Assembly (NCBI GenBank): GCA_964402225.1 | Contig: CAYOBQ010000017.1 | Span: 10,349-74,348 of the forward strand | Direction: 5' to 3' | Origin: an uncultured Nannocystaceae bacterium | GTDB lineage: Bacteria > Myxococcota_A > Bradymonadia > UBA7976 > UBA1532 | DNA length: 64,000 nucleotides | Shown here: positions 1-64,000 of the stretch, in pieces | Position numbering within the stretch: the stretch's first letter is position 1 | Layout of the letters: every line of letters starts with the position of its first letter | Notes under the pieces: generated by a model | Databases searched by the model: none | What the model saw: the letters and a program-made list of their open reading frames with translations, nothing else | Told to the model about the DNA's origin: nothing | Program-made: the position numbers and the translations under genes

Positions 1-313
1 GGACCGCGACGCGGCGCTGGCGGAGATGCGTCGCGTGACCCGGCCCGGCGGGGTGGTCGCCGTGCTCGAGTTGGCCGAGCCGGACGGCGGCGTCCTCGCG
101 CCCCTGGCGCGCTTCCATGTGCACCACGTGGTCCCGCGGATCGGAGGGTGGCTCTCGGGGGCCGGCGCCTACGGCTATCTGCGCGACTCGGTCGCCGCCT
201 TCCCCCCCGCGGACGTCTTCGCGAGCCGAATGGACGCCGCTCGGCTGGGCCGGGTGGAGGTCCTGCGGCTGGGCTTCGGCGCGGCGCATTTGTATAGCGG
301 CCTCAGTTGTTAG
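1..313 (+). CDS. ubiE: UbiE/MenG family C-methyltransferase, C-terminal part (5' end outside window)
   Basis: RRVTRPGG-VAVLE, then VPRIGGWLSG..AYGYLRDSVAAFP and GFGAAHLY; typical UbiE/MenG C-terminus. TAG at 311-313. Confidence 0.8.
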   Translation, partial: DRDAALAEMRRVTRPGGVVAVLELAEPDGGVLAPLARFHVHHVVPRIGGWLSGAGAYGYLRDSVAAFPPADVFASRMDAARLGRVEVLRLGFGAAHLYSGLSC

Positions 314-339
314 TATGACCCCTCTCCGAAAGGGGCGCT

Positions 340-2157
340 TTGAAGTTCTGTCCGAGCTGCGACCAGCATTTCGACGACGACCTCGATCTGTGCCCAGAGC
401 ACGGCCTGAAGCTGCTGCGCCTGCTCGATCCCGACGGCGCAGAGGACCTCCTCATCGGCCGCACGATCGAGGGCCGCTACGAGATCGACGGCCGCATCGG
501 CGCGGGTGGGATGGGCGCCGTCTACAGCGCGACCCAGGCCATGGTCGGGCGGCGCGTCGCGATCAAGGTGCTCAAGCCCGACGTCGCAAACGACGTCATG
601 GCCGTGAAGCGGTTCATGCAGGAGGCGCGAACGGCCAGCGCCCTCTCACACCCCAACACGATCACCATCCACGACTTCGGCCAGACCGGCGACGGCCTGC
701 TCTACCTGGTCATGGAGTTCGTGGCGGGCGAGACCCTCGACGCGGTGAGTGGGCGCGACGGCGCGATGCCGCCGGCCCGGGCGGCCCACATCGTCCGCCA
801 GATCCTCAACGCGCTCCAGGAAGCCCATGGCGCGGGCGTCGTCCACCGCGACCTGAAGCCAGACAACGTGCTGATCAGCCCCCAGGCGGGGAACCCCGAC
901 TTCCTCAAGGTCCTGGACTTCGGCCTCGCGAAGGTCACCGGCGAGAACGCGTCGGAGGGTGGGCTCACGCGGACCGGGCAGGTCTTCGGCACACCGGCCT
1001 ACATGTCCCCGGAGCAGGCCCGGGGCGAGGTCGCCGACGCCCGCGCCGACCTGTACGCCGTCGGCTGCATCCTCTACGAGCTGCTCTCGGGTCGCCGCCC
1101 CTTCGAGGCCGAGCAGCCGCTGGCGCTGTTGGTGATGCACCTCCAGGACCCGCCGCCGCCCTTCGAGACCCTCGATCCGCCGGTCGATGTCCCCGCGCCC
1201 CTGGCGCGCGTCGTGATGCGCGCGATGGAGAAGGCGCGAGAGGCGCGCTACGCCACCGCCACCGAGATGCTCGAGGACCTCGCCGACGCGCTGGAGCAGG
1301 CGGGCATCCACACCGGCTACACCAGCAACCCGAAGGGGCTCGCCCCCATCCCGTCGGGCTTCATCAGCAGCCCGGCCCTCGACCAGACGATGCTGCCGAC
1401 GGACTCCGGGCAGATCCTCGAGGCGGCCTTCGACGAGACGATGCTGCCGACGGACTCCGGGCAGATCTACGGCGCGGGGGGCGTCTCAAGCCCGGCGCTG
1501 GACGCGACCATCGCGCCCACCGGCAGCGAGCTCGACGTCGCCCTCGACTCGGACCTCCGCGGCGGAATGGAGCCACCGCCCGCAGCCCGGAGCCGGGGCC
1601 CTCTGGTCGGCCTGGGGCTCGCGGTGCTCGCCGTGGGCGCCGGGGCGGCGTGGTGGGTTCAGCGCCCCCAGCCCGTCGAGCCAGCGCCGACGCCGCCGCC
1701 GGTCGTGGCCGCCGCCGCCCCCGCTCCGCCCGACGCGCGGGTGGTGGACGCGGCCCCGCCCAAGACCGTTCACGTGCCCTTCGAGTCCACGCCGGCCGGC
1801 GCGCAGGTCGAGGTGCGCGTCGGCGATGGCGAGAAGGTCGTCAGCATCACCACCCCCGGCGGCGCGGCCTTCGACAACGGCGCCCGAATCCGCGCCGCGT
1901 TCACCCTCGCCGGCCACGCCGAGCTCGTCGCGGAGCGCACGGTGCGCCCTGGGCTGAAGGTGGTCGAGACGCTCTTCGAACTCGAGACGCCCGAGCCCGC
2001 GGCGAAGCCGACAAAGAAGAAGAAGAAGCGCCGCCGCTGGGGGCGGCGCCAGCAGAAGGTGAAGCCGCCGCCCCAGCCGGTGGTCGCACCACCGCCACCG
2101 CCACCACCACCACCCAAGGACGAGCCCGTCGACTGCCTCGACTGCGACCTCAAGTAA
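340..2157 (+). CDS. Membrane-anchored Hanks-type Ser/Thr kinase with N-terminal Zn-ribbon and extracytoplasmic PEGA-like region
   Basis: CPSC..CPEH N-terminus; GAGGMGAVY, VAIKVL, HRDLKPDN, DFG, GTPAYMSPE; TM LVGLGLAVLAVGAGAAWW; FESTPAGAQV PEGA-like start. TTG start. Confidence 0.9.
   Translation: MKFCPSCDQHFDDDLDLCPEHGLKLLRLLDPDGAEDLLIGRTIEGRYEIDGRIGAGGMGAVYSATQAMVGRRVAIKVLKPDVANDVMAVKRFMQEARTASALSHPNTITIHDFGQTGDGLLYLVMEFVAGETLDAVSGRDGAMPPARAAHIVRQILNALQEAHGAGVVHRDLKPDNVLISPQAGNPDFLKVLDFGLAKVTGENASEGGLTRTGQVFGTPAYMSPEQARGEVADARADLYAVGCILYELLSGRRPFEAEQPLALLVMHLQDPPPPFETLDPPVDVPAPLARVVMRAMEKAREARYATATEMLEDLADALEQAGIHTGYTSNPKGLAPIPSGFISSPALDQTMLPTDSGQILEAAFDETMLPTDSGQIYGAGGVSSPALDATIAPTGSELDVALDSDLRGGMEPPPAARSRGPLVGLGLAVLAVGAGAAWWVQRPQPVEPAPTPPPVVAAAAPAPPDARVVDAAPPKTVHVPFESTPAGAQVEVRVGDGEKVVSITTPGGAAFDNGARIRAAFTLAGHAELVAERTVRPGLKVVETLFELETPEPAAKPTKKKKKRRRWGRRQQKVKPPPQPVVAPPPPPPPPPKDEPVDCLDCDLK
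1381..1467 (+). repeat. In-frame tandem duplication (51-nt period) encoding D(Q/E)TMLPTDSGQI twice
   Basis: gacgatgctgccgacggactccgggcagatc occurs twice, 51 nt apart. Confidence 0.9.
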
Positions 2158-3330
2158 TCAGACGAGCCCGCGGTACATGTCTGCGTAGCCCTGCACCGCG
2201 GTGCCGAGCCCGAGTCGCTCCACCGCCCAGGTGCGCGCCGCGGCGCCGATGCGGGAGCGCTGCCCCTCGTCGTCCAGGAGATCGCCCATCGCCGCGCCGA
2301 GGGCGTCGCTGTCGCGCTCGACGAGGACCCACTCCTCGCCGCCTCGGCCCAGCTCGGGGGAGACGCCGAGGAAGCGCCCGCTGACCACCGGCAACCCGGT
2401 CGCCATGGCCTCGATGACCGCGTTGGGCAGGCCCTCCACGCGCGAGGCGAACCAGAAGGCGTCCGCCGCGCGCAGGTACTCCTCGACGTTCCATACGAGC
2501 CCCGTGAAGTGGACCCGTGGGTCATCGCGTTCCCGGAGCCCGGCGAGGTAGCCGTCGTTGCGGGCGGGGCCGACCAGCACCAGGTGCGCGTCGGGGCGAC
2601 TCGCCGCGAGGGCCCGCCACGCGTCGAGCATCAGCGCGTGCCCCTTCCGCGGGACGATCGCGCCACAGCTCACCACGATGCGACCCTCCACCGGCAACCC
2701 CAGGGTCCGTCGCAGCGCCGCCTTCTCTCCCTCGGCCGCCGGACGGAACCGGTCGGTATCGATGCCATTGGGGATCGCGTGGATCGGGGTACGGACGCCG
2801 ATCTCGCGGAGCGAATCCGCCATCGCGCTGCTGTTGACGACCACCGCCGTCGCGAGCTCGAAGGGCGCGCGCCACACGAGGGGCTGGACGCGGCGCCACA
2901 GGGGTCGGGGGCTGGGCTCATTGAGCAGCGTGTAGCCGACCACGACCGGGATGCCCGCGGCGCGCACCACCGACAGCCACGGGGAGAAGGCGAGCTCCGC
3001 CGAGCCGACTTGGACCACGTCGGGGCGCGTGCGCAGACAGAAGCGCGCGAGGGCCGCGCCGTACATCGGGGTGCGCAGCCTTCGATCGTGGAGGCGGACG
3101 CGGTGCACCGAGACGCCGTCGACCTCGCGGGGCGGAACCGAGCGTCCTACCGGGACGTCGATCCAGTCCGAGGTGTCCTCGTCGGCGCGCAGCTTGTGGG
3201 CCGGCGTCGTCGCGGCGAAGACCGACATCGAGATGCCCTGCGCGCGCAGCCCCGCGGCGTAGCGCTTGAAACGAAGGGCCGCCCCCGAGTAGCCGGGGAA
3301 GTAGGAGCGCAGGGCCAACAGCATCCGCAT
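2158..3330 (-). CDS. Glycosyltransferase family 4 (GT-B fold)
   Basis: IPNGIDTDRF, RKGH, EGLPNAVIEAMATGLPVV motifs. Confidence 0.9.
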   Translation of the reverse strand: MRMLLALRSYFPGYSGAALRFKRYAAGLRAQGISMSVFAATTPAHKLRADEDTSDWIDVPVGRSVPPREVDGVSVHRVRLHDRRLRTPMYGAALARFCLRTRPDVVQVGSAELAFSPWLSVVRAAGIPVVVGYTLLNEPSPRPLWRRVQPLVWRAPFELATAVVVNSSAMADSLREIGVRTPIHAIPNGIDTDRFRPAAEGEKAALRRTLGLPVEGRIVVSCGAIVPRKGHALMLDAWRALAASRPDAHLVLVGPARNDGYLAGLRERDDPRVHFTGLVWNVEEYLRAADAFWFASRVEGLPNAVIEAMATGLPVVSGRFLGVSPELGRGGEEWVLVERDSDALGAAMGDLLDDEGQRSRIGAAARTWAVERLGLGTAVQGYADMYRGLV

Positions 3331-3387
3331 GGCGTCCAGGTACCATTTCGCGTACGCGCCGGTCCACGGGTCGGGTAGGGTGGCCTG

Positions 3388-4086
3388 GTGCAGGCCATAG
3401 CCGGGCTCGGAATGGTGGTCATCCTCGCCTGGCCGCAGGCCCAGGAGGCGGGGGAGACCGCGCGCTCGGTCCTCCGAGACGACGCCTACCAGCGAACCCT
3501 ACCCGTGGGCGAGGCACCGAAGGCACCGAAGGCACCGGAGAGCTCGGAGTCTTCCTCGCCCCGCGACTGGAGGGGGGGCGCGTCGGCGAGCGGACAGTCG
3601 AGCGGTGACTCGATCGGGACGGCGAGCGGCCTCGTCACGACGCTCGCGTGGATCGTCGGCGGCGTCGTGCTCGCCGCCGTCCTCTTCGTCTTCTTCCGGG
3701 AATGGGCGGCCGGACGCGGCAGCGACGGCCGCGAGGGCGTGGCGGAGAGCGCCGCGCAGGCGCCACGGATCCGACTGGACGCCGGTGCCTTGGGGGACGC
3801 GGAGGCGCTGGCTCGGGCGGGGCGCTTCGTCGACGCGATCCACGTCCTGCTGCTGCGCACCTTCGAGGCGATCGGTCGGCGCGCGCGGCTGCCCACCTCG
3901 CTGACGAGCCGGGAGATCCTCGCGCAGGTCCCCATGAGCGATGCCGCGCGAGGTGCCCTCGGGGAGCTGGTCACGGCCGTCGAGATCAGCCACTTCGGAG
4001 GCCAGGGCGCCGTCGAGGCAGACTTCGAGCTGTGCCTCGAGCGCTACCGCGCGGTCCTCGAAGCGGAGGGGGTCAGCGCCGCGTGA
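3388..4086 (+). CDS. DUF4129 domain membrane protein
   Basis: One TM, then AEALARAGRFVDAIHVLLL...SLTSREIL...FGG..A.EADF; context with DUF4350/MoxR. Confidence 0.75.
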   Translation: MQAIAGLGMVVILAWPQAQEAGETARSVLRDDAYQRTLPVGEAPKAPKAPESSESSSPRDWRGGASASGQSSGDSIGTASGLVTTLAWIVGGVVLAAVLFVFFREWAAGRGSDGREGVAESAAQAPRIRLDAGALGDAEALARAGRFVDAIHVLLLRTFEAIGRRARLPTSLTSREILAQVPMSDAARGALGELVTAVEISHFGGQGAVEADFELCLERYRAVLEAEGVSAA

Positions 4087-5300
4087 GCCTGCCTCGCACG
4101 GAGTCTACGCCCTTCGATCGGCGGATCGCCCGCTTCCTGGCGGGGGTGGCGGTCGCGTCGTTCGTGGCGGGCATCTTGCTGGCCATCCTCGGGGGCCACG
4201 TCGACGAGGTCGAGTCCTCCGGTGCCGACACCTTCAGCCGCTCCGCCGTCGGTCATCGGGCGTTGCTCGAGACCTTGCGGCGCTTGGACGTGCCGCTGCT
4301 GGTGAGCCGCTTCGAGACGGCGCGCAAGGCGGGGCCGGGGACTGTCCTGGTGCTCATCGAGCCGAGGAATCACCAGCTCGCGGCGACCATGCTGCGGGAG
4401 GCGCAGACCGATCGCGTGGTCCTCGTGCTGCCGAAGTGGGACGCGCCGCCGGATGCCAGGAAGCCCGGGCACGTACGCGAGGTCTACTTCGGCGTCGGCG
4501 CCGACCGTCTGCTGGGCGCGCTCGAGATCGAGGCCGCGACCCACGTCGTCGAGGCGAGGGTCGGCGTGGTGGCCACCGGCGGGTTGCCGACGCCGACCCC
4601 CGCCGCCGAGCACTTGCAGGGCGTCGACGGGATCGAGCCGCTCGTCAGCGCGGGGGGCTTCGCCCTGGTGGGGCGGACGCGGATCGGTGACAAGGACGCG
4701 TGGGTGGTCGCCGATCCGGATCTGACGAATAGCGCGGGACTCGGCCTCGGCGAGAACGCGGCGCTGACCCTCGAGATCCTCGGGCGCGCGGCCCAGGGCG
4801 GGCGGACGCTGGTCATCGACGAGACCGCCAACGGCTACGTGCGCCCGCCGGAGGTGTGGTCCGCGCTCTTCGAGTTCCCCCTGGTGCTGGTGGTCTTCCA
4901 CGCCCTGCTCCTGCTCGGCGCCCTGCTGTGGGCCGCGATGCGGCGGTTTGGGGCGCCGCGACCGTCCGTGCCCGTTTTCGCGCGGGGGGGGGAGGCCCTG
5001 ATGGAGAGCACCGCCGCGTTGATGCGCTACGGCGGACACTCGGGTCACGCGCTGCGCGAGTATTGGCGGGCCGCGCTCCGGCAGATGCGGGAGGCGACGG
5101 GCGCGCCGGCGGGCCTGGGACACGACGAGCTGCTGGCGTGGCTCGACCGAATCGCGGGGGCGCGCGGGATCGAGACCAGCGCCGGACGTGTCGCCGCGCA
5201 GGTGCGAGACGCCGCGAGCTCGGGCCGAGGCGAGGCGGTGGCCGACGCCGCCCGCCGGGTGCATGCCTATCGGGAACGACTTCTTGGAGTGAGGGAGTAG
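4083..5300 (+). CDS. DUF4350 domain membrane protein
   Basis: GTG start overlaps the upstream TGA; TM, SRSAVGHRALLETL, ADPDLTN.GLG..ENAAL, second TM, RRFG motif. Confidence 0.75.
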   Translation: MSLPRTESTPFDRRIARFLAGVAVASFVAGILLAILGGHVDEVESSGADTFSRSAVGHRALLETLRRLDVPLLVSRFETARKAGPGTVLVLIEPRNHQLAATMLREAQTDRVVLVLPKWDAPPDARKPGHVREVYFGVGADRLLGALEIEAATHVVEARVGVVATGGLPTPTPAAEHLQGVDGIEPLVSAGGFALVGRTRIGDKDAWVVADPDLTNSAGLGLGENAALTLEILGRAAQGGRTLVIDETANGYVRPPEVWSALFEFPLVLVVFHALLLLGALLWAAMRRFGAPRPSVPVFARGGEALMESTAALMRYGGHSGHALREYWRAALRQMREATGAPAGLGHDELLAWLDRIAGARGIETSAGRVAAQVRDAASSGRGEAVADAARRVHAYRERLLGVRE

Positions 5301-6253
<953 letters not shown>

Positions 6254-6257
<4 letters not shown>

Positions 6258-7567
6258 CACCGACGCTGCGATCGGTGGTCGTCTTCGCCGTCGGGCTCCC
6301 GGCGGCGCTCCTGCCCGTCTTGGTGGATGCCCGGCTCTGGACGCTGTGGCTCGCCTTCGTGGTGGTGGCGGTGGTGGCGATGGCCACCGACGCGGCCCTC
6401 GGGCTCCCGCGGCGGCGGCTCGAGATCGCGGTGGAGCTGCCCGGGACGCTCTACATCGGCGACACCGATCCGATGCAGGTGACGCTCGACGGGGGCGGCT
6501 GGCCGAGGGCGATCCGCGCCGAGCTGCTGCCGGAGTTCGGCGCGCACCTCGCGACCCAGCCACTGCACACCCTCGAGCTCCCGGCGGGGGCCCCCGGCAC
6601 GGCCCGGATCCGGCTGAGCCCGACGCGGCGAGGGACGGCGGAGGTGCGCGCCCTGTGGATTCGGTGGCGCGGCCCGCTGGGGCTGATCCAGCGGAGCCTG
6701 CGACACCCCCTCGATCGCGAGGTGGCCGTCGTGCCAAACATCCGCGCGGTGCGGGCGGCGGCGCTACAGCTCCTCTCGCGCCACAATCTGATGGTCGGCC
6801 TGAAGGCCCACCGGTTCGTCGGCGACGGGTCGGAGTTCGACACGCTCACGGAGTACCGCAAGGGGCTGGACCCGCGGGCGATGGACTGGAAGGCGTCGGC
6901 CCGCCACCGCAAGCTCGTCTGCCGTGAGTTCCGGGCAGAGCGCAACCACCAGGTCGTGATCGCCTTCGACACCGGCCACTTGATGGGAGAGCCCGTCGCC
7001 GGGGTGCCGAAGCTCGACTGCGCCATCAACAGCGGCCTGCTCCTCGCCTACTACAGCCTCCGCGCCGGGGACCGGGTGGCGCTGTTCGCCTTCGACGACC
7101 GCGTCCGGCAGTTCGTCGAGCCGCGGGGCGGGGTGCGCGCGATCCACGCGCTGCAACAGCAGGCCGCCGCGATCGAGTACGGCGAGGCGGAGACCAACTT
7201 CACGCTGGGTCTGACGCACCTGGCGCGGCGGCTCCGGCGACGGTCCCTGGTGGTGGTCCTCACCGACTTCGTGGACACCGTCACCGCCGAGCTCATGGTC
7301 GACAACCTCGGCCGGCTGGCGCGCCGCCATGTGGTGATCTTCGTGTCCCTCGCCGATCCGACGCTGACGGACGAGGCCCGCGCGCGCCCCCGCGACCTGC
7401 ACCAGATGCACCGCTCCGTCGTCGCCGGCGACCTGCTCTTGGAGCGCCGCCGCGTGGTCGGGAAGCTCCGGCGCCGCGGCGTGTTCTGCATCGACGTGCC
7501 CCCCGAGCAGGTGTCCGCGCGGCTGGTCAATCGCTACCTCGAGATCAAGCGGCGGGAGCTGGTTTGA
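6254..7567 (+). CDS. DUF58 domain protein
   Basis: ATGA overlap with moxR; [38 protein letters not shown]. Confidence 0.9.
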
Positions 7568-8559
7568 GCGACGCCCCCACCCTCAAGAGCGTCGAGTTCA
7601 GACGAGAGCGCCAGGCGTCGTGGGTCGAGCTCGAGGTGCTCGTCGACCAGGTCAGCAAGCGCGGCACGCGGTCGCTCTCGGCGGAGGACGCCGCGCGGCT
7701 GCCGATGCTCTACCGGGGCACCCTCTCCGCGTTGAGCGTCGCGCGGGCGATCTCCCTCGACCAGAACGTGCTCGCCTACCTCGAGAGCCTGTGCGGGCGC
7801 GCCTACTTCGCCGTCTATGGCACCAAGGTGCCGCTGTGGATCTCGCTGCGCACCTTCTTCTGGAGTTGGCTGCCGCGGGCGATGCGCTCGATCCGTTGGC
7901 CGCTGCTCCTGGCCGCCGCGTTCATGGCCGCTGGTGGACTGGCCGGCTTCTTCCTCACGCTGGACGACATGGATCGCTACTACGCCTTCGTGCCGTCGGC
8001 GATGTCCGACGGGCGCAACCCGGCGGCGACGACCGAGTTCCTGCGCGCGGGGCTCTACGACCAGACCTCCGTCGTCGATCGCCTCGTGGGCTTCGCGTCC
8101 TTTCTGTTCTCGCACAACGCGCGCATCGGAATGATGGCCTTCGCGCTGGGCTTCGCGGCGGGCCTGCCGGTGCTCTATCTGCTGTTCTACAACGGGCTCA
8201 TCCTCGGCTCGTTTGCGGCGCTCTACCACGCGCGGGGGCTGTCGGTGGATCTGTGGGGCTGGTTGCTGCCCCACGGGGTCACCGAGCTCGGAGCGGTGGT
8301 GGTGTGCGGTGCCGCGGGGCTCGTCCTGGCCCGCGCCCTGATGTTCCCCGGACGCTACTCGCGCGTCGAGAGCCTCGCGCGCCAGGGTCGCGTCGCCGCC
8401 GGGATCGTCGCGGGCGCGGTGGGCATGTTCTTCCTGGCGGCGCTGATCGAGGGGATCTTCCGACAGACCGTGACCGATGGGCTCCTCCGCTACGGCCTGG
8501 CGCTTGCGACGCTGGCGTTGTGGACGCTCTATTTCGGCTTCGCGGGGCGGCGCGCATGA
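7564..8559 (+). CDS. Stage II sporulation protein M (SpoIIM) family membrane protein
   Basis: F...RQASW.ELE; FLFSHNARI; FYNG.ILG; LLPHGVTEL. Confidence 0.9.
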
Positions 8560-9428
8560 TCCGCTGGGGCAAAGAGGTCGCAGACCTCCGAGAGGTCGTC
8601 ACCCCCGAGGGCGTCCCGCTCCAGTTCAGCCTCGCGACCTTCGGCGAGCGGCTCACGGCGTTCCTCACCGACGTCGTCCTGATGTTCCTGATCCTCATCG
8701 TGATCGTGGTCGTGATGCTCTTCTCCTTCGGTGGCGGGCACTACCTCGGCGCCGCGGCCACCCTGGCGATGTTCCTCATCCGCAGCTTCTACTTCGCCGG
8801 CTTCGAGTACGCGATGCGGGGCGCCACGCCGGGGAAGCGCATGCTCCGACTGCGGGTCATCGATCGTCGCGGCGGGACCCTCGAGCCGGCGGCGATCTTC
8901 GCCCGAAACCTCACCCGCGAGCTCGAGTTCTTCCTGCCCCTGGCCCTGATGGTCCAGCCCGCCGCCCTCTACCCCGGCGCGAAGGGCTGGATCGGGTGGG
9001 CGAGCTCGGCCTGGTGCTTCGTCTTCCTGGTGATCCCGGCGATCAACCGGGACCGGCTGCGCGTCGGCGACCTGGTCGGGGGCACCATGGTGGTCCGGGC
9101 GCCCCGCGCCGCGCTGCTCGGCGACGTGGCGGACGACGCCAGCGTGGCGTTCACCTTCACCACCGAGCAGCTCGGGCACTACGGCAACTACGAGCTCCAG
9201 GTGCTCGAAGACCTGCTCCGCAAAGGCGACAACGTCGATCTCGACTCGATCGCGATCGTCGTCGAGAAGATCCGTCGCCGGATCGACCACCCCCTCGTGA
9301 AGCAGGGGCTCGAGGCCCAGTTCCTGCGCGACTTCTACGCCGCCCAGCGCTCGGCCCTTGAGCGGGGGATGCTCTTCGGGAAGAAGAAGGCCGACAAGAA
9401 CGCGGCGCGCGCGCGGTCCCTCGATTGA
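8556..9428 (+). CDS. RDD family membrane protein
   Basis: VTPEGV.L, R..AFLTD, YF..FE...[25 protein letters not shown]. Confidence 0.9.
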
Positions 9429-9486
9429 CCGTGCGGGTGCCGGATGACACACTTCCCGGACCCTCGACTGTGGGCATCGAACGGAT

Positions 9487-12400
9487 ATGCACGCCGGCCT
9501 CGACGTAGTCCGTGCGCTCGACGGACTCGAGCTTCCCGACGACTCGGCGGAGTTCATCCGCGACGCCCACGCGGCGCTGGTCGCGGGGCGCGCGCGGCAG
9601 TGCGTCGAGGGGCTCGAGCAGCTCGGGCCCGAGGCGGGTGGGGCCGCTGCCTACTTGCTGGGGCTCGCACAGCTCGCCCGCGGCGACCTCTACCGCGCCG
9701 GGACCGCCTTCGAGCACGCGACGCAGGCCGATCCCAAGCTCTTCCGTGCTCGGTTTCAGCTCGCCCGGGTCTGCGAGGCGCGCGAGGACGACCAGCGCGC
9801 CGCCGAGGTCCTGCGCGCTGCGCTCCAGCTCCAGCCCGACGAGCCCGACGCCATCGGCGCGTTGGCGCGGGTCTACACTCGGATGGGACGCCTGGAGCGC
9901 GCCGAGGCCCTGACCCGCCGCGGGCTCGAGCTCGACGCGGGATCGCCGACGCTGTTGTCGGCGCTGGCCGACGCCCTGCGCGCCCAAGGCCGCCACGCCG
10001 ACGCCGTCGCCGCGCTGCGTCGAGCGCTACCGAGGGCCGAGGAAGAACCGGAGGTCCACCTCGGCCTGGGCCGGCTGCTCCTCGAGATCGGGCAGCCGGA
10101 CGAGGCGCGGCCGATCTTCGAGGCGGTGCTGCGTCGCAACGCGGACTCCACCGAGGCGCTGGCGGGGATGGCCCGTGCCCTCGAGCGTGAGGGCCACCTC
10201 TCGGAGGCGCATGGATACGTGCTGCGGGCCATGGCGGCGGTCCCCGACCGAGCGGAGCTGCATTTGCTCCACGCCCGCATCAACCTCGCGACGGGTCGCT
10301 TCGACGCCGCCGAGACCTCCGCCGCGATGGCCGCCACGCTGGAGCCCCACAACCCGGAGGCGCTCCGACTGGCCATCCGGGCGGCCACCGCGCGCCGCCG
10401 CTTCCCCGAGGCCGCGGAGTACGCGGCGCGCCTGCTGCGACAAGCGCCGCGCGACGCACAGGCGGTCGCGGCACAGGCCCTGCACGAGGTGTTGTCGAGC
10501 CAGGCCGAGGCGGCCTGGGCCCGAATCGAGCCGCTGTTGAGCCGGCTGGACGACGCGCCGGATCTCCAGCTCGCCGCCGGCTGCGCGCTGCTCGCCGTGG
10601 GGCGCGCCGGCGAGGCGACCGACCACTTCAAGGAGGTGGTGCGCCTGCGGGACGGAGACGATCTCGCCCAGCGGCTGCTCGGCCTGGCCTACCGCTGCGA
10701 GCACGACCCGTCGACCAACGCGCGCTTCGCGGTGGCGCACTTGCTCAACACCGGCGAGGAGCCCGACGACGAGGACGACGAGAACACCGCGGTCCTCGAG
10801 GGGGAGGTGGCGATGCCCTCCCGGCTCGGCGAGTCGAGTGCCAGCGATCTGCCGCGGAACGTGACGGGCCCCATCGCGCCGCTGGTGGAGGCCGCCGTGA
10901 AGGCGCTGCTCGCCGAGGACCAACCGTCACCAGCGGCTCGCCCCTGGAGCGACGCCGAGGCCGCGCCCGTCCCTTCGGTGCCTGACGATCCGCCCAGCTT
11001 CACGCCCCGAGACGCCGAGCCGACGCGGCCCGACATGGACGTGCCGTCGTTGCCGCGCGGCGAGGCGGCGCCCGCCCCGCGGCGGCGGGCGGAGGACGTG
11101 CAGGCGCGGCTCCCCATCTTCGCCCCCGATTCGCAGCCCCCCGGGGTGAGCCTCGAGCTGCGATCGGCCCGTGGCGCCTTGGCGGACGTGAGCGAGCTGC
11201 TGCATCCGCTGCGGCGCGTGCTCGCGAGTGAGCCCGCCTTCTCCGATCTGGTCGCGCGGGTCGAGGGCATGATCGAGACCCACGACCAGCCGCTGGTGAT
11301 GGCGGTCCTCGGCCGGGCCGGGTCTGGCAAGACCACCTTCGTCAACGCCCTCATCGGGCAGCGGATCATCCCGACTGGCACGACGGTGCCCCATCGGCTC
11401 CGCTACGGGCGACGGGCGGCGGGCCGCGTGCTCTACCGCGACGGCCGCGCGGAGATGGTGCCGACCGAAGAGCTCGCCGAGCTGGTGCGTCGGGCCGAAG
11501 CCGGAGAGGTGAAGCAGGTCGAGGTCCTGATGCCCGTCGAGGAGCTCACCCGCGTGAGCATCATCGACGCGCCGGATCCCCTCGCGCCCGAGGTGGCGCC
11601 GCTGCTCAGGAACGCCGACGCGGTGGTCTGGCTGGGCGGGGTCGATCAGGGAGAGGGCGCGTGGCGCGAGGCCGCGGCGTGGCTCGACGAGAACCCGGTG
11701 GCGGCGATCGCTGTGCTCACGCGGGCCGATCTGGTGGACGCCGACAGCCTCGAGCGCGGCCGGCTGGCCACGCGATCGGTCCTGGGCGCGCGGGTTCGGG
11801 CGGTGGTGTCCGTCAGCTCACGGCGTGGGCTTGAGGGGCTGCGGAGCCGGGACATCGCGGCGCTGCGCGCGAGCGGCTTCACGCGGCTGCACCGGGCGCT
11901 TCGGAGCCACTTCTTCTCCCGGGCGGGGCTCATCCGCGGCGACGCCGTCGCCCGCCGCAGCGACCAGATCCGGGGGAGCGCCCGGGCGCGCCTGGAGGCT
12001 CGAATGGCCCGCGTCGAGGCGCGCGCGGAGGCGGTCGGTGCCTTGGCTGCGAGGGTGGCGCAGGACCGTGACCGGTTCCGTCACCACGCGGCGGCCGTCG
12101 CGCTCCCGCAGCTCGAGGGCGCCCTCGAACGATCGCTGGAGGAGTGCGCGGGGGATCTGGAAGAGATCCGACGAGAGAACCCCGGCAGCTTCGGTCGTGT
12201 CCACCTGCTCGACGCGCTCCGCGGTCGGCTGCGGAGGGGCTTCGGGGAGGCGGTCGGCGCGGTGCGCGCCGGCCTCGACGCCGAGCTCACCGGGTTGGTC
12301 GATGACTACTTTCAGGCCTTTGACTCGATCTTCCGCGCTCAGGAGGACGAGGCGCAGCGGGCGCGGATAGCCGGGCTCCAGGGCATCATCGACAGCTACC

Positions 12401-12735
12401 GCCAGCTCTTGCTCGAAGAGGTCTTCGGCCGGCACGCGGCCTACCTCGACGGCTGGGTAGACCAGGCGCCGCTTGAGACCCTCATCGAGGCGGACGGGGC
12501 CCTCGCCGAGCCCCCCGAGGGCGGGGACGAGTCCATCGATCTCGAGGGGCTGGTGGAGGAACTCCGTGGGCGGGGACTGCGCCTCGAGCACGCGCGAAAG
12601 CCCCACCTGGAGGGGCTGGGGGACGCGATCTTCGACGGACTCGCGGAGTTCCTCGAGGAGACGGCCGCCGAGCAGCGCGTCGTCCGGGTCGATCTCGAGA
12701 AGCGACTCCTGGAGCCCCTCGACCGGCTGACGTGA
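9487..12735 (+). CDS. TPR-repeat protein fused to a dynamin-like GTPase domain and helical stalk
   Basis: ~430 aa of TPR-like helical repeats, acidic/Pro linker, GRAGSGKT (11311-11334), IPTG-TT..LRYG, DAPD, TRAD, long helical C-terminus. Confidence 0.75.
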   Translation: MHAGLDVVRALDGLELPDDSAEFIRDAHAALVAGRARQCVEGLEQLGPEAGGAAAYLLGLAQLARGDLYRAGTAFEHATQADPKLFRARFQLARVCEAREDDQRAAEVLRAALQLQPDEPDAIGALARVYTRMGRLERAEALTRRGLELDAGSPTLLSALADALRAQGRHADAVAALRRALPRAEEEPEVHLGLGRLLLEIGQPDEARPIFEAVLRRNADSTEALAGMARALEREGHLSEAHGYVLRAMAAVPDRAELHLLHARINLATGRFDAAETSAAMAATLEPHNPEALRLAIRAATARRRFPEAAEYAARLLRQAPRDAQAVAAQALHEVLSSQAEAAWARIEPLLSRLDDAPDLQLAAGCALLAVGRAGEATDHFKEVVRLRDGDDLAQRLLGLAYRCEHDPSTNARFAVAHLLNTGEEPDDEDDENTAVLEGEVAMPSRLGESSASDLPRNVTGPIAPLVEAAVKALLAEDQPSPAARPWSDAEAAPVPSVPDDPPSFTPRDAEPTRPDMDVPSLPRGEAAPAPRRRAEDVQARLPIFAPDSQPPGVSLELRSARGALADVSELLHPLRRVLASEPAFSDLVARVEGMIETHDQPLVMAVLGRAGSGKTTFVNALIGQRIIPTGTTVPHRLRYGRRAAGRVLYRDGRAEMVPTEELAELVRRAEAGEVKQVEVLMPVEELTRVSIIDAPDPLAPEVAPLLRNADAVVWLGGVDQGEGAWREAAAWLDENPVAAIAVLTRADLVDADSLERGRLATRSVLGARVRAVVSVSSRRGLEGLRSRDIAALRASGFTRLHRALRSHFFSRAGLIRGDAVARRSDQIRGSARARLEARMARVEARAEAVGALAARVAQDRDRFRHHAAAVALPQLEGALERSLEECAGDLEEIRRENPGSFGRVHLLDALRGRLRRGFGEAVGAVRAGLDAELTGLVDDYFQAFDSIFRAQEDEAQRARIAGLQGIIDSYRQLLLEEVFGRHAAYLDGWVDQAPLETLIEADGALAEPPEGGDESIDLEGLVEELRGRGLRLEHARKPHLEGLGDAIFDGLAEFLEETAAEQRVVRVDLEKRLLEPLDRLT

Positions 12736-13364
12736 CCGACGGCTCCCACCACGACGTCGACGGACAGGGCGCGCTGGTAGAGGCCTGCGTCGCCGGTGAC
12801 GCCGAAGCGCGACGCCGGTTGGTCCTTCGATATCTGCGACCCGTGCGCCAGGCGGTGGGTTTCCTGCCGCAGGTGCGCGACGGGCGCGTCTCCAGCGCCG
12901 ACGCGGAGGACGCAGTCCAGATGGTCTTCATGACGATCTTCGCCCGCGACGCGCGCGTGCTGCGCACGTGGCGCGGGGAGTCCGGGCTGCGCACCTATCT
13001 ATGTCGCGTCGCGCAGCGCGTGGCGCGAAAGCACATTCGGACGGTGACCACCCGGGGCGGTCGTTTTCGGCTCGAGCTCGACGCCGGTGACGAGGTCTGG
13101 GACGAGCCGGTGGACGTCGATCGAGCCGATCCGGAACAGACGCTGCTCGACGAGACCGAGCGCGACCGGCTTCGTGCCGCAGTTCTCGATCGACTCAGTG
13201 AGAAAGGCCGCGACTTCTATCGTCTACTCTTCGTGGAGGAGGCAGACCCCGCGGACGTCGCGGAGCGGCTTGGAACCAACGTGAACAACGTCTACCAGTG
13301 GAAGAACCGAATCGTCCGAACGGCCCGCCTGGTGCTTCAGGAAGAGTCGAACGTCGAGCGGTAA
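12732..13364 (+). CDS. ECF sigma-70 family sigma factor
   Basis: GD.EARRRL, DAEDAVQMVF, LRTYLCRVA (region 2); DVAERLGTNVNNVYQWKNR (region 4 HTH). GTGA overlap. Confidence 0.9.
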   Translation: MTDGSHHDVDGQGALVEACVAGDAEARRRLVLRYLRPVRQAVGFLPQVRDGRVSSADAEDAVQMVFMTIFARDARVLRTWRGESGLRTYLCRVAQRVARKHIRTVTTRGGRFRLELDAGDEVWDEPVDVDRADPEQTLLDETERDRLRAAVLDRLSEKGRDFYRLLFVEEADPADVAERLGTNVNNVYQWKNRIVRTARLVLQEESNVER

Positions 13365-13382
13365 GTAAGAAACGCGTGAGTC

Positions 13383-14426
13383 ATGGGCACTAGAAAGTTG
13401 AACGTGGAAGACGACGACCCCCTCGACTGGAAAGACGCGGCAGAAGCCGAAGCGCTCCTGCTCGCGCTGGCGGGCGGCCTCGACGAGGCAGAGGCGCCGG
13501 CGTGGATCGGGCGCATCGAGGCACGCCTCCTCGCCGGCGTCTTCTCGGGCCCGCCGCCGAGTGAGCTGCTGCGCGCCCTCGCCGACGCGGAGGAAGAGAC
13601 GCCGGGTGGGCGGTGGCTGTTTGCCAGGCGCCTCGACGCCGACGCCGACGCGGTGCCGGTCATCGACGCGGCGCGCGCCTGGGCCATCGATGGCGGACGC
13701 GCGGCCTTCGCCATCGACTTCGGGGTGATCGAGGAGCGATCGGTCTTCGGGCCGGCCCTCGAGGCGGCTGCGCGGGTCGAGCGCGACTCCGACGCCCCCG
13801 GCATCTGGGTCGATGCCGCGGTCCGCGACGCGGTGGCCGAGCCCGCCCGGGCCGAGGGCGAGGGCTACTGTCTGGTGGGGCGCGCGCCCGCGCCCAAACC
13901 GCGCGGCAAGTGGTCGGCGTTTGCGTCCGGCTTCGCGGTCGCCGCGGCGATCACGCTCGGGCTCGTCCTCCCAGACTGGCGCACGACCTCGAACCCCCTG
14001 GGGGCGCACATCTACGTCTCCGGCGAAGCGCGCACCCGCGGCGGCGAGGGGCAGTACCGGGCCAACGACGTCCTGCACGTCATGCTCGAGGGCGCCCCAG
14101 GGACGCACGGCACCATCTTCTTGCTCGACAGCGGCGACCGGCTTGGGCTGCCCTCGTTGCGGCTGGTCGACGCCCCCTTCACCGAGCACACGCCGCGCCA
14201 CCGGGACCACCTGAGCCTCGACGACGAGCCTGGCCTGGAGCGCTTTGTCGCGGTCGTCGCCCCGGCCCCTTTGGGGGCGTCGCGGGTGCGCCGCATGGTC
14301 ACGCGCGCCAATGAAGCCACGGGCCGAGAGGCTCGACTCGCGGCCCTGCGCGCGCAGCTCACAGACGCCGTGGGCGAGGGGCGCTTCGCCTTCGTCGAAG
14401 CGCAGGAGATTCAGCACATCAAATGA
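13383..14426 (+). CDS. Putative anti-sigma/membrane sensor: degenerate class III cyclase-like domain, TM, DUF4384-like extracytoplasmic domain
   Basis: Directly follows the ECF gene; FAIDFG....VFGPALEAAARVE....PGIWVDAAV; TM FAVAAAITLGLVL; YRANDVLHVML...IFLLDS...LDDEPGLERFVAVV. Confidence 0.6.
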   Translation: MGTRKLNVEDDDPLDWKDAAEAEALLLALAGGLDEAEAPAWIGRIEARLLAGVFSGPPPSELLRALADAEEETPGGRWLFARRLDADADAVPVIDAARAWAIDGGRAAFAIDFGVIEERSVFGPALEAAARVERDSDAPGIWVDAAVRDAVAEPARAEGEGYCLVGRAPAPKPRGKWSAFASGFAVAAAITLGLVLPDWRTTSNPLGAHIYVSGEARTRGGEGQYRANDVLHVMLEGAPGTHGTIFLLDSGDRLGLPSLRLVDAPFTEHTPRHRDHLSLDDEPGLERFVAVVAPAPLGASRVRRMVTRANEATGREARLAALRAQLTDAVGEGRFAFVEAQEIQHIK

Positions 14427-16852
14427 GGCCCTTCGCCGTCACCGCGATGCTCCTTCTCGGTTGTGCCGACGCCGATCCCTACAGCGAAGGGCAGGCGGCG
14501 TACGCCCGCGCGGACTACGCCGCGGCGCGGGTGGCCTACGAGCACGCGCTGGCCTCGGGGGATACCCCGCGGGCGCAGGTCGAGGCTCGGTTGGGGCTGA
14601 CGCTTCGCAAGCTCGGTGAGAACGACGCCGCGCGCCGCGTATTGGTGGCCGCCGTCGCGGGCGCCGAGGCTAGCGGAGACGCACACCTGGCGGCGGTGGC
14701 CCGGCGCTACCTCGGGCGCGTCCACGCAGACACCGGGCGCTACGACGAGGCGATGGCGGCCTACGACGCGGCGCTCCTGCATCACCGAACGCATGGTCCC
14801 GAGGGCGACGTGCTCAAGGTGCAGATCCAGCGAGCGGGGGTCGCCTGGGAGCGGTTCGACTTCGACACCGCCTCCGACGCCTACCAGGACGTCCATGGTC
14901 GGGCCGTGGTGTCGGGTCGGCGCGATCTCGAGGCTTCGGCCCTCGAGGGGATGTCGATGCTCCTCGGCTACGTCGGCGACTTCGGCGCGGCCCGCCGGTT
15001 GCTGGGGCAGGCCGCGCGTTTGCACCAGGAGCAGGGTCGCGAGAACCAGCTCCTGGCGACGACGCTCCAACGAGCGATCGTCGCCCAGGTCGGTGGTGAC
15101 GACGTGGCGGCGCTGGCGCTGGGGCGTGAGGCCCTGGAGCGGGCGCGCGCCCAGGGCGTGCCCATCTTCGAGGCGCAGGCGCTCGTCGTGTTGGCGGACG
15201 CCAGCCTCGACGCGAGCGCCCTCGAGGAGGGCCTGGGCTATGCGCGGTCCGCGCGAAAGATCGCCGCGGCCTCGGGGCTCGCGCCGCTGGTCCGATTCGC
15301 GCGCGTCGCGGAGGCGCGCGCCACGACTGCCCTCACCCGATGGGACGAGGCCGAGCCGCTGCTGGCCGCGCTGCGCCTGGACGAGCGGTCGGATACACGG
15401 GCCCTCGCCGAGAGCCTCTCGGCGCGGATGGCCGACGCGCGGGGGGACACCGCCGGGGCGCTGCGTCACCTGCGCGCCGCGGTGGCCAACTACGAGCAGC
15501 TCCGCGGCGAGCTCGGGGCCGAGCGGCTCTCCCGCTTCTTCAACTCCGAGCGAACGCGTGCATACGAGCGCCTCGTCGAGTCCGCCGCCGACACCGGCAC
15601 GGTCCACGAAGCGATGTACACGGTGGCTCGGATCAAGGCGCGCGCCTTGTCGGACACCCTGCGGGCGACCCCCGCGGAGGGGGAGCGACGCCGATGGCGA
15701 CGGGGGGCGAACCTCACGAAGGTGCTCTCGAAGATGGCGCCGGTCCCGCCCATCGAGTCGGCCTTGTCAGAGCTGCCGCGCGCGCTCACGGTGGTCGAGT
15801 ACTACGTGCTTCCCCGCCGGCTGCTGGTCTTCACGGTTCAGGGGGGCCGAGCGCGGGTGAAGTCGGTGCCCATCGGGCGCTTGGAGCTGGCGGGTCGGGT
15901 CGAGGCGCTGCTGGCGGCCATGACGAGCGGGGCGTTGAATTGGGAGGCCGAGGCGGCGTGGCTCGCCGAGCGACTTCTCGATCCCGTGGACGACGTGCTG
16001 CGGGCGGCGACGGGGCCCATCACCTTCATCCCCCACGGGGCGTTGCATCAGGTGCCGTTCGCCGCGCTCCCCTGGGCAGAGCGTCTGCTGGTGGACGCCA
16101 ACGCGACGTTCTCGGCGCCGAGCCTCGCCGCCCTCCACGCGATCCTGCGCCGGCCCAAGGTCGGCGCTCCGACCGCCGCGCTCGCGGTGGGCGATCCGAG
16201 GGCCGACCTGCCCGGCGCCCGCGCCGAGGTACAGGCGATGGCCGCTGGCGGCGCGTCGCCCCGCACGGATGTTCTCATCGGCGGGGCGGCGACGGAGTCC
16301 GCTGTGCGTCGCGGTCTGGTGGAGACGTCGCTTGCCCACTTCGCGGTTCACGGCGTCCGCACGAGCCCCGAGCGCCCCGCCCACCTCGCGCTCCTCGAGG
16401 ACAGCAAACACGACGGGCGCCTGCACGCCGACGAGATCGCGGCGCTGGACATCGATGCCGGTCTGGTCGTGCTTTCGGTGTGCGACTCGGCGCGGGGTCG
16501 GGCCAACCGGGGTGACGAGGTCATCGGCGTCGTCGACCGGGCTTTCTTGGAGGCCGGCGCACGGTCGGTTCTCGCCAGCCGCTGGCCTGTCCACGACGCC
16601 GCGAGCGTGCTCTTCATGCGGCGCTTCTACGCCGAGCTGCCCGCTCGGGGCGCGCTGGGCGCCTTCCACGCGGCCCAGCGCGCGCTCCGGAACGGCGAGA
16701 TGCAGCCCTCGGATCTGGGCCAGCCGTTGCTCGCGCAGCTCGGCGAGCCAAGGGTCGCGAGCTTCCGTGGCGTGCGGGGCGCCGCACGACCCCTCGATCT
16801 GCGCCACCCCTATTTTTGGGCGGCGTTCACCCTCCGAGGCGACTTCCGCTGA
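14423..16852 (+). CDS. Lipoprotein TPR-CHAT (caspase-like, CD clan) protease
   Basis: Lipobox LLLGC; TPR repeats; FIPHGALHQVPFAAL, HFAVHG (His), LVVLSVCDS (Cys), SRWPVHD, FMRRFY, HPYFWAAF. Confidence 0.92.
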   Translation: MRPFAVTAMLLLGCADADPYSEGQAAYARADYAAARVAYEHALASGDTPRAQVEARLGLTLRKLGENDAARRVLVAAVAGAEASGDAHLAAVARRYLGRVHADTGRYDEAMAAYDAALLHHRTHGPEGDVLKVQIQRAGVAWERFDFDTASDAYQDVHGRAVVSGRRDLEASALEGMSMLLGYVGDFGAARRLLGQAARLHQEQGRENQLLATTLQRAIVAQVGGDDVAALALGREALERARAQGVPIFEAQALVVLADASLDASALEEGLGYARSARKIAAASGLAPLVRFARVAEARATTALTRWDEAEPLLAALRLDERSDTRALAESLSARMADARGDTAGALRHLRAAVANYEQLRGELGAERLSRFFNSERTRAYERLVESAADTGTVHEAMYTVARIKARALSDTLRATPAEGERRRWRRGANLTKVLSKMAPVPPIESALSELPRALTVVEYYVLPRRLLVFTVQGGRARVKSVPIGRLELAGRVEALLAAMTSGALNWEAEAAWLAERLLDPVDDVLRAATGPITFIPHGALHQVPFAALPWAERLLVDANATFSAPSLAALHAILRRPKVGAPTAALAVGDPRADLPGARAEVQAMAAGGASPRTDVLIGGAATESAVRRGLVETSLAHFAVHGVRTSPERPAHLALLEDSKHDGRLHADEIAALDIDAGLVVLSVCDSARGRANRGDEVIGVVDRAFLEAGARSVLASRWPVHDAASVLFMRRFYAELPARGALGAFHAAQRALRNGEMQPSDLGQPLLAQLGEPRVASFRGVRGAARPLDLRHPYFWAAFTLRGDFR

Positions 16853-16925
16853 CCGATCTGTCCCTTCGCAAGGGCGGCGCGGCGGCGTAGTCTAGCGCCG
16901 CGTTGGCTGAAGACGAGGGATCTCG

Positions 16926-17582
16926 ATGCGTGCGTTGCTTCTCCTAGGGTTGGTGCTGTGGACCGTGGCCGGTTGCGAGAAGGGCGACGGCAACAAGATC
17001 AATGATCCCAAAAAGTGGGTGACGGCGGCGAAGTGCAAGACCGACAAGGACTGCGCGAAGGGCTTCGTCTGCAATGGTGAGGCGGGGAAGAAGACCTGCC
17101 AGAAGGGCGAGCGCACGGCGGCGGAGAAGGCGGCCATGAAGAAGGCGGAGAGCGAGGCGCGGAAGAAGAAGCAAGAGGCCGCGCGCACCCCGGACGCTGG
17201 CGAAGGGCGCCTCTACGTGCGGATCTGCCCGTTCTTCAAGAACACGCCGGAGTCCATCGGGACGATCGTCGCGGTCAACCAGGCGACGAAGAAGAAGCAC
17301 CAGCTCCACCTGGCCCTCGAGACGCCCGACCAGGGCTACCGCGACCAGTTCTTCTACCGGTCGTTGCCCCTCGGAAAATACGACGTGACGGCGACCTACG
17401 GGATCCAGAAGGGTGGCAAGCCCCACGTCGCTCAGTTGAAGTGCGATCCCAAAAGCAAGCTGGCGTGCCGAGACGAGCTGGTCCGCGAGATCAACGTCGT
17501 CCTACCCAAAGACGAGGTTCCGCTAGCGAAGGACGACAAGGGCAAGGAGAAGAAGCGCCTCTGCGACTTCATCGCGGAGTAG
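16926..17582 (+). CDS. Lys-rich, Cys-rich hypothetical lipoprotein
   Basis: Lipobox VAGC; CKTDKDCAKGFVC...C motif; good codon bias. Confidence 0.7.
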   Translation: MRALLLLGLVLWTVAGCEKGDGNKINDPKKWVTAAKCKTDKDCAKGFVCNGEAGKKTCQKGERTAAEKAAMKKAESEARKKKQEAARTPDAGEGRLYVRICPFFKNTPESIGTIVAVNQATKKKHQLHLALETPDQGYRDQFFYRSLPLGKYDVTATYGIQKGGKPHVAQLKCDPKSKLACRDELVREINVVLPKDEVPLAKDDKGKEKKRLCDFIAE

Positions 17583-17600
17583 CGGGCGGCCGAGACGCCT

Positions 17601-18935
17601 CTACCGCTCTTCGTCGGCCGTTGGGTGGTCCAGGAAGCTCGCGATGTCGCGCCCGAGCGCGAGCTTCTCTTGGGCCTCGACCGCCTCAAGGTGTTGCTCG
17701 AGCGTCTGGGCGGCGTCGCCAGCGGGGAGCTCGCCGATTCGGTAGCCGGTGCCTTCGGCGAGGGCGTAGAGATCGGTGACGAGGATGCGATCGAGGGGGC
17801 GGGCCGGGACGACCTCGTAGGTGGAGCCCTGCCGGTCGACCTGGAGGGTGAGCTGGCCGCGGTCGAGCAGGTTGAGGGCCGGGAGGACCTCCTCCACGGG
17901 GATCTGGAGGGTGCCGGCGACCTGTTCGGGCCCCACGCCGCCGCCTTGCTCACGGAAGTGGCGGGCCACCTCGAAGAAGACGCGGGTCACCAGGTAGCCG
18001 GTGGGCGCCTCGGGCAACCCGGCTCGCCGGCCCCGGCGCTGCAGGAGGGCGCGGGAGAGGTCGTGGCGGTGCTGGACCATGTAGGCCAGCTCCACGCCGC
18101 CGAGGACGATGATCCAGCTCAGGTAGACCCAGAGGAAGAAGATGGGGATGAGGGCTAGAGAGCCGTAGATCTGAGCGGAGACGGAGGCCTTGTAGATGAC
18201 CGTGATGTAGTAGTTGAAGCCGGCCTTCGAGAGGTTGAAGGCGATGGCGGCGAGGACCGCGCCGACGAGGGCCGAGCGCCAACGCACCGCGGTGTGGGGC
18301 ATCAGCTTGTACATCAGGCTGAGGGCGATGACCTCCAACGCCCAGGGCAGGACCGTCGCGCCGAGGGCCAGCCCGAAGGGGACCGCCGCGAGGCCACTTT
18401 GCATCCAGCGGCTCGCGACCACACCCAGCCCCACGAGCGCTGGCGTGAGCGTGATGACGGCGTAGAAGGCAGTGAGCCGTCGGTGGAGGGGGCGGGTCGT
18501 CGGCACTCGCCAGATGCGGTTGAAGGCCTTCTCGACGGAGAGGAAGAGGGACACCGAGGTGATCAGAAGCACCGTGAACCCGACCACGCCGACGGCGCTG
18601 CCCTGGGCCCGGGCCAAGAGCTCCTCGAGCACCGTGACCACGTCGGAGACGCTGTCGGCCAGGAAGGTGGACAACAGCCAGTTGCGGGCCTTCGCGGCCA
18701 CCTCTTCGCTTGGCACCACGGCCTTGAAGAGCGCGAAGGAGACAGCCAGGACGGGGACCAGCGAGACGATGGTCGTAAACGCCAACGCCGCCGACGTCTG
18801 CAACGCGCGATCGACGACCAGGTGGTCCCAGATGTCGAGCAACCCCTGCAGCACGCCGGTGATCCGGGCGAGCGTGGGGGACCCTTCGGCCTCCGCGCGC
18901 TCGTGCCAATGGTCGAGTTGCCTACGAAACCACAC
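17601..18935 (-). CDS. yihY: YihY/BrkB family inner membrane protein with C-terminal winged-helix-like domain
   Basis: SAALAFTTIVSLVP, KAFNRIW, YK.MP, IYGSLALIPIFFLWVYLSWIIVLGG. Confidence 0.9.
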   Translation of the reverse strand: MWFRRQLDHWHERAEAEGSPTLARITGVLQGLLDIWDHLVVDRALQTSAALAFTTIVSLVPVLAVSFALFKAVVPSEEVAAKARNWLLSTFLADSVSDVVTVLEELLARAQGSAVGVVGFTVLLITSVSLFLSVEKAFNRIWRVPTTRPLHRRLTAFYAVITLTPALVGLGVVASRWMQSGLAAVPFGLALGATVLPWALEVIALSLMYKLMPHTAVRWRSALVGAVLAAIAFNLSKAGFNYYITVIYKASVSAQIYGSLALIPIFFLWVYLSWIIVLGGVELAYMVQHRHDLSRALLQRRGRRAGLPEAPTGYLVTRVFFEVARHFREQGGGVGPEQVAGTLQIPVEEVLPALNLLDRGQLTLQVDRQGSTYEVVPARPLDRILVTDLYALAEGTGYRIGELPAGDAAQTLEQHLEAVEAQEKLALGRDIASFLDHPTADEER

Positions 18936-18946
18936 GGTTCAGCATT

Positions 18947-20827
18947 TCACGCGAGCCGCAGTGAGGGGAGGACAATGGTGGCCACGACGCCGTCGGCGGC
19001 CGACGCAATCTCGAGCCGTCCGCCGTGCTGACGGGCGACGCGCTCGGCGGTGGCCGCGCGGAGGCCCCTCGGATCGCTCCAAGGGCGATCCGTGGCAGGG
19101 GCCCGTGGTGGGCCGGAGTCGCCGACGGAGAGCAGGACGGATCCATCGACGGCGTGGGCCCGAAAGGCAATCTGGCGGGGGCCGGGCCACTTCGCGAGGG
19201 CGACCAGGGCGTTGCCAGCCAGCAGGCGCAAGGCGAGTCGCAGGTGATCGGCGTCGCCCTCGATCCGCAGCTCCTCGCTGTCGACCTGTAGCGCGACGAG
19301 GTGGATCTCCGCCTCGGGGAGGAGCAGGTCGGCGGTCTCTTCGAGCCAGGCAGAGACGTCGAAGACGGCGCGCTCGCCGGGGGCCTCGGCGACGACGAGA
19401 TCGGTGGTCAGGGCCTCCAGCTCGGGGAGCAGATCCGCCGCCTCCGCGTCGGTGGCGGCGCGCGTGCGGAGGTGGCGCAACGCCGGGCGCAGGCGTCGGG
19501 CGAGATCGCGGGCGGCGGTGGCGAGGGTGAGCACTCGGCCCGCGTCGACCAGCGCCCGTTCGGCGCGCAGGTGCGCGGTCTGGCGGTCGAGCCACCACAG
19601 CGGGTCGACGAGGTCTCCGAGTCGCTCGCCCAGTCGCGCCAGGGCGCGGTATGCGCCAGGGTCGATCGGGCGCCCGTCGGTGCGCGGGCCGATCTGCAGA
19701 AGCCCCGCGAGGGCGGGCCCGGCGCGGCAGGGCACCAGCAGCGCGGTGCCCTCAGGCGTCGCCGTGAGCAGGCCCTCCTCCGCCACGTCGAGGGGCTCGG
19801 CGCGCAGATCATCCACGAAGACCGGCGCGCCGAAGGCGCCCGCGTAGGCCAGCAGGCGGCCTTGGGCGCGAAGCCGAATCGGAGGATCGGCCCCCGCCTC
19901 GGAGAACGGCCGCAGCAGCCCGCCGCCTTCGTGGAGCAGGTAGCGGGCGCCGTGCAGGCCCAGGATCCCTCGAAGCTGTCCGCACAGTCGACCCAGCGCG
20001 TGGGCGAGGTGCTCGGCGCGCCGAATCTCGTCGGCGAGCCCCTCGACGCGGGTGAGGTCGTGGGCCCTCGATCCGCGAACCGAGGCCCGCACGACCCACC
20101 AGGCCGCAGCCGCGAGGGTGCCGGCGGTGGCCAGCAGCCAGGGGTCGGGCGCCGCGGCGCGGAGCCAGACCAACGCCGCTACCCAGGGCGCCGCGAGCAT
20201 GAGATCGAGGGCGGCCCCCGAGATGATGGCGTCGGCGTCGAGCAAGCGGTACTTGGCGATGGAGGCCGTGACCGCCGCCGGCACGGCCATCCCGACGAGC
20301 GCGCGCGCGCCAACGGGTAGCCCGGGCAGCGCCGCGACGAGGCCGACCGTCAGCCCCGCGGCGAGCCAGGTGGCCTGACGTCGCAGCGTGAAGCTGGCGG
20401 ACCGCGCGCGGCCCACCAGCGCGATCCCCGCCGCCGCGGCGAGGGGGAGCGGCTCGGCGATGGCCGGCGCGACGAGCCAGCCGGCGACGGGCAAGAGGTA
20501 CCCGAGGAGCGCGAGCCGATGGCGCGGGGCCCCGACGAAGTGCAGCAGGGCTGCGCCGCCGAAGGCTCGAATGGCGAAGGCTCGGGGCAGCACCCCCTCG
20601 AGGAGCCACCCCGTGCCCAGGAGCCAGAGGGCGGCTGTGGCGAGCTCAGCGTGGGGGGTCCGCGCGAAGCGCAGCGCACAGACCAGCGCGCAGCCCAGCC
20701 AGCAGAGGCCGGCGATGAACGGGGTGGCGACGCTGGCGACGGTGGCGTCGGTCGCGCCGCTCAACAGGGCGGTGAAGACCCCCAGGGAGGTGGCGACCAG
20801 CAGGAACGGGACGGCGCGCAGGAGCAC
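18947..20827 (-). CDS. Multi-TM, GAF, degenerate histidine-kinase-like protein
   Basis: 6-7 TMs, GAF-like LLVPC.....GLLQIGPR.DG, HATPase remnants LAGNAL / VGDSG / QHGGRLEI; no H-box His found. Confidence 0.6.
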   Translation of the reverse strand: MLLRAVPFLLVATSLGVFTALLSGATDATVASVATPFIAGLCWLGCALVCALRFARTPHAELATAALWLLGTGWLLEGVLPRAFAIRAFGGAALLHFVGAPRHRLALLGYLLPVAGWLVAPAIAEPLPLAAAAGIALVGRARSASFTLRRQATWLAAGLTVGLVAALPGLPVGARALVGMAVPAAVTASIAKYRLLDADAIISGAALDLMLAAPWVAALVWLRAAAPDPWLLATAGTLAAAAWWVVRASVRGSRAHDLTRVEGLADEIRRAEHLAHALGRLCGQLRGILGLHGARYLLHEGGGLLRPFSEAGADPPIRLRAQGRLLAYAGAFGAPVFVDDLRAEPLDVAEEGLLTATPEGTALLVPCRAGPALAGLLQIGPRTDGRPIDPGAYRALARLGERLGDLVDPLWWLDRQTAHLRAERALVDAGRVLTLATAARDLARRLRPALRHLRTRAATDAEAADLLPELEALTTDLVVAEAPGERAVFDVSAWLEETADLLLPEAEIHLVALQVDSEELRIEGDADHLRLALRLLAGNALVALAKWPGPRQIAFRAHAVDGSVLLSVGDSGPPRAPATDRPWSDPRGLRAATAERVARQHGGRLEIASAADGVVATIVLPSLRLA

Positions 20828-20842
20828 CGAGGTAGCTTGTCC

Positions 20843-22138
20843 CTATTGACGGAGTTTGGCGATCAAACCGTCGCGATCGACCTCGTGCTGTTCGCCGGTG
20901 GCGAGGGTCTTCAAGGTGATGACGCCCCGCTCCAGCTCCGAGGGGCCGGCGAGGGCGACGTAGGGGATTGAGCGTTGGTTGGCGTAGCGGAGCTGCTTCT
21001 TCATGCGCGGCGAGCCCAGGAAGACCTCGGCGGGGACGCCGGCGGCGCGGAGCGCGTTTGCGAGCGCGTAGCTGGCGGCGCGGGTCTCCTCGGAGAAGAC
21101 GGTGACGAGGACCCGGGTGGGGCTCGCCTGGGAGGCGACCAGGCCGAGCTCGACGAGCCCGGCGAGGAGCCGGTCGACCCCGAGGCTGATCCCCACGGCG
21201 GGGACGGACGCGCCGCCGAAGACCCCGAGCAGCTCGTCGTAGCGACCACCGGACATGACCGAGCCGAGGGACTCCAGATCGCCCAGGAAGGTCTCGTAGA
21301 TGGTGCCCGTGTAGTAGTTGAGCCCACGCGCGATGGAGAGATCGACGGCGACGTTCTCCCCCGAGAGCCCCTGCTCCGCGGCGAGTTGCAGCAGCGTGGT
21401 GAGCTCCGCGGCGCCCTTCTCGCCGATCTCGTCCCCGGCGAAGAACGGGGCGATCTCGTCGGTCGCGAGGCCCAGGAACTCGAAGAGACCATCGATGGCG
21501 GTGCTCCCGAGGCCGTTCTCGGTGGCGAGCAAGCCACGGACGGCGTCCTCGCCGATCTTGGGGAGCTTGTCGACGGAGCGCAGGACCGCGTGTGTCGGCT
21601 CACCCGCGGCGACCGAGAGGCGCGTCATCAGCGCGGTGAGGAGCTTGCGGTTGTTGACCCGAATCTGGAACCGCTCGACCCCCAGCGCACGCAGGACCGC
21701 GGCGCCTACGGCCATGCACTCGGCGTCGGCCATCAGATCGGTGCTGCCCACGATGTCGACGTCGCACTGGAGGAACTCGCGGTAGCGTCCGCGTCCGGGC
21801 TTCTCGGCCCGCCAGACAGGGGCGATCTGGTAGCGCTTGAACGGGAGGGGGAGCCCGCGATTCATGCCCATCACGCGGGCGAGGGGCACCGTGAGGTCGT
21901 AGCGCAGCGCGACGTCGCGGCCGCCGTTGTCGGCGAAGCGGTAGAGGAGCTTGTCGCCCTCCTCACCGTACTTTCCCAGCAGACAATCGGCGTACTCCAG
22001 GGCGGGTGTGGAGAGCGGAGCGAAGCCGTAGGACTCAAAGACGCGCGCCACCGAGTCGAGCATCCGCTGCTTGGGCAGCATGGACTCGGGGAGGTAGTCG
22101 CGGAAGCCCTTTAGGACGCGGGCGTTGACCTTGGCCAT
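20843..22138 (-). CDS. hisS: Histidine--tRNA ligase
   Basis: KGFRDYLP, LRYDLTVP, WRAEKP..GRYREFLQCDVD, RGLNYYTG, GGRYD, GISLGVDR. Confidence 0.97.
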   Translation of the reverse strand: MAKVNARVLKGFRDYLPESMLPKQRMLDSVARVFESYGFAPLSTPALEYADCLLGKYGEEGDKLLYRFADNGGRDVALRYDLTVPLARVMGMNRGLPLPFKRYQIAPVWRAEKPGRGRYREFLQCDVDIVGSTDLMADAECMAVGAAVLRALGVERFQIRVNNRKLLTALMTRLSVAAGEPTHAVLRSVDKLPKIGEDAVRGLLATENGLGSTAIDGLFEFLGLATDEIAPFFAGDEIGEKGAAELTTLLQLAAEQGLSGENVAVDLSIARGLNYYTGTIYETFLGDLESLGSVMSGGRYDELLGVFGGASVPAVGISLGVDRLLAGLVELGLVASQASPTRVLVTVFSEETRAASYALANALRAAGVPAEVFLGSPRMKKQLRYANQRSIPYVALAGPSELERGVITLKTLATGEQHEVDRDGLIAKLRQ

Positions 22139-22141
22139 TCG

Positions 22142-23383
22142 CTATCTGCGCCGCAGGCCGACGAGGGCCAGCGGGGTGAGCAAGAGCCACCAGGTGGGGG
22201 CGCTCGGCGCGCCCGGGACCTGGGAGAAGCAGCCCGCGCCGCCGCCCTTCCCGCTGCCGCCACCGCCGCCGCCGTCGCCGCTGCCGCCACCACCGTCGCC
22301 GCCCGCCGCGCCGCCGTCTCCGTCGTTGGGGACGCCGCCGTCGGGGGCGGGCTCATCGCCGACCTCGGGGATCGGGCGATCGGGATCGGCGCCGTTGAGC
22401 CCCAGGTTCGGGCACTCCTGGCCGGGGAGAGGTGGGTTCGTTTCGAAGGGGTTCGGCTCCGGGAAGCCGTACATGCACTGCTGGCCCTCGCACCCTTCGG
22501 GGCACGGCGCCAGGGGGAGCAGGTCGATGCAGGCTTCGGCGTCCACGTCGCCGCGCTCTCGGCCCCACTCGTCGAGCATGCGCACGCTGAAGCAGTCGCG
22601 GCGCGGGAGCGGGCTGTAGAGCACCTCGATCGGCGTCTGGAAGACAGGCAGCTCGCTGCCGTCGAGGGAGCGCACGCCCGATTGGATGTAGAGGGGCAGA
22701 TCGGTGTTGTCGGCCTCGGCGAGGACCGGCTCGCCGTTCTCGTCGAGGGGGGTGCTCGAGGTGCGGTAGGTGATGTAGGCGAGATCCGCGCGATCCGCGG
22801 GCTGGAAGAGGATCTTGAGGCGAAGTCGGGTGGAGACCAGGCACGCGGGGTTGTTCGCGTCGATGTCCATGAAGGGGCCGGCGTCACCGTCGCAGCGGTG
22901 CCCCCAGAGCTCGACGCCGAGGATCCCCTCGAAGTCCGGGAGTGGCTGCATCATCCCGGCCCGCGTGCGGAACTCGAGGAAGTACTCGGCGTAGGCCGGC
23001 AGCGAAGGGTCCGGCGGCCGAATCGTGAGCGAGTAATCCCCGCGGGGCTCGAGGACCGGGATCGGATCGATCTCGAGCACCGAGAGCGGCTCCGGCGCGT
23101 TCTCCACGAGGTTGAAAGGCGTCACGAAGCGCACCTGGGTGGGCACCCCGTTGCCGGCCTCGTCCTTGAGCTCGACCTGGACCTCCTCCGGACACCAGCG
23201 ACCGCCGTAGGCGACGCGCAGCGTGGCGTCTCGTGGCCAGCGGACGGCGTTCTCGTCGGCGATCGCCACGTTGCTGGGCTGGGTCCAACCGAAGCTCTGC
23301 TGCATGGGCGCGCATTGCTGGGCGGTGGCCGTGGTGGGCCAGGCGAGCGCCAACAGCGCGAGCGCGGGCAGGGTGCGCGTCAT
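22142..23383 (-). CDS. Secreted Cys-rich surface protein with MYXO-CTERM-type sorting tail
   Basis: Signal peptide ending ATA-QQC; Ig-like segment (L.PRGDYSLTI); Gly-rich linker, GC, hydrophobic WWLLLTPLALVGL, RRR end. Confidence 0.75.
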   Translation of the reverse strand: MTRTLPALALLALAWPTTATAQQCAPMQQSFGWTQPSNVAIADENAVRWPRDATLRVAYGGRWCPEEVQVELKDEAGNGVPTQVRFVTPFNLVENAPEPLSVLEIDPIPVLEPRGDYSLTIRPPDPSLPAYAEYFLEFRTRAGMMQPLPDFEGILGVELWGHRCDGDAGPFMDIDANNPACLVSTRLRLKILFQPADRADLAYITYRTSSTPLDENGEPVLAEADNTDLPLYIQSGVRSLDGSELPVFQTPIEVLYSPLPRRDCFSVRMLDEWGRERGDVDAEACIDLLPLAPCPEGCEGQQCMYGFPEPNPFETNPPLPGQECPNLGLNGADPDRPIPEVGDEPAPDGGVPNDGDGGAAGGDGGGGSGDGGGGGGSGKGGGAGCFSQVPGAPSAPTWWLLLTPLALVGLRRR

Positions 23384-23435
23384 CGATGTCCTCCGTGGAA
23401 GCGGAGGGATAGTACCGAAAACGGTGGTCGAGATT

Positions 23436-24574
23436 CTATGAGCGGTAGTCGGCGTTGATCCGAACGTAGCCCGCGGAGAGGTCGCAGGTGTAGCTGGTGT
23501 GCGCGGCGTCGCCCGAAGCCAGGTCCAGCCGCAGCCCGTACTCGGCGGTGCCCATTATCCCGCGGGCCGCGGCCTCGGCCCTCGTGCCTTGCCACTCACC
23601 GCCAGCGTAGAGCAGCGTGTCGCCGACCCACAAGCGGAGCTTCGCCGGCTCCAGAGGCACGCCCGCCCGCCCGGCCGCGGCGATGATGCGCCCCCAGTTG
23701 GGGTCCTCGCCGTGCAACGCCGTCTTCACCAGCGGGCTCAGGGCGATGGTCTCGGCGACCTCCCGTGCTTCGGCGCCGGTCCGGGCGCCGGTGACCTCGA
23801 CCGCGACCGTCTTGGTGCCGCCCTCGGCGTCGCGGACGATGTCCAGGGCGAGCTCCCGGGCGACCTCGAGGAGGAGCGACTCGAGGGCGTCGGCGGCGAT
23901 CTCGAGGCGCCCGCTCGCAAAGACCAGGGCGGTGTCGTTGGTGCTGGTGTCGCCATCGACGATGATCGCGTTGAACGTGCGCTGGCAGACCGATCGCCAC
24001 ATCGCGTCGAGGGCTGCGGGCTCGATCCGCGCGTCGGTGACGACGAAGCCGAGCATGGTGGCCATGTTCGGGTGGATCATGCCCGACCCCTTCGACGCCC
24101 CCGCGACCGTGACGCCATGGGCGGTGGCGTGGCGAAGCTTGGCCCGGGTGTCGGTCGTGCGGATCGCGTCGGCGAAGTCGGCGAGCCCGTCGGCGGACAG
24201 CGCGTCGACCGCCCGGGGGATGCCGTCAGCGAGTCGCGCCATCGGCAACGGGGCGCCGATGACGCCGGTGCTGCAGACCAGGACCTCGTCGGCCGCGCAG
24301 CCCAAGGCCTCGGCGGTGATCGCCGCCATGCGCCGGGCGTCTTCGGCCCCCTGGGCTCCGGTGCAGGCGTTGGCGTTGCCGCTGTTGACCACCACCGCGC
24401 GCGCGCGGCCCGCGAGCGTCTCGCGGCAATAGACGACGGGGGCTGCGACCACCAGATTGCGGGTGTAGACGCCCGCCGCGGCCACCGCCGTGTCGGCGGC
24501 GAGCACGGCCAGATCGGCGTCGCCGGTCCCCTTGATCCCGCAGGGGAGGCCCGCGAAGCGGAAGCCCGGGACCC

Positions 24575-24578
<4 letters not shown>
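23436..24578 (-). CDS. argJ: Bifunctional glutamate N-acetyltransferase / amino-acid acetyltransferase
   Basis: GFRFAG..CGIK, NSGNANACTG, STGVIG, KGSGMIHPNMATML, DGDTSTND, KTA.HGEDPNWGRI, YVRINADYRS; GTG start overlaps the secA TGA. Confidence 0.97.
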
Positions 24579-27445
<2,867 letters not shown>

Positions 27446-27594
27446 GAGGGCGCTCCGGCGCCAGAGGGGGCCGACATATTAAGCGCGCGCGGGGATGATG
27501 CAAGTGTCGCCGCGGGCGATATATTATCGTTCATCCTGTTGCGACATTTTCGAGCATGGGCGGCCAGAGCCCCCAGCCGACGCGTGCACCGGCG

Positions 27595-27610
27595 TGGCAC
27601 GCAGCTTGAA
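27595..27610 (+). promoter_or_regulatory. Candidate sigma54 -24/-12 promoter for the YeeE/YedE pair
   Basis: TGGCAC-GCAGC-TTGAA: perfect -24 element and spacing, but A replaces the conserved -12 C. Confidence 0.45.
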
Positions 27611-27657
27611 TGAGCCCGTGCTCTCGAGACGGCGCAGCGCGGACGTGGAGGACGGTC

Positions 27658-28074
27658 ATGCAAGCGGACTGGTGGATGGCTCTGGCCGGGGGGGCGCTGA
27701 TCGGCCTCGCCGCCGGCGCCTTGATGCACTTCGAGGGACGGATCGCCGGGGTCAGCGGCATCTTCAGCGGGCTGGTCGAGCCCAAGAACAGCGAGGTGGC
27801 CTGGCGCGGCCTCTTCGTCAGTGGCCTGGTCCTCGGCGGGGTGCTGGTGCTGCTGGTGATGCCCAGCGCCTTCGACGACACCGCGGGTCGATCGGTGGCG
27901 ATGACCGCCGCCGGGGGCCTCGTAGTAGGCTTCGGCGCCCGGACCGGCAACGGCTGCACGAGCGGTCACGGCGTCTGCGGCGTCAGCCGACTCTCGCGAC
28001 GCAGCGTCCTGGCGACGGCGGTCTTTGTCAGCACCGCGGCGCTCACGGTGGCGGTCCTCGGAGGCGTGTCGTGA
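27658..28074 (+). CDS. YeeE/YedE family sulfur-compound transporter, subunit 1
   Basis: ALAGGALIG, GRIAGVSGI, GFG...GNGCTSGHGVCG..RLSRRS; GGAGG RBS. Confidence 0.9.
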   Translation: MQADWWMALAGGALIGLAAGALMHFEGRIAGVSGIFSGLVEPKNSEVAWRGLFVSGLVLGGVLVLLVMPSAFDDTAGRSVAMTAAGGLVVGFGARTGNGCTSGHGVCGVSRLSRRSVLATAVFVSTAALTVAVLGGVS

Positions 28075-28520
28075 GCCGCCTCTTCGTCATCGCGGCGGGG
28101 ACGCTCTTCTCCCTCGGCCTCGGCATCTCGGGGATGACCCAGACCGCGAAGCACGTAGGCTTCCTTGACTTCGCCGGCGCCTGGGACCCGTCGCTGCTCT
28201 TCGTCATGGGCGGCGCGATCGGGGTCAACTTCGTGCTCTTCCGGGTCTCGACCCAACGCGAGGCACCGCTCTTCGCGCCGCGCTTCATGGTCCCGACCCG
28301 GACCGACATCGACGTGAGGCTCGTCGGCGGCGCGGCGCTGTTCGGCATCGGCTGGGGCATGGCCGCCTACTGCCCGGGCCCGGGCCTCGCGGCCCTCGGC
28401 ACCGCGACCTTGAAGCCCGCTGTCTTCGTGGTCTGCATGGCCGCGGGCATGAAGCTCTTCAACGTCGTCCTCGCCTGGCGCGAGCGGAAAGCGACCTCGG
28501 AGGAGCTGGTCGACGCCTGA
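28071..28520 (+). CDS. YeeE/YedE family subunit 2 (DUF6691-like)
   Basis: GLGISGMT...GFLD..GAWDPSLLFVM, LFGIGWG...YCPGP. Confidence 0.9.
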   Translation: MSRLFVIAAGTLFSLGLGISGMTQTAKHVGFLDFAGAWDPSLLFVMGGAIGVNFVLFRVSTQREAPLFAPRFMVPTRTDIDVRLVGGAALFGIGWGMAAYCPGPGLAALGTATLKPAVFVVCMAAGMKLFNVVLAWRERKATSEELVDA

Positions 28521-28596
28521 GCCCGCAGGCGTTCAGCTCGAAGTCGAGGGTCGATGGGGAGATGGCTGTCACCATTCAGAGGCGGGGTCGCAGGTC

Positions 28597-29094
28597 TCAG
28601 CGCAGCGTGACGCGCCCCGGGTCGAGGACGTCCCGCGCCCGGGGACGGCGGAACCTGACGCGGAGGTGATACATCCCGTTGGCGTAGGGCAGCGTGTTGG
28701 TCTCGGCGAGGACCCAATGGGGCTCGTGCCGCCGGCGGTCGTGCGTGCCCGCGCCGGGGTGCAGGTAGGCGCTGTTGCCCTTCGGGCTGAGCACGCGGAG
28801 CATGAACTTGCGCTTGGCCTTGCAGGGAAAAGCGAAGTGCTTCAGGCGGACGGTGCGGCTGAGCTTGCCGTCCCTTCGGACCCTGAGGGTGATCTTCCGT
28901 TTGGGGATGAACTTCACCCACGGGCCGTGCTCCAGCGCGACCTTCGACCGACCGAAGTCGATGCCCATCCGCTGCTTGGCATGCCACGTATTGTGGTTCT
29001 CGAAGGTCACCTTGAACTTGCAAGTGAACGCCCGCGCCTCGGAGGCGGGCATGGCACAGAACAGGGCGACGACGACCAACAACATCAACCGCAT
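28597..29094 (-). CDS. Small basic secreted hypothetical protein
   Basis: Signal peptide ending EARA; K/R-rich; two mature Cys; no recognised family. Confidence 0.55.
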   Translation of the reverse strand: MRLMLLVVVALFCAMPASEARAFTCKFKVTFENHNTWHAKQRMGIDFGRSKVALEHGPWVKFIPKRKITLRVRRDGKLSRTVRLKHFAFPCKAKRKFMLRVLSPKGNSAYLHPGAGTHDRRRHEPHWVLAETNTLPYANGMYHLRVRFRRPRARDVLDPGRVTLR

Positions 29095-29202
29095 TCGATC
29101 CTCTCTCTCCGATCCTCCGTCTCCCCTCCGATGAAGTCGGCATGGGCGGCGCGCGGCCTGACTCTCGGGGGTCCTGCACCCCGGCCGCTGGCCCGGCGCG
29201 CG

Positions 29203-29760
29203 TCAGAGGGTGGCGACGCGGCGGGTCCAGTCGACAAAGCCGCGCAGGAAACGCTCGAGGCGCTCGATCGCCTTCCCGTCGACGAGCCGTCCATCGTCGA
29301 AGGCCCGGGACGCCCCGCCGACGAGATACTCCGGGGCGGGGTAGACGGCGGCGGCCATTCCCAGGAGGACGATCTTGAGGTGCGCCTGGGCCCGCGCTCC
29401 CCCCACCGGGCTCGGGGAGGCGCTGAGGATCGCCGCCGGCTTGCCGGCGAAGACGGAGGCGTAGGCTGGCCGCGACACCCAGTCGAGGGCGTTCTTCAAG
29501 GGGCCGGGGATGCCATGGTTGAACTCCGGGGACGCGATCAGGACGCCGTCGGCCTGCCGAATCGCGTCCGCCAGTCGGGCGGCGGGGGGCGGCAGAGGAT
29601 CGAGGCCTACGGACCCGAAGAGCGGGAGGTCTCCGATCTCCTGGGCCTCGATGGCGACGCCGTCCGGGGCGAGCTCCATCGCGGCGGAGATCAGGCCGGT
29701 GTTGTAGGAGCCGGCGCGCAGGCTCCCGGAGATGGCGACGATTCGAGTGGACGCGGACAT
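29203..29760 (-). CDS. NADPH-dependent FMN reductase (ChrR/SsuE-like)
   Basis: ISGSLRAGSYN, ADGVLIASPEFN.GIPG.LKNALDWVSRP, GGARAQ.HL. Confidence 0.92.
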   Translation of the reverse strand: MSASTRIVAISGSLRAGSYNTGLISAAMELAPDGVAIEAQEIGDLPLFGSVGLDPLPPPAARLADAIRQADGVLIASPEFNHGIPGPLKNALDWVSRPAYASVFAGKPAAILSASPSPVGGARAQAHLKIVLLGMAAAVYPAPEYLVGGASRAFDDGRLVDGKAIERLERFLRGFVDWTRRVATL

Positions 29761-30465
29761 TCAGGCCTCCTTGGGGGGCAGATCGAAGAAGAGCAGCTCA
29801 GCGTCGTCGGCGGCGCGAAGCGCTACGGACTCGGTGCCCTCGAACGCGGCGCCATCACCGGGGACGAGCCGTGTCGAGTCGACCTCGACCGCACCGCCGA
29901 CGACCTGCAACCAGGCGCGGCGCCGCGCTTCGAGCGGGAAGACATGGGCCCCGCCGACCGGCAGGAGCGCGCGGTAGAGCGACAGATCCTGATCGATCGC
30001 GAGGGAGCCATCGCGCCCGTCTTCGGAGACCAGCAGGCAGACGGGCCCCTCGTCTCGAGGGAACGCGCTCTGCGCGTATCTGGGCCGGGTCCCCCTGCGC
30101 CGCGGGTGGATCCAGATCTGGTAGAAGTGCAGCGGCTCCGAGTCCGAGGCGTTGTACTCCGTGTGCAGGATCCCGGTGCCGGCCCCCATGAGCTGCACCT
30201 CACCGGAGCGAATGACCGACCCCTCCCCGGTGGAGTCCGCGTGGCGCATCGCCCCGGAGACCGGGTAGCTAACGATCTCCATGTCGCGGTGGGGGTGCCA
30301 GTCGAAGCCCCGTCCGGGGGTGACGCGGTCGTCGTTGAGCACCCGCAGCGGACCAAAGCCCATCTGCGCCGGGTCGTAGTAGCCGGCGAAGGAGAATGTG
30401 TGATGGGAGTCCAGCCACCCGTGGTTGGCGTGGCCCCGTTCGTCGGCGCGTCTGACGTGGATCAT
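29761..30465 (-). CDS. Pirin family protein (YhhW-like)
   Basis: RGH.NHGWLDSHHTFSFA.YYDP, LRVLNDD, HPHRDMEI.SY, GTGI.H.E.N, QIWI.P. Confidence 0.95.
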   Translation of the reverse strand: MIHVRRADERGHANHGWLDSHHTFSFAGYYDPAQMGFGPLRVLNDDRVTPGRGFDWHPHRDMEIVSYPVSGAMRHADSTGEGSVIRSGEVQLMGAGTGILHTEYNASDSEPLHFYQIWIHPRRRGTRPRYAQSAFPRDEGPVCLLVSEDGRDGSLAIDQDLSLYRALLPVGGAHVFPLEARRRAWLQVVGGAVEVDSTRLVPGDGAAFEGTESVALRAADDAELLFFDLPPKEA

Positions 30466-30537
30466 CGGTCTCTTCCTCCGCGGCTGTCTCGTCTCGTCTC
30501 CCAAGGTGGTGCCGGCCGTCAGATTTGTGAAATCGAT

Positions 30538-30550
30538 TGATCAAACATCA
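30538..30550. promoter_or_regulatory. LysR-type regulator binding box (T-N11-A with dyad symmetry)
   Basis: TGAT-CAAAC-ATCA in the AT-rich gap between divergent pirin and LysR genes. Confidence 0.7.
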
Positions 30551-30562
30551 TATATTCATGAG

Positions 30563-31474
30563 ATGGATTTACTCGGCTTCGACCTCAACCTCCTGGTGAC
30601 GCTGGAGGCGCTGCTCGAGACACGGAGTGTCACCGCCACCGCGCGGCGCCTCGGTCGCAGCCAGCCGGCCGTGAGCAGCGCCCTCGCCAGACTTCGCGAT
30701 GCGTTGGGCGATCCGCTGCTGGTCCGCAGCGGACGCCAGATGCTCGCGACGCCACACGCCGAGTCGCTCCGCGCGCCGCTGCGGCGGGCGCTGGCGGCGG
30801 TAGGCGACGTCGTCTCTCCACCGGGGGGCTTCGACCCCGAGACGAGCAGCTGCACCTTCCGCATCGTCTCCACGGACTACGGGCAGCTCACGGTCCTCCC
30901 GCGACTGGTGGCGCGCGTCGCGGCCACGGCGCCGGGCGTCGACATCTACGTGAGCGCCCTCGGCCCTCGCTCAGTCGCGGATCTCCTGGCCGAGCCGGAG
31001 ATCGATCTCGCGATCTGGGTCGGTCGCGAGTCGGCGCTTCCCCAGCACCTCTACCGGCAGCCGCTGTGCGCCGACCCCTTCGTCTGCGTCGTTCGGGCCG
31101 ATCACCCATCGATCGGGGACGCGCTCACGTTGGACGCCTACCTCTCGCACCCGCACGTCCTGGTGTCTCCCCGGGGGGACGCGCGCGGCGTGGTCGACGA
31201 GGCGTTGGAGCCACGGGGCCTCCGCCGGCGCGTGGCCTTGGTCTTGCCGCACTTCCTGACGGCGCCGTGGTCCCTGCTGACGACGGACTACGTCTGGACG
31301 GCGCCGCTGAGCGTCGCGCGGCCCTTCACGGAGAGGTTCCCGCTGCGCCTCCTCGAGCCGCCCATCGAGCTCCCCTGTGGGGTGCTGACCAGCGTGTGGC
31401 ACGAGCGCACGAACGCGTCGGCCGCCCACCGCTGGCTCCGCGCAGCGGCGCTCCGCGTGGACCCACCGGACTGA
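30563..31474 (+). CDS. LysR family transcriptional regulator (NahR/LeuO-like)
   Basis: DLNLLVTLEALLETRSVTATARRLGRSQPAVSSALARLR..LGDPLLVR. Confidence 0.95.
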   Translation: MDLLGFDLNLLVTLEALLETRSVTATARRLGRSQPAVSSALARLRDALGDPLLVRSGRQMLATPHAESLRAPLRRALAAVGDVVSPPGGFDPETSSCTFRIVSTDYGQLTVLPRLVARVAATAPGVDIYVSALGPRSVADLLAEPEIDLAIWVGRESALPQHLYRQPLCADPFVCVVRADHPSIGDALTLDAYLSHPHVLVSPRGDARGVVDEALEPRGLRRRVALVLPHFLTAPWSLLTTDYVWTAPLSVARPFTERFPLRLLEPPIELPCGVLTSVWHERTNASAAHRWLRAAALRVDPPD

Positions 31475-31610
31475 AGGGCGCGCGCCCGAACCGAAGAGGG
31501 GCGTTCAGTCAAGTCGGCGTCAGTTTCGGTGGCCGGCAGATAACCATTCTGCTAGATACTACTGTGGCGGTCACGCAATCCGTGGGGGCGCAGAAGGCAG
31601 CGGTGGGCGC

Positions 31611-32672
31611 ATGGGGCATGATCTCGAGACCCTGCTCAGGGTGAGTCCGGACGCCGTCGTGGCCGTGGGGTCTGGCGGCGAAATCCTGCGCGTCAACGCC
31701 ATCGCGGCGGAGATGTTCGGGCACTCCGCCGAGGCGCTGGTCGGCCAGCCGGTCGAGGTGCTGGTCCCCGAGGCGCTCCGGCGGGCCCACACGGAGCACC
31801 GGAGGCGCTACTCGGAAGCGCCGGTCCTCCGTGAGATGGGCGCGGAATGCGGGATGCGCGCGCTTCGCGCCGACGGCACGGAGTTCGACGCCGACATCAA
31901 GCTGGCACCCCAGGCCGAGCTGGACGACGCCCTCATCGTGGCCGTCGTCCGCGACATCTCGCCGCTCGCCGACTCGACGAGGCGCCTCGCGCAGCGCGCG
32001 GAGCAGCTCAGCGAGACCAACCACGCTCTCGAGGACTTCGCTCACACCGCCGCCCACGATTTGAAGGGACCGCTGCGCGCCGTGTCTGGCTACGTCGACT
32101 GGCTCGAGGAGGAGCTCGCCCCCCACCTCGACGACGGACACCGGGACCTCTTCGAGCGCACGCGCACCGGCTGCGACCGGATGCGGGAGCTCATCGATGG
32201 GGCCCTCGACTTCGCGCGCGCCACCGACAATCAACAACGCGAGGTCGCCCCCTTCGACTTGCCCGCGGAGATCCGCGCGCTGGTCGAGGAGCTCGATCCC
32301 GACGGGCGGTTCCAAGTCCAAGTCGCCGACCTGCGCGCCTTCGAGACCCACGCCGTCCCCCTGCGCCAGGTCTTGGCGAACCTGCTCCAAAACGCCTTCA
32401 CCCACGGGGGCGGTCCGCCGCTCCGGGTCCGCGTGGAGTGTGAAGAAGACACCGACTTCTTCCGCTTCCGCGTCGCCGACGACGGCTGCGGCGTGCCCCT
32501 GCACGCCCAACGAGACGTCTTTCGCCTCTTCAAGTCAGGGGGCGACGGCACCGGAGTGGGGCTCTCGATCGTGGAGCGCAACGTCCGCGCCCACGGCGGG
32601 GAGGTCCACCTCGTGTCGGAGACCGGGCGCGGAGCGACGTTCGACTTCACCTGGCCCGTGAGCACCCCGTAG
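31611..32672 (+). CDS. Cytoplasmic PAS-domain sensor histidine kinase
   Basis: SPDAVV.V...G.I..VN..A..MFG (PAS); FAHTAAHDLKGPL (H-box); NLLQNA, DDGCG, GTGVGLSIV. Confidence 0.92.
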   Translation: MGHDLETLLRVSPDAVVAVGSGGEILRVNAIAAEMFGHSAEALVGQPVEVLVPEALRRAHTEHRRRYSEAPVLREMGAECGMRALRADGTEFDADIKLAPQAELDDALIVAVVRDISPLADSTRRLAQRAEQLSETNHALEDFAHTAAHDLKGPLRAVSGYVDWLEEELAPHLDDGHRDLFERTRTGCDRMRELIDGALDFARATDNQQREVAPFDLPAEIRALVEELDPDGRFQVQVADLRAFETHAVPLRQVLANLLQNAFTHGGGPPLRVRVECEEDTDFFRFRVADDGCGVPLHAQRDVFRLFKSGGDGTGVGLSIVERNVRAHGGEVHLVSETGRGATFDFTWPVSTP

Positions 32673-32699
32673 CCGACGCGAGTCCAGGGCGTGGTTCGC

Positions 32700-33350
32700 G
32701 CCGAAGGACAGACCGCGGGGGGCTCGACGGTCCGACCCGTGCGTGAAGTGGCGCCGCGTGCCTCGACCCGGCGACCGAGCGAGCCTGCAACGACGACATC
32801 TGGTCTGACGCCCGGGTGGGCCGCTTGCAGGCAAGCGACCTCGTCCTGCCCGCCCTCAAGGAAGGCGAGACGGCCTATGTCTTCGTGGACGCGTATGCCC
32901 GAGGGGGGGGGGCGGGGCGTTCTAGCTCTCGGCGATTCACGCCGCCGCGGATGTGGGCCCCACGCTCGACTCGGTCGGCGCCGTGTGCCACGGAGAATGC
33001 GCTGACGGACTGGATCGACGGCATCCCCCAATCCGCTGGCTCGGGTCTCGCCGCGAGCTCCCCGGTCTACGGTCGCTCCAGCTTCGGCGACGTCGTGGTC
33101 CACGTCGCGCTCCTACAGCGAGACGCGGGATGCGCGCTTCGCATCGCCGACGGCGCCCGAGATCACAGCGGCCTCCGTTGTCTGCGACGCGGACTGCCTC
33201 GCCTACACGATACGCGTCTCCGGCATCGACCCCGATCTGGGCGTGGGGCGCCTCCTTCTCCAGTCCTACGCCGGGAATCCAGACTCCGATGGGGCCGAGC
33301 GGGGCGCTACCCCACGCTGACGCTCAACCGCGCTGGCGGTGCTCCACGTG
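32700..33350 (+). pseudogene. Degraded remnant of a secreted or lipoprotein gene
   Basis: Protein-like fragments in several frames, with a TGA at 32744: SGAACLDPATERACNDD...LKEGETAYVFVDAY, then a 10-G run, and later APEITAASVVCDADCLAYTIRVSGIDPD. Confidence 0.55.
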
Positions 33351-33514
33351 GGCCTTGATCTTGCTGAGGGCGAGCAGGAGCTCGCCCTCAGCTCCATCAG
33401 GCTCGGCAGCCACGTCGGGCTGTCGCGTGGGTCGGCGATCCAACCGTAGGTCTCTTCGATGGGCGCGCTGATTGGGCCGGAATCGGGCCCGCGGCGGGGC
33501 AACATCACACCTCT

Positions 33515-36500
33515 TCAGTCGTCGTACTCACTGTCCTGGCGGTGTTGTGGCTTCGGCATCTCACAGCGCTCCGGCTCCCCGAACCCGCAGCCGCCTCCGA
33601 TGTACGGGGGGGTCTCGAAGTCGGGCTCGACGCGAACGGGATCGAAGCCCGGCCCGTCCTCTGGATAGGTCACCCCGTCCACGCCCACGACCTCCACCAC
33701 CGCGGAGTCCTGGTCCTTCTCGTGCTGGCCGGCGCCCACCGTCAGCGTGACGCGAAACCGCCCCGGCCGGCGGAAGTGGAATCGGGTGACCTCACCGTAG
33801 CGGTCGGCCTCGTCGTCCGACTCGGGGCGGCAGTCCGCGTCGATCTCTCGGCCCGACTCCCAGGCGGCGTCGAGGTCCCACGAGTAGTCCAGGACCCGCT
33901 TCGGCTCGGCGGCCCAGATGCTCGACCCCGTGCCGCGACAGGTCACCGTCTCGCCGACGCCCACGCGGGCCGGCGTGCAAGCGGCGTCGGCCACCGGCTC
34001 GTAGAAGCGGTGGAGGACCTGGGGCCAACTCGTGAGGTCGGCGAGGTCGAAGAGCGGCGCGTTGGGGCGCGGCTGGTCCGGGTCCTCCCGACCACATCGG
34101 AACGGGTCGAGGTCGGGCCCGTACTTCACCGACGGCGAGCCGGCGGCGAGACCCCGCGCGAACGCGCCGCTCGCCGGCTCGTCAAAGGTGTCCTCGTTCT
34201 TCGCGCGGGGCTTCTCGGGGGCCTCGAAGGCGTCGCCCTGGGCCGACGGGAAGTAGATGCTCAGCCCGGTGCCCTTCGCGAATACGCCTCCCTTCACCGC
34301 CAGGACGACGGCCTGGTCCACGGCCCGGCGGATCCGCCGGAAGGCCTCCCGCGTCGCGTGGGGGAAGCGCGCGTCGGCGCCCGCCCGGGTCGCCAGGTCT
34401 CCCAGGTCGACGTAGTCGGCGCCCGAGGTGCAGCAGCTCCGCTGGTAGTGCTGGGCGCCCTGCATCGCCTCGCCGAGGGCGGTCTGTTGGTTGTCGCGCG
34501 CGTCCCCGTCGGGGGCGCGGTAGCCGTCACCGTGGTCATCGAGGCCGCCGTACTCCGTCGCGTTTCGAGTGGTCTCGCGCGCCCCGAGGGCGACCCCGAG
34601 CGCATCGATCCGGTCGCCCATGAGCTGGGTCTTGGCGCCCAGGCGGACCGCCGTGAGCGTCCACTGACCAGCGCTGGAGTCGGCGAGCCGGTCGAAGATC
34701 GCGTGCTCCATTTGGAAGCTCCCCAGGAGGCGCTGCGCGGCCTCCTCCGAGGTTTGCCCGCGCTGGAACGCGGCGTGGAGGAGCGCGACCTCCTCGTCCC
34801 AGGTCGAGAGGACCGCCGGGGAGCCGACCATCACGTCGGCCAGGTCGCGGAGTTGGTAGGCGTACTCGATGGCCCCCGTCAGGCACGCGCTCAGGTACAC
34901 GAGGCCGAAGCGATCGCCATCCAGCGCGCGGTCGAGGTGCGTCCCCAGCTCGCCGATCTGGATGACGTCGTCAGCGTCGTCGTCGCTGGCGATGCCCTTC
35001 CACTGGTCCCCGTGCCCCCAGACGACGAGGGCGTAGTTCTCAGCCGGGAAGCGCGCGCGACCCCACCGCACGAAGTCCTCCAGGGTCTGACCCGAGCCCG
35101 TGCTCAGCTCCCCCAGGTTGTTCTGGGCCGCGCGCTCGCCGGGCCCCGCGTAGAGGTGCACGCGCCCGGTCGTCCTGTCGCCTCGAAGCTCACCGCGGAA
35201 GGCGTGCCCCAGGCTCCCGGCCTCGCTCACATCGCGGACCGGGTCGAAGGCGACGGCCTGGCGCCCGGAGTCGAGGAGCACGACGACCCGCGACGTGCCT
35301 CGACCCACGGCCAGCATTCGCTCGGTCGTGTCCAGCAGGCGGTTGGCGGCGTCCTCCAGGTTGTTGTCCGCCGCCACGTAGACGAGGGTCGTCCAGGCGC
35401 TTCGCGTGACCTGAGCGTCGCCATCGTGCAGGACGATCTGCGCCACCGTCGGCGCGTCGGCGCCCCACTTCGAGCCGTCCCAGTGGAGCTCCAGATCCGC
35501 GCCCGAGTCGGTGTCTTCCTCGTCGGGGCCCCGGCTGACGGACTGCCCCGGGCGCACCGCCGTCGGCCGCCCCGTCTCGCCCCGAATCCGCAGGGTCGGG
35601 ACGAAGTCGCCGGGGCTCCAGATCCCCGCCGCCAGCGCGGCGTCGTAGGCGCCCGTGCCGCCCAGCGGGGGGAAGCCGTCCTCGGGGTGGGACCAGGCGA
35701 TGAAGTCCGTGACCTCTCCACCGCGGTAGAGTCCCAGGCCGTCGATGACGGGGTCCATCGCGATGGCAGGGCCCACGTAGACGGTGGCGACGCCGTCGCG
35801 CCCGTCGAGGTCGTCGGTACCGACGCCGAGCTCCACCACCAGACGCCCGCCCGGCGGCAGGATCACGGCGGGCAGCGCCACGCGGGCCGCGCCATCGAGA
35901 CCACGCAGATCCCAGCCACCGGTGTGGCCCTCGGCGCCCAGGTTGACCAGCTCGACCCACGGGGCCTCCCCGGGGTGGGGCCGGAACATGACCTCGGAGA
36001 TCAGGAGCCCCTCGGTGGCGGGGACCAGGGGCGGGCCGTCGTGGACCACGATCGTGAAGCGCTCCCAGGGACCGGTGGCCCGACGGTTCGCGTTCACCGC
36101 GCCCCCACCGCCCCCCTCGGCGACCACGAAGTGGCCATTGTCGGTGCGCAGCGCGAACGTCCCCCCGACCTCCCTCGACACAGCGAAGCGCTCCCACGGT
36201 CCCGAGGCCCGGCGAGTGGCGTTCAAGGCGCCGCCGCCGCCGCCCTCGGCGACGAGGAAGTGCCCGTCCCTCGTCTGGAGGGAGAACGTGCCGTCGGGAT
36301 ACTCCAAGAGCCCGAACATCTCCCAGGCCCCCATCGCGGCGCGGTTGGCGTTCACCGCGCCGCCGCCGCCGCCCTCGGCCACCAGGTAGGCGCCGCTCAG
36401 GCTCTGGATCGAGACCCGGCGCACGCTGACCGGTGCCTCCGTCGCCAGGTCGACCAGGGTGAAGGACTCCCACGCGCCGACGCCCCGCCGATTCGCGTTC

Positions 36501-36889
36501 AGGGCGCCGCCGCCGCCGCCCTCGGCGACGAGGTAGTGGCCGTTGCGGGTGCGCAGCGCGACGGTGCCGTTCGGGTTGTGGACGAGGGTGAAGGACTCCC
36601 ACGCGCCGGCGCCCCGCCGATTGGCGTTGGCCGCCCCGCCCCCGCCGCCTTCGGCGACAAGGTAGTGGCCGTTGGCGCTGCGCAGCGAGATCGTCCCGTC
36701 AGGGTTGTCGATGCGGGCGAAGGTCTCCCACTCGCCCAGGGCCCTTCGGTTGGCGTTGGCCGCCCCGCCCCCGCCCCCCTCCGCGGCGATGAAGAAGCCT
36801 CCGTGGCTCTCGAGGGCGATCTCGGTCTGGGCGAGGGCCGGCGAGAGCGTCAGGGCGAGGAGGCCGAGCAGCGGGGTTCGGGTTCTCAT
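33515..36889 (-). CDS. Secreted multidomain protein: two fascin-like beta-trefoils, lamin-tail domain, clostripain (C11) peptidase, PKD-like domain
   Basis: AGGAG RBS, signal peptide; 6x L.AEGGGGGA.NA.R...G.WE.F; LLISEVMF....PWVELVN; WTTLVYVAADNNLE, VWGHG, SACLTG.IEYAYQL, YVDLGDL, GLSIYFP; YSWDLD...FRRPGRFRVTLTV. Confidence 0.85.
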   Translation of the reverse strand: MRTRTPLLGLLALTLSPALAQTEIALESHGGFFIAAEGGGGGAANANRRALGEWETFARIDNPDGTISLRSANGHYLVAEGGGGGAANANRRGAGAWESFTLVHNPNGTVALRTRNGHYLVAEGGGGGALNANRRGVGAWESFTLVDLATEAPVSVRRVSIQSLSGAYLVAEGGGGGAVNANRAAMGAWEMFGLLEYPDGTFSLQTRDGHFLVAEGGGGGALNATRRASGPWERFAVSREVGGTFALRTDNGHFVVAEGGGGGAVNANRRATGPWERFTIVVHDGPPLVPATEGLLISEVMFRPHPGEAPWVELVNLGAEGHTGGWDLRGLDGAARVALPAVILPPGGRLVVELGVGTDDLDGRDGVATVYVGPAIAMDPVIDGLGLYRGGEVTDFIAWSHPEDGFPPLGGTGAYDAALAAGIWSPGDFVPTLRIRGETGRPTAVRPGQSVSRGPDEEDTDSGADLELHWDGSKWGADAPTVAQIVLHDGDAQVTRSAWTTLVYVAADNNLEDAANRLLDTTERMLAVGRGTSRVVVLLDSGRQAVAFDPVRDVSEAGSLGHAFRGELRGDRTTGRVHLYAGPGERAAQNNLGELSTGSGQTLEDFVRWGRARFPAENYALVVWGHGDQWKGIASDDDADDVIQIGELGTHLDRALDGDRFGLVYLSACLTGAIEYAYQLRDLADVMVGSPAVLSTWDEEVALLHAAFQRGQTSEEAAQRLLGSFQMEHAIFDRLADSSAGQWTLTAVRLGAKTQLMGDRIDALGVALGARETTRNATEYGGLDDHGDGYRAPDGDARDNQQTALGEAMQGAQHYQRSCCTSGADYVDLGDLATRAGADARFPHATREAFRRIRRAVDQAVVLAVKGGVFAKGTGLSIYFPSAQGDAFEAPEKPRAKNEDTFDEPASGAFARGLAAGSPSVKYGPDLDPFRCGREDPDQPRPNAPLFDLADLTSWPQVLHRFYEPVADAACTPARVGVGETVTCRGTGSSIWAAEPKRVLDYSWDLDAAWESGREIDADCRPESDDEADRYGEVTRFHFRRPGRFRVTLTVGAGQHEKDQDSAVVEVVGVDGVTYPEDGPGFDPVRVEPDFETPPYIGGGCGFGEPERCEMPKPQHRQDSEYDD
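36060..36820 (-). repeat. Six ~40-aa fascin-like repeats with a Gly5 core
   Basis: Repeated gccgagggcggcggcggcggc-type units encoding AEGGGGGA. Confidence 0.9.
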
Positions 36890-37032
36890 GGCGAGCTCCT
36901 GATGGTTGGACAGCCAGGAGTACGCCGGGGGAGGCCGAGCGGATCGAGGGGCCCAGCGGTCGCCGATCGCCGCGGGGGCGCGGCCCGCAAAGAAGATTGC
37001 CGGCCCATGCGCGCCCCGATAAGGTGACGTGA

Positions 37033-39864
37033 GTGGCGACCGACCCCCAGGGCTCACAGCGGCTCAACCGCCACCTCGGCCCCGTTGATGTCTATGCTAT
37101 CTGCACCGGCGCGATGTTCAGCTCGGGGTTCTTCCTACTCCCCGGCATCGCCTTTGGCATGAGCGGGAAGTGGGTGGTCCTCGCCTACGCGGTGTCCGCG
37201 CTCATCGTCGTCCCAGCCATGCTCAGCAAAGCCGAGTTGGCCAGCGCCCTCCCGAAGGCCGGGGGGACCTACTACTTCCTGGACCGATCGATGGGGCCCT
37301 TGATCGGCACGGTCGGGGGGCTCGGGACTTGGATCGCCCTTGGGCTGAAGAACACGTTCGCGCTCATCGGTCTCGGCGCATACCTCGCCCTCTTCGTCGA
37401 GGTCGACATCATGGTCGTAGCCCTCGCTGGCGCGGTGGCGTTCACCGCCATCAACATCTTCGGCGCGAAGGAGACCGCGGCGCTACAGCGTTGGCTGGTC
37501 TACATCCTCGTCGGCATCTTGCTCATCTTCGTCTTCGCCGGCTTCGTCGAGATCGCCCAGGGGGACGGCTTCGTCGAGACCACCCGGCGCCGTTTCCGTG
37601 AGGCGCCCGGCTCCGACGTCGACGGCTTCCTGGCGACGGTCGGGCTCGTCTTTGTCTCTTACGCCGGCCTCACCAAGGTCGCCGGCGTCGCGGAGGAGGT
37701 GGAGCGGCCGGATCGCAACATCCTCTTTGGCATGGTCCTCTCGCTGGGCACGGCGTTTCTGCTCTACACCCTGGGCGCCTTCGTCCTCGTCGTCGTCCTC
37801 GACCACGCCGCCCTCCCGACCGATTTGGCGCCCATCGCGAGCGCCGCCGAGCGGACGCTCGACTGGCTGCCGGGTCGCACGGGCGTCTTCTTGATCTTCC
37901 TCGCCGCCACCGCTGCCTTCGCCTCGACCGCGAACGCGGGCATCCTGGCGGCCTCCCGCTACCTGCTCGCCATGGGTCGCGACCGGCTCATCGCGGACGC
38001 GTTTCGCAAGGTCGGGCGCTTCCAGACGCCCACCCTCGCCATCCTCGCCACCGGCGGCTTCGTCGTCGTCTGCTTGCTCACCCTCGACGTCGTCAGCGTC
38101 GCCAAGCTCGCCAGCAGCTTTCAGCTCCTGATGTTCGCCCTCGTGTGCCTCGCGGTGATCGTCATGCGCGAGTCGCGGATCCAGACCTACGACCCGCCCG
38201 TTCGCTCTCCGTTCTACCCGTGGACCCAATTGGCGGGGATCTTCGTCTCGTTCTTCCTGATCATCGAGATGGGCCGGCTCGCGATCCTCTTCACGCTGGC
38301 CATCGTGGCGTTCGGAGTCGTCTGGTTCTTCCTCTACGCCCAACCGCGCGTCGCCCGGGAAGGGGCGGTCTTGCACTGGTTCGAGCGACTCGGCCGGGAC
38401 CGATCCGAGGCGCTGGAGCACGAGATCTGGTCGATCCTCAAGGAGACGGGGCTTCGCGCCGGCGACCCCTTCGCCGAGCTGATGAGCCGGACGCAGGTGG
38501 TCGAGCTCGCCGGCAGGCCGGCGTTCCCCGAGGTCGCGCGGCTGGTCGGTGAACGCCTCTCGGAGAGAATCCCCCTCGACGCGGTCGAGATCGCCGAAGA
38601 GTTCGTGCGCGGCGTTCGGACCGGCCTCGTCCCGGTGACGCACGGCATCGCCATCCCCCACTTCCGGATCCCGGGGCTCGCCCAACACGAGCTGGTCGTG
38701 GCCCGCGCGCGCTCCGGCGTGGTGGTCCACGTCGGCGAAGAGCACCCGAGCGGCGAGCACGAGGTCGAGGTCCACGCGCTCTTCTTCTTGCTCAGCCCCG
38801 AGGAGGAGCCCGGCCAGCACCTCCGCATCCTCGCCAAGCTCGCTACCCAGGCGGAGCGGCCCGACTTTCTGGACGCCTGGCGCGGGGCGCGGGACGCGGG
38901 GGACCTCCGGGCGTTGCTCACAGACCAGGAGATACGCGCCCTCGCCGAGCGGGTCGTCGTCGAGGCCGCTCCCCCACCGGAGCCGACGCCCGTACCCCAC
39001 GTGAGCCCTGGCGCCTTCCGGCGGGTGCTCGTCATCGATCCGGGCCACGGCCGCACAGACGCGCTTTGTGCACGGGTTCGGATGCTCGCCACCGCCGAGG
39101 AAGCGCACACCACGATCGCGCGCATCAGCCAAGGAGGTCGATCGACTCCGCCCGCCGAGATCTCCGGACCGGAGAGGAGCGTCATCCAGCTCGACGGCGT
39201 GCCGTGGATGGCGGTCATCCGCGAGGTCGTGGTCGGCCAGCACGATCTGGTCCTGCTCGAGGCGGGCGGCGAGGGGGTCTTCGACCTCGACAGCTTCGCC
39301 AAGCACCTCCTACGCAAGTGTCCGTGCCCCGTCTGGGTGGTCCCGTCGGCGCCGGCCCGTGCCCTTCGACGGGTGGTGGCCGCGATCGACGCGGAGGCGA
39401 GCACCGACGCGCACCGATCCCTGAACACGTTCATCCTCGACATGGCGGCGGCCCTTACGCGCGATCCGGACAGCGAGTTGCACGTGGTGTACGCGTGGCA
39501 CTTCGCTGGCGCGCAGACCCTGGCCATCCGCGGCCATCTCGACGACGAGGCCCTGCGGCACGCCGCCTGGAAGGAGCGAAGCTACTACGAGCACAAGCTC
39601 CGCGAGGTCCTTCGGGAGCATGGCGCGTCCAGCGACCGGATGAACGTCCACCTGGTCGAGGGCGAACCGATCGAGGCTCTGCCCCGCTTCACCGCCGAGC
39701 ACGAGGCCGACGTCCTGGTGATGGGGACCGTGTGCCGCACCGGCATCGCGGGGTACATCATCGGCAACACCGCCGAGGACGTCCTCTCGGAGGTGGAGTG
39801 CGCGGTGGTGGCGGTGAAGCCGGGTGGGTTCGTCACCCCCGTCGACGTTCGCCGCAAGGCGTGA
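37033..39864 (+). CDS. APC-family amino acid permease fused to a PTS EIIA domain and a tandem UspE-like module
   Basis: GAMFSSGFFLLPG, ~12 TMs, SYAGLT..AGVAEE; GIAIPH (EIIA); LLRKCPCPVWVV and MGTVCRTGI.G..IGNTAE.VL (UspE). Confidence 0.9.
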   Translation: MATDPQGSQRLNRHLGPVDVYAICTGAMFSSGFFLLPGIAFGMSGKWVVLAYAVSALIVVPAMLSKAELASALPKAGGTYYFLDRSMGPLIGTVGGLGTWIALGLKNTFALIGLGAYLALFVEVDIMVVALAGAVAFTAINIFGAKETAALQRWLVYILVGILLIFVFAGFVEIAQGDGFVETTRRRFREAPGSDVDGFLATVGLVFVSYAGLTKVAGVAEEVERPDRNILFGMVLSLGTAFLLYTLGAFVLVVVLDHAALPTDLAPIASAAERTLDWLPGRTGVFLIFLAATAAFASTANAGILAASRYLLAMGRDRLIADAFRKVGRFQTPTLAILATGGFVVVCLLTLDVVSVAKLASSFQLLMFALVCLAVIVMRESRIQTYDPPVRSPFYPWTQLAGIFVSFFLIIEMGRLAILFTLAIVAFGVVWFFLYAQPRVAREGAVLHWFERLGRDRSEALEHEIWSILKETGLRAGDPFAELMSRTQVVELAGRPAFPEVARLVGERLSERIPLDAVEIAEEFVRGVRTGLVPVTHGIAIPHFRIPGLAQHELVVARARSGVVVHVGEEHPSGEHEVEVHALFFLLSPEEEPGQHLRILAKLATQAERPDFLDAWRGARDAGDLRALLTDQEIRALAERVVVEAAPPPEPTPVPHVSPGAFRRVLVIDPGHGRTDALCARVRMLATAEEAHTTIARISQGGRSTPPAEISGPERSVIQLDGVPWMAVIREVVVGQHDLVLLEAGGEGVFDLDSFAKHLLRKCPCPVWVVPSAPARALRRVVAAIDAEASTDAHRSLNTFILDMAAALTRDPDSELHVVYAWHFAGAQTLAIRGHLDDEALRHAAWKERSYYEHKLREVLREHGASSDRMNVHLVEGEPIEALPRFTAEHEADVLVMGTVCRTGIAGYIIGNTAEDVLSEVECAVVAVKPGGFVTPVDVRRKA

Positions 39865-40212
39865 TCCGGGGCGACTCCGGGTCGCGGGACGACCTACCTC
39901 CTCGAGGGGCCTGCGCGGAAGAGGGGGAACCTCTGCATCGACGGCAACTGGTACTCGTTGGAGGCCTTCACGGACGAATGAGGAAGGTGACCTGACTTCC
40001 GGGATCGAAGGGCCATTGTACGAGTACACCACGGTGGGAACGCCAGCTTGCGCCGGTGGACCGGGGCGCGGGTTCGCCCTGGCCTTGGTCATCGTGCGCC
40101 TTCGTCTCCGCCGGGTACGGGGCGTCGGTGTCGTGTTCCACACCGAGGCGCAACCCCCCACAGTCCCACCGTCAGAGTCGGGATCTGCGGCCAATTCAGC
40201 TAGGATCAAGCC

Positions 40213-41382
40213 ATGGACTACCTGACGCCCTCGGGGCTCTTCGACGGCACCGGTCACAGCGCCCGCGAGGGCTGGGGCGTCGTGATGGAGGCCGGTCGCA
40301 TCCTCGCGGTGGGGCCCACCAGCGACGTGGCACCCCGAGGCGTCGAGCCGACGGTGCTCGAGGGCACTCTGATGCCGGGCCTCGTCGACTGTCACACGCA
40401 TCTGTGCCTCTCCGGCGGGCTCGATCCGGTCTCGGATCTGGCGCGCGAGTCGGTGACGCGCCGGACCGTGCGGGCGGTCGCGGCGCTTCGAGCGCACCTC
40501 CGCGCGGGCGTGACCACCATCCGTGATGTCGGCGGCTGCGGCGGGCTCGACCTGGAGATCGCGCGCGGCGTCGCTGACGGCTGGCTGACGGGACCGCGGG
40601 TGATGGCGGCGGGGGAGCTGGTTTGCACCACGGGGGGTCACGCGTGCTTCATCGGCGTGGAAGTCGACGGCCCCGACGCGGTGCGGAGCGCGGTGCGGCG
40701 GCAACTCAAGTCGGGGGCGGACCTGATCAAGGTGGTGGCCACGGGGGGCGTCATCACCCCCGGCGTGGAGCCCGGCGCCGCGCAGATGACCCTGGAGGAG
40801 CTCCGGGCCGCCTGCGACGAGGCCCGCAAGGCCGGTCGTCGCGTCGCCGCCCACGCCCAGGGGACGGAGGGCATCCGCAACGCGCTGCTCGCTGGCGTAG
40901 ACACCATCGAGCACGGCTTCTTCCTGGACGCCGAGACGATCGGCCTGATGGTCGCCCGCGGCGCGACGATGGTGCCGACCTTCGCCGCCGCCGACGCCAT
41001 CCTCGGGGGCGCCGCGGCGGGGGTGCCTGAGTACATGGTGGCCAAGGTGCGGCGGGTCGGTGCGGCCCACGACGACAGCTTCCGCGCGGCGCTGAAGGCC
41101 GGGGTGGAGCTCGCGTGCGGGACCGACGCCGGCACCCCGCTCAACCCCCACGGACGCATCGCTGTGGAGATCGCGGCCTTCATCGAGCGCGGCGCGTCCC
41201 CCGAGATCGCGCTCCGGGGGGCGACGGGGGGCGGCGCCGTCGCCTTGGGCCGTGACGACATCGGCCTCCTCGAGCGAGGGCGCCGCGCGGATCTGCTCTG
41301 GGTCGGAGGCGATCCGCTCGCCGACATCGCTGCGCTCTCCGAGGTGCGCGGCGTCTGGAAGGACGGCGACCGGCTCGTCTGA
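40213..41382 (+). CDS. Metal-dependent amidohydrolase (Xaa-Pro dipeptidase-like subfamily)
   Basis: PGLVDCHTH, AGVTTIRDVG, GADLIKV.ATGG, AAHA, IEHG, GTDAG, G.RADL. Confidence 0.9.
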   Translation: MDYLTPSGLFDGTGHSAREGWGVVMEAGRILAVGPTSDVAPRGVEPTVLEGTLMPGLVDCHTHLCLSGGLDPVSDLARESVTRRTVRAVAALRAHLRAGVTTIRDVGGCGGLDLEIARGVADGWLTGPRVMAAGELVCTTGGHACFIGVEVDGPDAVRSAVRRQLKSGADLIKVVATGGVITPGVEPGAAQMTLEELRAACDEARKAGRRVAAHAQGTEGIRNALLAGVDTIEHGFFLDAETIGLMVARGATMVPTFAAADAILGGAAAGVPEYMVAKVRRVGAAHDDSFRAALKAGVELACGTDAGTPLNPHGRIAVEIAAFIERGASPEIALRGATGGGAVALGRDDIGLLERGRRADLLWVGGDPLADIAALSEVRGVWKDGDRLV

Positions 41383-41390
41383 GCCCTTGA

Positions 41391-43502
41391 CTACAGCGCG
41401 CGCCCATTCTCCCAGCGGAGGTCGTGGAAGGGACGCTCCGCCTCGGCTTGTGCGGGCGTCAGGAAGCCGTGCTCTACCAGCCGACGAAAGATCTCCGCCG
41501 CTCGGGAGGGCCACCACGTGCCCCGTCTCGGCGTGTGTCCTCGACGTCGCATCGCAGCGCCGCGCCCCGGCGCCGGCTTGATCATCGCCAAGAAGACCGC
41601 CTCCTTCGGCGTCAGGTCGCGGGCGTCCTTCTGGAAGTAGTAGCCGGCCGCGGGACCCACGCCGTAGATGTTCGGCCCGAACTCGATGCAGTTCACGTAG
41701 AGCTCGAGGATTCGATTCTTGCCCAGGGCCTGGGTGACGCGCTCCGCGACGAGGGCCTCTTGGAGCTTGCGAGCGAGGGTCTTTCTCCGCGTCAGGAAGA
41801 GGTTCTTCACGAGCTGCTGGGTGACGGTGGAGCCGCCGTAGACGAAGCGCCCGCCGGAGAGGTTCAGGCGGAGGGCACGCTGGATCAGGCCGCGGTTGAT
41901 CCCGTGGCCGCGATAGAAGCCGATCTCCTCCGAGAGGAACATCGCCGCGCCCAGGTAGCGCGGGAGCTGGCGGAGGGGGACGTAGCGACCGCTCTTGGGG
42001 CCGACGAAGACCGGGCGCGTCGTGCCCTCGCGGACCTGGAGGCTGAAGGGGCGGGCGAGCCAGCCCACGTCGTCGCGACCGCGCACCTCGACCTCGGGCC
42101 ACGCATCAGGTCGCGCGTTGAGGTGGGTGACGCGGCACTGCGTCTCGAAGCGACGGATCTTCAACGCCAGATCCTTGGGGCGGTGGACGGGCCAGTCGAA
42201 GCGCACGGTCGGCGACATCGTCCCGCTCAGCGTCGCCTCCGCGTAGGCGCCCGTGAGGGCCTTGGGGAGCGCGCGCAGGGCGGCGTCGCAGGCGACGGGC
42301 TCGGTCGCGCTGCGCAGGTGGACGACGGGGTCGTCCACGAGGTCGTCCACGCGGGCGCTGAAGCGGGTTCGGGTCGGCCCGAACCGGAAGCGCCCGTCGG
42401 TGAGGGCGAGGACGCCCTCGCTCCAGCTCAGATCCGCGGTGAGCTGGGCCGCGAGCCCCCGGAGCGGGTCGTCGGCGATGGCCGCGGAGATCACCTCGAC
42501 GTCCGCGACGCGCAGATCCGCCCGCGCCAGCGCGGTGTCGCCCGTGAGCGCCGCGGAGAGCTCGACATCCGCGCGACCCCGAACCTGGAGACGCTGCGGG
42601 AGGGGGAGGTGCGCGAGGTCCAAGCCGACACCCGACAGCCACCCGCTCCCGTCGAGGGACACAGCCGCCTCCACGGTCCCGCCCAGGACCTCCGCCTTCA
42701 ACCATCCCGTGCCGTCGCCGTAGCGCGCCTCCTCCACCCGCGCGAGCAGGCCGTCGGCGTGGCGCACCTCGGCCCCGAAGCCCGCCCAGCCAGCGCGCGT
42801 CCGAGCGATCCGCCGTACCCGTGCGCCGAGGGCTCCGCGGACCAACTCGACCTCGCGGAGCTCGAGCCGGCCATCGCGCCAGACCCGCGCCTCGTGGATC
42901 CGCAGCCGCCCCACCCCGGGGAGCTCGGCGTCAACCAGATCGCCGGCCTTCCCCAGCAGGCGCACCTCCCCTTCGGTGCCGCGCACCGCCACGGTCTCCA
43001 CCTCTGGCCAAGCGGAGTCCGCCGGCTCCAGTCGCGCCTCCGCGCGTACCAGCTTCGTGCCCCGTAGCCTCGCGAGGCTCACCACCGCGAGTCCGAGGGG
43101 GCGTCCGCCCTGCTCGACCACGATACGCGCGCCGTCGATGGCGATGGGCAGATCCGGCGCGGGGGTCGCCGAGCCCCCCCCCCGCCCGCCCGTCAGCTCG
43201 ACCCGGCCGACGAGGTGGCGCATCGACACCCGCCGCGGCTGGTAACGCGGACCGACGATGATCCGCAGCACCGACACGCGGGCTTCGCCCCGCGGATGGC
43301 GGAGGGTCACCCCCCGCAGCTCGAAGGCGCGGTGCTCGGCGAGCCAGCGCGCGCGTTCCCACTCGATCTCGACCCCCCGGGCCGCGGCCTCGGATCGGAT
43401 GCGGTCGGGCGCCAGACGCTCGATGGCGCTGGGGATCAGGAGCCACGCACCGCCCAGCAGTGACCCCGCCACGAGCGCGGCGACGAGGAGGACCCTCCTC
43501 AC
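41391..43502 (-). CDS. GT51 peptidoglycan glycosyltransferase without a transpeptidase domain, with a long N-terminal extension
   Basis: SEEIGFYRGHG (motif 1 variant), GGSTVTQQLVKN, RKLQE, ILELYVN; N-terminal TM anchor. Confidence 0.88.
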   Translation of the reverse strand: MRRVLLVAALVAGSLLGGAWLLIPSAIERLAPDRIRSEAAARGVEIEWERARWLAEHRAFELRGVTLRHPRGEARVSVLRIIVGPRYQPRRVSMRHLVGRVELTGGRGGGSATPAPDLPIAIDGARIVVEQGGRPLGLAVVSLARLRGTKLVRAEARLEPADSAWPEVETVAVRGTEGEVRLLGKAGDLVDAELPGVGRLRIHEARVWRDGRLELREVELVRGALGARVRRIARTRAGWAGFGAEVRHADGLLARVEEARYGDGTGWLKAEVLGGTVEAAVSLDGSGWLSGVGLDLAHLPLPQRLQVRGRADVELSAALTGDTALARADLRVADVEVISAAIADDPLRGLAAQLTADLSWSEGVLALTDGRFRFGPTRTRFSARVDDLVDDPVVHLRSATEPVACDAALRALPKALTGAYAEATLSGTMSPTVRFDWPVHRPKDLALKIRRFETQCRVTHLNARPDAWPEVEVRGRDDVGWLARPFSLQVREGTTRPVFVGPKSGRYVPLRQLPRYLGAAMFLSEEIGFYRGHGINRGLIQRALRLNLSGGRFVYGGSTVTQQLVKNLFLTRRKTLARKLQEALVAERVTQALGKNRILELYVNCIEFGPNIYGVGPAAGYYFQKDARDLTPKEAVFLAMIKPAPGRGAAMRRRGHTPRRGTWWPSRAAEIFRRLVEHGFLTPAQAEAERPFHDLRWENGRAL

Positions 43503-45491
43503 CTAGAAGCGCAGCTCGCCGCGAGGCTCCGGGACCCGATCGGGGGGGCGCAGCGAGGTGAGGAGGGCGCGGCGCTCGCTGTCTGTGCCGTAGAGGGTCG
43601 CGTAGCGGACGATGTGGTCGGCGACCTTGCGTGCGTAGTTCCGCGTCTCGTGGGCGCCGATCTCCTCCACCATCTCGTCGAAGGAGAGGTCGCGGTGGCG
43701 CCGCAGGTGCTCGGCGACGCGGCGCGGCCCACCGTTGTAGGCGGCCACGGCCATCAAGAGGTTGCCCCGGAACTCGTGGCGGAGCGCGCCGAGGTACCAG
43801 GCGGCGTGGCGCAGAGCGACCCCGGGCGAGTACAGGCGGGACGGCAGGAAGTCGCCGGCGGGGAAGCCGATCCGCTCCGCGATACGCCGGCCGGTGCGCG
43901 GCAGCACCTGCATCGGCCCGAGCGCCCCGGCGTGGCTGCGGGCGCGGGCGCGGAAGCGGCTCTCCTGGAGCATGTGGGGCAGCAACCACCACGGTGAGAC
44001 CCCGTGCAGTGATCCCGCGGCGCGCGCCAGTTCGAGGTAGGGCGTCCGATACGCCGCCGAGACCTCGTCTTCGCTGCGCTCCGCGAGCGCGTGCTCCCAC
44101 GGCAAGCGGCGGGTTCTGAGCGGGAGCCGACGCCACTCCCGTCCGGCGGTCTCGTAGGGCGCTCGCGACAGCTCGGGGTAGCCGACCTCTGCCAGCGCCA
44201 GCGCTCGGCGTGGGTGGGGGGCGGGCCGAAGCTCCGGCCGGGGAATGTCCGCCGAGCCGCCGGCGAGGACCCGCCCGAGCAGGCCGTAGTAGCTCAGGGG
44301 CGCGCGGTCGAGGAGCGAGCCGAGGGTGCGGCGGGCCCGCGTGTCGTGGCTCTCCTTCGAGTGACAGCGCGCGGTCCAATACAGCGCCTTGGGGCCCACC
44401 AACAGGTTCGGATGGTCTGCCATCGGAGCCCACACGGCGCGAGCCGCGGGGCAGTCCCCGCCCCGGTAGTGCGCCCAGCCGAGGAACCAGCGATACATGT
44501 CCGGATCGCGCAGCTTCTTCGTCAAGAAGCGCTCGTGGGCGCGCACCGCCTCACGGTAGCGCCCCGCCTGGTGCAGGAGACGCCCGACCTGGTAGGCGGC
44601 CCGGGTCGTGTAGCGTCCGCGCACCGTCCGCATCACGGCCACCGCCTCGTCCCAGCGCTCGAGCTGCCCCAGCACCAGCCCCCGCCGGTAGCGCGCCCGG
44701 GAGGCGAGGGCCGCGTCGGGCCCGGTGGCGGCCTTCACCGTATGGTCGAGGGCTTCGCCGTAGCGCTCGCGGAGACGCATGCGCATCGTGGCCAGCCGCA
44801 GGTGCGCGCGTTGCTGGGCCTCGGAGGTGCCCCCGCGCAAGACGGTCTGAAAGGCCGGCTCGGCGAGGTCGTAGGCCCGGGCGATGAAGAGCGCTTCGGC
44901 GCGGCGCGCCGTCTCTTCGTCGGAGAGCTTGACCACCGGCGCGCGGCGCCCCTCCGGTGAGCCGCCGTGGTCGGTGCGAAGGCGCCGCAGCCAGCGGACG
45001 TCGGCGGTGAGCGCGTACAGGCGCTCGAGGGCCCGCGGCGCCACGAGCGGCTCGTCGAGCAGCGCCTCGAGGCCCGCCACGTCGCGGGCCAGATGTAGCC
45101 GCGCCTCGAGGTGGACGTCCGCCGGCAGATCCGCTGGGGGCAACAACCGCCGAGCCGCCTCGGGCGCCTCCGAGAGCTGGATCCGAAGCCAGTCGACGGC
45201 CACCGCGAGCTCGGGCGCGTCCACGGTGTCGAGCAAGGCCAGCGCGGCGGCCCCCCGTCCGAGCTGACGCTGCGCCCGAGCCCGGAGCATCGTCGCCGCT
45301 GGCGGCTCGCCGGGGAGGTGGTCGCCGAGGGCATCGAGGGCCCCCGCCGGATCACCGACCTGAACCTGCGCGGCGACGGAGAGCAAACTGAATAGCAGCA
45401 ATCCCACCACGACGAGGTGGCTCGCAGAGGGCCCCGCTGTCAAGCGCGCTTCGCGGGCCGAGTCAGCGTGAGTCGAAGGCGCGCGGCGCAC
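43503..45491 (-). CDS. TPR-containing soluble lytic transglycosylase (Slt70-like); true start may be ~90 nt inside
   Basis: QESRF (catalytic Glu), GALGPMQV, AYNGG, ETRNYARKV. Confidence 0.88.
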   Translation of the reverse strand: MRRAPSTHADSAREARLTAGPSASHLVVVGLLLFSLLSVAAQVQVGDPAGALDALGDHLPGEPPAATMLRARAQRQLGRGAAALALLDTVDAPELAVAVDWLRIQLSEAPEAARRLLPPADLPADVHLEARLHLARDVAGLEALLDEPLVAPRALERLYALTADVRWLRRLRTDHGGSPEGRRAPVVKLSDEETARRAEALFIARAYDLAEPAFQTVLRGGTSEAQQRAHLRLATMRMRLRERYGEALDHTVKAATGPDAALASRARYRRGLVLGQLERWDEAVAVMRTVRGRYTTRAAYQVGRLLHQAGRYREAVRAHERFLTKKLRDPDMYRWFLGWAHYRGGDCPAARAVWAPMADHPNLLVGPKALYWTARCHSKESHDTRARRTLGSLLDRAPLSYYGLLGRVLAGGSADIPRPELRPAPHPRRALALAEVGYPELSRAPYETAGREWRRLPLRTRRLPWEHALAERSEDEVSAAYRTPYLELARAAGSLHGVSPWWLLPHMLQESRFRARARSHAGALGPMQVLPRTGRRIAERIGFPAGDFLPSRLYSPGVALRHAAWYLGALRHEFRGNLLMAVAAYNGGPRRVAEHLRRHRDLSFDEMVEEIGAHETRNYARKVADHIVRYATLYGTDSERRALLTSLRPPDRVPEPRGELRF

Positions 45492-45544
45492 AGGCGGGGC
45501 TCAGGCGGGGAAGAGCCTCCGAGGCTCGGGGTGTTCTGGTCAGC

Positions 45545-46183
45545 ATGCCTTGGTGGTGGATCACGATGTCGCTCTTCGGCCTCTTCGCGCGACCGGTCTG
45601 CGAGCCGGGGCCGGAGGCCCTCCGCTTGCGCGCCACGCTGGTGGCATCGACCGGGCCATCCTCGATGGTGGTCGAGCCGGACGATGGGCTCCCGCGGGTG
45701 GTCGCCGAGGGCGGGCAGATTCGCGGCTATCGGGTGGAACGTATCGGGCGTGGGGGGGCGACCCTGGGCCGCGCGGGTCGCTGCTGGCGGTTGACGCGGC
45801 GCGCACGATCGTTGGTCGAGCGCGGTGTCGAGCGTCCGCGGCCCAAGGGGGTCGAGGTCGACGTGGGTCGGGGCGCCAAGGTCGATCGGGCGACGCTCGA
45901 CCGGCTGCTCGAAGATCCGAGCGCGCTTCGAAGGGACATCCGCGTTCGCTTTGTTCGGCGGGGCGACGATCGGTTCCTGATGGTCACGCGGGTGCGCCGA
46001 GACGGGATCTTCGGGCGCATCGGGCTGCGCCGTGGGGACCGGCTGGTGGGGATCGATGGGCGCCGGGTGGAGAGCCCCAACGACGCGCTGGCGGTGCTCT
46101 CGTCCTTCCTCGACACGGGGCGCGCGGAGGTGGTCGTGCGGCGGGGGCGCGCGGTGAAGGTCTTCGAGGCTCGCGTCGAGTGA
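45545..46183 (+). CDS. GspC-like protein with PDZ domain
   Basis: N-terminal hydrophobic segment, LRLRATLVA....S.VV, C-terminal GIFGRIGLRRGDRL..IDG...ESP.DAL (PDZ). No other T2SS genes nearby. Confidence 0.6.
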   Translation: MPWWWITMSLFGLFARPVCEPGPEALRLRATLVASTGPSSMVVEPDDGLPRVVAEGGQIRGYRVERIGRGGATLGRAGRCWRLTRRARSLVERGVERPRPKGVEVDVGRGAKVDRATLDRLLEDPSALRRDIRVRFVRRGDDRFLMVTRVRRDGIFGRIGLRRGDRLVGIDGRRVESPNDALAVLSSFLDTGRAEVVVRRGRAVKVFEARVE

Positions 46184-46184
46184 A

Positions 46185-46211
46185 TTGACCGCGGCGGCCT
46201 TGGGCGGTCAA
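46185..46211. other. Perfect 8-bp inverted repeat (hairpin or operator) between the GspC-like and radical SAM genes
   Basis: TTGACCGC-N11-GCGGTCAA. Confidence 0.5.
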
Positions 46212-46219
46212 CTCTCCCC

Positions 46220-47095
46220 ATGGACTATGTCGGCAAGATCTACCGGCCCCCGAGCGAGGCACGCAGCCTGCTGCTACAGGTCTCGGTGGGGTGCAGCCAC
46301 AACCGGTGCGCCTACTGCGACATGTATCGGGAGGTCTCGTTTCGAGTGAAGCCGTGGGCCGTGGTGGAGCGGGACCTGCACGAGGCGGCTCGGGCGGGCC
46401 CGGTCTTCGACAAGGTCTTCCTCTGCGATGGGGACGCGTTGGTGCTGCCCGATCGCCGGCTCCTGCAGATCCTCGCGGGGGTGCGCGAGCACTTGCCGTG
46501 GGTGAAGCGGGTGGGCGTCTACGGGGACACGCGCAGCGTGGGGCGGCGCAGCGTGGCGGAGCTCCGTGCGTTGCGGGACGCCGGGCTCGGCATCGTCTAC
46601 CACGGCGTCGAGAGCGGCGACGACGAGACGCTGGCGGCGATCGAGAAGGGGGGCACGCGGGCAGAGTGCGTCGAGACCGCCTCGAAGCTACGCGGGGCGG
46701 GGATCGTGCACTCGGTCATCGTGCTGTTGGGCATCGGCGGGGAGGCGCGCACTGAGGCGCATGCGCGGGAAACGGCGACCTTGCTGACGGAGATGGACCC
46801 CCAGTTCGTGGGGGCCCTGACGACGACGGTGGTGCCGGGGACGCGTCTGGCCGAAGCCCAGGGGCGGGGGGACTTCGTGCTCCCCGACCGGTTCCGGTTG
46901 TTGGAGGAGCTGCGGACGCTGGTGGACGTGGCGCGGCTCAGCGACTGCCGCTTCTCATCGAATCACGCGAGCAACTACCTGCCGCTGCGCTCGACGCTCC
47001 CGCGCGACCGGGAGCGCCTGCTGGTGATCCTCGACGAGGTCCTGGCCGCGCGGGACGAGGAGTCCCTCCGCCCCGAGTGGATGCGCGGGCTCTAG
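46220..47095 (+). CDS. Radical SAM protein
   Basis: IYRPPSEARSLLLQVSVGCSHNRCAYCDMY (CxxxCxxC), FLCDGDAL, GVESGDD, SNHASNYL. Confidence 0.92.
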   Translation: MDYVGKIYRPPSEARSLLLQVSVGCSHNRCAYCDMYREVSFRVKPWAVVERDLHEAARAGPVFDKVFLCDGDALVLPDRRLLQILAGVREHLPWVKRVGVYGDTRSVGRRSVAELRALRDAGLGIVYHGVESGDDETLAAIEKGGTRAECVETASKLRGAGIVHSVIVLLGIGGEARTEAHARETATLLTEMDPQFVGALTTTVVPGTRLAEAQGRGDFVLPDRFRLLEELRTLVDVARLSDCRFSSNHASNYLPLRSTLPRDRERLLVILDEVLAARDEESLRPEWMRGL

Positions 47096-47256
47096 GACGG
47101 TTCGGCAGACCAAGCGACCAAGTGATGTGCGTGCCCGCCGGCCGAGTTCAAGGCGCGAAGCCGTAGCGATATCCAAAGATATCGATAGGCTTCGCAACGC
47201 CGAAATCGGTTGGCGGGCGCGTGCAGCGCGCCGCGTCGCGACTCTGCCGCACCGTC

Positions 47257-47685
47257 CTAGCAGTCCGGGACTTCGCAGGTCGCCTCGATCTGGCAGGTGT
47301 TGGGGACCTCGCAGGTGGCGGCGATCTCGCACGTCTCGGGGACCCAGCACTCGAGGGGGATCTGGCACTCTCGGGGGAACTCGCACCGGAGGTTGCCGGT
47401 GAAGAGGCTGCCGACACAATCGAGGCCCCGCTGGAGGGCTGCCTGGAGGCCCGCCGGGCTGAGCACGGAGAGCAGCTCCGTCCCGCACTCCGCAGCGCTG
47501 ACCACCGTCTCCGATCCACAAGCCACCGCGTCCTCGACCCACTTCTGACCGCATTCGGCGGCGCTGGTGACGAGCTCGGTGCCACACTCCGCGGCGCTGG
47601 TGACCAGGTCGGCGCCGCACTGGGCGACGCTGGTCACGGTCTCGTAGCCGCACTGCGCCGCGCTGGTGACCCACTCGGTGCCGCA
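47257..47685 (-). repeat. Seven 11-aa CG repeats (33-nt period) and a terminal ~6-aa Cys-periodic tract
   Basis: CGTEWVTSAAQ/CGYETVTSVAQ/CGADLVTSAAE/CGTELVTSAAE/CGQKWVEDAVA/CGSETVVSAAE/CGTELL; CEFPRE-CQIPLE-CWVPET-CEIAAT-CEVPNT-CQIEAT-CEVPDC. Confidence 0.9.
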
Positions 47686-48597
47686 GGCGATGGTGGCGAG
47701 CAGCGTGGAGTGCGCCACGATGAGATCCACCGGCACGCCGAGGTTCATGCGGAGGGGGTTGTCACAGTGGCCCTGGACGTGGACCGCGTAGAGCCGCCCG
47801 TCGTTGCCGAGCACGCCGGAGCCGGAGCTGCCGGGCTCGGTGTCGATGTCGCGGTAGCCGAGGAAGCCGGGGAAGCTCCTGATCTGGCGCCCGGCGTCTA
47901 CCTGCTTGGGCTCACCGCTGGGGTGCTGGATGATCGCCGCGGCCCGCGGGGCGCCGCGGCCCAGGCGGGTCACGCCGAACCGGTCGCCGCGGCGCCGCTC
48001 GATGCGCAGGATCGCGTAGTCGAGGACGCCGGCCATCCGGGCGCCGTCCTCGACGACCTCCAGGACCCGGCGTCGGATCTCGCGACGCGGGTTGCCCGAG
48101 GGGTCGTTCTGGAAGTTGAAGACCACCACCCGCCGCCGGATGTTGCGGTCGATGCAGTGACTCGCCGTGAGGAACAGGTTCTGGTCGATGAGCGTGCCGC
48201 TGCAGAACTTGCTGGTGCTGCCGTCGCGGTTGGTGGCCGCCAGCGCCCCCACCGCCCGCTGCCGCGCGCCGACGAAGCCGTTGCTGAAGCCGAGGTTGGT
48301 GTAGCGCCCGTCGTATCGCTCGACGTGCTGCAAGTCGTCGCTGATCCCGCAGATGGCCTCGGCGCCGATGTCGAAGAGGAAGCCGGCGGGGTTCGCCAGC
48401 TTGCGGGCGAACTGCGCGTTGCCCTTGGGGATCGAGGAACGTCGGCGTGCGAGGCGGGCCCGGTCCGACTTCGAGTCCTCCGTCTCGTCGACGGTCGGGG
48501 CCTCACCGGTGAACTCGTTGTCGAGGTCTTCGATGTCGCCACAGGCGCTGAGCAGGCAGACGGCGAGCGCCGCCACGATGGTGTGGGTGGAACGCAT
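47257..48597 (-). CDS. Lipoprotein trypsin-like (S1/V8-type) serine protease with C-terminal Cys-periodic repeats
   Basis: GGAG RBS; lipobox LSAC; FLTASHC (His), DYAIL (Asp), DTEPGSSGS (Ser). Confidence 0.88.
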   Translation of the reverse strand: MRSTHTIVAALAVCLLSACGDIEDLDNEFTGEAPTVDETEDSKSDRARLARRRSSIPKGNAQFARKLANPAGFLFDIGAEAICGISDDLQHVERYDGRYTNLGFSNGFVGARQRAVGALAATNRDGSTSKFCSGTLIDQNLFLTASHCIDRNIRRRVVVFNFQNDPSGNPRREIRRRVLEVVEDGARMAGVLDYAILRIERRRGDRFGVTRLGRGAPRAAAIIQHPSGEPKQVDAGRQIRSFPGFLGYRDIDTEPGSSGSGVLGNDGRLYAVHVQGHCDNPLRMNLGVPVDLIVAHSTLLATIACGTEWVTSAAQCGYETVTSVAQCGADLVTSAAECGTELVTSAAECGQKWVEDAVACGSETVVSAAECGTELLSVLSPAGLQAALQRGLDCVGSLFTGNLRCEFPRECQIPLECWVPETCEIAATCEVPNTCQIEATCEVPDC

Positions 48598-48633
48598 GGT
48601 CTCTCTCCAGTGATTGGGTGCGCTGCTTTGGGA

Positions 48634-48650
48634 TTGCACCCGCCGTGCCA
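48634..48650 (-). promoter_or_regulatory. Sigma54 -24/-12 promoter upstream of the serine protease
   Basis: Minus strand TGGCAC-GGCGG-GTGCAA: GG and GC at exact consensus spacing, ~37 nt upstream of the ATG. Confidence 0.75.
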
Positions 48651-48735
48651 GCCGCCGGGCCCCAAACCACCGTTCGGGGCGTGTTCCATCCGTGTGCCAT
48701 CGAACGTTCGGCGCACCCGGGGTATCCTCCCGCGG

Positions 48736-50061
48736 GTGGACGTCACGCTCACGGAGAACACCGTCGACGGCGGCTTCGGCGAGGCCCGGCTGGATCTCGC
48801 CCTGACGGTGGTTGCCCACGCGGCGTCGGCAGCGCTGGGCACCCGTCGAGTCCTGGCGGATGGGGAGGGCGTCGAGCTCGGTCGCGGCGGCCTCGCCCTG
48901 GGCGCGGGCGTACTCGACGACGCCCGCCTCTCCCGCCAACACCTGGAGCTGGTCCGCGACGGGTGGTGCGTGCGCGCGCGGGATCTCGGCAGCCGCAACG
49001 GTACGACCGTCAACGGCGCCCCCGTGGGCACAGCGACGCTGGTGCCCGGCGACGTGTTGGGGGCCGGCGCCCTCCTGCTGCTCGTCCACCGCACGCGCCG
49101 GGCGTACCGGGTGCCCCACTCCCCGACCCTCGTCGGGGCCAGCGCCGAGCTGGCCGACGTGCTGCGCGAGGTCGAGCAGGTGGCGCCCCGCGACACGACG
49201 ACCCTGGTGCTGGGCGAGACGGGCGTGGGCAAGGAGCTGGTCGCCCGCGAGATCCATCGGCTGAGCGGTCGCTCCGGGCGCTTCGTCGCCCTCAACTGCG
49301 GCGCCGTCGGCAAGGGGCTGCTGCACAGCGAGCTCTTCGGTCACGCGCGCGGCGCCTTCTCCGGGGCGACCGATCGGCGCGCGGGGCTGGTCGCCGCGGC
49401 CGCGGGCGGGACCCTCTTCCTCGACGAGGTGGGCGACGCGCCCCCCGACTTCCAGGTCGCTCTGCTGCGCCTCCTCCAGGACCGTGAGTATCGCCCCGTC
49501 GGCGACGACGAGGTGCGCCGGACGGACGCGCGCTTCGTCGCGGCGACCCATCAGCCGCTCCACGCACAGGCCGAGGCGGGGCGCTTCCGCAAGGACCTCT
49601 GCGCGCGCCTGTCCCGGTGGGTCGTGCACGTCCCGGCCCTGCACGATCGCCGGGCCGACATCCCGCTGCTCCTCGACGCGTTCGCCCGCCGACATGCGGG
49701 CCGTCCGATGCGCCCGACACGCCCTCTGGTGCTGGCGCTTTTGCGTCACGATTGGCCCGGCAACGTGCGCGAGCTCGACGCGCTGGTGGAGCGCCTCTGT
49801 GTCGCGGCAGGCGACGGTGATCGGCTGGAGCTGGACCCCAAGGTCGCGGCCCTGCTCGAGCCCCGCCCGACACCGCACGCCGAGCCCGAGCCCGAGCGCC
49901 GCTACTTCTCCGGCGAGCGCCCCGATCCAGAGACGCTCCGGGCCCACCTCCGCGCGCACCGCGGCAACGTCAAGGCAACCGCCCTCGCCCTCGGGGTGGG
50001 TCGCAACACCCTCTACCGCTGGTTGCGCGAGGCCGGCGTCGACGTCGCGGACTACCGGTGA
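48736..50061 (+). CDS. FHA-domain sigma54-dependent enhancer-binding protein (Fis-type HTH)
   Basis: LSRQH...RDLGSRNGT.VNG (FHA); GETGVGKE, ELFGHARGAFSGA, LFLDEVG, WPGNVREL, GNV..TA..LGV.RNTLYR. Start codon approximate. Confidence 0.9.
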   Translation: MDVTLTENTVDGGFGEARLDLALTVVAHAASAALGTRRVLADGEGVELGRGGLALGAGVLDDARLSRQHLELVRDGWCVRARDLGSRNGTTVNGAPVGTATLVPGDVLGAGALLLLVHRTRRAYRVPHSPTLVGASAELADVLREVEQVAPRDTTTLVLGETGVGKELVAREIHRLSGRSGRFVALNCGAVGKGLLHSELFGHARGAFSGATDRRAGLVAAAAGGTLFLDEVGDAPPDFQVALLRLLQDREYRPVGDDEVRRTDARFVAATHQPLHAQAEAGRFRKDLCARLSRWVVHVPALHDRRADIPLLLDAFARRHAGRPMRPTRPLVLALLRHDWPGNVRELDALVERLCVAAGDGDRLELDPKVAALLEPRPTPHAEPEPERRYFSGERPDPETLRAHLRAHRGNVKATALALGVGRNTLYRWLREAGVDVADYR

Positions 50062-53000
50062 GGCTCGGCGGTTTCGAACTGCACGAGGCGGTCGGGCGGG
50101 GAGCGATGGGGATCGTCTGGCGCGGGGAGGGGGCCGGCCTGCCCGTGGCCGTGAAGGTGCTCACCGAGGCGCGCGCTCGGGATCCGGCCTACATCGCCGC
50201 CTTCACGCGCGAGATTCACGCCGTCGCCAGGCTGCGGCATCCGGGCGTGGTGACGGTCTATGACCACGGTGTCGTCCCACCCGATACGGGCGCGCTGGTC
50301 GCCGGCGCCCCGTACCTGGTGATGGAGCTGGCCCGAAGCTCGCTGGCCGCGGGGGCGCGCATCGCGACCTGGGGCGCGGTGCGCGACATCCTCGTGGACG
50401 TCCTCGGCGCCCTCGCCGCGGCCCACGCCCGGGGTCTCGTCCACCGCGATCTGAAGCCCGCCAACGTGCTGCTCTGCGGCGGCCGACTCAAGCTGTCCGA
50501 CTTCGGCCTCGCGTGTCCCGGCGGTCGTCGCGCGCCCTTCGCCCTCACCGGCGGCAGCCCCGGCTACATGGCGCCCGAGCAACTCCTCGGCGCGTGGCGG
50601 GACTTCGGCCCGTGGACGGATCTCTACGCCACGGGCTGCCTCGCCTGGTTCCTCTGCACCGGGGCGCGCCCCTTCGCCGATCGGGCCACCGCTCAGCTCG
50701 CCCACCTTCACCTCAACGAGGCGGTCCCGGCGCTGCGCCCCCGCATGCCCGTCCCCGCGGGCTTCACCGAGTGGGTCGCCACGCTGCTGCAGAAGGCGCC
50801 GACGGACCGCTTCGGCCACGCCGCCGACGCCACCGCCGCCCTGCTCGCCCTGGATGGAGAGCCGCTGACCGAGGTGGCGCTGACGGCGCCGGTGCCGATC
50901 AGCGCGACCGTCACGCTCGCCGACGACGCGCCGGACACCTTCGCCATGCCCACCACGCCCCGGGATGCGCCGGCTCCTCGCCCGGCGTGGCCCGCCGCCC
51001 CCGGACACCGGCCGCAGCCGACGATTCGTCTCCCGGCGAGCTGGCGCAGCGAACCGCCGGAGCCGCCACCACCGAACCTGGGCCTGGGCCTCTACGGCCT
51101 GCGCGAGACGCCCGTCGTCGGGCGCTCCCGTGAGCAGCGCGCGCTGTGGCAGGCCCTGCGCCGGGTCATCGACACGCGCCGGCCGGGGATGGTGGTCCTG
51201 CGTGGCCTGCCAGGCTTCGGGAAGTCTCGCCTCGCCGAGTGGTTGTGCCACCGGACCGCCGAGCTGGGCGCCGCCCGTTGGCTCGCCGTGCGCCACGACC
51301 CGCTGGGCGGCCCCGAGCACGGGCTGCGCCCCGCGATCGCCGCCGCCCTCCGGTGCGCCGACCTCTCGCGCGACGACATCGAGCGGCGGCTGGTCCATTG
51401 GCTGCGCCGCTTCGACGCCGTGGCCGAGGCCGACGCCGAGGCCCTCGCCGACTTCCTGGCCGACGCGTGGGACGGGTCCACTGGCGCCCGCGACGCGCTG
51501 CTATCACGGCTGCTGGCGCGGATGAGCGCCGACCGGCCGCTGGTGCTGTGGCTCGATGATCTCCAATGGGGCGCAGACGCGGCGGCCTTTGTCGGCGCGC
51601 TCCTGGCCGATCCGCTGGATCTCGCCCCGCGCGTCCTGGTCGTGGCCACCACCACCGGGGCCGCGCCTGAGAGTTCGGCGCCAGAGACTTCGTCGGTGCT
51701 CGATGTCGGCCCCCTGCCGCCGGAGTCGTGGCCGGTGCTCGTGCGGGAGCTGCTCGGGCTCGACGGAGAGCTCGCGCGCCGTGTCTGCGAGCGCACGGCG
51801 GGGCACCCGCTCTTCGCGACGCAGCTCGTCGGTGACTGGGTGCGCCGCGAGGTGCTGGTCCCGGGCGGTCGCGGCTACCGGTTGAAGCGAGGCGCGAGGG
51901 CGGACCTTCCCGATGACCTCCACGGCGTCTGGTCCGAGCGAGTCCTCGAGGTGCTGCGCGGGCTGCCATCAACGGCGCGGGCCGGCCTGGAGATCGCCGC
52001 GGCGCTCGGTCGCTCCGTGAGCGCCCGGGAGTGGGACGGCGCCTGCGACGAGCCCCCCGGCGCGCTGGTCGACCGCCTCGTGGGCTCGGGGCTGGCGGAC
52101 CGCACGCCAGAAGGCTGGGTCTTCACCCACGCGGTCCTGCGCGAGAGCGTGGAGCGCCTCGCCGATGAGGCGGGCCGCGCCGCCGGGCACCACCGCCGGT
52201 GCGCCGCGGTGGTCGACGATCCGGTCCGCCGCGGACGCCACCTGTTGCTCGCCGGGGACGGCGCCGCGGCGCTGGCGCCCCTCCTCGAGGGCGCGCGCGG
52301 CCGGGTGGCCGCCGGGGACTACGCCGGGGCCGGCGTCCTGCTCGACGAGCGAGAGGCGGCGGTGGACGCGAGCCAGACGCCGGGGGCGGCCCTCGACGGT
52401 TGGCTGCTCTACAGCCGGCTCCGCACCGCCACCGGCCAGCTCGCCGCCGCGGAGTCCTGGGCACGCCGCGCCGAGGCCGTCGCCACAGACGATCCGCAGC
52501 GCGCCCGCGCCCGGTATCGTCTCGGCAAGGTCGCCCAGGCGCGGGGTGACTTCGAGGTGGCCACCGCGCGGCTACGCGGCGCGCGGGCTCTCGGCGACAA
52601 GGCGCTCGGGGGGCACTGCGAGATCGATCTCGGGTGGGTCCACCTCGAGCAGGGCGAGTTGGCGGCGGCGGCGGCGTGCTTCGAGGCGGCGCTCCCGGTC
52701 TTCCACGACGAGCCGCGCACGGCGGCGCTCTGTCTCCGAAGCCTGGGCGTCGCCGAGCGTCGCGCGGGCCGACTCGAGGCCGCCGACGCCCACACCCAGC
52801 GGGCCCTCGCGCTGTACGGCGACGTCCGCGCGCGTGCCGGGGCCGCCGACTGCCTCAACTCGCTGGGGGAGATCGCCCGCGCCGCAGGCGACGCCGCCCG
52901 CGCCGAACGTCACTACCGCGCGGCGCTGGAACGACAACGCGCGCTGGGATCGAGCAACGCCGTCTACTGCGAGACGAACCTGGGTCTGGTGCTGCTCGGT

Positions 53001-53285
53001 CGGGGGGAGGACGCGGAGGCCGAGGTGGTCCTGGCGGCGGCGGAGGGGCGCGCGCAACGGACTGGTCGCGGGGGGCTGGCGGCGGCCATCGCGGCCCATC
53101 GCCTCGCCGCCCGGGACTGGTCGGCGGAGGCCTTCGAGGCGGTCGCGCGGCGGCTCGAGGAGACCGGCTACGTCGATCCAGACGTCGCGTGGTCGCTGCG
53201 GCGCGCGGCGAAGCGGGCCCCCGACGTGGAGTGGGCGCAACGCGCCCTCCACGAGGCCGACCGCCACGAAGTGACGCTCACTTGA
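50058..53285 (+). CDS. Ser/Thr kinase - STAND/AAA ATPase - TPR multidomain protein
   Basis: GRGAMG.V, HRDLKPAN, DFG, YMAPE; GLPGFGKSRL (Walker A), LWLDDLQW (Walker B); C-terminal TPRs. Confidence 0.9.
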   Translation: MRLGGFELHEAVGRGAMGIVWRGEGAGLPVAVKVLTEARARDPAYIAAFTREIHAVARLRHPGVVTVYDHGVVPPDTGALVAGAPYLVMELARSSLAAGARIATWGAVRDILVDVLGALAAAHARGLVHRDLKPANVLLCGGRLKLSDFGLACPGGRRAPFALTGGSPGYMAPEQLLGAWRDFGPWTDLYATGCLAWFLCTGARPFADRATAQLAHLHLNEAVPALRPRMPVPAGFTEWVATLLQKAPTDRFGHAADATAALLALDGEPLTEVALTAPVPISATVTLADDAPDTFAMPTTPRDAPAPRPAWPAAPGHRPQPTIRLPASWRSEPPEPPPPNLGLGLYGLRETPVVGRSREQRALWQALRRVIDTRRPGMVVLRGLPGFGKSRLAEWLCHRTAELGAARWLAVRHDPLGGPEHGLRPAIAAALRCADLSRDDIERRLVHWLRRFDAVAEADAEALADFLADAWDGSTGARDALLSRLLARMSADRPLVLWLDDLQWGADAAAFVGALLADPLDLAPRVLVVATTTGAAPESSAPETSSVLDVGPLPPESWPVLVRELLGLDGELARRVCERTAGHPLFATQLVGDWVRREVLVPGGRGYRLKRGARADLPDDLHGVWSERVLEVLRGLPSTARAGLEIAAALGRSVSAREWDGACDEPPGALVDRLVGSGLADRTPEGWVFTHAVLRESVERLADEAGRAAGHHRRCAAVVDDPVRRGRHLLLAGDGAAALAPLLEGARGRVAAGDYAGAGVLLDEREAAVDASQTPGAALDGWLLYSRLRTATGQLAAAESWARRAEAVATDDPQRARARYRLGKVAQARGDFEVATARLRGARALGDKALGGHCEIDLGWVHLEQGELAAAAACFEAALPVFHDEPRTAALCLRSLGVAERRAGRLEAADAHTQRALALYGDVRARAGAADCLNSLGEIARAAGDAARAERHYRAALERQRALGSSNAVYCETNLGLVLLGRGEDAEAEVVLAAAEGRAQRTGRGGLAAAIAAHRLAARDWSAEAFEAVARRLEETGYVDPDVAWSLRRAAKRAPDVEWAQRALHEADRHEVTLT

Positions 53286-54252
53286 CCCGGGGCAACAGCC
53301 AATCGAGGAAGGGCTCTGCGCTCGCGAGGTCGGCGATCAGCGGGCCGCCCACCTCCACCACCTCCGCGCGCAGCGGCGCGGCGTCTGAGCCCAAGAGCTC
53401 GCGCACCGTGCGCGCGCCCTCGACCTCCAAGGCGGCGCGCACCTCCGCCAGGATCCCATCGCGGATCTCGGGCCGCTCCAGGTTGTGCGCCAGGAGCCCT
53501 GGCAGGACCTCCACCAGATCGTCGATGGACAGCTTGAGCTGCGCCTTGGTGACCTTCGCCGTCGGCGTCTTCATCGCCTCGTCGTAGATCTGGAGCTTGG
53601 TGCGCCCGAGCTGTCGAGCCGTCTCCTGGCTCGACAGGATCGCCACCAGGCGCTCCAACATGACGTTCATCGAGCCGTCGATGAAGGTGCGCGCGGCCCG
53701 GCTGGCCTGCTGTTGCACCTGCTCGCCGATGGCCCCCAGCACGCCGCCGCCCGCCGCCCGCTTCGCGAAGCCGAAGGCCGAGCGAGCGACGCTGCCGCCC
53801 ATGCCGCCGCCGGATCCCCCCGGTCGCAGCGTCTCGATGAAGCGGCTCAGCGTCTCCTCGATGACCGACTTGAGCATGTGCTTCACGGCGCCTTGCTGCA
53901 CCAGCTTGTCGAGGAAGCGCCGCTCGAACTCCACCGGGCGGGCCGCGAGCGAGCGCAGCTCGGCCTTCGCCTCCGCCGTCAGCCAGTCGCCGACCAGATC
54001 GCCGCGGGCCTTCGCGCGCTCGTGCTCACGCTCCAGGAAGGGCCCCAGATGCTCGCGCGCCCAACGCTCGATGTGGGGCTCGGCCAGCGCGCGCTCGATC
54101 TGCGCGAGCAGGCGATCCGGATCGACGTAGCGCGCCACCGGCTGGTCGATGGCGTGGTCGTACCAGACCCCGACGAGCTCGCCAGCGTCGTCGACGTTCC
54201 CCAAGGACTTCAACAGCTTCTGGACCGCGCGCGGCCACTTTCGCTCAGCCAT
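53278..54252 (-). CDS. Hypothetical alpha-helical protein
   Basis: Strong coding bias, no recognised motif; Gly-rich amphipathic segment mid-protein. Confidence 0.65.
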   Translation of the reverse strand: MAERKWPRAVQKLLKSLGNVDDAGELVGVWYDHAIDQPVARYVDPDRLLAQIERALAEPHIERWAREHLGPFLEREHERAKARGDLVGDWLTAEAKAELRSLAARPVEFERRFLDKLVQQGAVKHMLKSVIEETLSRFIETLRPGGSGGGMGGSVARSAFGFAKRAAGGGVLGAIGEQVQQQASRAARTFIDGSMNVMLERLVAILSSQETARQLGRTKLQIYDEAMKTPTAKVTKAQLKLSIDDLVEVLPGLLAHNLERPEIRDGILAEVRAALEVEGARTVRELLGSDAAPLRAEVVEVGGPLIADLASAEPFLDWLLPRVK

Positions 54253-54409
54253 GGAGGCAGGTTAGGGCCGCGGCGGAGACAACTCCAGGGTGTTGCGCTC
54301 AGTCGCCTCCGGGTTCGAGCCCGCGGCGAGACGCGCCCGGAGACGCGCTTCGAGGTCATCGATCGCGCGCTGGGCCACGGTTGGGATGGGTCCCACGCCC
54401 TCGACCTCG

Positions 54410-55669
54410 CTACGGCAACAGCGGGCGCCCCGCTACGCCGAGCTCGGCCCGGCGGACGCCGCGCTCATCGGCGAAGGGCGCGATGGCGAGCATGGAGATG
54501 TACAGCGTGGTGGCGCCGAAGGGCTCGGTGCCGAAGGCGAGGTTGGCGAAGATCGCCTTCTCGTCGGCGACGAGCAGCCGGGTCGCCTCCTGACCACCCG
54601 CCGGCAGGACCCACACCGCGCTCTCCTCGAGCATGAAGCCCTCGGTGGTGTCGGCGATGAAGTACAGGTTGCCCTCGAGGTCGAAGGCGACGCCGTCTCC
54701 GAAGAGGCCGATGTTGTCGAGGACGCGCTCGCGTTCGCCGAAGCCGTCGGCCGCGACGTCGAGGACGAAGAGCTGGGCGATGGGCGCCGTGGCCTCGACG
54801 GTGTCTGCGTGGTTGCACAAGAGCGCGGTGTTCTCGGTGACCCCCCAGAGGCGGCCGTCGTCGTCGAAGGCGACGCCGTTGGGGCCGCCCTCGGTGGGGA
54901 GGTCGAAGGCGTGGCGGGCGACGACCTCGCCGGCGCCGGGGTCGTAGCGCAGGAGCTCACCGGCGCAGGGGTCGGTCACGAAGATGTGGCCGCCTGGCCC
55001 GACCGCGACGTAGTTCGGGGCGACGAGCCCGTCTAGCGCCGTGCTCACCTCCCCCTCGACGATCTTGCGCAGCGCGCCGGCCCCGGCGTCGGCGACCCAC
55101 AGCGCCCCAGAGGTGTCCACGGCGACACCGAGCACCGACTCGCCCATGGCGTCGCCCGTCAGGGGGATCCTCGAGGCGCTCCCGTCGGGGGCCACGCTCA
55201 GCAGACCGCCGGGGACGCCGAGCACCATCGCGTCGCCCACGAAGGCGAGGTCCTCGGTGCTCCCGGAGACGGCCTCCGACTCGAGGAACGCTTCCACGTC
55301 GCCGAAGACCTCGTCTTCGAGGGGCGCCGGCAGGCTCGGCGTAAGGGTCACGAGCTGCTCGATGGCCTCGTCTTCGACGGCGACGCGCAGCAGATTGAGG
55401 ACGGGAAGCTCGCCGAGGGTCCAGGTGACGGCGCCGCCCTCGATGGCGACGTCGCCACCGCCACGCTCGACGGTGGCGACGATGGGGACCTCGACCGCGG
55501 CGCCGTCGGTGTCCACGACCTCGACGGACAGCACGACGGCCTCGCCTGTCGCTGGCTCGAGCGGTGCGTTGGAGATCCGCAGGCTCGCGGGGGCGGCGGG
55601 CTCGGCGGCGCCGTCGTCACAGCCCGTGAGGCAGAAGAGGACTACTCCGAGTCGGGCCAAAGGAGCCAT
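54410..55669 (-). CDS. Lipoprotein with Ig-like N-domain and SMP-30/gluconolactonase-like beta-propeller
   Basis: Lipobox LTGC; TEDLAF, PNYVAV, GPNGVAFD, GDGVAFDLEGNLY, ANLAFG. Confidence 0.75.
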   Translation of the reverse strand: MAPLARLGVVLFCLTGCDDGAAEPAAPASLRISNAPLEPATGEAVVLSVEVVDTDGAAVEVPIVATVERGGGDVAIEGGAVTWTLGELPVLNLLRVAVEDEAIEQLVTLTPSLPAPLEDEVFGDVEAFLESEAVSGSTEDLAFVGDAMVLGVPGGLLSVAPDGSASRIPLTGDAMGESVLGVAVDTSGALWVADAGAGALRKIVEGEVSTALDGLVAPNYVAVGPGGHIFVTDPCAGELLRYDPGAGEVVARHAFDLPTEGGPNGVAFDDDGRLWGVTENTALLCNHADTVEATAPIAQLFVLDVAADGFGERERVLDNIGLFGDGVAFDLEGNLYFIADTTEGFMLEESAVWVLPAGGQEATRLLVADEKAIFANLAFGTEPFGATTLYISMLAIAPFADERGVRRAELGVAGRPLLP

Positions 55670-56682
55670 GTGATCCCTCCGGCGAGGGCGGCCCCGCCGC
55701 TGATGTAGAGGATGTCGGCGGCCTGTGCCTGGCTGCGCCAGCGGTCGTCTAGCTCGTCGTACTCGGCGCGGTCCGCGGCGAGGTTCGAGGTGCGCGCGAG
55801 GTCGTCGGCCTGCCGGTTGGTCTGCATCGCCCGATAGCCGAAGAAGCCACCCGCGCCGAGGGCCGCGGAGCCCACGGCGGCCAAGGCCCAGCCGGGCCAG
55901 CGCGCCATCGCGCCCGGACGCTCGTAGCCCTCCTTGGGGATCAGCGTGATCGCGCGCTCGAGCGTCTGGCCGTCTTCGATGGTGACCCTTCCGAGGTGGC
56001 GCTCGAACCCGTCGAGGGCGAGCTCGAGCACGTAGCTGCGGGCGTCGAGCTGGAAGTCCGTCAGGGGCGCAGCCCCCACCACCTCTCCGTCGAGGATGAC
56101 CGCCGCGCCGGGTGGCACCGAGCTCACGCTCAACACGCCGCCGACGCTGGCGGGGGACATCACGACCGTGATCTCGTAGCGCTCGCCCCGCTCGGCGTCG
56201 AGGGTCCGGGACTCGTCGCCGTAGCCATCGAGCTCGAGATCGATCTGCCGGCGCCCGGGCTGGTCGGTGCCCTTCCACGGCGTGCGCCCGACGGTGCGCC
56301 CGTCGATGCGCACCGCGGCCCCCGGGGGGGAGGAGGTGATCTCGAAGACCGGCCGGGCGAGGGCGAGTGTGACCCGCTCGACGCACTCCCGGGCGGCCCG
56401 CCGGGTGGACTCCGGCACCCCCGGGGCGTTGAGGGCGATCTTGCACTGGACGAGGGCCTGATCGGGCTGACCGAGCTGCTCGTAGCAGCGGCCGATGTTG
56501 ACGTCGAGGTTGGGGTGGGGGACGAGCCGGTTGGCCTCGCGGAACTTGGCGAGGGCCTTCTCGTACTGCTTGGCGCGGAACGCCTTCGCCGCTGTGCGGC
56601 TGAGGTCGCGGGCGCGCTGCACGTCGTTCGGTGCGCTCCACGCGGGGGCGATCAGCACGCAGAGGAGGAGGAGTCTTCTCAC
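55642..56682 (-). CDS. TPR plus two PEGA domain protein with C-terminal hydrophobic hairpin
   Basis: Signal peptide; KQYEKAL.KF...NIGRCYE; SSPPGA.VRIDG..VG.TP and SVPPGA.VILDG..VG.AP. Confidence 0.82.
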   Translation of the reverse strand: MRRLLLLCVLIAPAWSAPNDVQRARDLSRTAAKAFRAKQYEKALAKFREANRLVPHPNLDVNIGRCYEQLGQPDQALVQCKIALNAPGVPESTRRAARECVERVTLALARPVFEITSSPPGAAVRIDGRTVGRTPWKGTDQPGRRQIDLELDGYGDESRTLDAERGERYEITVVMSPASVGGVLSVSSVPPGAAVILDGEVVGAAPLTDFQLDARSYVLELALDGFERHLGRVTIEDGQTLERAITLIPKEGYERPGAMARWPGWALAAVGSAALGAGGFFGYRAMQTNRQADDLARTSNLAADRAEYDELDDRWRSQAQAADILYISGGAALAGGITWLLWPDSE

Positions 56683-56689
56683 GCGGGCA

Positions 56690-58048
56690 TTACGGCACGA
56701 GTTCGAAGATCGGTTCCAGCTTCGCGCGCACCTTGCCGTCCTTGCGCACGCTCGCGCGCAGCTTCACAGGGGAGTAACCGGCCCGCTTCAGCGTGAGATT
56801 CAGCGCCCGGCCGGACATCGGGCGCCGGAGAGCGAGGGGCGTGCGGCCCAGGGCTCGGCCGCGCTCGTAGACCACGGCGCCGGCGGGATCGGAGCTGACC
56901 TTCACCGTCACGTAGCGTGTCTTGGGCTTGGGCGCGGCGTCGACGACCTCCGGGACGCCAGCGTCGGTGGCCGTGGGCGCGGCGGCGTCGATGACCTTGG
57001 GCGCCGCGGCGTCGACCTCCGCGACGTCGACCGCGGCGCGGTCGGGACGCGCCGCGTCGACGACGTCAATCTGCGCCGCGTCGGCGGCCACCGCGGTGGG
57101 ATCCGGCCGCGTCATCCACCAGCCCAAGGCGGCGAGGATGATCGCCGCGACGGCCGCGATGGTGCCCCGGCTGGTGCCGCTGGACACGGTCGCGGCGTCG
57201 GCGCGCACCCCGGCGGCAAACGCGTTGATGTCTCGGAAACGATCGTCGGGGTCCTTGGCGAGGGCCTTCTCGACGGCGGCGGCGAGGTTGCGCGGCACGT
57301 CCGGGGCGCGCTTGCGGAGCGGCTCCGGGGCTTCGTGGGCCTGCTTGTAGAGGATCGCCATCGGGGTCGGCCCATCGAAGGGCGGATCACCGACCAACGC
57401 CTGATAGGCGATGACGGCCAGCGAGTACTGGTCGGCGCGGCCGTCGATCTCGGCCTCGGAGAGCATCTCCGGCGGCATGTACTTGGGCGTCCCCAGGGCG
57501 GTGGAGGTGGTCTGCGTGTTCTCGTCGACGGACTTCACGATCCCGAGATCCATCACCGTGACGCGGCCGTCGGGCCCGACCATCATGTTGCCGGGCTTGA
57601 TGTCGCGATGAATCAGCCCGTTTCGGTGGAGCGCGTCGAGGGCGTCGCAGACCTCGATCACGATGCGCCGGACGCGGTCGGCTTCGAGCTTGCCCGCGGA
57701 CTTGAGCAGCGCGGAGAGCGTCTGCCCCTCCACGAACTTCATGACCATGTAGTAGACGCCCGCCTCGCGTCCGACGGCGTAGACGGGGACCAGCGCCGTG
57801 TGCTCGACGCGGGCCAGGGAGCGCGCCTCGCGCATGAAGCGGCTGAGCACAGAGCCGTCCGCGTCGCTGGCCCGCAGCGCCTTGATCGCCACGGGTCGGC
57901 TCAACGTCAGATCGGTGCCGCGGTAGACCACCCCCATCCCGCCGCGGCCCACCTCGTCGTCGATCCGATAACGGCTCTCGAGGATGGCGCCGGGTTGGAA
58001 CGGCTGGGGCTCAGCGACGTCGGGCGGGGCTTCGCTTTCTTCCATCAC
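56690..58048 (-). CDS. Membrane Ser/Thr kinase with C-terminal PEGA domain
   Basis: GRGGMGVVY, HRDIKPGN, DLG, GTPKYMPPE; TM; SSDPAGAVVY...LGRTP. Confidence 0.9.
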   Translation of the reverse strand: MMEESEAPPDVAEPQPFQPGAILESRYRIDDEVGRGGMGVVYRGTDLTLSRPVAIKALRASDADGSVLSRFMREARSLARVEHTALVPVYAVGREAGVYYMVMKFVEGQTLSALLKSAGKLEADRVRRIVIEVCDALDALHRNGLIHRDIKPGNMMVGPDGRVTVMDLGIVKSVDENTQTTSTALGTPKYMPPEMLSEAEIDGRADQYSLAVIAYQALVGDPPFDGPTPMAILYKQAHEAPEPLRKRAPDVPRNLAAAVEKALAKDPDDRFRDINAFAAGVRADAATVSSGTSRGTIAAVAAIILAALGWWMTRPDPTAVAADAAQIDVVDAARPDRAAVDVAEVDAAAPKVIDAAAPTATDAGVPEVVDAAPKPKTRYVTVKVSSDPAGAVVYERGRALGRTPLALRRPMSGRALNLTLKRAGYSPVKLRASVRKDGKVRAKLEPIFELVP

Positions 58049-58096
58049 TCATCCGCGCCGCTTATGGTGTCACGATAGTCTCGCTGTCGGTACTTC

Positions 58097-59146
58097 GTGA
58101 GCCTCTCGACCCATCCATGCCCCCGCTGCGGCGCCGCTGTACTCAGCGACTCCACCCATTGCGGGGGCTGTGGCCAACACCAGATCGACCGGGACGATCC
58201 CCCCGAGGCGTGGGTCGGCCGGGTGATCGACGGCAAGTACGAGATCCTCGAGGTCGTCGGCGTCGGCGGGATGGGCATGGTCTTTCGGGCCCGCCGCACG
58301 CTGGTGGGCGACGAGGTGGCCTTGAAGGTCCTGTTCCCTCGCTTCCTCGAGAGCGAGCTTCAGCGGCGCCTCTTCCAGGACGAGGCCGTGGCCAGCGCCC
58401 GGCTGTCGCATCCCAACGTCGTCACGGTCTTCGACGCCGAGCTCGATCCCGAGCAAGGCTACGCCTACATCGCGATGGAGCTGCTGCGCGGTCGCACCTA
58501 CAAGGTGCTCTTGCGCGAGGAGGCCCCGATGCCGCCGGAGGTCGTCCTGCCGCTGATGGAGCAGGTCTGCGCGGGCCTCGTGGCGGCCCATCAGGCGCGG
58601 GTCATCCACCGCGACCTGAAGCCCGACAACATCTTCCTCGAGGAGCGCGAGGGTGAGGCCCCGCGGGTCAAGCTCGTCGACTTCGGCATCGCCGCCATGC
58701 TCGACGCCGACGAGCGCGACGAGGACCAGCGCCGCCTCCTCGGCACGCTGCGCTACATGGCCCCCGAGCAATGCCGCGTCGGCCCGGTCGACGAGCGCGC
58801 CGATCTCTACGCCCTCGGAGTCGTGATGTACGAGTCCCTCACGCGCCGTCGAGCGACGGGGAAGACCATCTCCGCCGTGCTCACCGACGAGGTCGTCCCG
58901 CCGAACATGCTGCTCGAAGAGGACCAGCACCTCCCCCACGCCCTGGAGAACCTGGTGATGCGGCTCCTGGCGAAGGACCCCGCCGGGCGCCCCGGATCAG
59001 CCGTGGAGGTGAAGCGCCTGCTCGCCGGTGTGAACGCGCCAGCGCCACCGCCGGCGCCCCCCGAGGAGCGAGCCGCTTGGGTGTGGCCCGCGGTGGTCGG
59101 CTTGGGCCTGCTGGCCGGCGTCGTCTGGGCGCTGTTGCGCACATGA
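58097..59146 (+). CDS. Ser/Thr kinase with N-terminal Zn-ribbon and C-terminal TM anchor
   Basis: CPRC...CGGC; GVGGMG.V, HRDLKPDN, DFG, GTLRYMAPE. Confidence 0.9.
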   Translation: MSLSTHPCPRCGAAVLSDSTHCGGCGQHQIDRDDPPEAWVGRVIDGKYEILEVVGVGGMGMVFRARRTLVGDEVALKVLFPRFLESELQRRLFQDEAVASARLSHPNVVTVFDAELDPEQGYAYIAMELLRGRTYKVLLREEAPMPPEVVLPLMEQVCAGLVAAHQARVIHRDLKPDNIFLEEREGEAPRVKLVDFGIAAMLDADERDEDQRRLLGTLRYMAPEQCRVGPVDERADLYALGVVMYESLTRRRATGKTISAVLTDEVVPPNMLLEEDQHLPHALENLVMRLLAKDPAGRPGSAVEVKRLLAGVNAPAPPPAPPEERAAWVWPAVVGLGLLAGVVWALLRT

Positions 59147-59856
59147 TCCGCGTCGTCCTCTGCCACCCCGCCGATCCCCGCAACGTCGGCACCTGCGCCC
59201 GCGCGGTCGCAAACCACGGGCTCGAGAGCCTGCACGTCGTCACTGAGCGCCCCTTCGATCCGAGCGACATCGACGCCTACTCGTGCGGCTCGGTGGCGCA
59301 TATGACCTACGTCGAGGTGCCCACCCTCGACGCCGCCACCGCCGACTGCCACCGCATCATCGGGACCAGCCGCCGCCGCCGCGACGCCGACGGTCCCCCG
59401 GTCTGGCCCGCCGCCGGCCTGCGCGCTCGGGTAGACGACGACACGCCCACCGCCATCCTCTTCGGCACCGAGCGAACGGGGCTCACGACCGCCGAGCTCG
59501 ACCGTTGCGAAGCCGTCGTGGAGATCCCCACCACCGAGATCTACCCCTCGATGAACCTGGGCCACGCGGTGGCCTGCATCGGCTACGAGCTGCGGCGCCC
59601 CGACCCCACGCGCGTGGGCCCCGCCGGCCACACCGAGGCCCCGCGCCTCAGCGCGGAGAAGCGCGACGCCGTCTTCGACCACGTCCTCGATGTCGTCGAC
59701 GAGCTCGGCTACCCGCCCGGCCGAAACCCGGAAGCCTTCGTCCGCCGCCTGCGTCGGATCCTGCGCCGCGCCAACCTCGGCGCCGACGAGATCAGCCTCG
59801 TCGCCGGCGTCTTCACGGAGCTGCGGCGCCTCCACCGGCTCGCTTCGGAGGACTGA
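59143..59856 (+). CDS. trmJ: TrmJ/LasT-type SPOUT RNA methyltransferase
   Basis: IRVVL..P..P.NVG..ARA..N.G, ILFGTERTGLT..EL..C, YPSMNLGHAV. Confidence 0.82.
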   Translation: MIRVVLCHPADPRNVGTCARAVANHGLESLHVVTERPFDPSDIDAYSCGSVAHMTYVEVPTLDAATADCHRIIGTSRRRRDADGPPVWPAAGLRARVDDDTPTAILFGTERTGLTTAELDRCEAVVEIPTTEIYPSMNLGHAVACIGYELRRPDPTRVGPAGHTEAPRLSAEKRDAVFDHVLDVVDELGYPPGRNPEAFVRRLRRILRRANLGADEISLVAGVFTELRRLHRLASED

Positions 59857-60286
59857 GCGGCTGCTCGTCGGCCTGGGGGGTGAAAAGCAGGCTGCGCACG
59901 ACCCCGCCAGCGTGCAGGTTCACCGTGTCGACCTGCTTCGTCGACCCCTCGAAGAGCACGGTGCAGCGCAATCTGGAGCCAGGGAGCGCCGCGAGGGGCA
60001 CCTCGAAGTACAGCCACGCCTCGTGCACCTTCGCCTCGATGCCCACCCAACGCAGAGGGCGCGCCTTCCCGTCGGCGCCGGTGACGACGAAGGTGTTGGC
60101 GAAGTAGGCCGCCGCGTGGGCGTCGTCGAGCTTGGGGAGCACCGCCTCGAGGTCGTGCAGGCTGGCGTAGAAGGCCACCTCGAGGACGCCGCGGGCCGGT
60201 CGATGGTGGACCTCGGCCAGGGCTACATGGCTCGGGTGCGCGGCGGCGCTCCCGGCGAGGAGCGCGAGGGCGAGCAAGCGGATCAC
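59813..60286 (-). CDS. DUF6702-like secreted protein
   Basis: GTG overlaps the aminopeptidase TGA; signal peptide, HPSHVALAEV, HDLE..L, W.G.E......WLYFE. Confidence 0.7.
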   Translation of the reverse strand: MIRLLALALLAGSAAAHPSHVALAEVHHRPARGVLEVAFYASLHDLEAVLPKLDDAHAAAYFANTFVVTGADGKARPLRWVGIEAKVHEAWLYFEVPLAALPGSRLRCTVLFEGSTKQVDTVNLHAGGVVRSLLFTPQADEQPLSPPKRAGGGAAAP

Positions 60287-62658
60287 TTCTTCGCCTTCTC
60301 CTGCTTGGCCTCCTTCTTCTCCTCGGCCTCCTTCTTCGCCTTCTCCTCGGCCTTCTTCTTCGTCTGCATCGCGTTGTCCTTCCGCTTCTCCTTGAAGAGC
60401 TGGAAGCGCGACTTGATCGGCTTTCGAGGCCAGTGGTTGTTCGAGAGATCGGCGTCGGCCGTCCGCTGGTGGTGGTCGAGCTCGATGGACTTCAGCACCT
60501 TCTTCATCATCAAGAGGCGCGACACCCGCTTGGCGTCGCGCCGCCAGATCTCGGCGGGGATCCGCAGCGCCTCGGTGCTCCCGTCCTCGAAGGTGAGGTC
60601 GAGCAGCACCGGCATCGGCACGCTGCCCGGGCTCACGAGATCCACGACGTAGAAGTTGCGCTGCGTCGTGAGCATCTCCCGCTCCCAGGGCTCGAGGTCC
60701 TCGAGCATCTCCTCGAAGTCCTTCTTGTCCTTCGCCGTGACCGCGTCGGGGTCGTAGCTGTTGTAGAAGTCCTTCAAGTCCGGGAAGCGGTTGATTCGTC
60801 GCGGCAGCTTCTGCGCGAGGTTGCGCACGTCGGTGATCTCCGTGGGCTCCTCGTCGGTCTCCTTCTTCTTCGCCGGCTTGTCCTTCGTCGGGTCGCGGGT
60901 GTCCATCGTGTACTGGCGCACGCCCTCGATCCCGATGTCGACGTAGCCCGTGCCGTAGAACCAGCCCCGCCAGAACCAATCGAGATCGATGCCCGAGGCG
61001 TCCTCCATCGTGCGGAAGAGGTCCGCGGGCTCGGGGTGCTTGAAGCGCCATCGATGGGTGTAGGTCCGAAACGCGTGGTCGAAGAGCGGGCGGCCCAGGA
61101 TCGTCTCCCGCAGGATGTTGAGGGCCGTCGCCGGCTTGGCGTAGCCGTTGTTGCCGAACTGAAGGATGGACTCGGAGTTGGTCATGATCGGCACCTGATT
61201 GGTGCTGCGCATGTACTTGACGATCTTGCGCGGCTTCCCGCGCCAGCTCGGGTAGTCCTCCTCCCACTCCTGCTCGGCGATGAACTGCAGGAAGGTGTTG
61301 AGGCCCTCGTCCATCCACGTCCATTGGCGCTCGTCGGAGTTGACGATCATCGGGAACCAGTTGTGGCCGACCTCGTGGATGATCACCGAGATGAGCCCGT
61401 ACTTGCTGCGGCTCCAGCGCTTCCCGTCGCCGGGCTTGGCGTAGTAGGTGCCGTCTTCCTCCGCCCGCGGGCCGTTGAAGCTGATCATCGGATACTCCAT
61501 CCCGCCCACCGGACCGTTGACGGAGATCGCGACGGGGTAGGGATAGTCGAAGGTCATCCGGGAGTAGACCTCGAGGGTGTGGGCCACCGCGTGGCTGGAG
61601 TAGCGGCGCCACAGGGGCTCGGCCTCCCGCGGATAGAACGACATCGCCATCACGTCGCGTTTCCCCACCCGCACGGCCATGGCGTCCCACAGGAACTTGC
61701 GCGACGCCGCCCAGGCGAAGTCCCGCACGTTCTTCGCCTCGAAGCGCCACGTCTTCTTCCGCTTGGAACGCGACCTCTCGTTGGCCTTGGCCTCCTCGAG
61801 GGTGACCATCATCACCGGCTTCGTCCGGGCCCTCACAGCCTCCTTCCATCGGCGACGCTGGGCGCTCGTGAGCACCTTGCCCGGGTTGTCGAGCACGCCC
61901 GTCGCGCCGACGACGAAGTCCGCGGGCACCGTGATCTCGACCTCGTAGTCCCCCAACTCGAGGGTGAACTCACCGCGTCCGAGGAACTGCTTGTTCTGCC
62001 ACCCGGCGTAGTCGGTGTAGGCCGCCATGCGTGGGTACCACTGGGCGATGGTGTAGAGCCGGTTGTCGTCCTCGGCGAAGTGCTCGTAGCCGCCGCGGCC
62101 CCAGATGATCTTGCAGTTGTTGACGTTGTGGGCCCACTCGACCTCGAAGACGAAGTCGTCGCCGGGCTCGAGGGCCTCGCGCAGATCGAGCCGCATCATC
62201 GTGCCCACGATCGTGTGTTCGATGGGCCTGCCGCGCCTGGTCTTCACGGAGCGGATGTCGAAGCCGCCCTCGAAGGTCTCGGTGCCCACGAGGTAGCGCA
62301 GCGTCCGATACGGGAAGCGTCCGAAGTCCGGCGCGGTGGCCGTGAGGATGGCCGCCGAGTCCTTGCGAAAGCGGTTCTGGTCGAGCTGCATCCACAGGTA
62401 TTCGAGGCGGTGGGGCGATCGATTGGTGTAGGTGATGCGCGCCTCGCCCTCGATGCGCTGCAACTCGTCGTCGAGCTCGACGCGGATCTCGTAGTCGGCG
62501 CGCTGCTGCCAGTAAGCAGGGCCCGGCGCGCCGGAGGCCAGGCGCACCTCGGTCGGCGTCGGCAGCACCGGATCGAGCTGTTCGAAGCGCTTGGCCGCGG
62601 TGCCCGGCCCAGCGAGCGCAGGGGTCGCCAGCACCGAGAAGAGGAGGAGAGTTCGCAT
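60283..62658 (-). CDS. Secreted M1 family Zn-metalloaminopeptidase
   Basis: YWQQRADY, QWYPRMA.Y, GGMEYP, HEVGHNWF...WMDEG (HEXXH-18-E). Confidence 0.93.
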   Translation of the reverse strand: MRTLLLFSVLATPALAGPGTAAKRFEQLDPVLPTPTEVRLASGAPGPAYWQQRADYEIRVELDDELQRIEGEARITYTNRSPHRLEYLWMQLDQNRFRKDSAAILTATAPDFGRFPYRTLRYLVGTETFEGGFDIRSVKTRRGRPIEHTIVGTMMRLDLREALEPGDDFVFEVEWAHNVNNCKIIWGRGGYEHFAEDDNRLYTIAQWYPRMAAYTDYAGWQNKQFLGRGEFTLELGDYEVEITVPADFVVGATGVLDNPGKVLTSAQRRRWKEAVRARTKPVMMVTLEEAKANERSRSKRKKTWRFEAKNVRDFAWAASRKFLWDAMAVRVGKRDVMAMSFYPREAEPLWRRYSSHAVAHTLEVYSRMTFDYPYPVAISVNGPVGGMEYPMISFNGPRAEEDGTYYAKPGDGKRWSRSKYGLISVIIHEVGHNWFPMIVNSDERQWTWMDEGLNTFLQFIAEQEWEEDYPSWRGKPRKIVKYMRSTNQVPIMTNSESILQFGNNGYAKPATALNILRETILGRPLFDHAFRTYTHRWRFKHPEPADLFRTMEDASGIDLDWFWRGWFYGTGYVDIGIEGVRQYTMDTRDPTKDKPAKKKETDEEPTEITDVRNLAQKLPRRINRFPDLKDFYNSYDPDAVTAKDKKDFEEMLEDLEPWEREMLTTQRNFYVVDLVSPGSVPMPVLLDLTFEDGSTEALRIPAEIWRRDAKRVSRLLMMKKVLKSIELDHHQRTADADLSNNHWPRKPIKSRFQLFKEKRKDNAMQTKKKAEEKAKKEAEEKKEAKQEKAKK

Positions 62659-62747
62659 CGAGAAACCTCATGGGGAGCGCGGGCGACATCATCGAGGTAC
62701 GTCACCTGCGCTGGCAAGCGACGCTCGAATCCACTAACAACACGCCG

Positions 62748-64000
62748 ATGCAGCCTGGACGTTACCCCGACGAGGCGCTGGAGGCGGCGTTGTACGACAC
62801 CGACCCGGTGGTGCGCGACGAGGCGCGCGGCTGGGTGGCCCAACACGCCGACCCGGATCTCATCGCTTCCCTGGTGGCGCTGCTCGACGCGCAGCACCGG
62901 ATGACGCGGCGCCGCGCGGCCCGCGTGCTCTCCGAGATCCGCCCCGAGCGCGCCCGCCCGGCCCTCGTCGACGCCCTGAGCGCGCGCAACCGTGCGCCGC
63001 GGCTTCGCGCCGGGGCGGCGCGCATCCTCACGGTCCTCGCAGCAGACATCGAGCCCGCCCTCGCCGCCGGCCTGCGCGACGCCGACCCCCGCGTTCGGGC
63101 CGCGTGCGCCACCCCCGCGGCCCCGATGAGCTCGCTCTTCACCGCCCTCGGTGACGAGGAGGGCCGCGTCGTCGAGCGCGCCGCCACCGCCATCGAGGTC
63201 CGCGCCGCCCGCGCCACCGCCGACCAGACGCCGGTGCCCACGGACGCGGTCCGCTCCGCGGCGGAGCGCACCGGCTCGAGCGTCGTCTGGCGCTTGCTCG
63301 CCCGCCTCGATCCCGACTCCGACGCGCTGGTCACGGCCGCCCGAGGTGGCGATCCCGCCGCCCTCGACTTCCTCGCCCACGAGACCACGCTCACCGAGCT
63401 GCTCGACGGGCCGAACCGGGTCTCGGCGGCCTGGGCCCTCTCCCGCGGCGGCTCCGTCCCCAGCGCCCTCGCCACCGACGACGACCCCCGCGTCCGGGCC
63501 GCGGCGGCGAAGGTGATGCACCCCGGCGACCCGGCGCTCCCCGCGCTCCTATCAGACGACGATCCCGGCGTCCGATGGACGGCGAAGCGCGCCCGACTCG
63601 GGCTCTACGAGCCGGCGATCCTCGAGGACCGCCTCGGCCCCCACGCCTTCAGCGACGCGGCCTCCGCCACCCCGCCCTACGGGCTCAAGCCCGACGACGC
63701 CGTGGCCGACGTGGCGCGCCCCCACGCCGCCCTGGCGCTTTGTCACACGCGCTTCGACGTGAACCTCGGGGTCGCCGTGCGCAGCGCGGAGGCCGCCGGC
63801 CTGCGCGAGGTCTTCGTCGTGGGCCGCAAGGACCTCTTCAAGAGCCCCGCCCGCGGCACCGATCTGCTTCTCCCACTACGTCACGCCCCGGACGCCGCGG
63901 CCCTGGTCCGCATGGCGCGCGAGGCGGACTACCAGATCGTCGCGGTGCAGCAGACGCCTCGCAGCGTCCCCTACCACCAGGCCGACTACCCGCCGAGGCC
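62748..64000 (+). CDS. HEAT-repeat protein fused to a SpoU/TrmH-like methyltransferase (3' end outside window)
   Basis: Read by hand, stop-free from ATG 62748 to the window end; repeated L.D.DP.VR.AAA; from ~63720 RFDVNLGVAVRSAEAAGL.EVFVVG...ARGT...YQIVAVQQ. Confidence 0.8.
   Translation, partial: MQPGRYPDEALEAALYDTDPVVRDEARGWVAQHADPDLIASLVALLDAQHRMTRRRAARVLSEIRPERARPALVDALSARNRAPRLRAGAARILTVLAADIEPALAAGLRDADPRVRAACATPAAPMSSLFTALGDEEGRVVERAATAIEVRAARATADQTPVPTDAVRSAAERTGSSVVWRLLARLDPDSDALVTAARGGDPAALDFLAHETTLTELLDGPNRVSAAWALSRGGSVPSALATDDDPRVRAAAAKVMHPGDPALPALLSDDDPGVRWTAKRARLGLYEPAILEDRLGPHAFSDAASATPPYGLKPDDAVADVARPHAALALCHTRFDVNLGVAVRSAEAAGLREVFVVGRKDLFKSPARGTDLLLPLRHAPDAAALVRMAREADYQIVAVQQTPRSVPYHQADYPPR

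Follow-up and report, generated by a model that had tools for sequence, protein, structure and literature searches.

A Predicted Inactive Class III Cyclase-like Domain in the Anti-sigma Position of an ECF Sigma/TPR-CHAT Locus from an Uncultured Nannocystaceae Bacterium

Results

Gene layout of the locus

The window analyzed here is a 64,000-nucleotide stretch of DNA from an uncultured Nannocystaceae bacterium (GCA_964402225.1, CAYOBQ010000017.1:10349-74348) with a G+C content of ~72%. An ORF on its plus strand (13383..14426) encodes a 347-residue single-pass membrane protein, referred to here as X, that occupies the position of an anti-sigma factor. The gene that precedes it (12732..13364, plus strand) encodes a 210-residue ECF sigma-70 family factor, recognized by TIGR02937 (62.3 bits, cut-off 42.9) and by matches to Sigma70_r2 and r4_2, which is the presumed partner of X; 18 nt separate the sigma stop from the start of X. 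A TTG codon at 13398 could serve as an alternative start for X, because the closest homologue starts with MNVDDDEPLDW.

The start of the sigma gene is overlapped by the stop of a plus-strand gene (9487..12735) for a 1082-residue protein in which a TPR array is fused to a dynamin-like GTPase (Pfam TPR and Dynamin_N matches). The stop of X, in turn, overlaps the ATG at 14423 of a gene (14423..16852, plus strand) for an 809-residue TPR-CHAT caspase-like protease (PF12770 CHAT, E = 3.8e-54). The translation of this protease contains an LLGC lipobox, making it a predicted lipoprotein, and it retains both the His (FAVHG) and the Cys (LSVCDS) motifs, as does the G013 orthologue. The TPR-CHAT gene is followed by a gene for a 218-residue lipoprotein, and no CRISPR genes were seen at the X locus.

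Family and domain organization of X

The family of X is tiny. When 5.8 billion proteins were searched through a word index, three homologous sequences were returned; HMMER run exhaustively against 1.84 billion representatives extended the family to 32 representatives, ~24 of them full length, at 28-58% identity. With 61 related genomes checked, full-length homologues are confined to the taxonomic family of the window itself; the whole X family amounts to ~30 clusters from one uncultured Myxococcales family only. Two alignments were used in what follows: A2, the family alignment of X with 26 sequences, and A5, an alignment of the cytoplasmic domain only.

No Pfam or NCBIfam family, anti-sigma families included, matches X at E<=1, and the Pfam models zf-HC2 and RskA match neither X nor any of 26 relatives. 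The translation has a single cysteine, C163, and no histidine ahead of residue 200; X therefore lacks the HxxxCxxC motif of zinc-containing anti-sigma (ZAS) domains, as the initial annotation of this DNA had stated.

From its N terminus, X begins with a predicted amphipathic helix (residues 16-29, 13428..13469, plus strand; AF2 pLDDT 75-80) with the family consensus AEALLxxL, in which 23 of 26 members have an acidic residue at the position of E23 and 24 retain L26. We consider this helix a candidate for a sigma-contact or packing helix. After a conserved turn, P39-x-W41, comes the domain that is the main subject of this work, a putative class III cyclase-homology (CHD-like) domain in degenerate form (13500..13877, plus strand; residues ~40-165), supported by the AF2 model, by Foldseek, and by profile matches to the Protein Data Bank (PDB). 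It includes the segment that had first drawn attention to cyclases (residues 106-151, 13698..13835, plus strand), RAAFAIDFGVIEERSVFGPALEAAARVERDSDAPGIWVDAAVRDAV, which a local HMM alignment places from β4 to α5 of the cyclase fold.

A transmembrane helix follows (residues 177-199, 13911..13979, plus strand), seen as the hydrophobic stretch FASGFAVAAAITLGLVL after KPRGKW and modeled as a helix over residues 177-195; A187 and A188 are retained in 24 of 26 members. The Arg/Lys-rich flank on the N-terminal side of this helix indicates that the N terminus of X is cytoplasmic. The remainder of the protein (residues 205-347, 13995..14423, plus strand) is a predicted periplasmic β-sandwich followed by a helical hairpin and then two short strands, with pLDDT values mostly >95 from residue ~230 and 74-83 ahead of that. 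The initial description of one transmembrane helix leading to an outer domain thus agrees with the model.

That description had also called the outer domain DUF4384-like, and here the picture is mixed. X itself has no match to PF14326 (DUF4384, cut-off 27 bits), whereas seven of 26 relatives have sub-threshold matches (best E 1.4e-4). Short paralogues of X, which consist of a transmembrane or signal segment and the ectodomain only, reach 24.6, 22, and 16.7 bits. A PF14326 search of the window's own genome gave one weak, unrelated match and did not recover X. The sequence matches give weak support to the view that the X ectodomain is a distant DUF4384 relative.

A predicted cyclase fold

From the single sequence, AF2 gives an unusable model of X (pLDDT 41.7). 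With the 26 sequences of A2, the mean pLDDT is 87.7, and values exceed 90 at residues 50-160 and ~230-347. The cytoplasmic domain is modeled as β47-55, α61-66, β69-72, β77-83, α87-101, and β106-117 in its first half and as β120-122, α124-135, β140-143, α145-151, β155-158, and β161-164 in its second. This predicted order, β-α-β-β-α-β-β-α-β-α-β-β, is that of the class III cyclase-homology domain, with the α1/α2 region and the β4-β5 arm shortened.

A Foldseek search of the PDB with the model is consistent with this reading. Among its best 50 matches, class III cyclases are found throughout, with GlgE as the one exception. The cyclase matches have a probability of 1.0 and E values from 3e-4 to 3e-3, and they include Ma1120, Rv1625c, Rv1264, 3mr7, and RhoGC as well as soluble guanylyl cyclase (sGC), CyaB, CyaC, and Cya2. 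Superposition on Ma1120 spans 152-160 columns with a TM score of 0.50-0.55 (normalized to the target of 156-163 residues) and an rmsd of 4-5 Å. The GlgE matches have TM scores of 0.11-0.12 when normalized to the target and 0.18-0.20 when normalized to the query, and they probably stem from the C-terminal sandwich of X. The fold claim is that of one AF2 model built on a shallow alignment, and the Foldseek output carries no residue ranges.

Two other identities for the cytoplasmic domain were considered and rejected. Neither GGDEF nor any other palm or ferredoxin-like family appears among the best 50 Foldseek matches in the PDB, which speaks against a domain of the GGDEF or any other palm type. 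The model, with one N-terminal helix and then an α/β domain, is at odds with an ordinary helical anti-sigma domain. The initial annotation had named the absence of a cyclase fold, or a match to an ordinary anti-sigma domain, as observations that would count against it; a cyclase fold is predicted, and no ordinary anti-sigma domain was matched.

Sequence similarity to cyclases

By standard statistics, the sequence resemblance to cyclases is marginal, and no single sequence statistic is significant on its own. PF00211 has no match to X at E<=1 or to any of 26 relatives at E<=10. A cyclase HMM was built from 92 Ma1120-like cyclases and the seven cyclase domains of the genome to which the window belongs. 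Against this HMM, the X domain scores 14.0 bits, compared with a maximum of 9.4 bits among 5,200 composition-matched shuffles of 26 family domains, and 10 of the 26 family members reach an empirical p<=0.05. The local alignment (13.8 bits) pairs EERSVFGPALEAAARVERDSDAPGIWVDAAVRDAVAEP with rgddlfGrnVamAARvaaqaeggeilvseavreavedl and has the register that had been proposed from the sequence alone: G123 is aligned with the Gly of 'fGdxVNxAaR', E127 with the canonical Asn, and R131 with the Arg. The cyclase likeness of residues 106-151, the core of the first observation, exceeds chance.

Profile searches point the same way. When the A2 profile was compared with 177,635 distinct PDB sequences, the top four matches were three sequence variants of Ma1120 (E 0.024-0.065) and 3mr7 (E 0.23), and the alignment with PDB cyclases covers profile positions 38-151. 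The domain-only A5 profile finds the same cyclases (E 0.044-0.47); a match to the chaperonin TCP-1 (E 0.035) in this search was judged spurious. Cyclases thus make up four of the five best PDB profile matches (E 0.02-0.5). A PDB profile search started from the three close homologues of X alone found nothing. Comparison of profile with profile by hhalign gave probabilities of 0.3-0.8% and a P value of 0.19 between the X family and the genome's own seven cyclase domains, and P values of 0.025-0.07 once the 92 Ma1120-like cyclases were added. Overall, the hhalign probabilities lie at 0.3-2%, with the same register chosen over 118-133 columns, and these statistics by themselves are insufficient for a cyclase claim.

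It could be argued from these values that the cyclase likeness is an artefact, be it a generic ferredoxin-like α/β fold, over-interpretation of the AlphaFold model, convergence, or chance. The low hhalign probabilities and the missing PF00211 match would fit such an explanation, as would the shallow alignment of 26 sequences and the single-sequence pLDDT of 41.7. Against it, the structure search and the PDB profile search are independent of each other and both put Ma1120 and 3mr7 on top, and this convergence makes chance unlikely. In addition, the X domain outscores all 5,200 shuffles, ferredoxin-like, GGDEF, and palm families are absent from the best 50 Foldseek matches, and G114, G123, and G140 lie at, or within one residue of, Gly or turn positions of the cyclase signature. 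We regard an artefact as quite improbable and conclude that the cytoplasmic domain of X very probably has a cyclase fold and is homologous to cyclases, as judged from the model and the sequence profiles together.

Comparison with Ma1120 (PDB 4wp8, 4wpa, and 5d0g) and 3mr7, which are of the PF00211 class, shows where the similarity lies. The predicted fold and element order are alike, as are, recognizably, the Gly/turn signature and the α4-β6-α5 segment, a stretch in which X shares 12 of 33 residues with Ma1120. Differences include size and setting: the X domain has ~125 residues compared with 160-190 in class III cyclases, is tethered to the membrane, and sits in the anti-sigma position.

Loss of catalytic residues

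Class III cyclases bind metal through a pair of Asp residues, one at the end of β1 and one in the GD of the β2-β3 hairpin. The β1 strand of X reads RLLAGVFSG (family consensus LLVAV) and is without a conserved Asp, position 55 being acidic in 12 of 26 members. In the hairpin, G76-R77 takes the place of 'GD', with Gly in 18 and Arg in 19 of the 26. The initial remark that metal-binding Asp motifs are not evident therefore holds for both positions. The position of the transition-state Asn is taken by E127 in the canonical register and by A125 or L126 in alternative registers, and the family has Ala, Pro, or Glu there. At the position of the transition-state Arg, X has R131. The proposal that the Arg is kept and the Asn replaced by Glu is thus correct for X (R131 and E127); across the family, R131 is retained in 6 of 26 members and R106 in 18. 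The arm that would carry the second specificity residue is shortened, and specificity residues are absent or unconserved.

With both metal Asp residues, the Asn, and the specificity residues lost, the domain is dead and cannot make cAMP or cGMP. The possibility that X is an active, very divergent nucleotide cyclase has the fold in its favor and nothing else, as the family has neither a conserved acidic pair nor an Asn or conserved Arg at the transition-state positions; absence of the catalytic residues effectively refutes this reading. The inactive cyclase-like domain first suggested from the sequence is therefore supported by the AF2 model (pLDDT 87.7), the class III cyclase matches in Foldseek, and the lost catalytic residues, and we hold with high confidence, on model and sequence grounds, that the cytoplasmic domain of X has a cyclase fold and is dead.

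Across the family, the invariant or nearly invariant positions of the domain are A81, G114, G123, and G140 only, with P39 just ahead of the domain. The three glycines are those noted above as lying at, or within one residue of, Gly/turn positions of the cyclase signature. Fairly conserved polar residues are E23, E71 (23 of 26), R77, R98, R106, and D144, and none of the polar residues within the domain is invariant in the 26-member alignment. Because the invariant residues are Gly, Ala, and Pro, the pattern is that of a scaffold; an enzyme or a pocket that binds a ligand tightly would be conserved differently. Because no polar residue is invariant, a binding surface on the domain cannot be named.

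These data bear on whether the domain might be a ligand sensor that still binds a nucleotide, be it ATP, GTP, or a cyclic one, without turning it over, and that in this way influences the release of sigma on the cytoplasmic face. E71 is at or beside the position of the base-specifying Lys/Glu of cyclases, the best PDB profile match is a K-to-E 'guanylyl' mutant of Ma1120, and R77, R98, R106, and D144 are fairly conserved. However, both metal-binding Asp residues are lost, the β4-β5 arm is shortened, and the lack of any invariant polar residue disfavors nucleotide sensing, the invariant Gly, Ala, and Pro residues again being those of a scaffold. A sensor of this kind seems very unlikely to us.

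Gene order across relatives

The sigma gene lies directly 5' of X at 12 of 12 loci, and a TPR-CHAT gene lies 3' of X at all 11 loci that are not interrupted by a contig end. The order sigma, X, TPR-CHAT is kept at two close metagenomic loci and in nine genomes in which X is 28-36% identical. A TPR-dynamin gene is found 5' of the sigma gene at 7 of 12 loci (the window, L001, L004, and L033-L036) and was not found at L030-L032 or L037-L038; since it is upstream at just these seven, we class it as facultative in the cluster.

The ectodomain of X also occurs apart from the cytoplasmic domain. The short paralogues come after genes for MatE transporters, with a CHAT gene next in one case, and no sigma gene was found beside them at the loci examined. 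P0035, a distant relative of the outer domain, shares the X ectodomain (E 6e-4 against the whole library) but has a 77-residue helical N terminus; its gene is flanked by genes for an ECF sigma factor and a Peptidase_C14 caspase (locus L043). The X-type ectodomain thus travels with clan-CD proteases, and an N-terminal module on the cytoplasmic side is found precisely in those cases that have a sigma gene, which is the logic expected of a modular anti-sigma factor.

Alternatively, X could be no anti-sigma factor at all and serve the CHAT protease as a membrane adaptor or as a substrate. The pseudo-cyclase would then contact some other cytoplasmic partner, for example the TPR-dynamin-like GTPase, and the sigma factor would be controlled in another way. 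The overlap of the TPR-dynamin gene with the sigma start and its presence at 7 of 12 loci would suit an adaptor, as would the protein-binding nature of TPR arrays and the lack of a recognizable anti-sigma domain in X. On the other hand, the five loci that lack TPR-dynamin still keep sigma, X, and CHAT, the cytoplasmic domain is found only where a sigma gene adjoins, and P0035, in an operon with sigma and caspase genes, sits where an anti-sigma factor is classically encoded. We consider an adaptor role unlikely and favor X as the anti-sigma factor.

Discussion

Proposed role of X

The reading that we prefer, with a probability of roughly 0.6, is that X is a transmembrane anti-sigma factor of a type that combines a DUF4384-like ectodomain with a clan-CD protease, and in which the usual helical or zinc-binding sigma-side domain has been replaced by an N-terminal helix and a minimized, dead cyclase domain. 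The parts of this reading are not equally secure. It is probable, if by no means certain, that the anti-sigma factor of the locus is X. Whether sigma is bound by a surface of the cyclase-like domain itself is more doubtful, and we put this forward as one possibility with the odds somewhat against it. Among the three roles originally suggested for the domain (dimerization, nucleotide sensing, and sigma binding), genomic context favors sigma binding and dimerization.

We predict that the N-terminal helix and the pseudo-cyclase would together hold the co-encoded ECF sigma factor at the membrane. Cyclase domains are usually dimers, and the pseudo-cyclase of X would probably be dimeric while holding sigma. 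The periplasmic DUF4384-like sandwich could be a handle or a substrate for the TPR-CHAT lipoprotein, so that the CHAT protease would probably gate X. A signal-dependent cut in the ectodomain would start regulated intramembrane proteolysis of X, and this proteolysis may in turn free the sigma factor. A more specific version, in which the domain is itself the sigma-binding module and acts as a dimer that clamps two ECF sigma factors at the membrane until a TPR-CHAT cut of the ectodomain releases them, is offered tentatively, with the odds somewhat against it.

If this is correct, the domain would be a new structural class of anti-sigma domain, α/β instead of helical, and an α/β pseudo-cyclase would widen the structural solutions for sigma sequestration. 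It would also add a bacterial pseudoenzyme with a cyclase fold and would be the first case in which a cyclase fold serves, as a pseudoenzyme, to control transcription. Our literature search found no precedent for a cyclase-domain anti-sigma factor or for inactive bacterial cyclase-homology domains, an absence that is not proof. The significance is limited by the small size of the X family and by the functional steps, all of which are inferred.

Relation to known anti-sigma systems

To our knowledge, the known ECF anti-sigma domains (classes I-III) are all helical, with or without zinc. X resembles the class I proteins, zinc-binding and non-zinc (RsrA, ChrR, RseA, and RslA), in lying directly 3' of an ECF sigma gene, in its cytoplasmic N terminus, and in the single transmembrane helix that follows the N-terminal domain. 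It differs from class I anti-sigma domains in that its domain is predicted to be α/β and has neither the HxxxCxxC motif nor a four-helix bundle.

The association of TPR-CHAT proteins with sigma factors has been described in two other settings, and by analogy X would join them as a version that is split, located in the envelope, and equipped with a new domain on the sigma side. DdvA of Myxococcus xanthus is a ZAS-TM-TPR-CHAT anti-sigma factor for DdvS, for which trans-autoproteolysis and then cleavage by RseP have been proposed (PMC11506125). Like the DdvA/DdvS pair (PMC11506125), the X locus has a myxobacterial ECF sigma factor, a single-pass transmembrane protein, and a TPR-CHAT module predicted to be periplasmic, and regulated proteolysis is the mechanism proposed. 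In DdvA, however, a CHCC zinc three-helix bundle binds sigma (PMC11506125), whereas the sigma-side domain of X is a predicted pseudo-cyclase; the TPR-CHAT module of DdvA is fused and has an incomplete active site, whereas at the X locus it is a predicted lipoprotein in its own right that retains His and Cys; and X differs further in its DUF4384-like ectodomain. The X locus is in this sense a clean 'split' DdvA, with the ectodomain and the TPR-CHAT protease on separate proteins and the His/Cys pair intact, and this split layout opens the gating by protease that has been proposed for envelope ECF systems to a direct test.

In the second setting, type III-E CRISPR systems, Csx30 binds the ECF sigma factor RpoE through its N-terminal domain and is cleaved by Csx29, a TPR-CHAT protease, and DUF4384 is the C-terminal domain in one Csx30 subgroup (PMC9825189; bioRxiv 10.1101/2022.08.17.504292). 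Csx30 is like X in that a non-canonical sigma binder, proposed as such in the case of X, is paired with a TPR-CHAT protease. Csx30 is cytoplasmic and gated by RNA and CRISPR components, and its N-terminal domain is unrelated to X, whereas the protease and the DUF4384-like domain of the X locus are predicted to be periplasmic.

A further parallel is offered by uncharacterized triads of an ECF sigma factor, a DUF4384-type membrane anti-sigma factor, and a caspase, of which the P0035 operon is an example. The ectodomains of X and P0035 are homologous, and in both operons a sigma gene, a membrane protein gene, and a clan-CD protease gene follow one another in this order. On the cytoplasmic side, P0035 carries a short helical N terminus of the size usual for anti-sigma domains, and its protease is a C14 caspase; X has a predicted pseudo-cyclase together with TPR-CHAT.

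The sigma / X / TPR-CHAT module has an optional fourth member, a TPR-dynamin-like GTPase protein of 1082 residues encoded directly upstream of the ECF sigma factor gene (9487-12735, plus strand). This protein combines about 430 residues of TPR repeats with a Dynamin_N match of 27.6 bits, and the stop codon of its gene overlaps the sigma start. We consider it an optional member because its gene is kept upstream of sigma in 7 of the 12 loci compared. In the two closest relative loci, a CarD/CdnL-like gene with PF02559 and PF21095 matches lies upstream of and divergent from the TPR-dynamin gene (minus strand; L001 1420-1908 and L004 1415-1903), and in the window a different neighbor, on the plus strand, occupies this position. 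The CarD/CdnL-like neighbor is noteworthy only because transcription dependent on the ECF sigma factor DdvS in Myxococcus xanthus requires CarD-CarG (PMC6061681).

The TPR-CHAT protein encoded downstream of X (14423-16852, plus strand) carries a lipoprotein signal, MRPFAVTAMLLLGC. Whereas the active site is incomplete in DdvA, the M. xanthus anti-sigma factor with a fused TPR-CHAT region, both the His (FAVHG) and Cys (LSVCDS) motifs look intact here. The protein probably works in the periplasm as an active caspase-like protease. The next gene, 73 nt past the CHAT gene (16926-17582, plus strand), encodes a predicted lipoprotein (LWTVAGC) of 218 residues that is rich in Cys and Lys and has no family match. 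Counterparts with 50-78% identity are found in L001, L004, L033, and L036; in the last two, the gene is not next to the one for CHAT, and the L033 copy is on the opposite strand.

Two candidate start codons for X lie within 13383-13400 of the window. The annotated ATG at 13383 is not preceded by a clear Shine-Dalgarno sequence, and initiation at the TTG at 13398 would give the N terminus MNVEDDDPLDW, which matches that of the closest homologue (MNVDDDEPLDW).

The window's own genome also encodes a 168-residue paralogue of X that consists of only a TM segment and the DUF4384-like ectodomain (G000:C56:14741-15166; locus L040 7950-8456, minus strand). Its gene neighbors one for a MatE transporter and a pair encoding a PAS histidine kinase and a LuxR response regulator. 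The same MatE linkage recurs in the relatives P0029, P0031, and P0034, suggesting that the ectodomain has a second use that does not involve a sigma factor. In the protein P0009 (1559 residues), 27 separate stretches match residues 41-71 of X with 48% identity; P0009 may be a repeat protein rich in Ala and Leu, or the matches may be an artefact of low complexity.

Follow-up and report, generated by a model that had tools for sequence, protein, structure and literature searches.

A probable phospho-threonine-dependent sigma54 switch beside a secreted protease gene in a myxobacterium-like genome

Myxobacteria possess sigma54 activators by the dozen and eukaryote-like kinases by the hundred, and how the two networks are connected has been a question since activators carrying an FHA domain were noticed in 2005. 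Such activators were reportedly described in Myxococcus by Jelsbak, Givskov and Kaiser in PNAS in that year, together with the idea that Ser/Thr kinases provide their input, so that neither the activator type nor this kind of input is new. To our knowledge, no partner kinase, enhancer or phospho-acceptor has been established for the Myxococcus proteins. The window (the whole 64-kb stretch of DNA analysed here) raises the question for a single locus: do a protease gene, an FHA activator gene and a kinase-STAND-TPR gene that lie side by side (Table 1) form one signalling unit, and through which parts? Judged from its sequence, the locus is probably a compact, evolutionarily conserved switch that works by phospho-Thr signalling. 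On balance, we read it as a three-protein, one-promoter unit in which phospho-Thr would stand in place of the phospho-aspartate of NtrB/NtrC, with the protease as output.

The initial annotation had described a self-contained sigma54 circuit with all parts inside 6 kb. Every feature it named was found again at its coordinates when the sequence was re-read, and its interpretation as a circuit is supported by comparative evidence linking the named parts. Self-containment holds for the circuit-specific parts but not for sigma54, because the rpoN gene lies elsewhere in the genome (contig C65). This genome of 9.4 Mb encodes 57 sigma54 activators and 166 Hanks kinases and has approximately 130-180 credible sigma54 promoters.

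Table 1. Coordinates of the features of the locus in the window; registers are relative to the -24 element.
Feature	Position	Strand	Register	Basis
Lipoprotein S1 protease, V8/Glu-endopeptidase-like serine type, 446 aa	47257..48597	-		translation, Pfam
RBS GGAGAGAG, 3 nt before protease ATG	48601..48608	-		read from sequence
Sigma54 -24/-12 promoter TGGCACGGCGGGTGCA	48635..48650	-		pattern and matrix match
Candidate enhancer (UAS), four GGAACR-like units, ~11-nt period	48670..48710			matrix and register
Array unit CCGTTCG	48670..48676		-26	
Array unit GTGTTCC	48681..48687		-37	
Array unit GTGTGCC	48692..48698		-48	
Array unit, palindrome CGAACGTTCG	48701..48710		-60	
FHA-type sigma54 enhancer-binding protein, 441 aa	48736..50061	+		Pfam, AF2
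T4-L-T6-E7, the window's form of the family T-x-T-D motif	48745..48756	+		homologue alignment
Hanks kinase-STAND-TPR protein, 1075 aa	50058..53285	+		Pfam, AF2/Foldseek

The divergent gap between the protease and activator genes measures 138 nt (48598-48735), against the approximately 140 nt given before, and holds the claimed -24/-12 promoter and RBS ahead of the protease ATG. The promoter TGGCACGGCGGGTGCA is the sole match to TGGCAC-N6-TGCW in the 64 kb (0.10 expected). Throughout the genome this pattern is intergenic in 59 of 68 matches, and for 47 of the 68 a gene in the same orientation begins no more than 250 nt downstream. Scored with a matrix trained on this same genome, the protease promoter stands 14th in the 9.4 Mb with 21.7 bits; of the 131 matches that reach 16 bits, 126 (96%) are intergenic. 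The ATG at 48597 lies 37 nt downstream of the -12 element, where distances of 30-70 nt are typical of the genome, and transcription of the protease gene is predicted to start near 48624. Scans of the region for sigma70-like promoters, terminators and Rfam families gave none.

The protease bears out the description as a secreted lipoprotein enzyme, with Trypsin_2 and Trypsin domains (Pfam, 9e-13 and 8e-10, respectively) and an export signal with the lipobox LLSAC read in the translation. Its His/Asp/Ser triad is assigned by motif only (TASHC, DYAIL and GSSGSG), and its C-terminal tail is Cys-periodic. Homologues are named V8-like Glu-specific endopeptidases, with at most 46% identity across the catalytic half. 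An open reading frame of 900 aa on the minus strand (47257-49959) was rejected as a single gene, as it consists of the protease and a shadow frame of the activator gene, in which the codon log-likelihood per codon is 0.118 versus 0.397 in the activator frame. Use of the protease as an exo-enzyme in predation or competition is our guess.

An array of four GGAACR-like units, the sole array of this type in the window, occupies the space between the protease promoter and the activator gene, 31 nt from the former and 26-66 nt from the start codon of the latter. It was recognised via the orthologous locus L099 and is degenerate, with a perfect GGAACAC in one unit of four; a generic search of the divergent gap for inverted and direct repeats found chance-level pairs only. 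With a matrix built only from arrays of other genomes, the window itself excluded, the best match in the window lies at 48678 on the minus strand (14.1 bits), and the densest 70-nt stretch of the whole window starts at 48673 (36.7 versus 19.0 for the runner-up). GTGTTCC-type units at 11-nt spacing likewise precede sigma54 promoters at L097 (two), L098 (two) and L099. A family-wide search with the array alone returned 12 matches versus none in the controls, and each of the four new loci that it uncovered has a sigma54 promoter of 16-22 bits 32-53 nt downstream of the array. In nine related promoters the units follow a lattice of -37/-48/-59/-70/-81/-92/-103 relative to the -24 element, with which the register in the window agrees. 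Searching the literature for texts that mention both the array sequence and sigma54 retrieved nothing relevant. We regard the phased GGAACR array as the likely enhancer that links this clade of activators to sigma54 promoters.

The promoter might nonetheless be functional but served by one or several other activators, with the FHA activator controlling distant genes and the adjacency being coincidental. The genome, with its 57 activators and some 130-180 promoters, leaves room for such an arrangement, since a sigma54 promoter lies within 4 kb of only 40% of the activators, and in genus g4 promoters remote from every activator gene also carry the array. Against this, the clade-specific array occurs at one promoter only in the present genome, where it is the sole promoter-linked GTGTKCC pair, and it is close to both the promoter and the activator start. 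We therefore hold coincidental adjacency to be very improbable and continue with the FHA activator as the protein acting at the protease promoter.

The database gene call for this activator (P0004, 441 aa) begins at GTG 48736. The predicted product comprises a disordered tail (residues 1-18), an FHA domain (19-121), an AAA+ domain (132-367) and an HTH_8 domain (about 401-431); the Pfam matches (FHA, PF00498, 8.5e-11; Sigma54_activat, PF00158, 4.8e-56; AAA_lid_14; HTH_8) agree with the earlier assignment of an FHA-type enhancer-binding protein opposite the protease. Its Walker A and B and R-finger motifs are conserved (GETGVGKE, LFLDEVG, RFVAAT and FRKDL), and the AAA+ domain, the only one with matches in the PDB, resembles structures of ZraR, FleQ, NtrC and PspF. 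The loop that contacts sigma54, canonically GAFTGA, reads GAFSGA, which is the norm of the FHA subfamily (94 of 120) but may bear on activity. By its HTH_8 domain, the phased array to which it is predicted to bind, the -24/-12 promoter and the rpoN gene in the genome, the protein belongs with the sigma54 activators. The AF2 model has a pLDDT of 94 overall and shows the FHA domain as a beta-sandwich (pLDDT 97-98), whose pThr-binding residues R50, S66, H69, N88 and G89, in the motifs GR, SxxH and NG, are invariant among 82 sequences.

Ahead of the FHA domain, in a stretch modelled as unstructured and with low confidence, the homologues share a T-x-T-D motif, with T4 present in 98, T6 in 70 and D7 in 52 of 120 sequences. 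This tail is a candidate phospho-acceptor of the form pTxxD/E.

The third protein consists of a Ser/Thr kinase domain (6-253), an AAA_16 domain (353-529) and a TPR array (about 720-1075), which correspond to Pfam Pkinase, AAA_16 (6.9e-16) and TPR_12/TPR_MalT. The kinase motifs GRGAMG, HRDLKPAN, DFG and APE were read in the translation, and 20 relatives all retain K33, E52, D131, N136, D148 and the glycines of the P-loop; by its motifs the domain appears to be an active Hanks-type kinase. The STAND NTPase carries the Walker A motif GLPGFGKS and the Walker B motif LWLDD. In Foldseek comparisons of the AF2 model (pLDDT 83), the kinase domain matches PknB, including the PknB-GarA complex 6i2p, at a TM-score of about 0.8-0.88 (normalised to target length), and the rest of the protein aligns with the STAND-TPR protein 6mfv along 756 columns (E 5.7e-13). 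The fold thus upholds the term STAND/NLR-like in the initial annotation, as a statement on architecture and not on an immune role. A known anti-phage defence system was sought with PADLOC and rejected, as the matches were at domain level only (the generic kinase to PD-T4-6/mad6, the AAA+ domain to RtcR-like models).

The GTG start codon of the kinase gene at 50058 overlaps the TGA of the activator gene (50059-50061) in a GTGA, as had been claimed, which suggests translational coupling of the two products. Together with four relatives from three other genera, the activator constitutes one clade with 100% support, and a Pkinase-AAA_16-TPR gene adjoins the activator in all four related loci, once convergently, once at one gene's distance and twice divergently. 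The kinase tree is congruent with that of the activators. Within the present genome, 10 of 20 activators with an FHA domain have an adjacent Hanks kinase gene, versus 1 of 37 without (Fisher, 3.8e-5) and 5.4% of random genes. Seen from the kinase, the pairing is not general: an activator is nearby in 3 of 25 full-length relatives from other genomes and in none of about seven paralogues in this one.

The target genes vary between the related loci and include a ricin-type lectin, a caspase/VWA operon and lipoproteins of no known function, yet all encode secreted proteins or lipoproteins. An orthologue of the protease in the same gene context was not found, its best relatives sitting in other contexts and the genus of this bacterium being represented by one genome; promoter conservation consequently holds for the module and not for the protease gene.

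Within 9 kb there are two further Hanks kinase genes (56690-58048 and 58097-59146) and, given these and the 166 genome-wide, cross-talk is possible. The FHA domain could accordingly read phospho-Thr that another Hanks kinase, for instance one of the two encoded 3-6 kb away, has placed, or that is carried by a different partner, while the unit of promoter, array and activator would still be real. Besides the neighbouring kinase genes, the mostly unpaired state of the kinase-STAND-TPR family is in line with such an input, as is the closest paralogue of the activator (contig C1, 60% identical), which pairs with an unrelated kinase of 497 aa. The gene overlap, the adjacency maintained in 4/4 related loci despite reshuffled gene order and the congruent trees argue in the opposite direction, and we consider input from another kinase improbable, though less so than coincidental adjacency. 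The preferred reading is thus that the adjacent kinase-STAND-TPR protein provides the input.

Co-duplication of kinase and activator within the genome was also considered and rejected, in view of the unrelated kinase beside the C1 activator and of kinase paralogues without activators. Also in favour of the proposed unit, the same genome contains, on contig C7, an operon of an activator followed by a kinase-AAA_16 gene and, on contig C137, a fusion of STAND-TPR and activator without a kinase.

Sequence and its comparison across genomes show the parts, a high-scoring promoter, the conserved array with its register, the conserved pairing of kinase and activator and intact catalytic and pThr-binding residues. 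Who phosphorylates whom, the sign of the switch, the ligand and the role of the protease we infer as follows. The cytoplasmic kinase-STAND-TPR protein would detect a ligand through its TPR array, upon which nucleotide-dependent oligomerisation of the STAND domain would gather the kinase domains for mutual activation. The kinase would then either phosphorylate the co-translated activator on its disordered T-x-T-(D/E) tail or present its own phospho-Thr for docking, and binding of phospho-Thr by the FHA domain would change how the AAA+ ring is assembled. Held by its Fis-type HTH on the GGAACR array, whose units have registers of about -26 to -60 relative to the -24 element, the activator would remodel sigma54-RNA polymerase at TGGCACG-N4-GTGCA, and the protease gene would be transcribed from about 48624.

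The sign of this switch may also be the opposite, in that phosphorylation of the tail leads to intramolecular FHA binding and turns the activator off, so that the protease is made while the sensor is idle. The combination of tail and FHA domain resembles GarA/OdhI, in which binding of the FHA domain to its own phosphorylated tail is inhibitory; 6i2p is among the top fold matches, and NtrC1 and DctD are restrained by their own N-terminal domains. The sequence is not decisive on this point, but STAND sensors that act by induced proximity usually turn their outputs on, and we judge the inverted switch rather unlikely, if the strongest of the alternatives. A switch that is turned on by the sensor remains our preferred reading.

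Both the order of FHA, sigma54 AAA+ and HTH domains and the proposed logic from Ser/Thr kinase via FHA to sigma54 transcription are shared with the FHA activators of Myxococcus xanthus, whose genome, likewise of the Myxococcota, abounds in Hanks kinases. The locus differs in having a kinase-STAND-TPR partner, a likely GGAACR enhancer and a candidate T-x-T-D acceptor defined by comparison, and its output would be one adjacent secreted protease instead of developmental genes. As in NtrB/NtrC, the genes of a sensor kinase and of an AAA+ activator occur as a pair, with tandem upstream sites and a -24/-12 promoter. Here, however, there is neither a histidine kinase nor a receiver, the proposed signal being phospho-Thr read by FHA from a cytoplasmic STAND-TPR sensor, and the likely enhancer is unusually close to the promoter (units at about -26 to -110 relative to the -24 element) and phased with it along the helix. 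A Hanks kinase, a small disordered Thr-rich tail and an FHA domain are likewise combined in PknB/PknG-GarA (OdhI) of Actinobacteria; GarA binds metabolic enzymes directly, whereas in the present protein the FHA domain shares one chain with a transcription ATPase and its self-binding would be by analogy. The succession of a P-loop NOD (AAA_16) and a TPR/SUPR sensor array is known from MalT, AfsR, PH0952/6mfv and PknK, and PknK of M. tuberculosis also has a Hanks kinase at its N-terminus. In contrast to the sigma70-type DNA-binding outputs of MalT, AfsR and PknK, the output here would pass through a separate FHA-sigma54 activator.

More tentatively, and with somewhat less than even confidence, the locus may represent a dedicated, co-inherited phospho-Thr counterpart of NtrB/NtrC, in which an NLR-like sensor and its private activator form a portable module that drives lineage-specific secreted weapons or enzymes. 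One genus would then have expanded the module into a small regulon and, because the enhancer units keep a fixed helical phase relative to the -24 element, a DNA loop or IHF would be dispensable.

For the connection between the activator and kinase networks, the locus and its relatives offer a small testable example, with a named kinase, a predicted phospho-site, an enhancer with a phasing rule and a single promoter and output gene. Since the specific parts fit into 6 kb, rebuilding the switch with a reporter in a laboratory host and searching for the ligand are feasible. The locus would also be a case of a bacterial STAND (NLR-like) sensor tied to transcription via a kinase, and not via a fused DNA-binding or killing domain.

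The initial annotation had described a lipoprotein protease gene divergent from a gene for an FHA-type sigma54 activator, which in turn overlaps a kinase-STAND-TPR gene, and this observation is confirmed as a whole. The protease and activator genes lie 138 nt apart, the TGA of the activator gene overlaps the GTG of the kinase gene, and the domains found bear out all three protein assignments (see table). GC3-based gene calling prefers a fused minus-strand ORF of 900 aa (47257-49959) to the true activator gene. This ORF is an artefact: its part upstream of the protease ATG is a shadow frame antisense to the activator gene, and codon log-likelihood separates the two (0.118 per codon for the shadow frame versus 0.397 for the activator frame). 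The window corresponds to C17:10349-74348. The genome comprises 9.4 Mb in 358 contigs with 70.8% G+C, and its relatives carry names as Myxococcota, Polyangiaceae or Bradymonadia MAGs. No link of the neighbouring radical-SAM and PDZ-domain genes to the circuit was found. A four-gene minus-strand set (within 53278-59146) is convergent with the kinase gene; a TPR/PEGA protein (36% identity across 160 aa) is likewise present at the paralogous activator locus on contig C1 of the same genome.

Features of the circuit and its surroundings in window coordinates, and remote arrays of genus g4 in locus coordinates
Feature	Position	Strand	Remarks
PDZ-domain protein	45545-46183	+	convergent with protease gene
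Small radical-SAM protein, 291 aa	46220-47095	+	convergent with protease gene
Lipoprotein protease, 446 aa	47257-48597	-	signal MRSTHTIVAALAVCLLSAC/G; Trypsin_2/Trypsin domain; Cys-periodic tail
Ribosome-binding site GGAGAGAG	3 nt before protease ATG	-	direct reading
Sigma54 -24/-12 promoter TGGCACGGCGGGTGCA	48650-48635	-	sole TGGCAC-N6-TGCW match in window
Array unit CCGTTCG	48670-48676		flanking unit, divergent gap
Array units GTGTTCC-N4-GTGTGCC	48681-48698		pair, divergent gap
Array unit CGAACGTTCG	48701-48710		flanking unit, divergent gap
Activator, 441 aa	48736-50061	+	FHA, Sigma54_activat, AAA_lid_14, HTH_8; start taken from its database protein P0004
Kinase-STAND-TPR protein, 1075 aa	50058-53285	+	Pkinase, AAA_16, TPR/TPR_MalT
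324-aa protein without assigned identity	53278-54252	-	four-gene set; overlaps kinase gene stop by 8 nt
NHL-repeat protein	54410-55660	-	four-gene set
TPR+PEGA protein	55642-56682	-	four-gene set
Pkinase+PEGA protein	56690-58048	-	four-gene set
Zn-ribbon kinase	58097-59146		divergent from four-gene set
Array, L115	8404-8488		remote from activators
Array, L116	6384-6480		remote from activators
Array, L117	8371-8478		remote from activators
Array, L118	9389-9483		remote from activators

The ribosome-binding site previously proposed for the protease gene is present, and the -24/-12 promoter is real by the genome's own statistics. TGGCAC-N6-TGCW occurs once in the 64-kb window (0.10 expected) and 68 times genome-wide; 59 of the 68 matches fall in non-coding DNA, i.e., the ~11% of the genome left by a codon-based gene caller, and 47 have a co-oriented gene starting within the next 250 nt downstream, mostly 30-70 nt away. 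A matrix trained on the genome's intergenic matches converges on the textbook TGGCACG-N4-TTGCW, and 126 of its 131 matches of at least 16 bits in the whole genome are intergenic. With 21.7 bits, the protease promoter ranks 14th genome-wide; no other match between 44 and 60 kb of the window exceeds 11 bits, and the -12 element ends 37 nt before the protease ATG. Scans of the region found no sigma70-like consensus, terminator or Rfam element near it.

The activator is intact as judged from its sequence: the pThr-binding residues of the FHA domain (R50, S66, H69, N88, G89), Walker A/B and the arginine fingers are conserved or invariant in 82-120 homologues. Its sigma54-contact loop reads GAFSGA, not GAFTGA (residues 206-211; 49351-49368, +), which is the norm of the FHA activator subfamily (94/120 homologues) and is shared by 12 of the genome's 57 activators. 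The AF2 model (pLDDT 94) has a beta-sandwich FHA domain at residues 19-121 behind an unstructured tail (1-18); no solved structure of an FHA activator beyond the AAA+ domain was among the structure matches. Within the tail, a T-x-T-D motif is shared across the family (T4 in 98, T6 in 70 and D7 in 52 of 120 homologues); here it reads T4-L-T6-E7. We propose this tail as a candidate phospho-acceptor, because the classical FHA ligand is Thr with an acidic residue at +3, and a disordered Thr tail ahead of an FHA domain is also the GarA/OdhI layout.

The kinase looks like an active Hanks type on a STAND-TPR body. All Hanks catalytic motifs are present and, with the P-loop glycines, invariant in 20 relatives, and the AF2 model (pLDDT 83) matches M. 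tuberculosis PknB structures, including the PknB-GarA complex 6i2p, as well as the STAND-TPR protein 6mfv (756 columns). For the circuit proteins, PADLOC gave nothing beyond domain-level matches.

The genome encodes 166 Hanks kinases, and 20 of its 57 sigma54 activators have an FHA domain. A kinase adjoins 10 of these 20 but only 1 of the 37 others (Fisher 3.8e-5; random genes 5.4%); FHA activators as a class are therefore kinase-linked in this genome. The nearest relatives of the activator outside the genome (G017:C129, G006:C28, G003:C205 and G017:C205; 51-58% identity) form one clade with it and the C1 paralogue (100% support). The synteny search suggested in the initial annotation finds a Pkinase-AAA_16-TPR gene beside the activator in all four, in varying order (convergent, one gene away, divergent twice). 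In the kinase tree, the window kinase groups with its counterpart at G017:C129 as sisters (99/97), and the kinases of the other three loci form a 100/100 clade, while seven kinase-STAND paralogues of the window's genome without adjoining activator branch elsewhere. Congruent trees, and an adjacency that survives rearrangement, are good evidence that kinase and activator would form a functional pair. There are limits: from the kinase side the pairing is not general (activator within 6 kb in 3 of 25 relatives elsewhere), the C1 paralogue has an unrelated kinase of 497 aa as its partner, and two more kinase genes lie within 9 kb.

Four further FHA activators of the window's genome (C8, C10, C51, C270) form a clade (98% support) and each adjoins a small Hanks kinase (367-426 aa). 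This suggests that FHA activators generally have cognate kinases specific to their clade; several of the four also have a sigma54 promoter within 4 kb. Other arrangements in this genome comprise an operon at C7:25109-30248, with a sigma54 activator of short N-terminus and no FHA domain followed by a 1209-aa Pkinase-AAA_16/NACHT-like protein, and a STAND-TPR-sigma54 activator fusion of ~1280 aa without kinase domain (C137:489-4559).

The loci of related activators provide insight into a candidate enhancer. At L099 (G003), an 18.5-bit sigma54 promoter is preceded at a distance of 51 nt by six GTGTTCC units with exact 11-nt spacing; it serves the gene of an 889-aa lipoprotein that closely follows the activator gene. 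Both sigma54 promoters of L097 and two of L098 (G006:C28) likewise have GGAACAC or the palindrome GGAACGTTCC upstream; in L100 the unit lies downstream of the activator. Across the whole taxonomic family, GTGTTCC-N4-GTGTTCC has 12 matches, all in one genus (reversed control 0). In each of the four newly found loci, the array is followed after 32-53 nt by a sigma54 promoter of 16.1-21.7 bits and then by a gene for a secreted protein or lipoprotein. GGAACAC arrays with promoters driving such genes occur far from any activator gene in genus g4 (G017, G024), where a small regulon appears to have arisen from the module.

Counted from the T of TGGCAC, units at related promoters start on a lattice of -37, -48, -59, -70, -81, -92 and -103, and the four units of the window at -26, -37, -48 and -60. 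A unit matrix built from the other genomes alone has its top match of the entire window at 48678(-) (14.1 bits) and its densest 70-nt stretch from 48673 (36.7 versus 19.0 for the next). Helically spaced GTGTKCC pairs number two in the 9.4-Mb genome (0.6 expected), of which only that of the window is intergenic and promoter-linked, which suggests that the activator probably has a single, local target in this organism. This fits the earlier description of the circuit as self-contained, save that rpoN is encoded on C65. The C1 paralogue has an altered recognition helix (LGVARSTYYRW versus LG[VI]GR[NT]TLYRW), and no array was found there. As the array extends into the DNA that immediately precedes the start codon of the activator gene itself, autoregulation is possible. 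A fifth GGAACR-like site, GGGTGGAACGCATG (48585-48598, +; 11.8 bits), lies downstream of the promoter and across the start codon of the protease gene; it could be chance or an operator. A literature text search found no description of the array sequence with sigma54.

The catalytic half of the protease resembles 'V8-like Glu-specific endopeptidases' (identity up to 46%). In its tail (residues ~305-446; 47257-47685, -), Cys residues recur every 11-12 aa (CGxExVTSAAxCG) and further on every 6 aa (CExPxx). A 492-aa, 42% identical paralogue (C26:28468-29946) shares this tail, as do, in other Myxococcota, Peptidase_M23 proteins (P0231, P0238) and proteins without Pfam domain, so that the tail resembles a mobile module of secreted proteins. 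At L098 (1933-8272), the FHA activator has a divergent minus-strand operon that encodes a secreted protein of 246 aa, a VWA protein, a pair of lipoproteins and a caspase-like Peptidase_C14; facing this operon are a GGAACGTTCC array and a -24/-12 element that is weak (14.6 bits). The cargo differs by locus (protease in the window; elsewhere ricin-type lectin, uncharacterised lipoproteins or the VWA/caspase-like-ended operon), and export is the feature common to all.

The myxobacterial expansion of activators and Ser/Thr kinases, and micro-synteny around kinase genes, have been reviewed (PMC8538405). The proposed interpretation, in which an NLR-like sensor would drive protease expression through Thr phosphorylation, is supported by sequence comparison. 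We regard the module as a portable switch that would govern secreted factors; its ecological role may only be guessed at. FHA-type sigma54 activators were reportedly described in M. xanthus in 2005; new beyond these are a probable partner kinase, a candidate enhancer with a phasing rule and a candidate phospho-site, all testable with a small reporter system.
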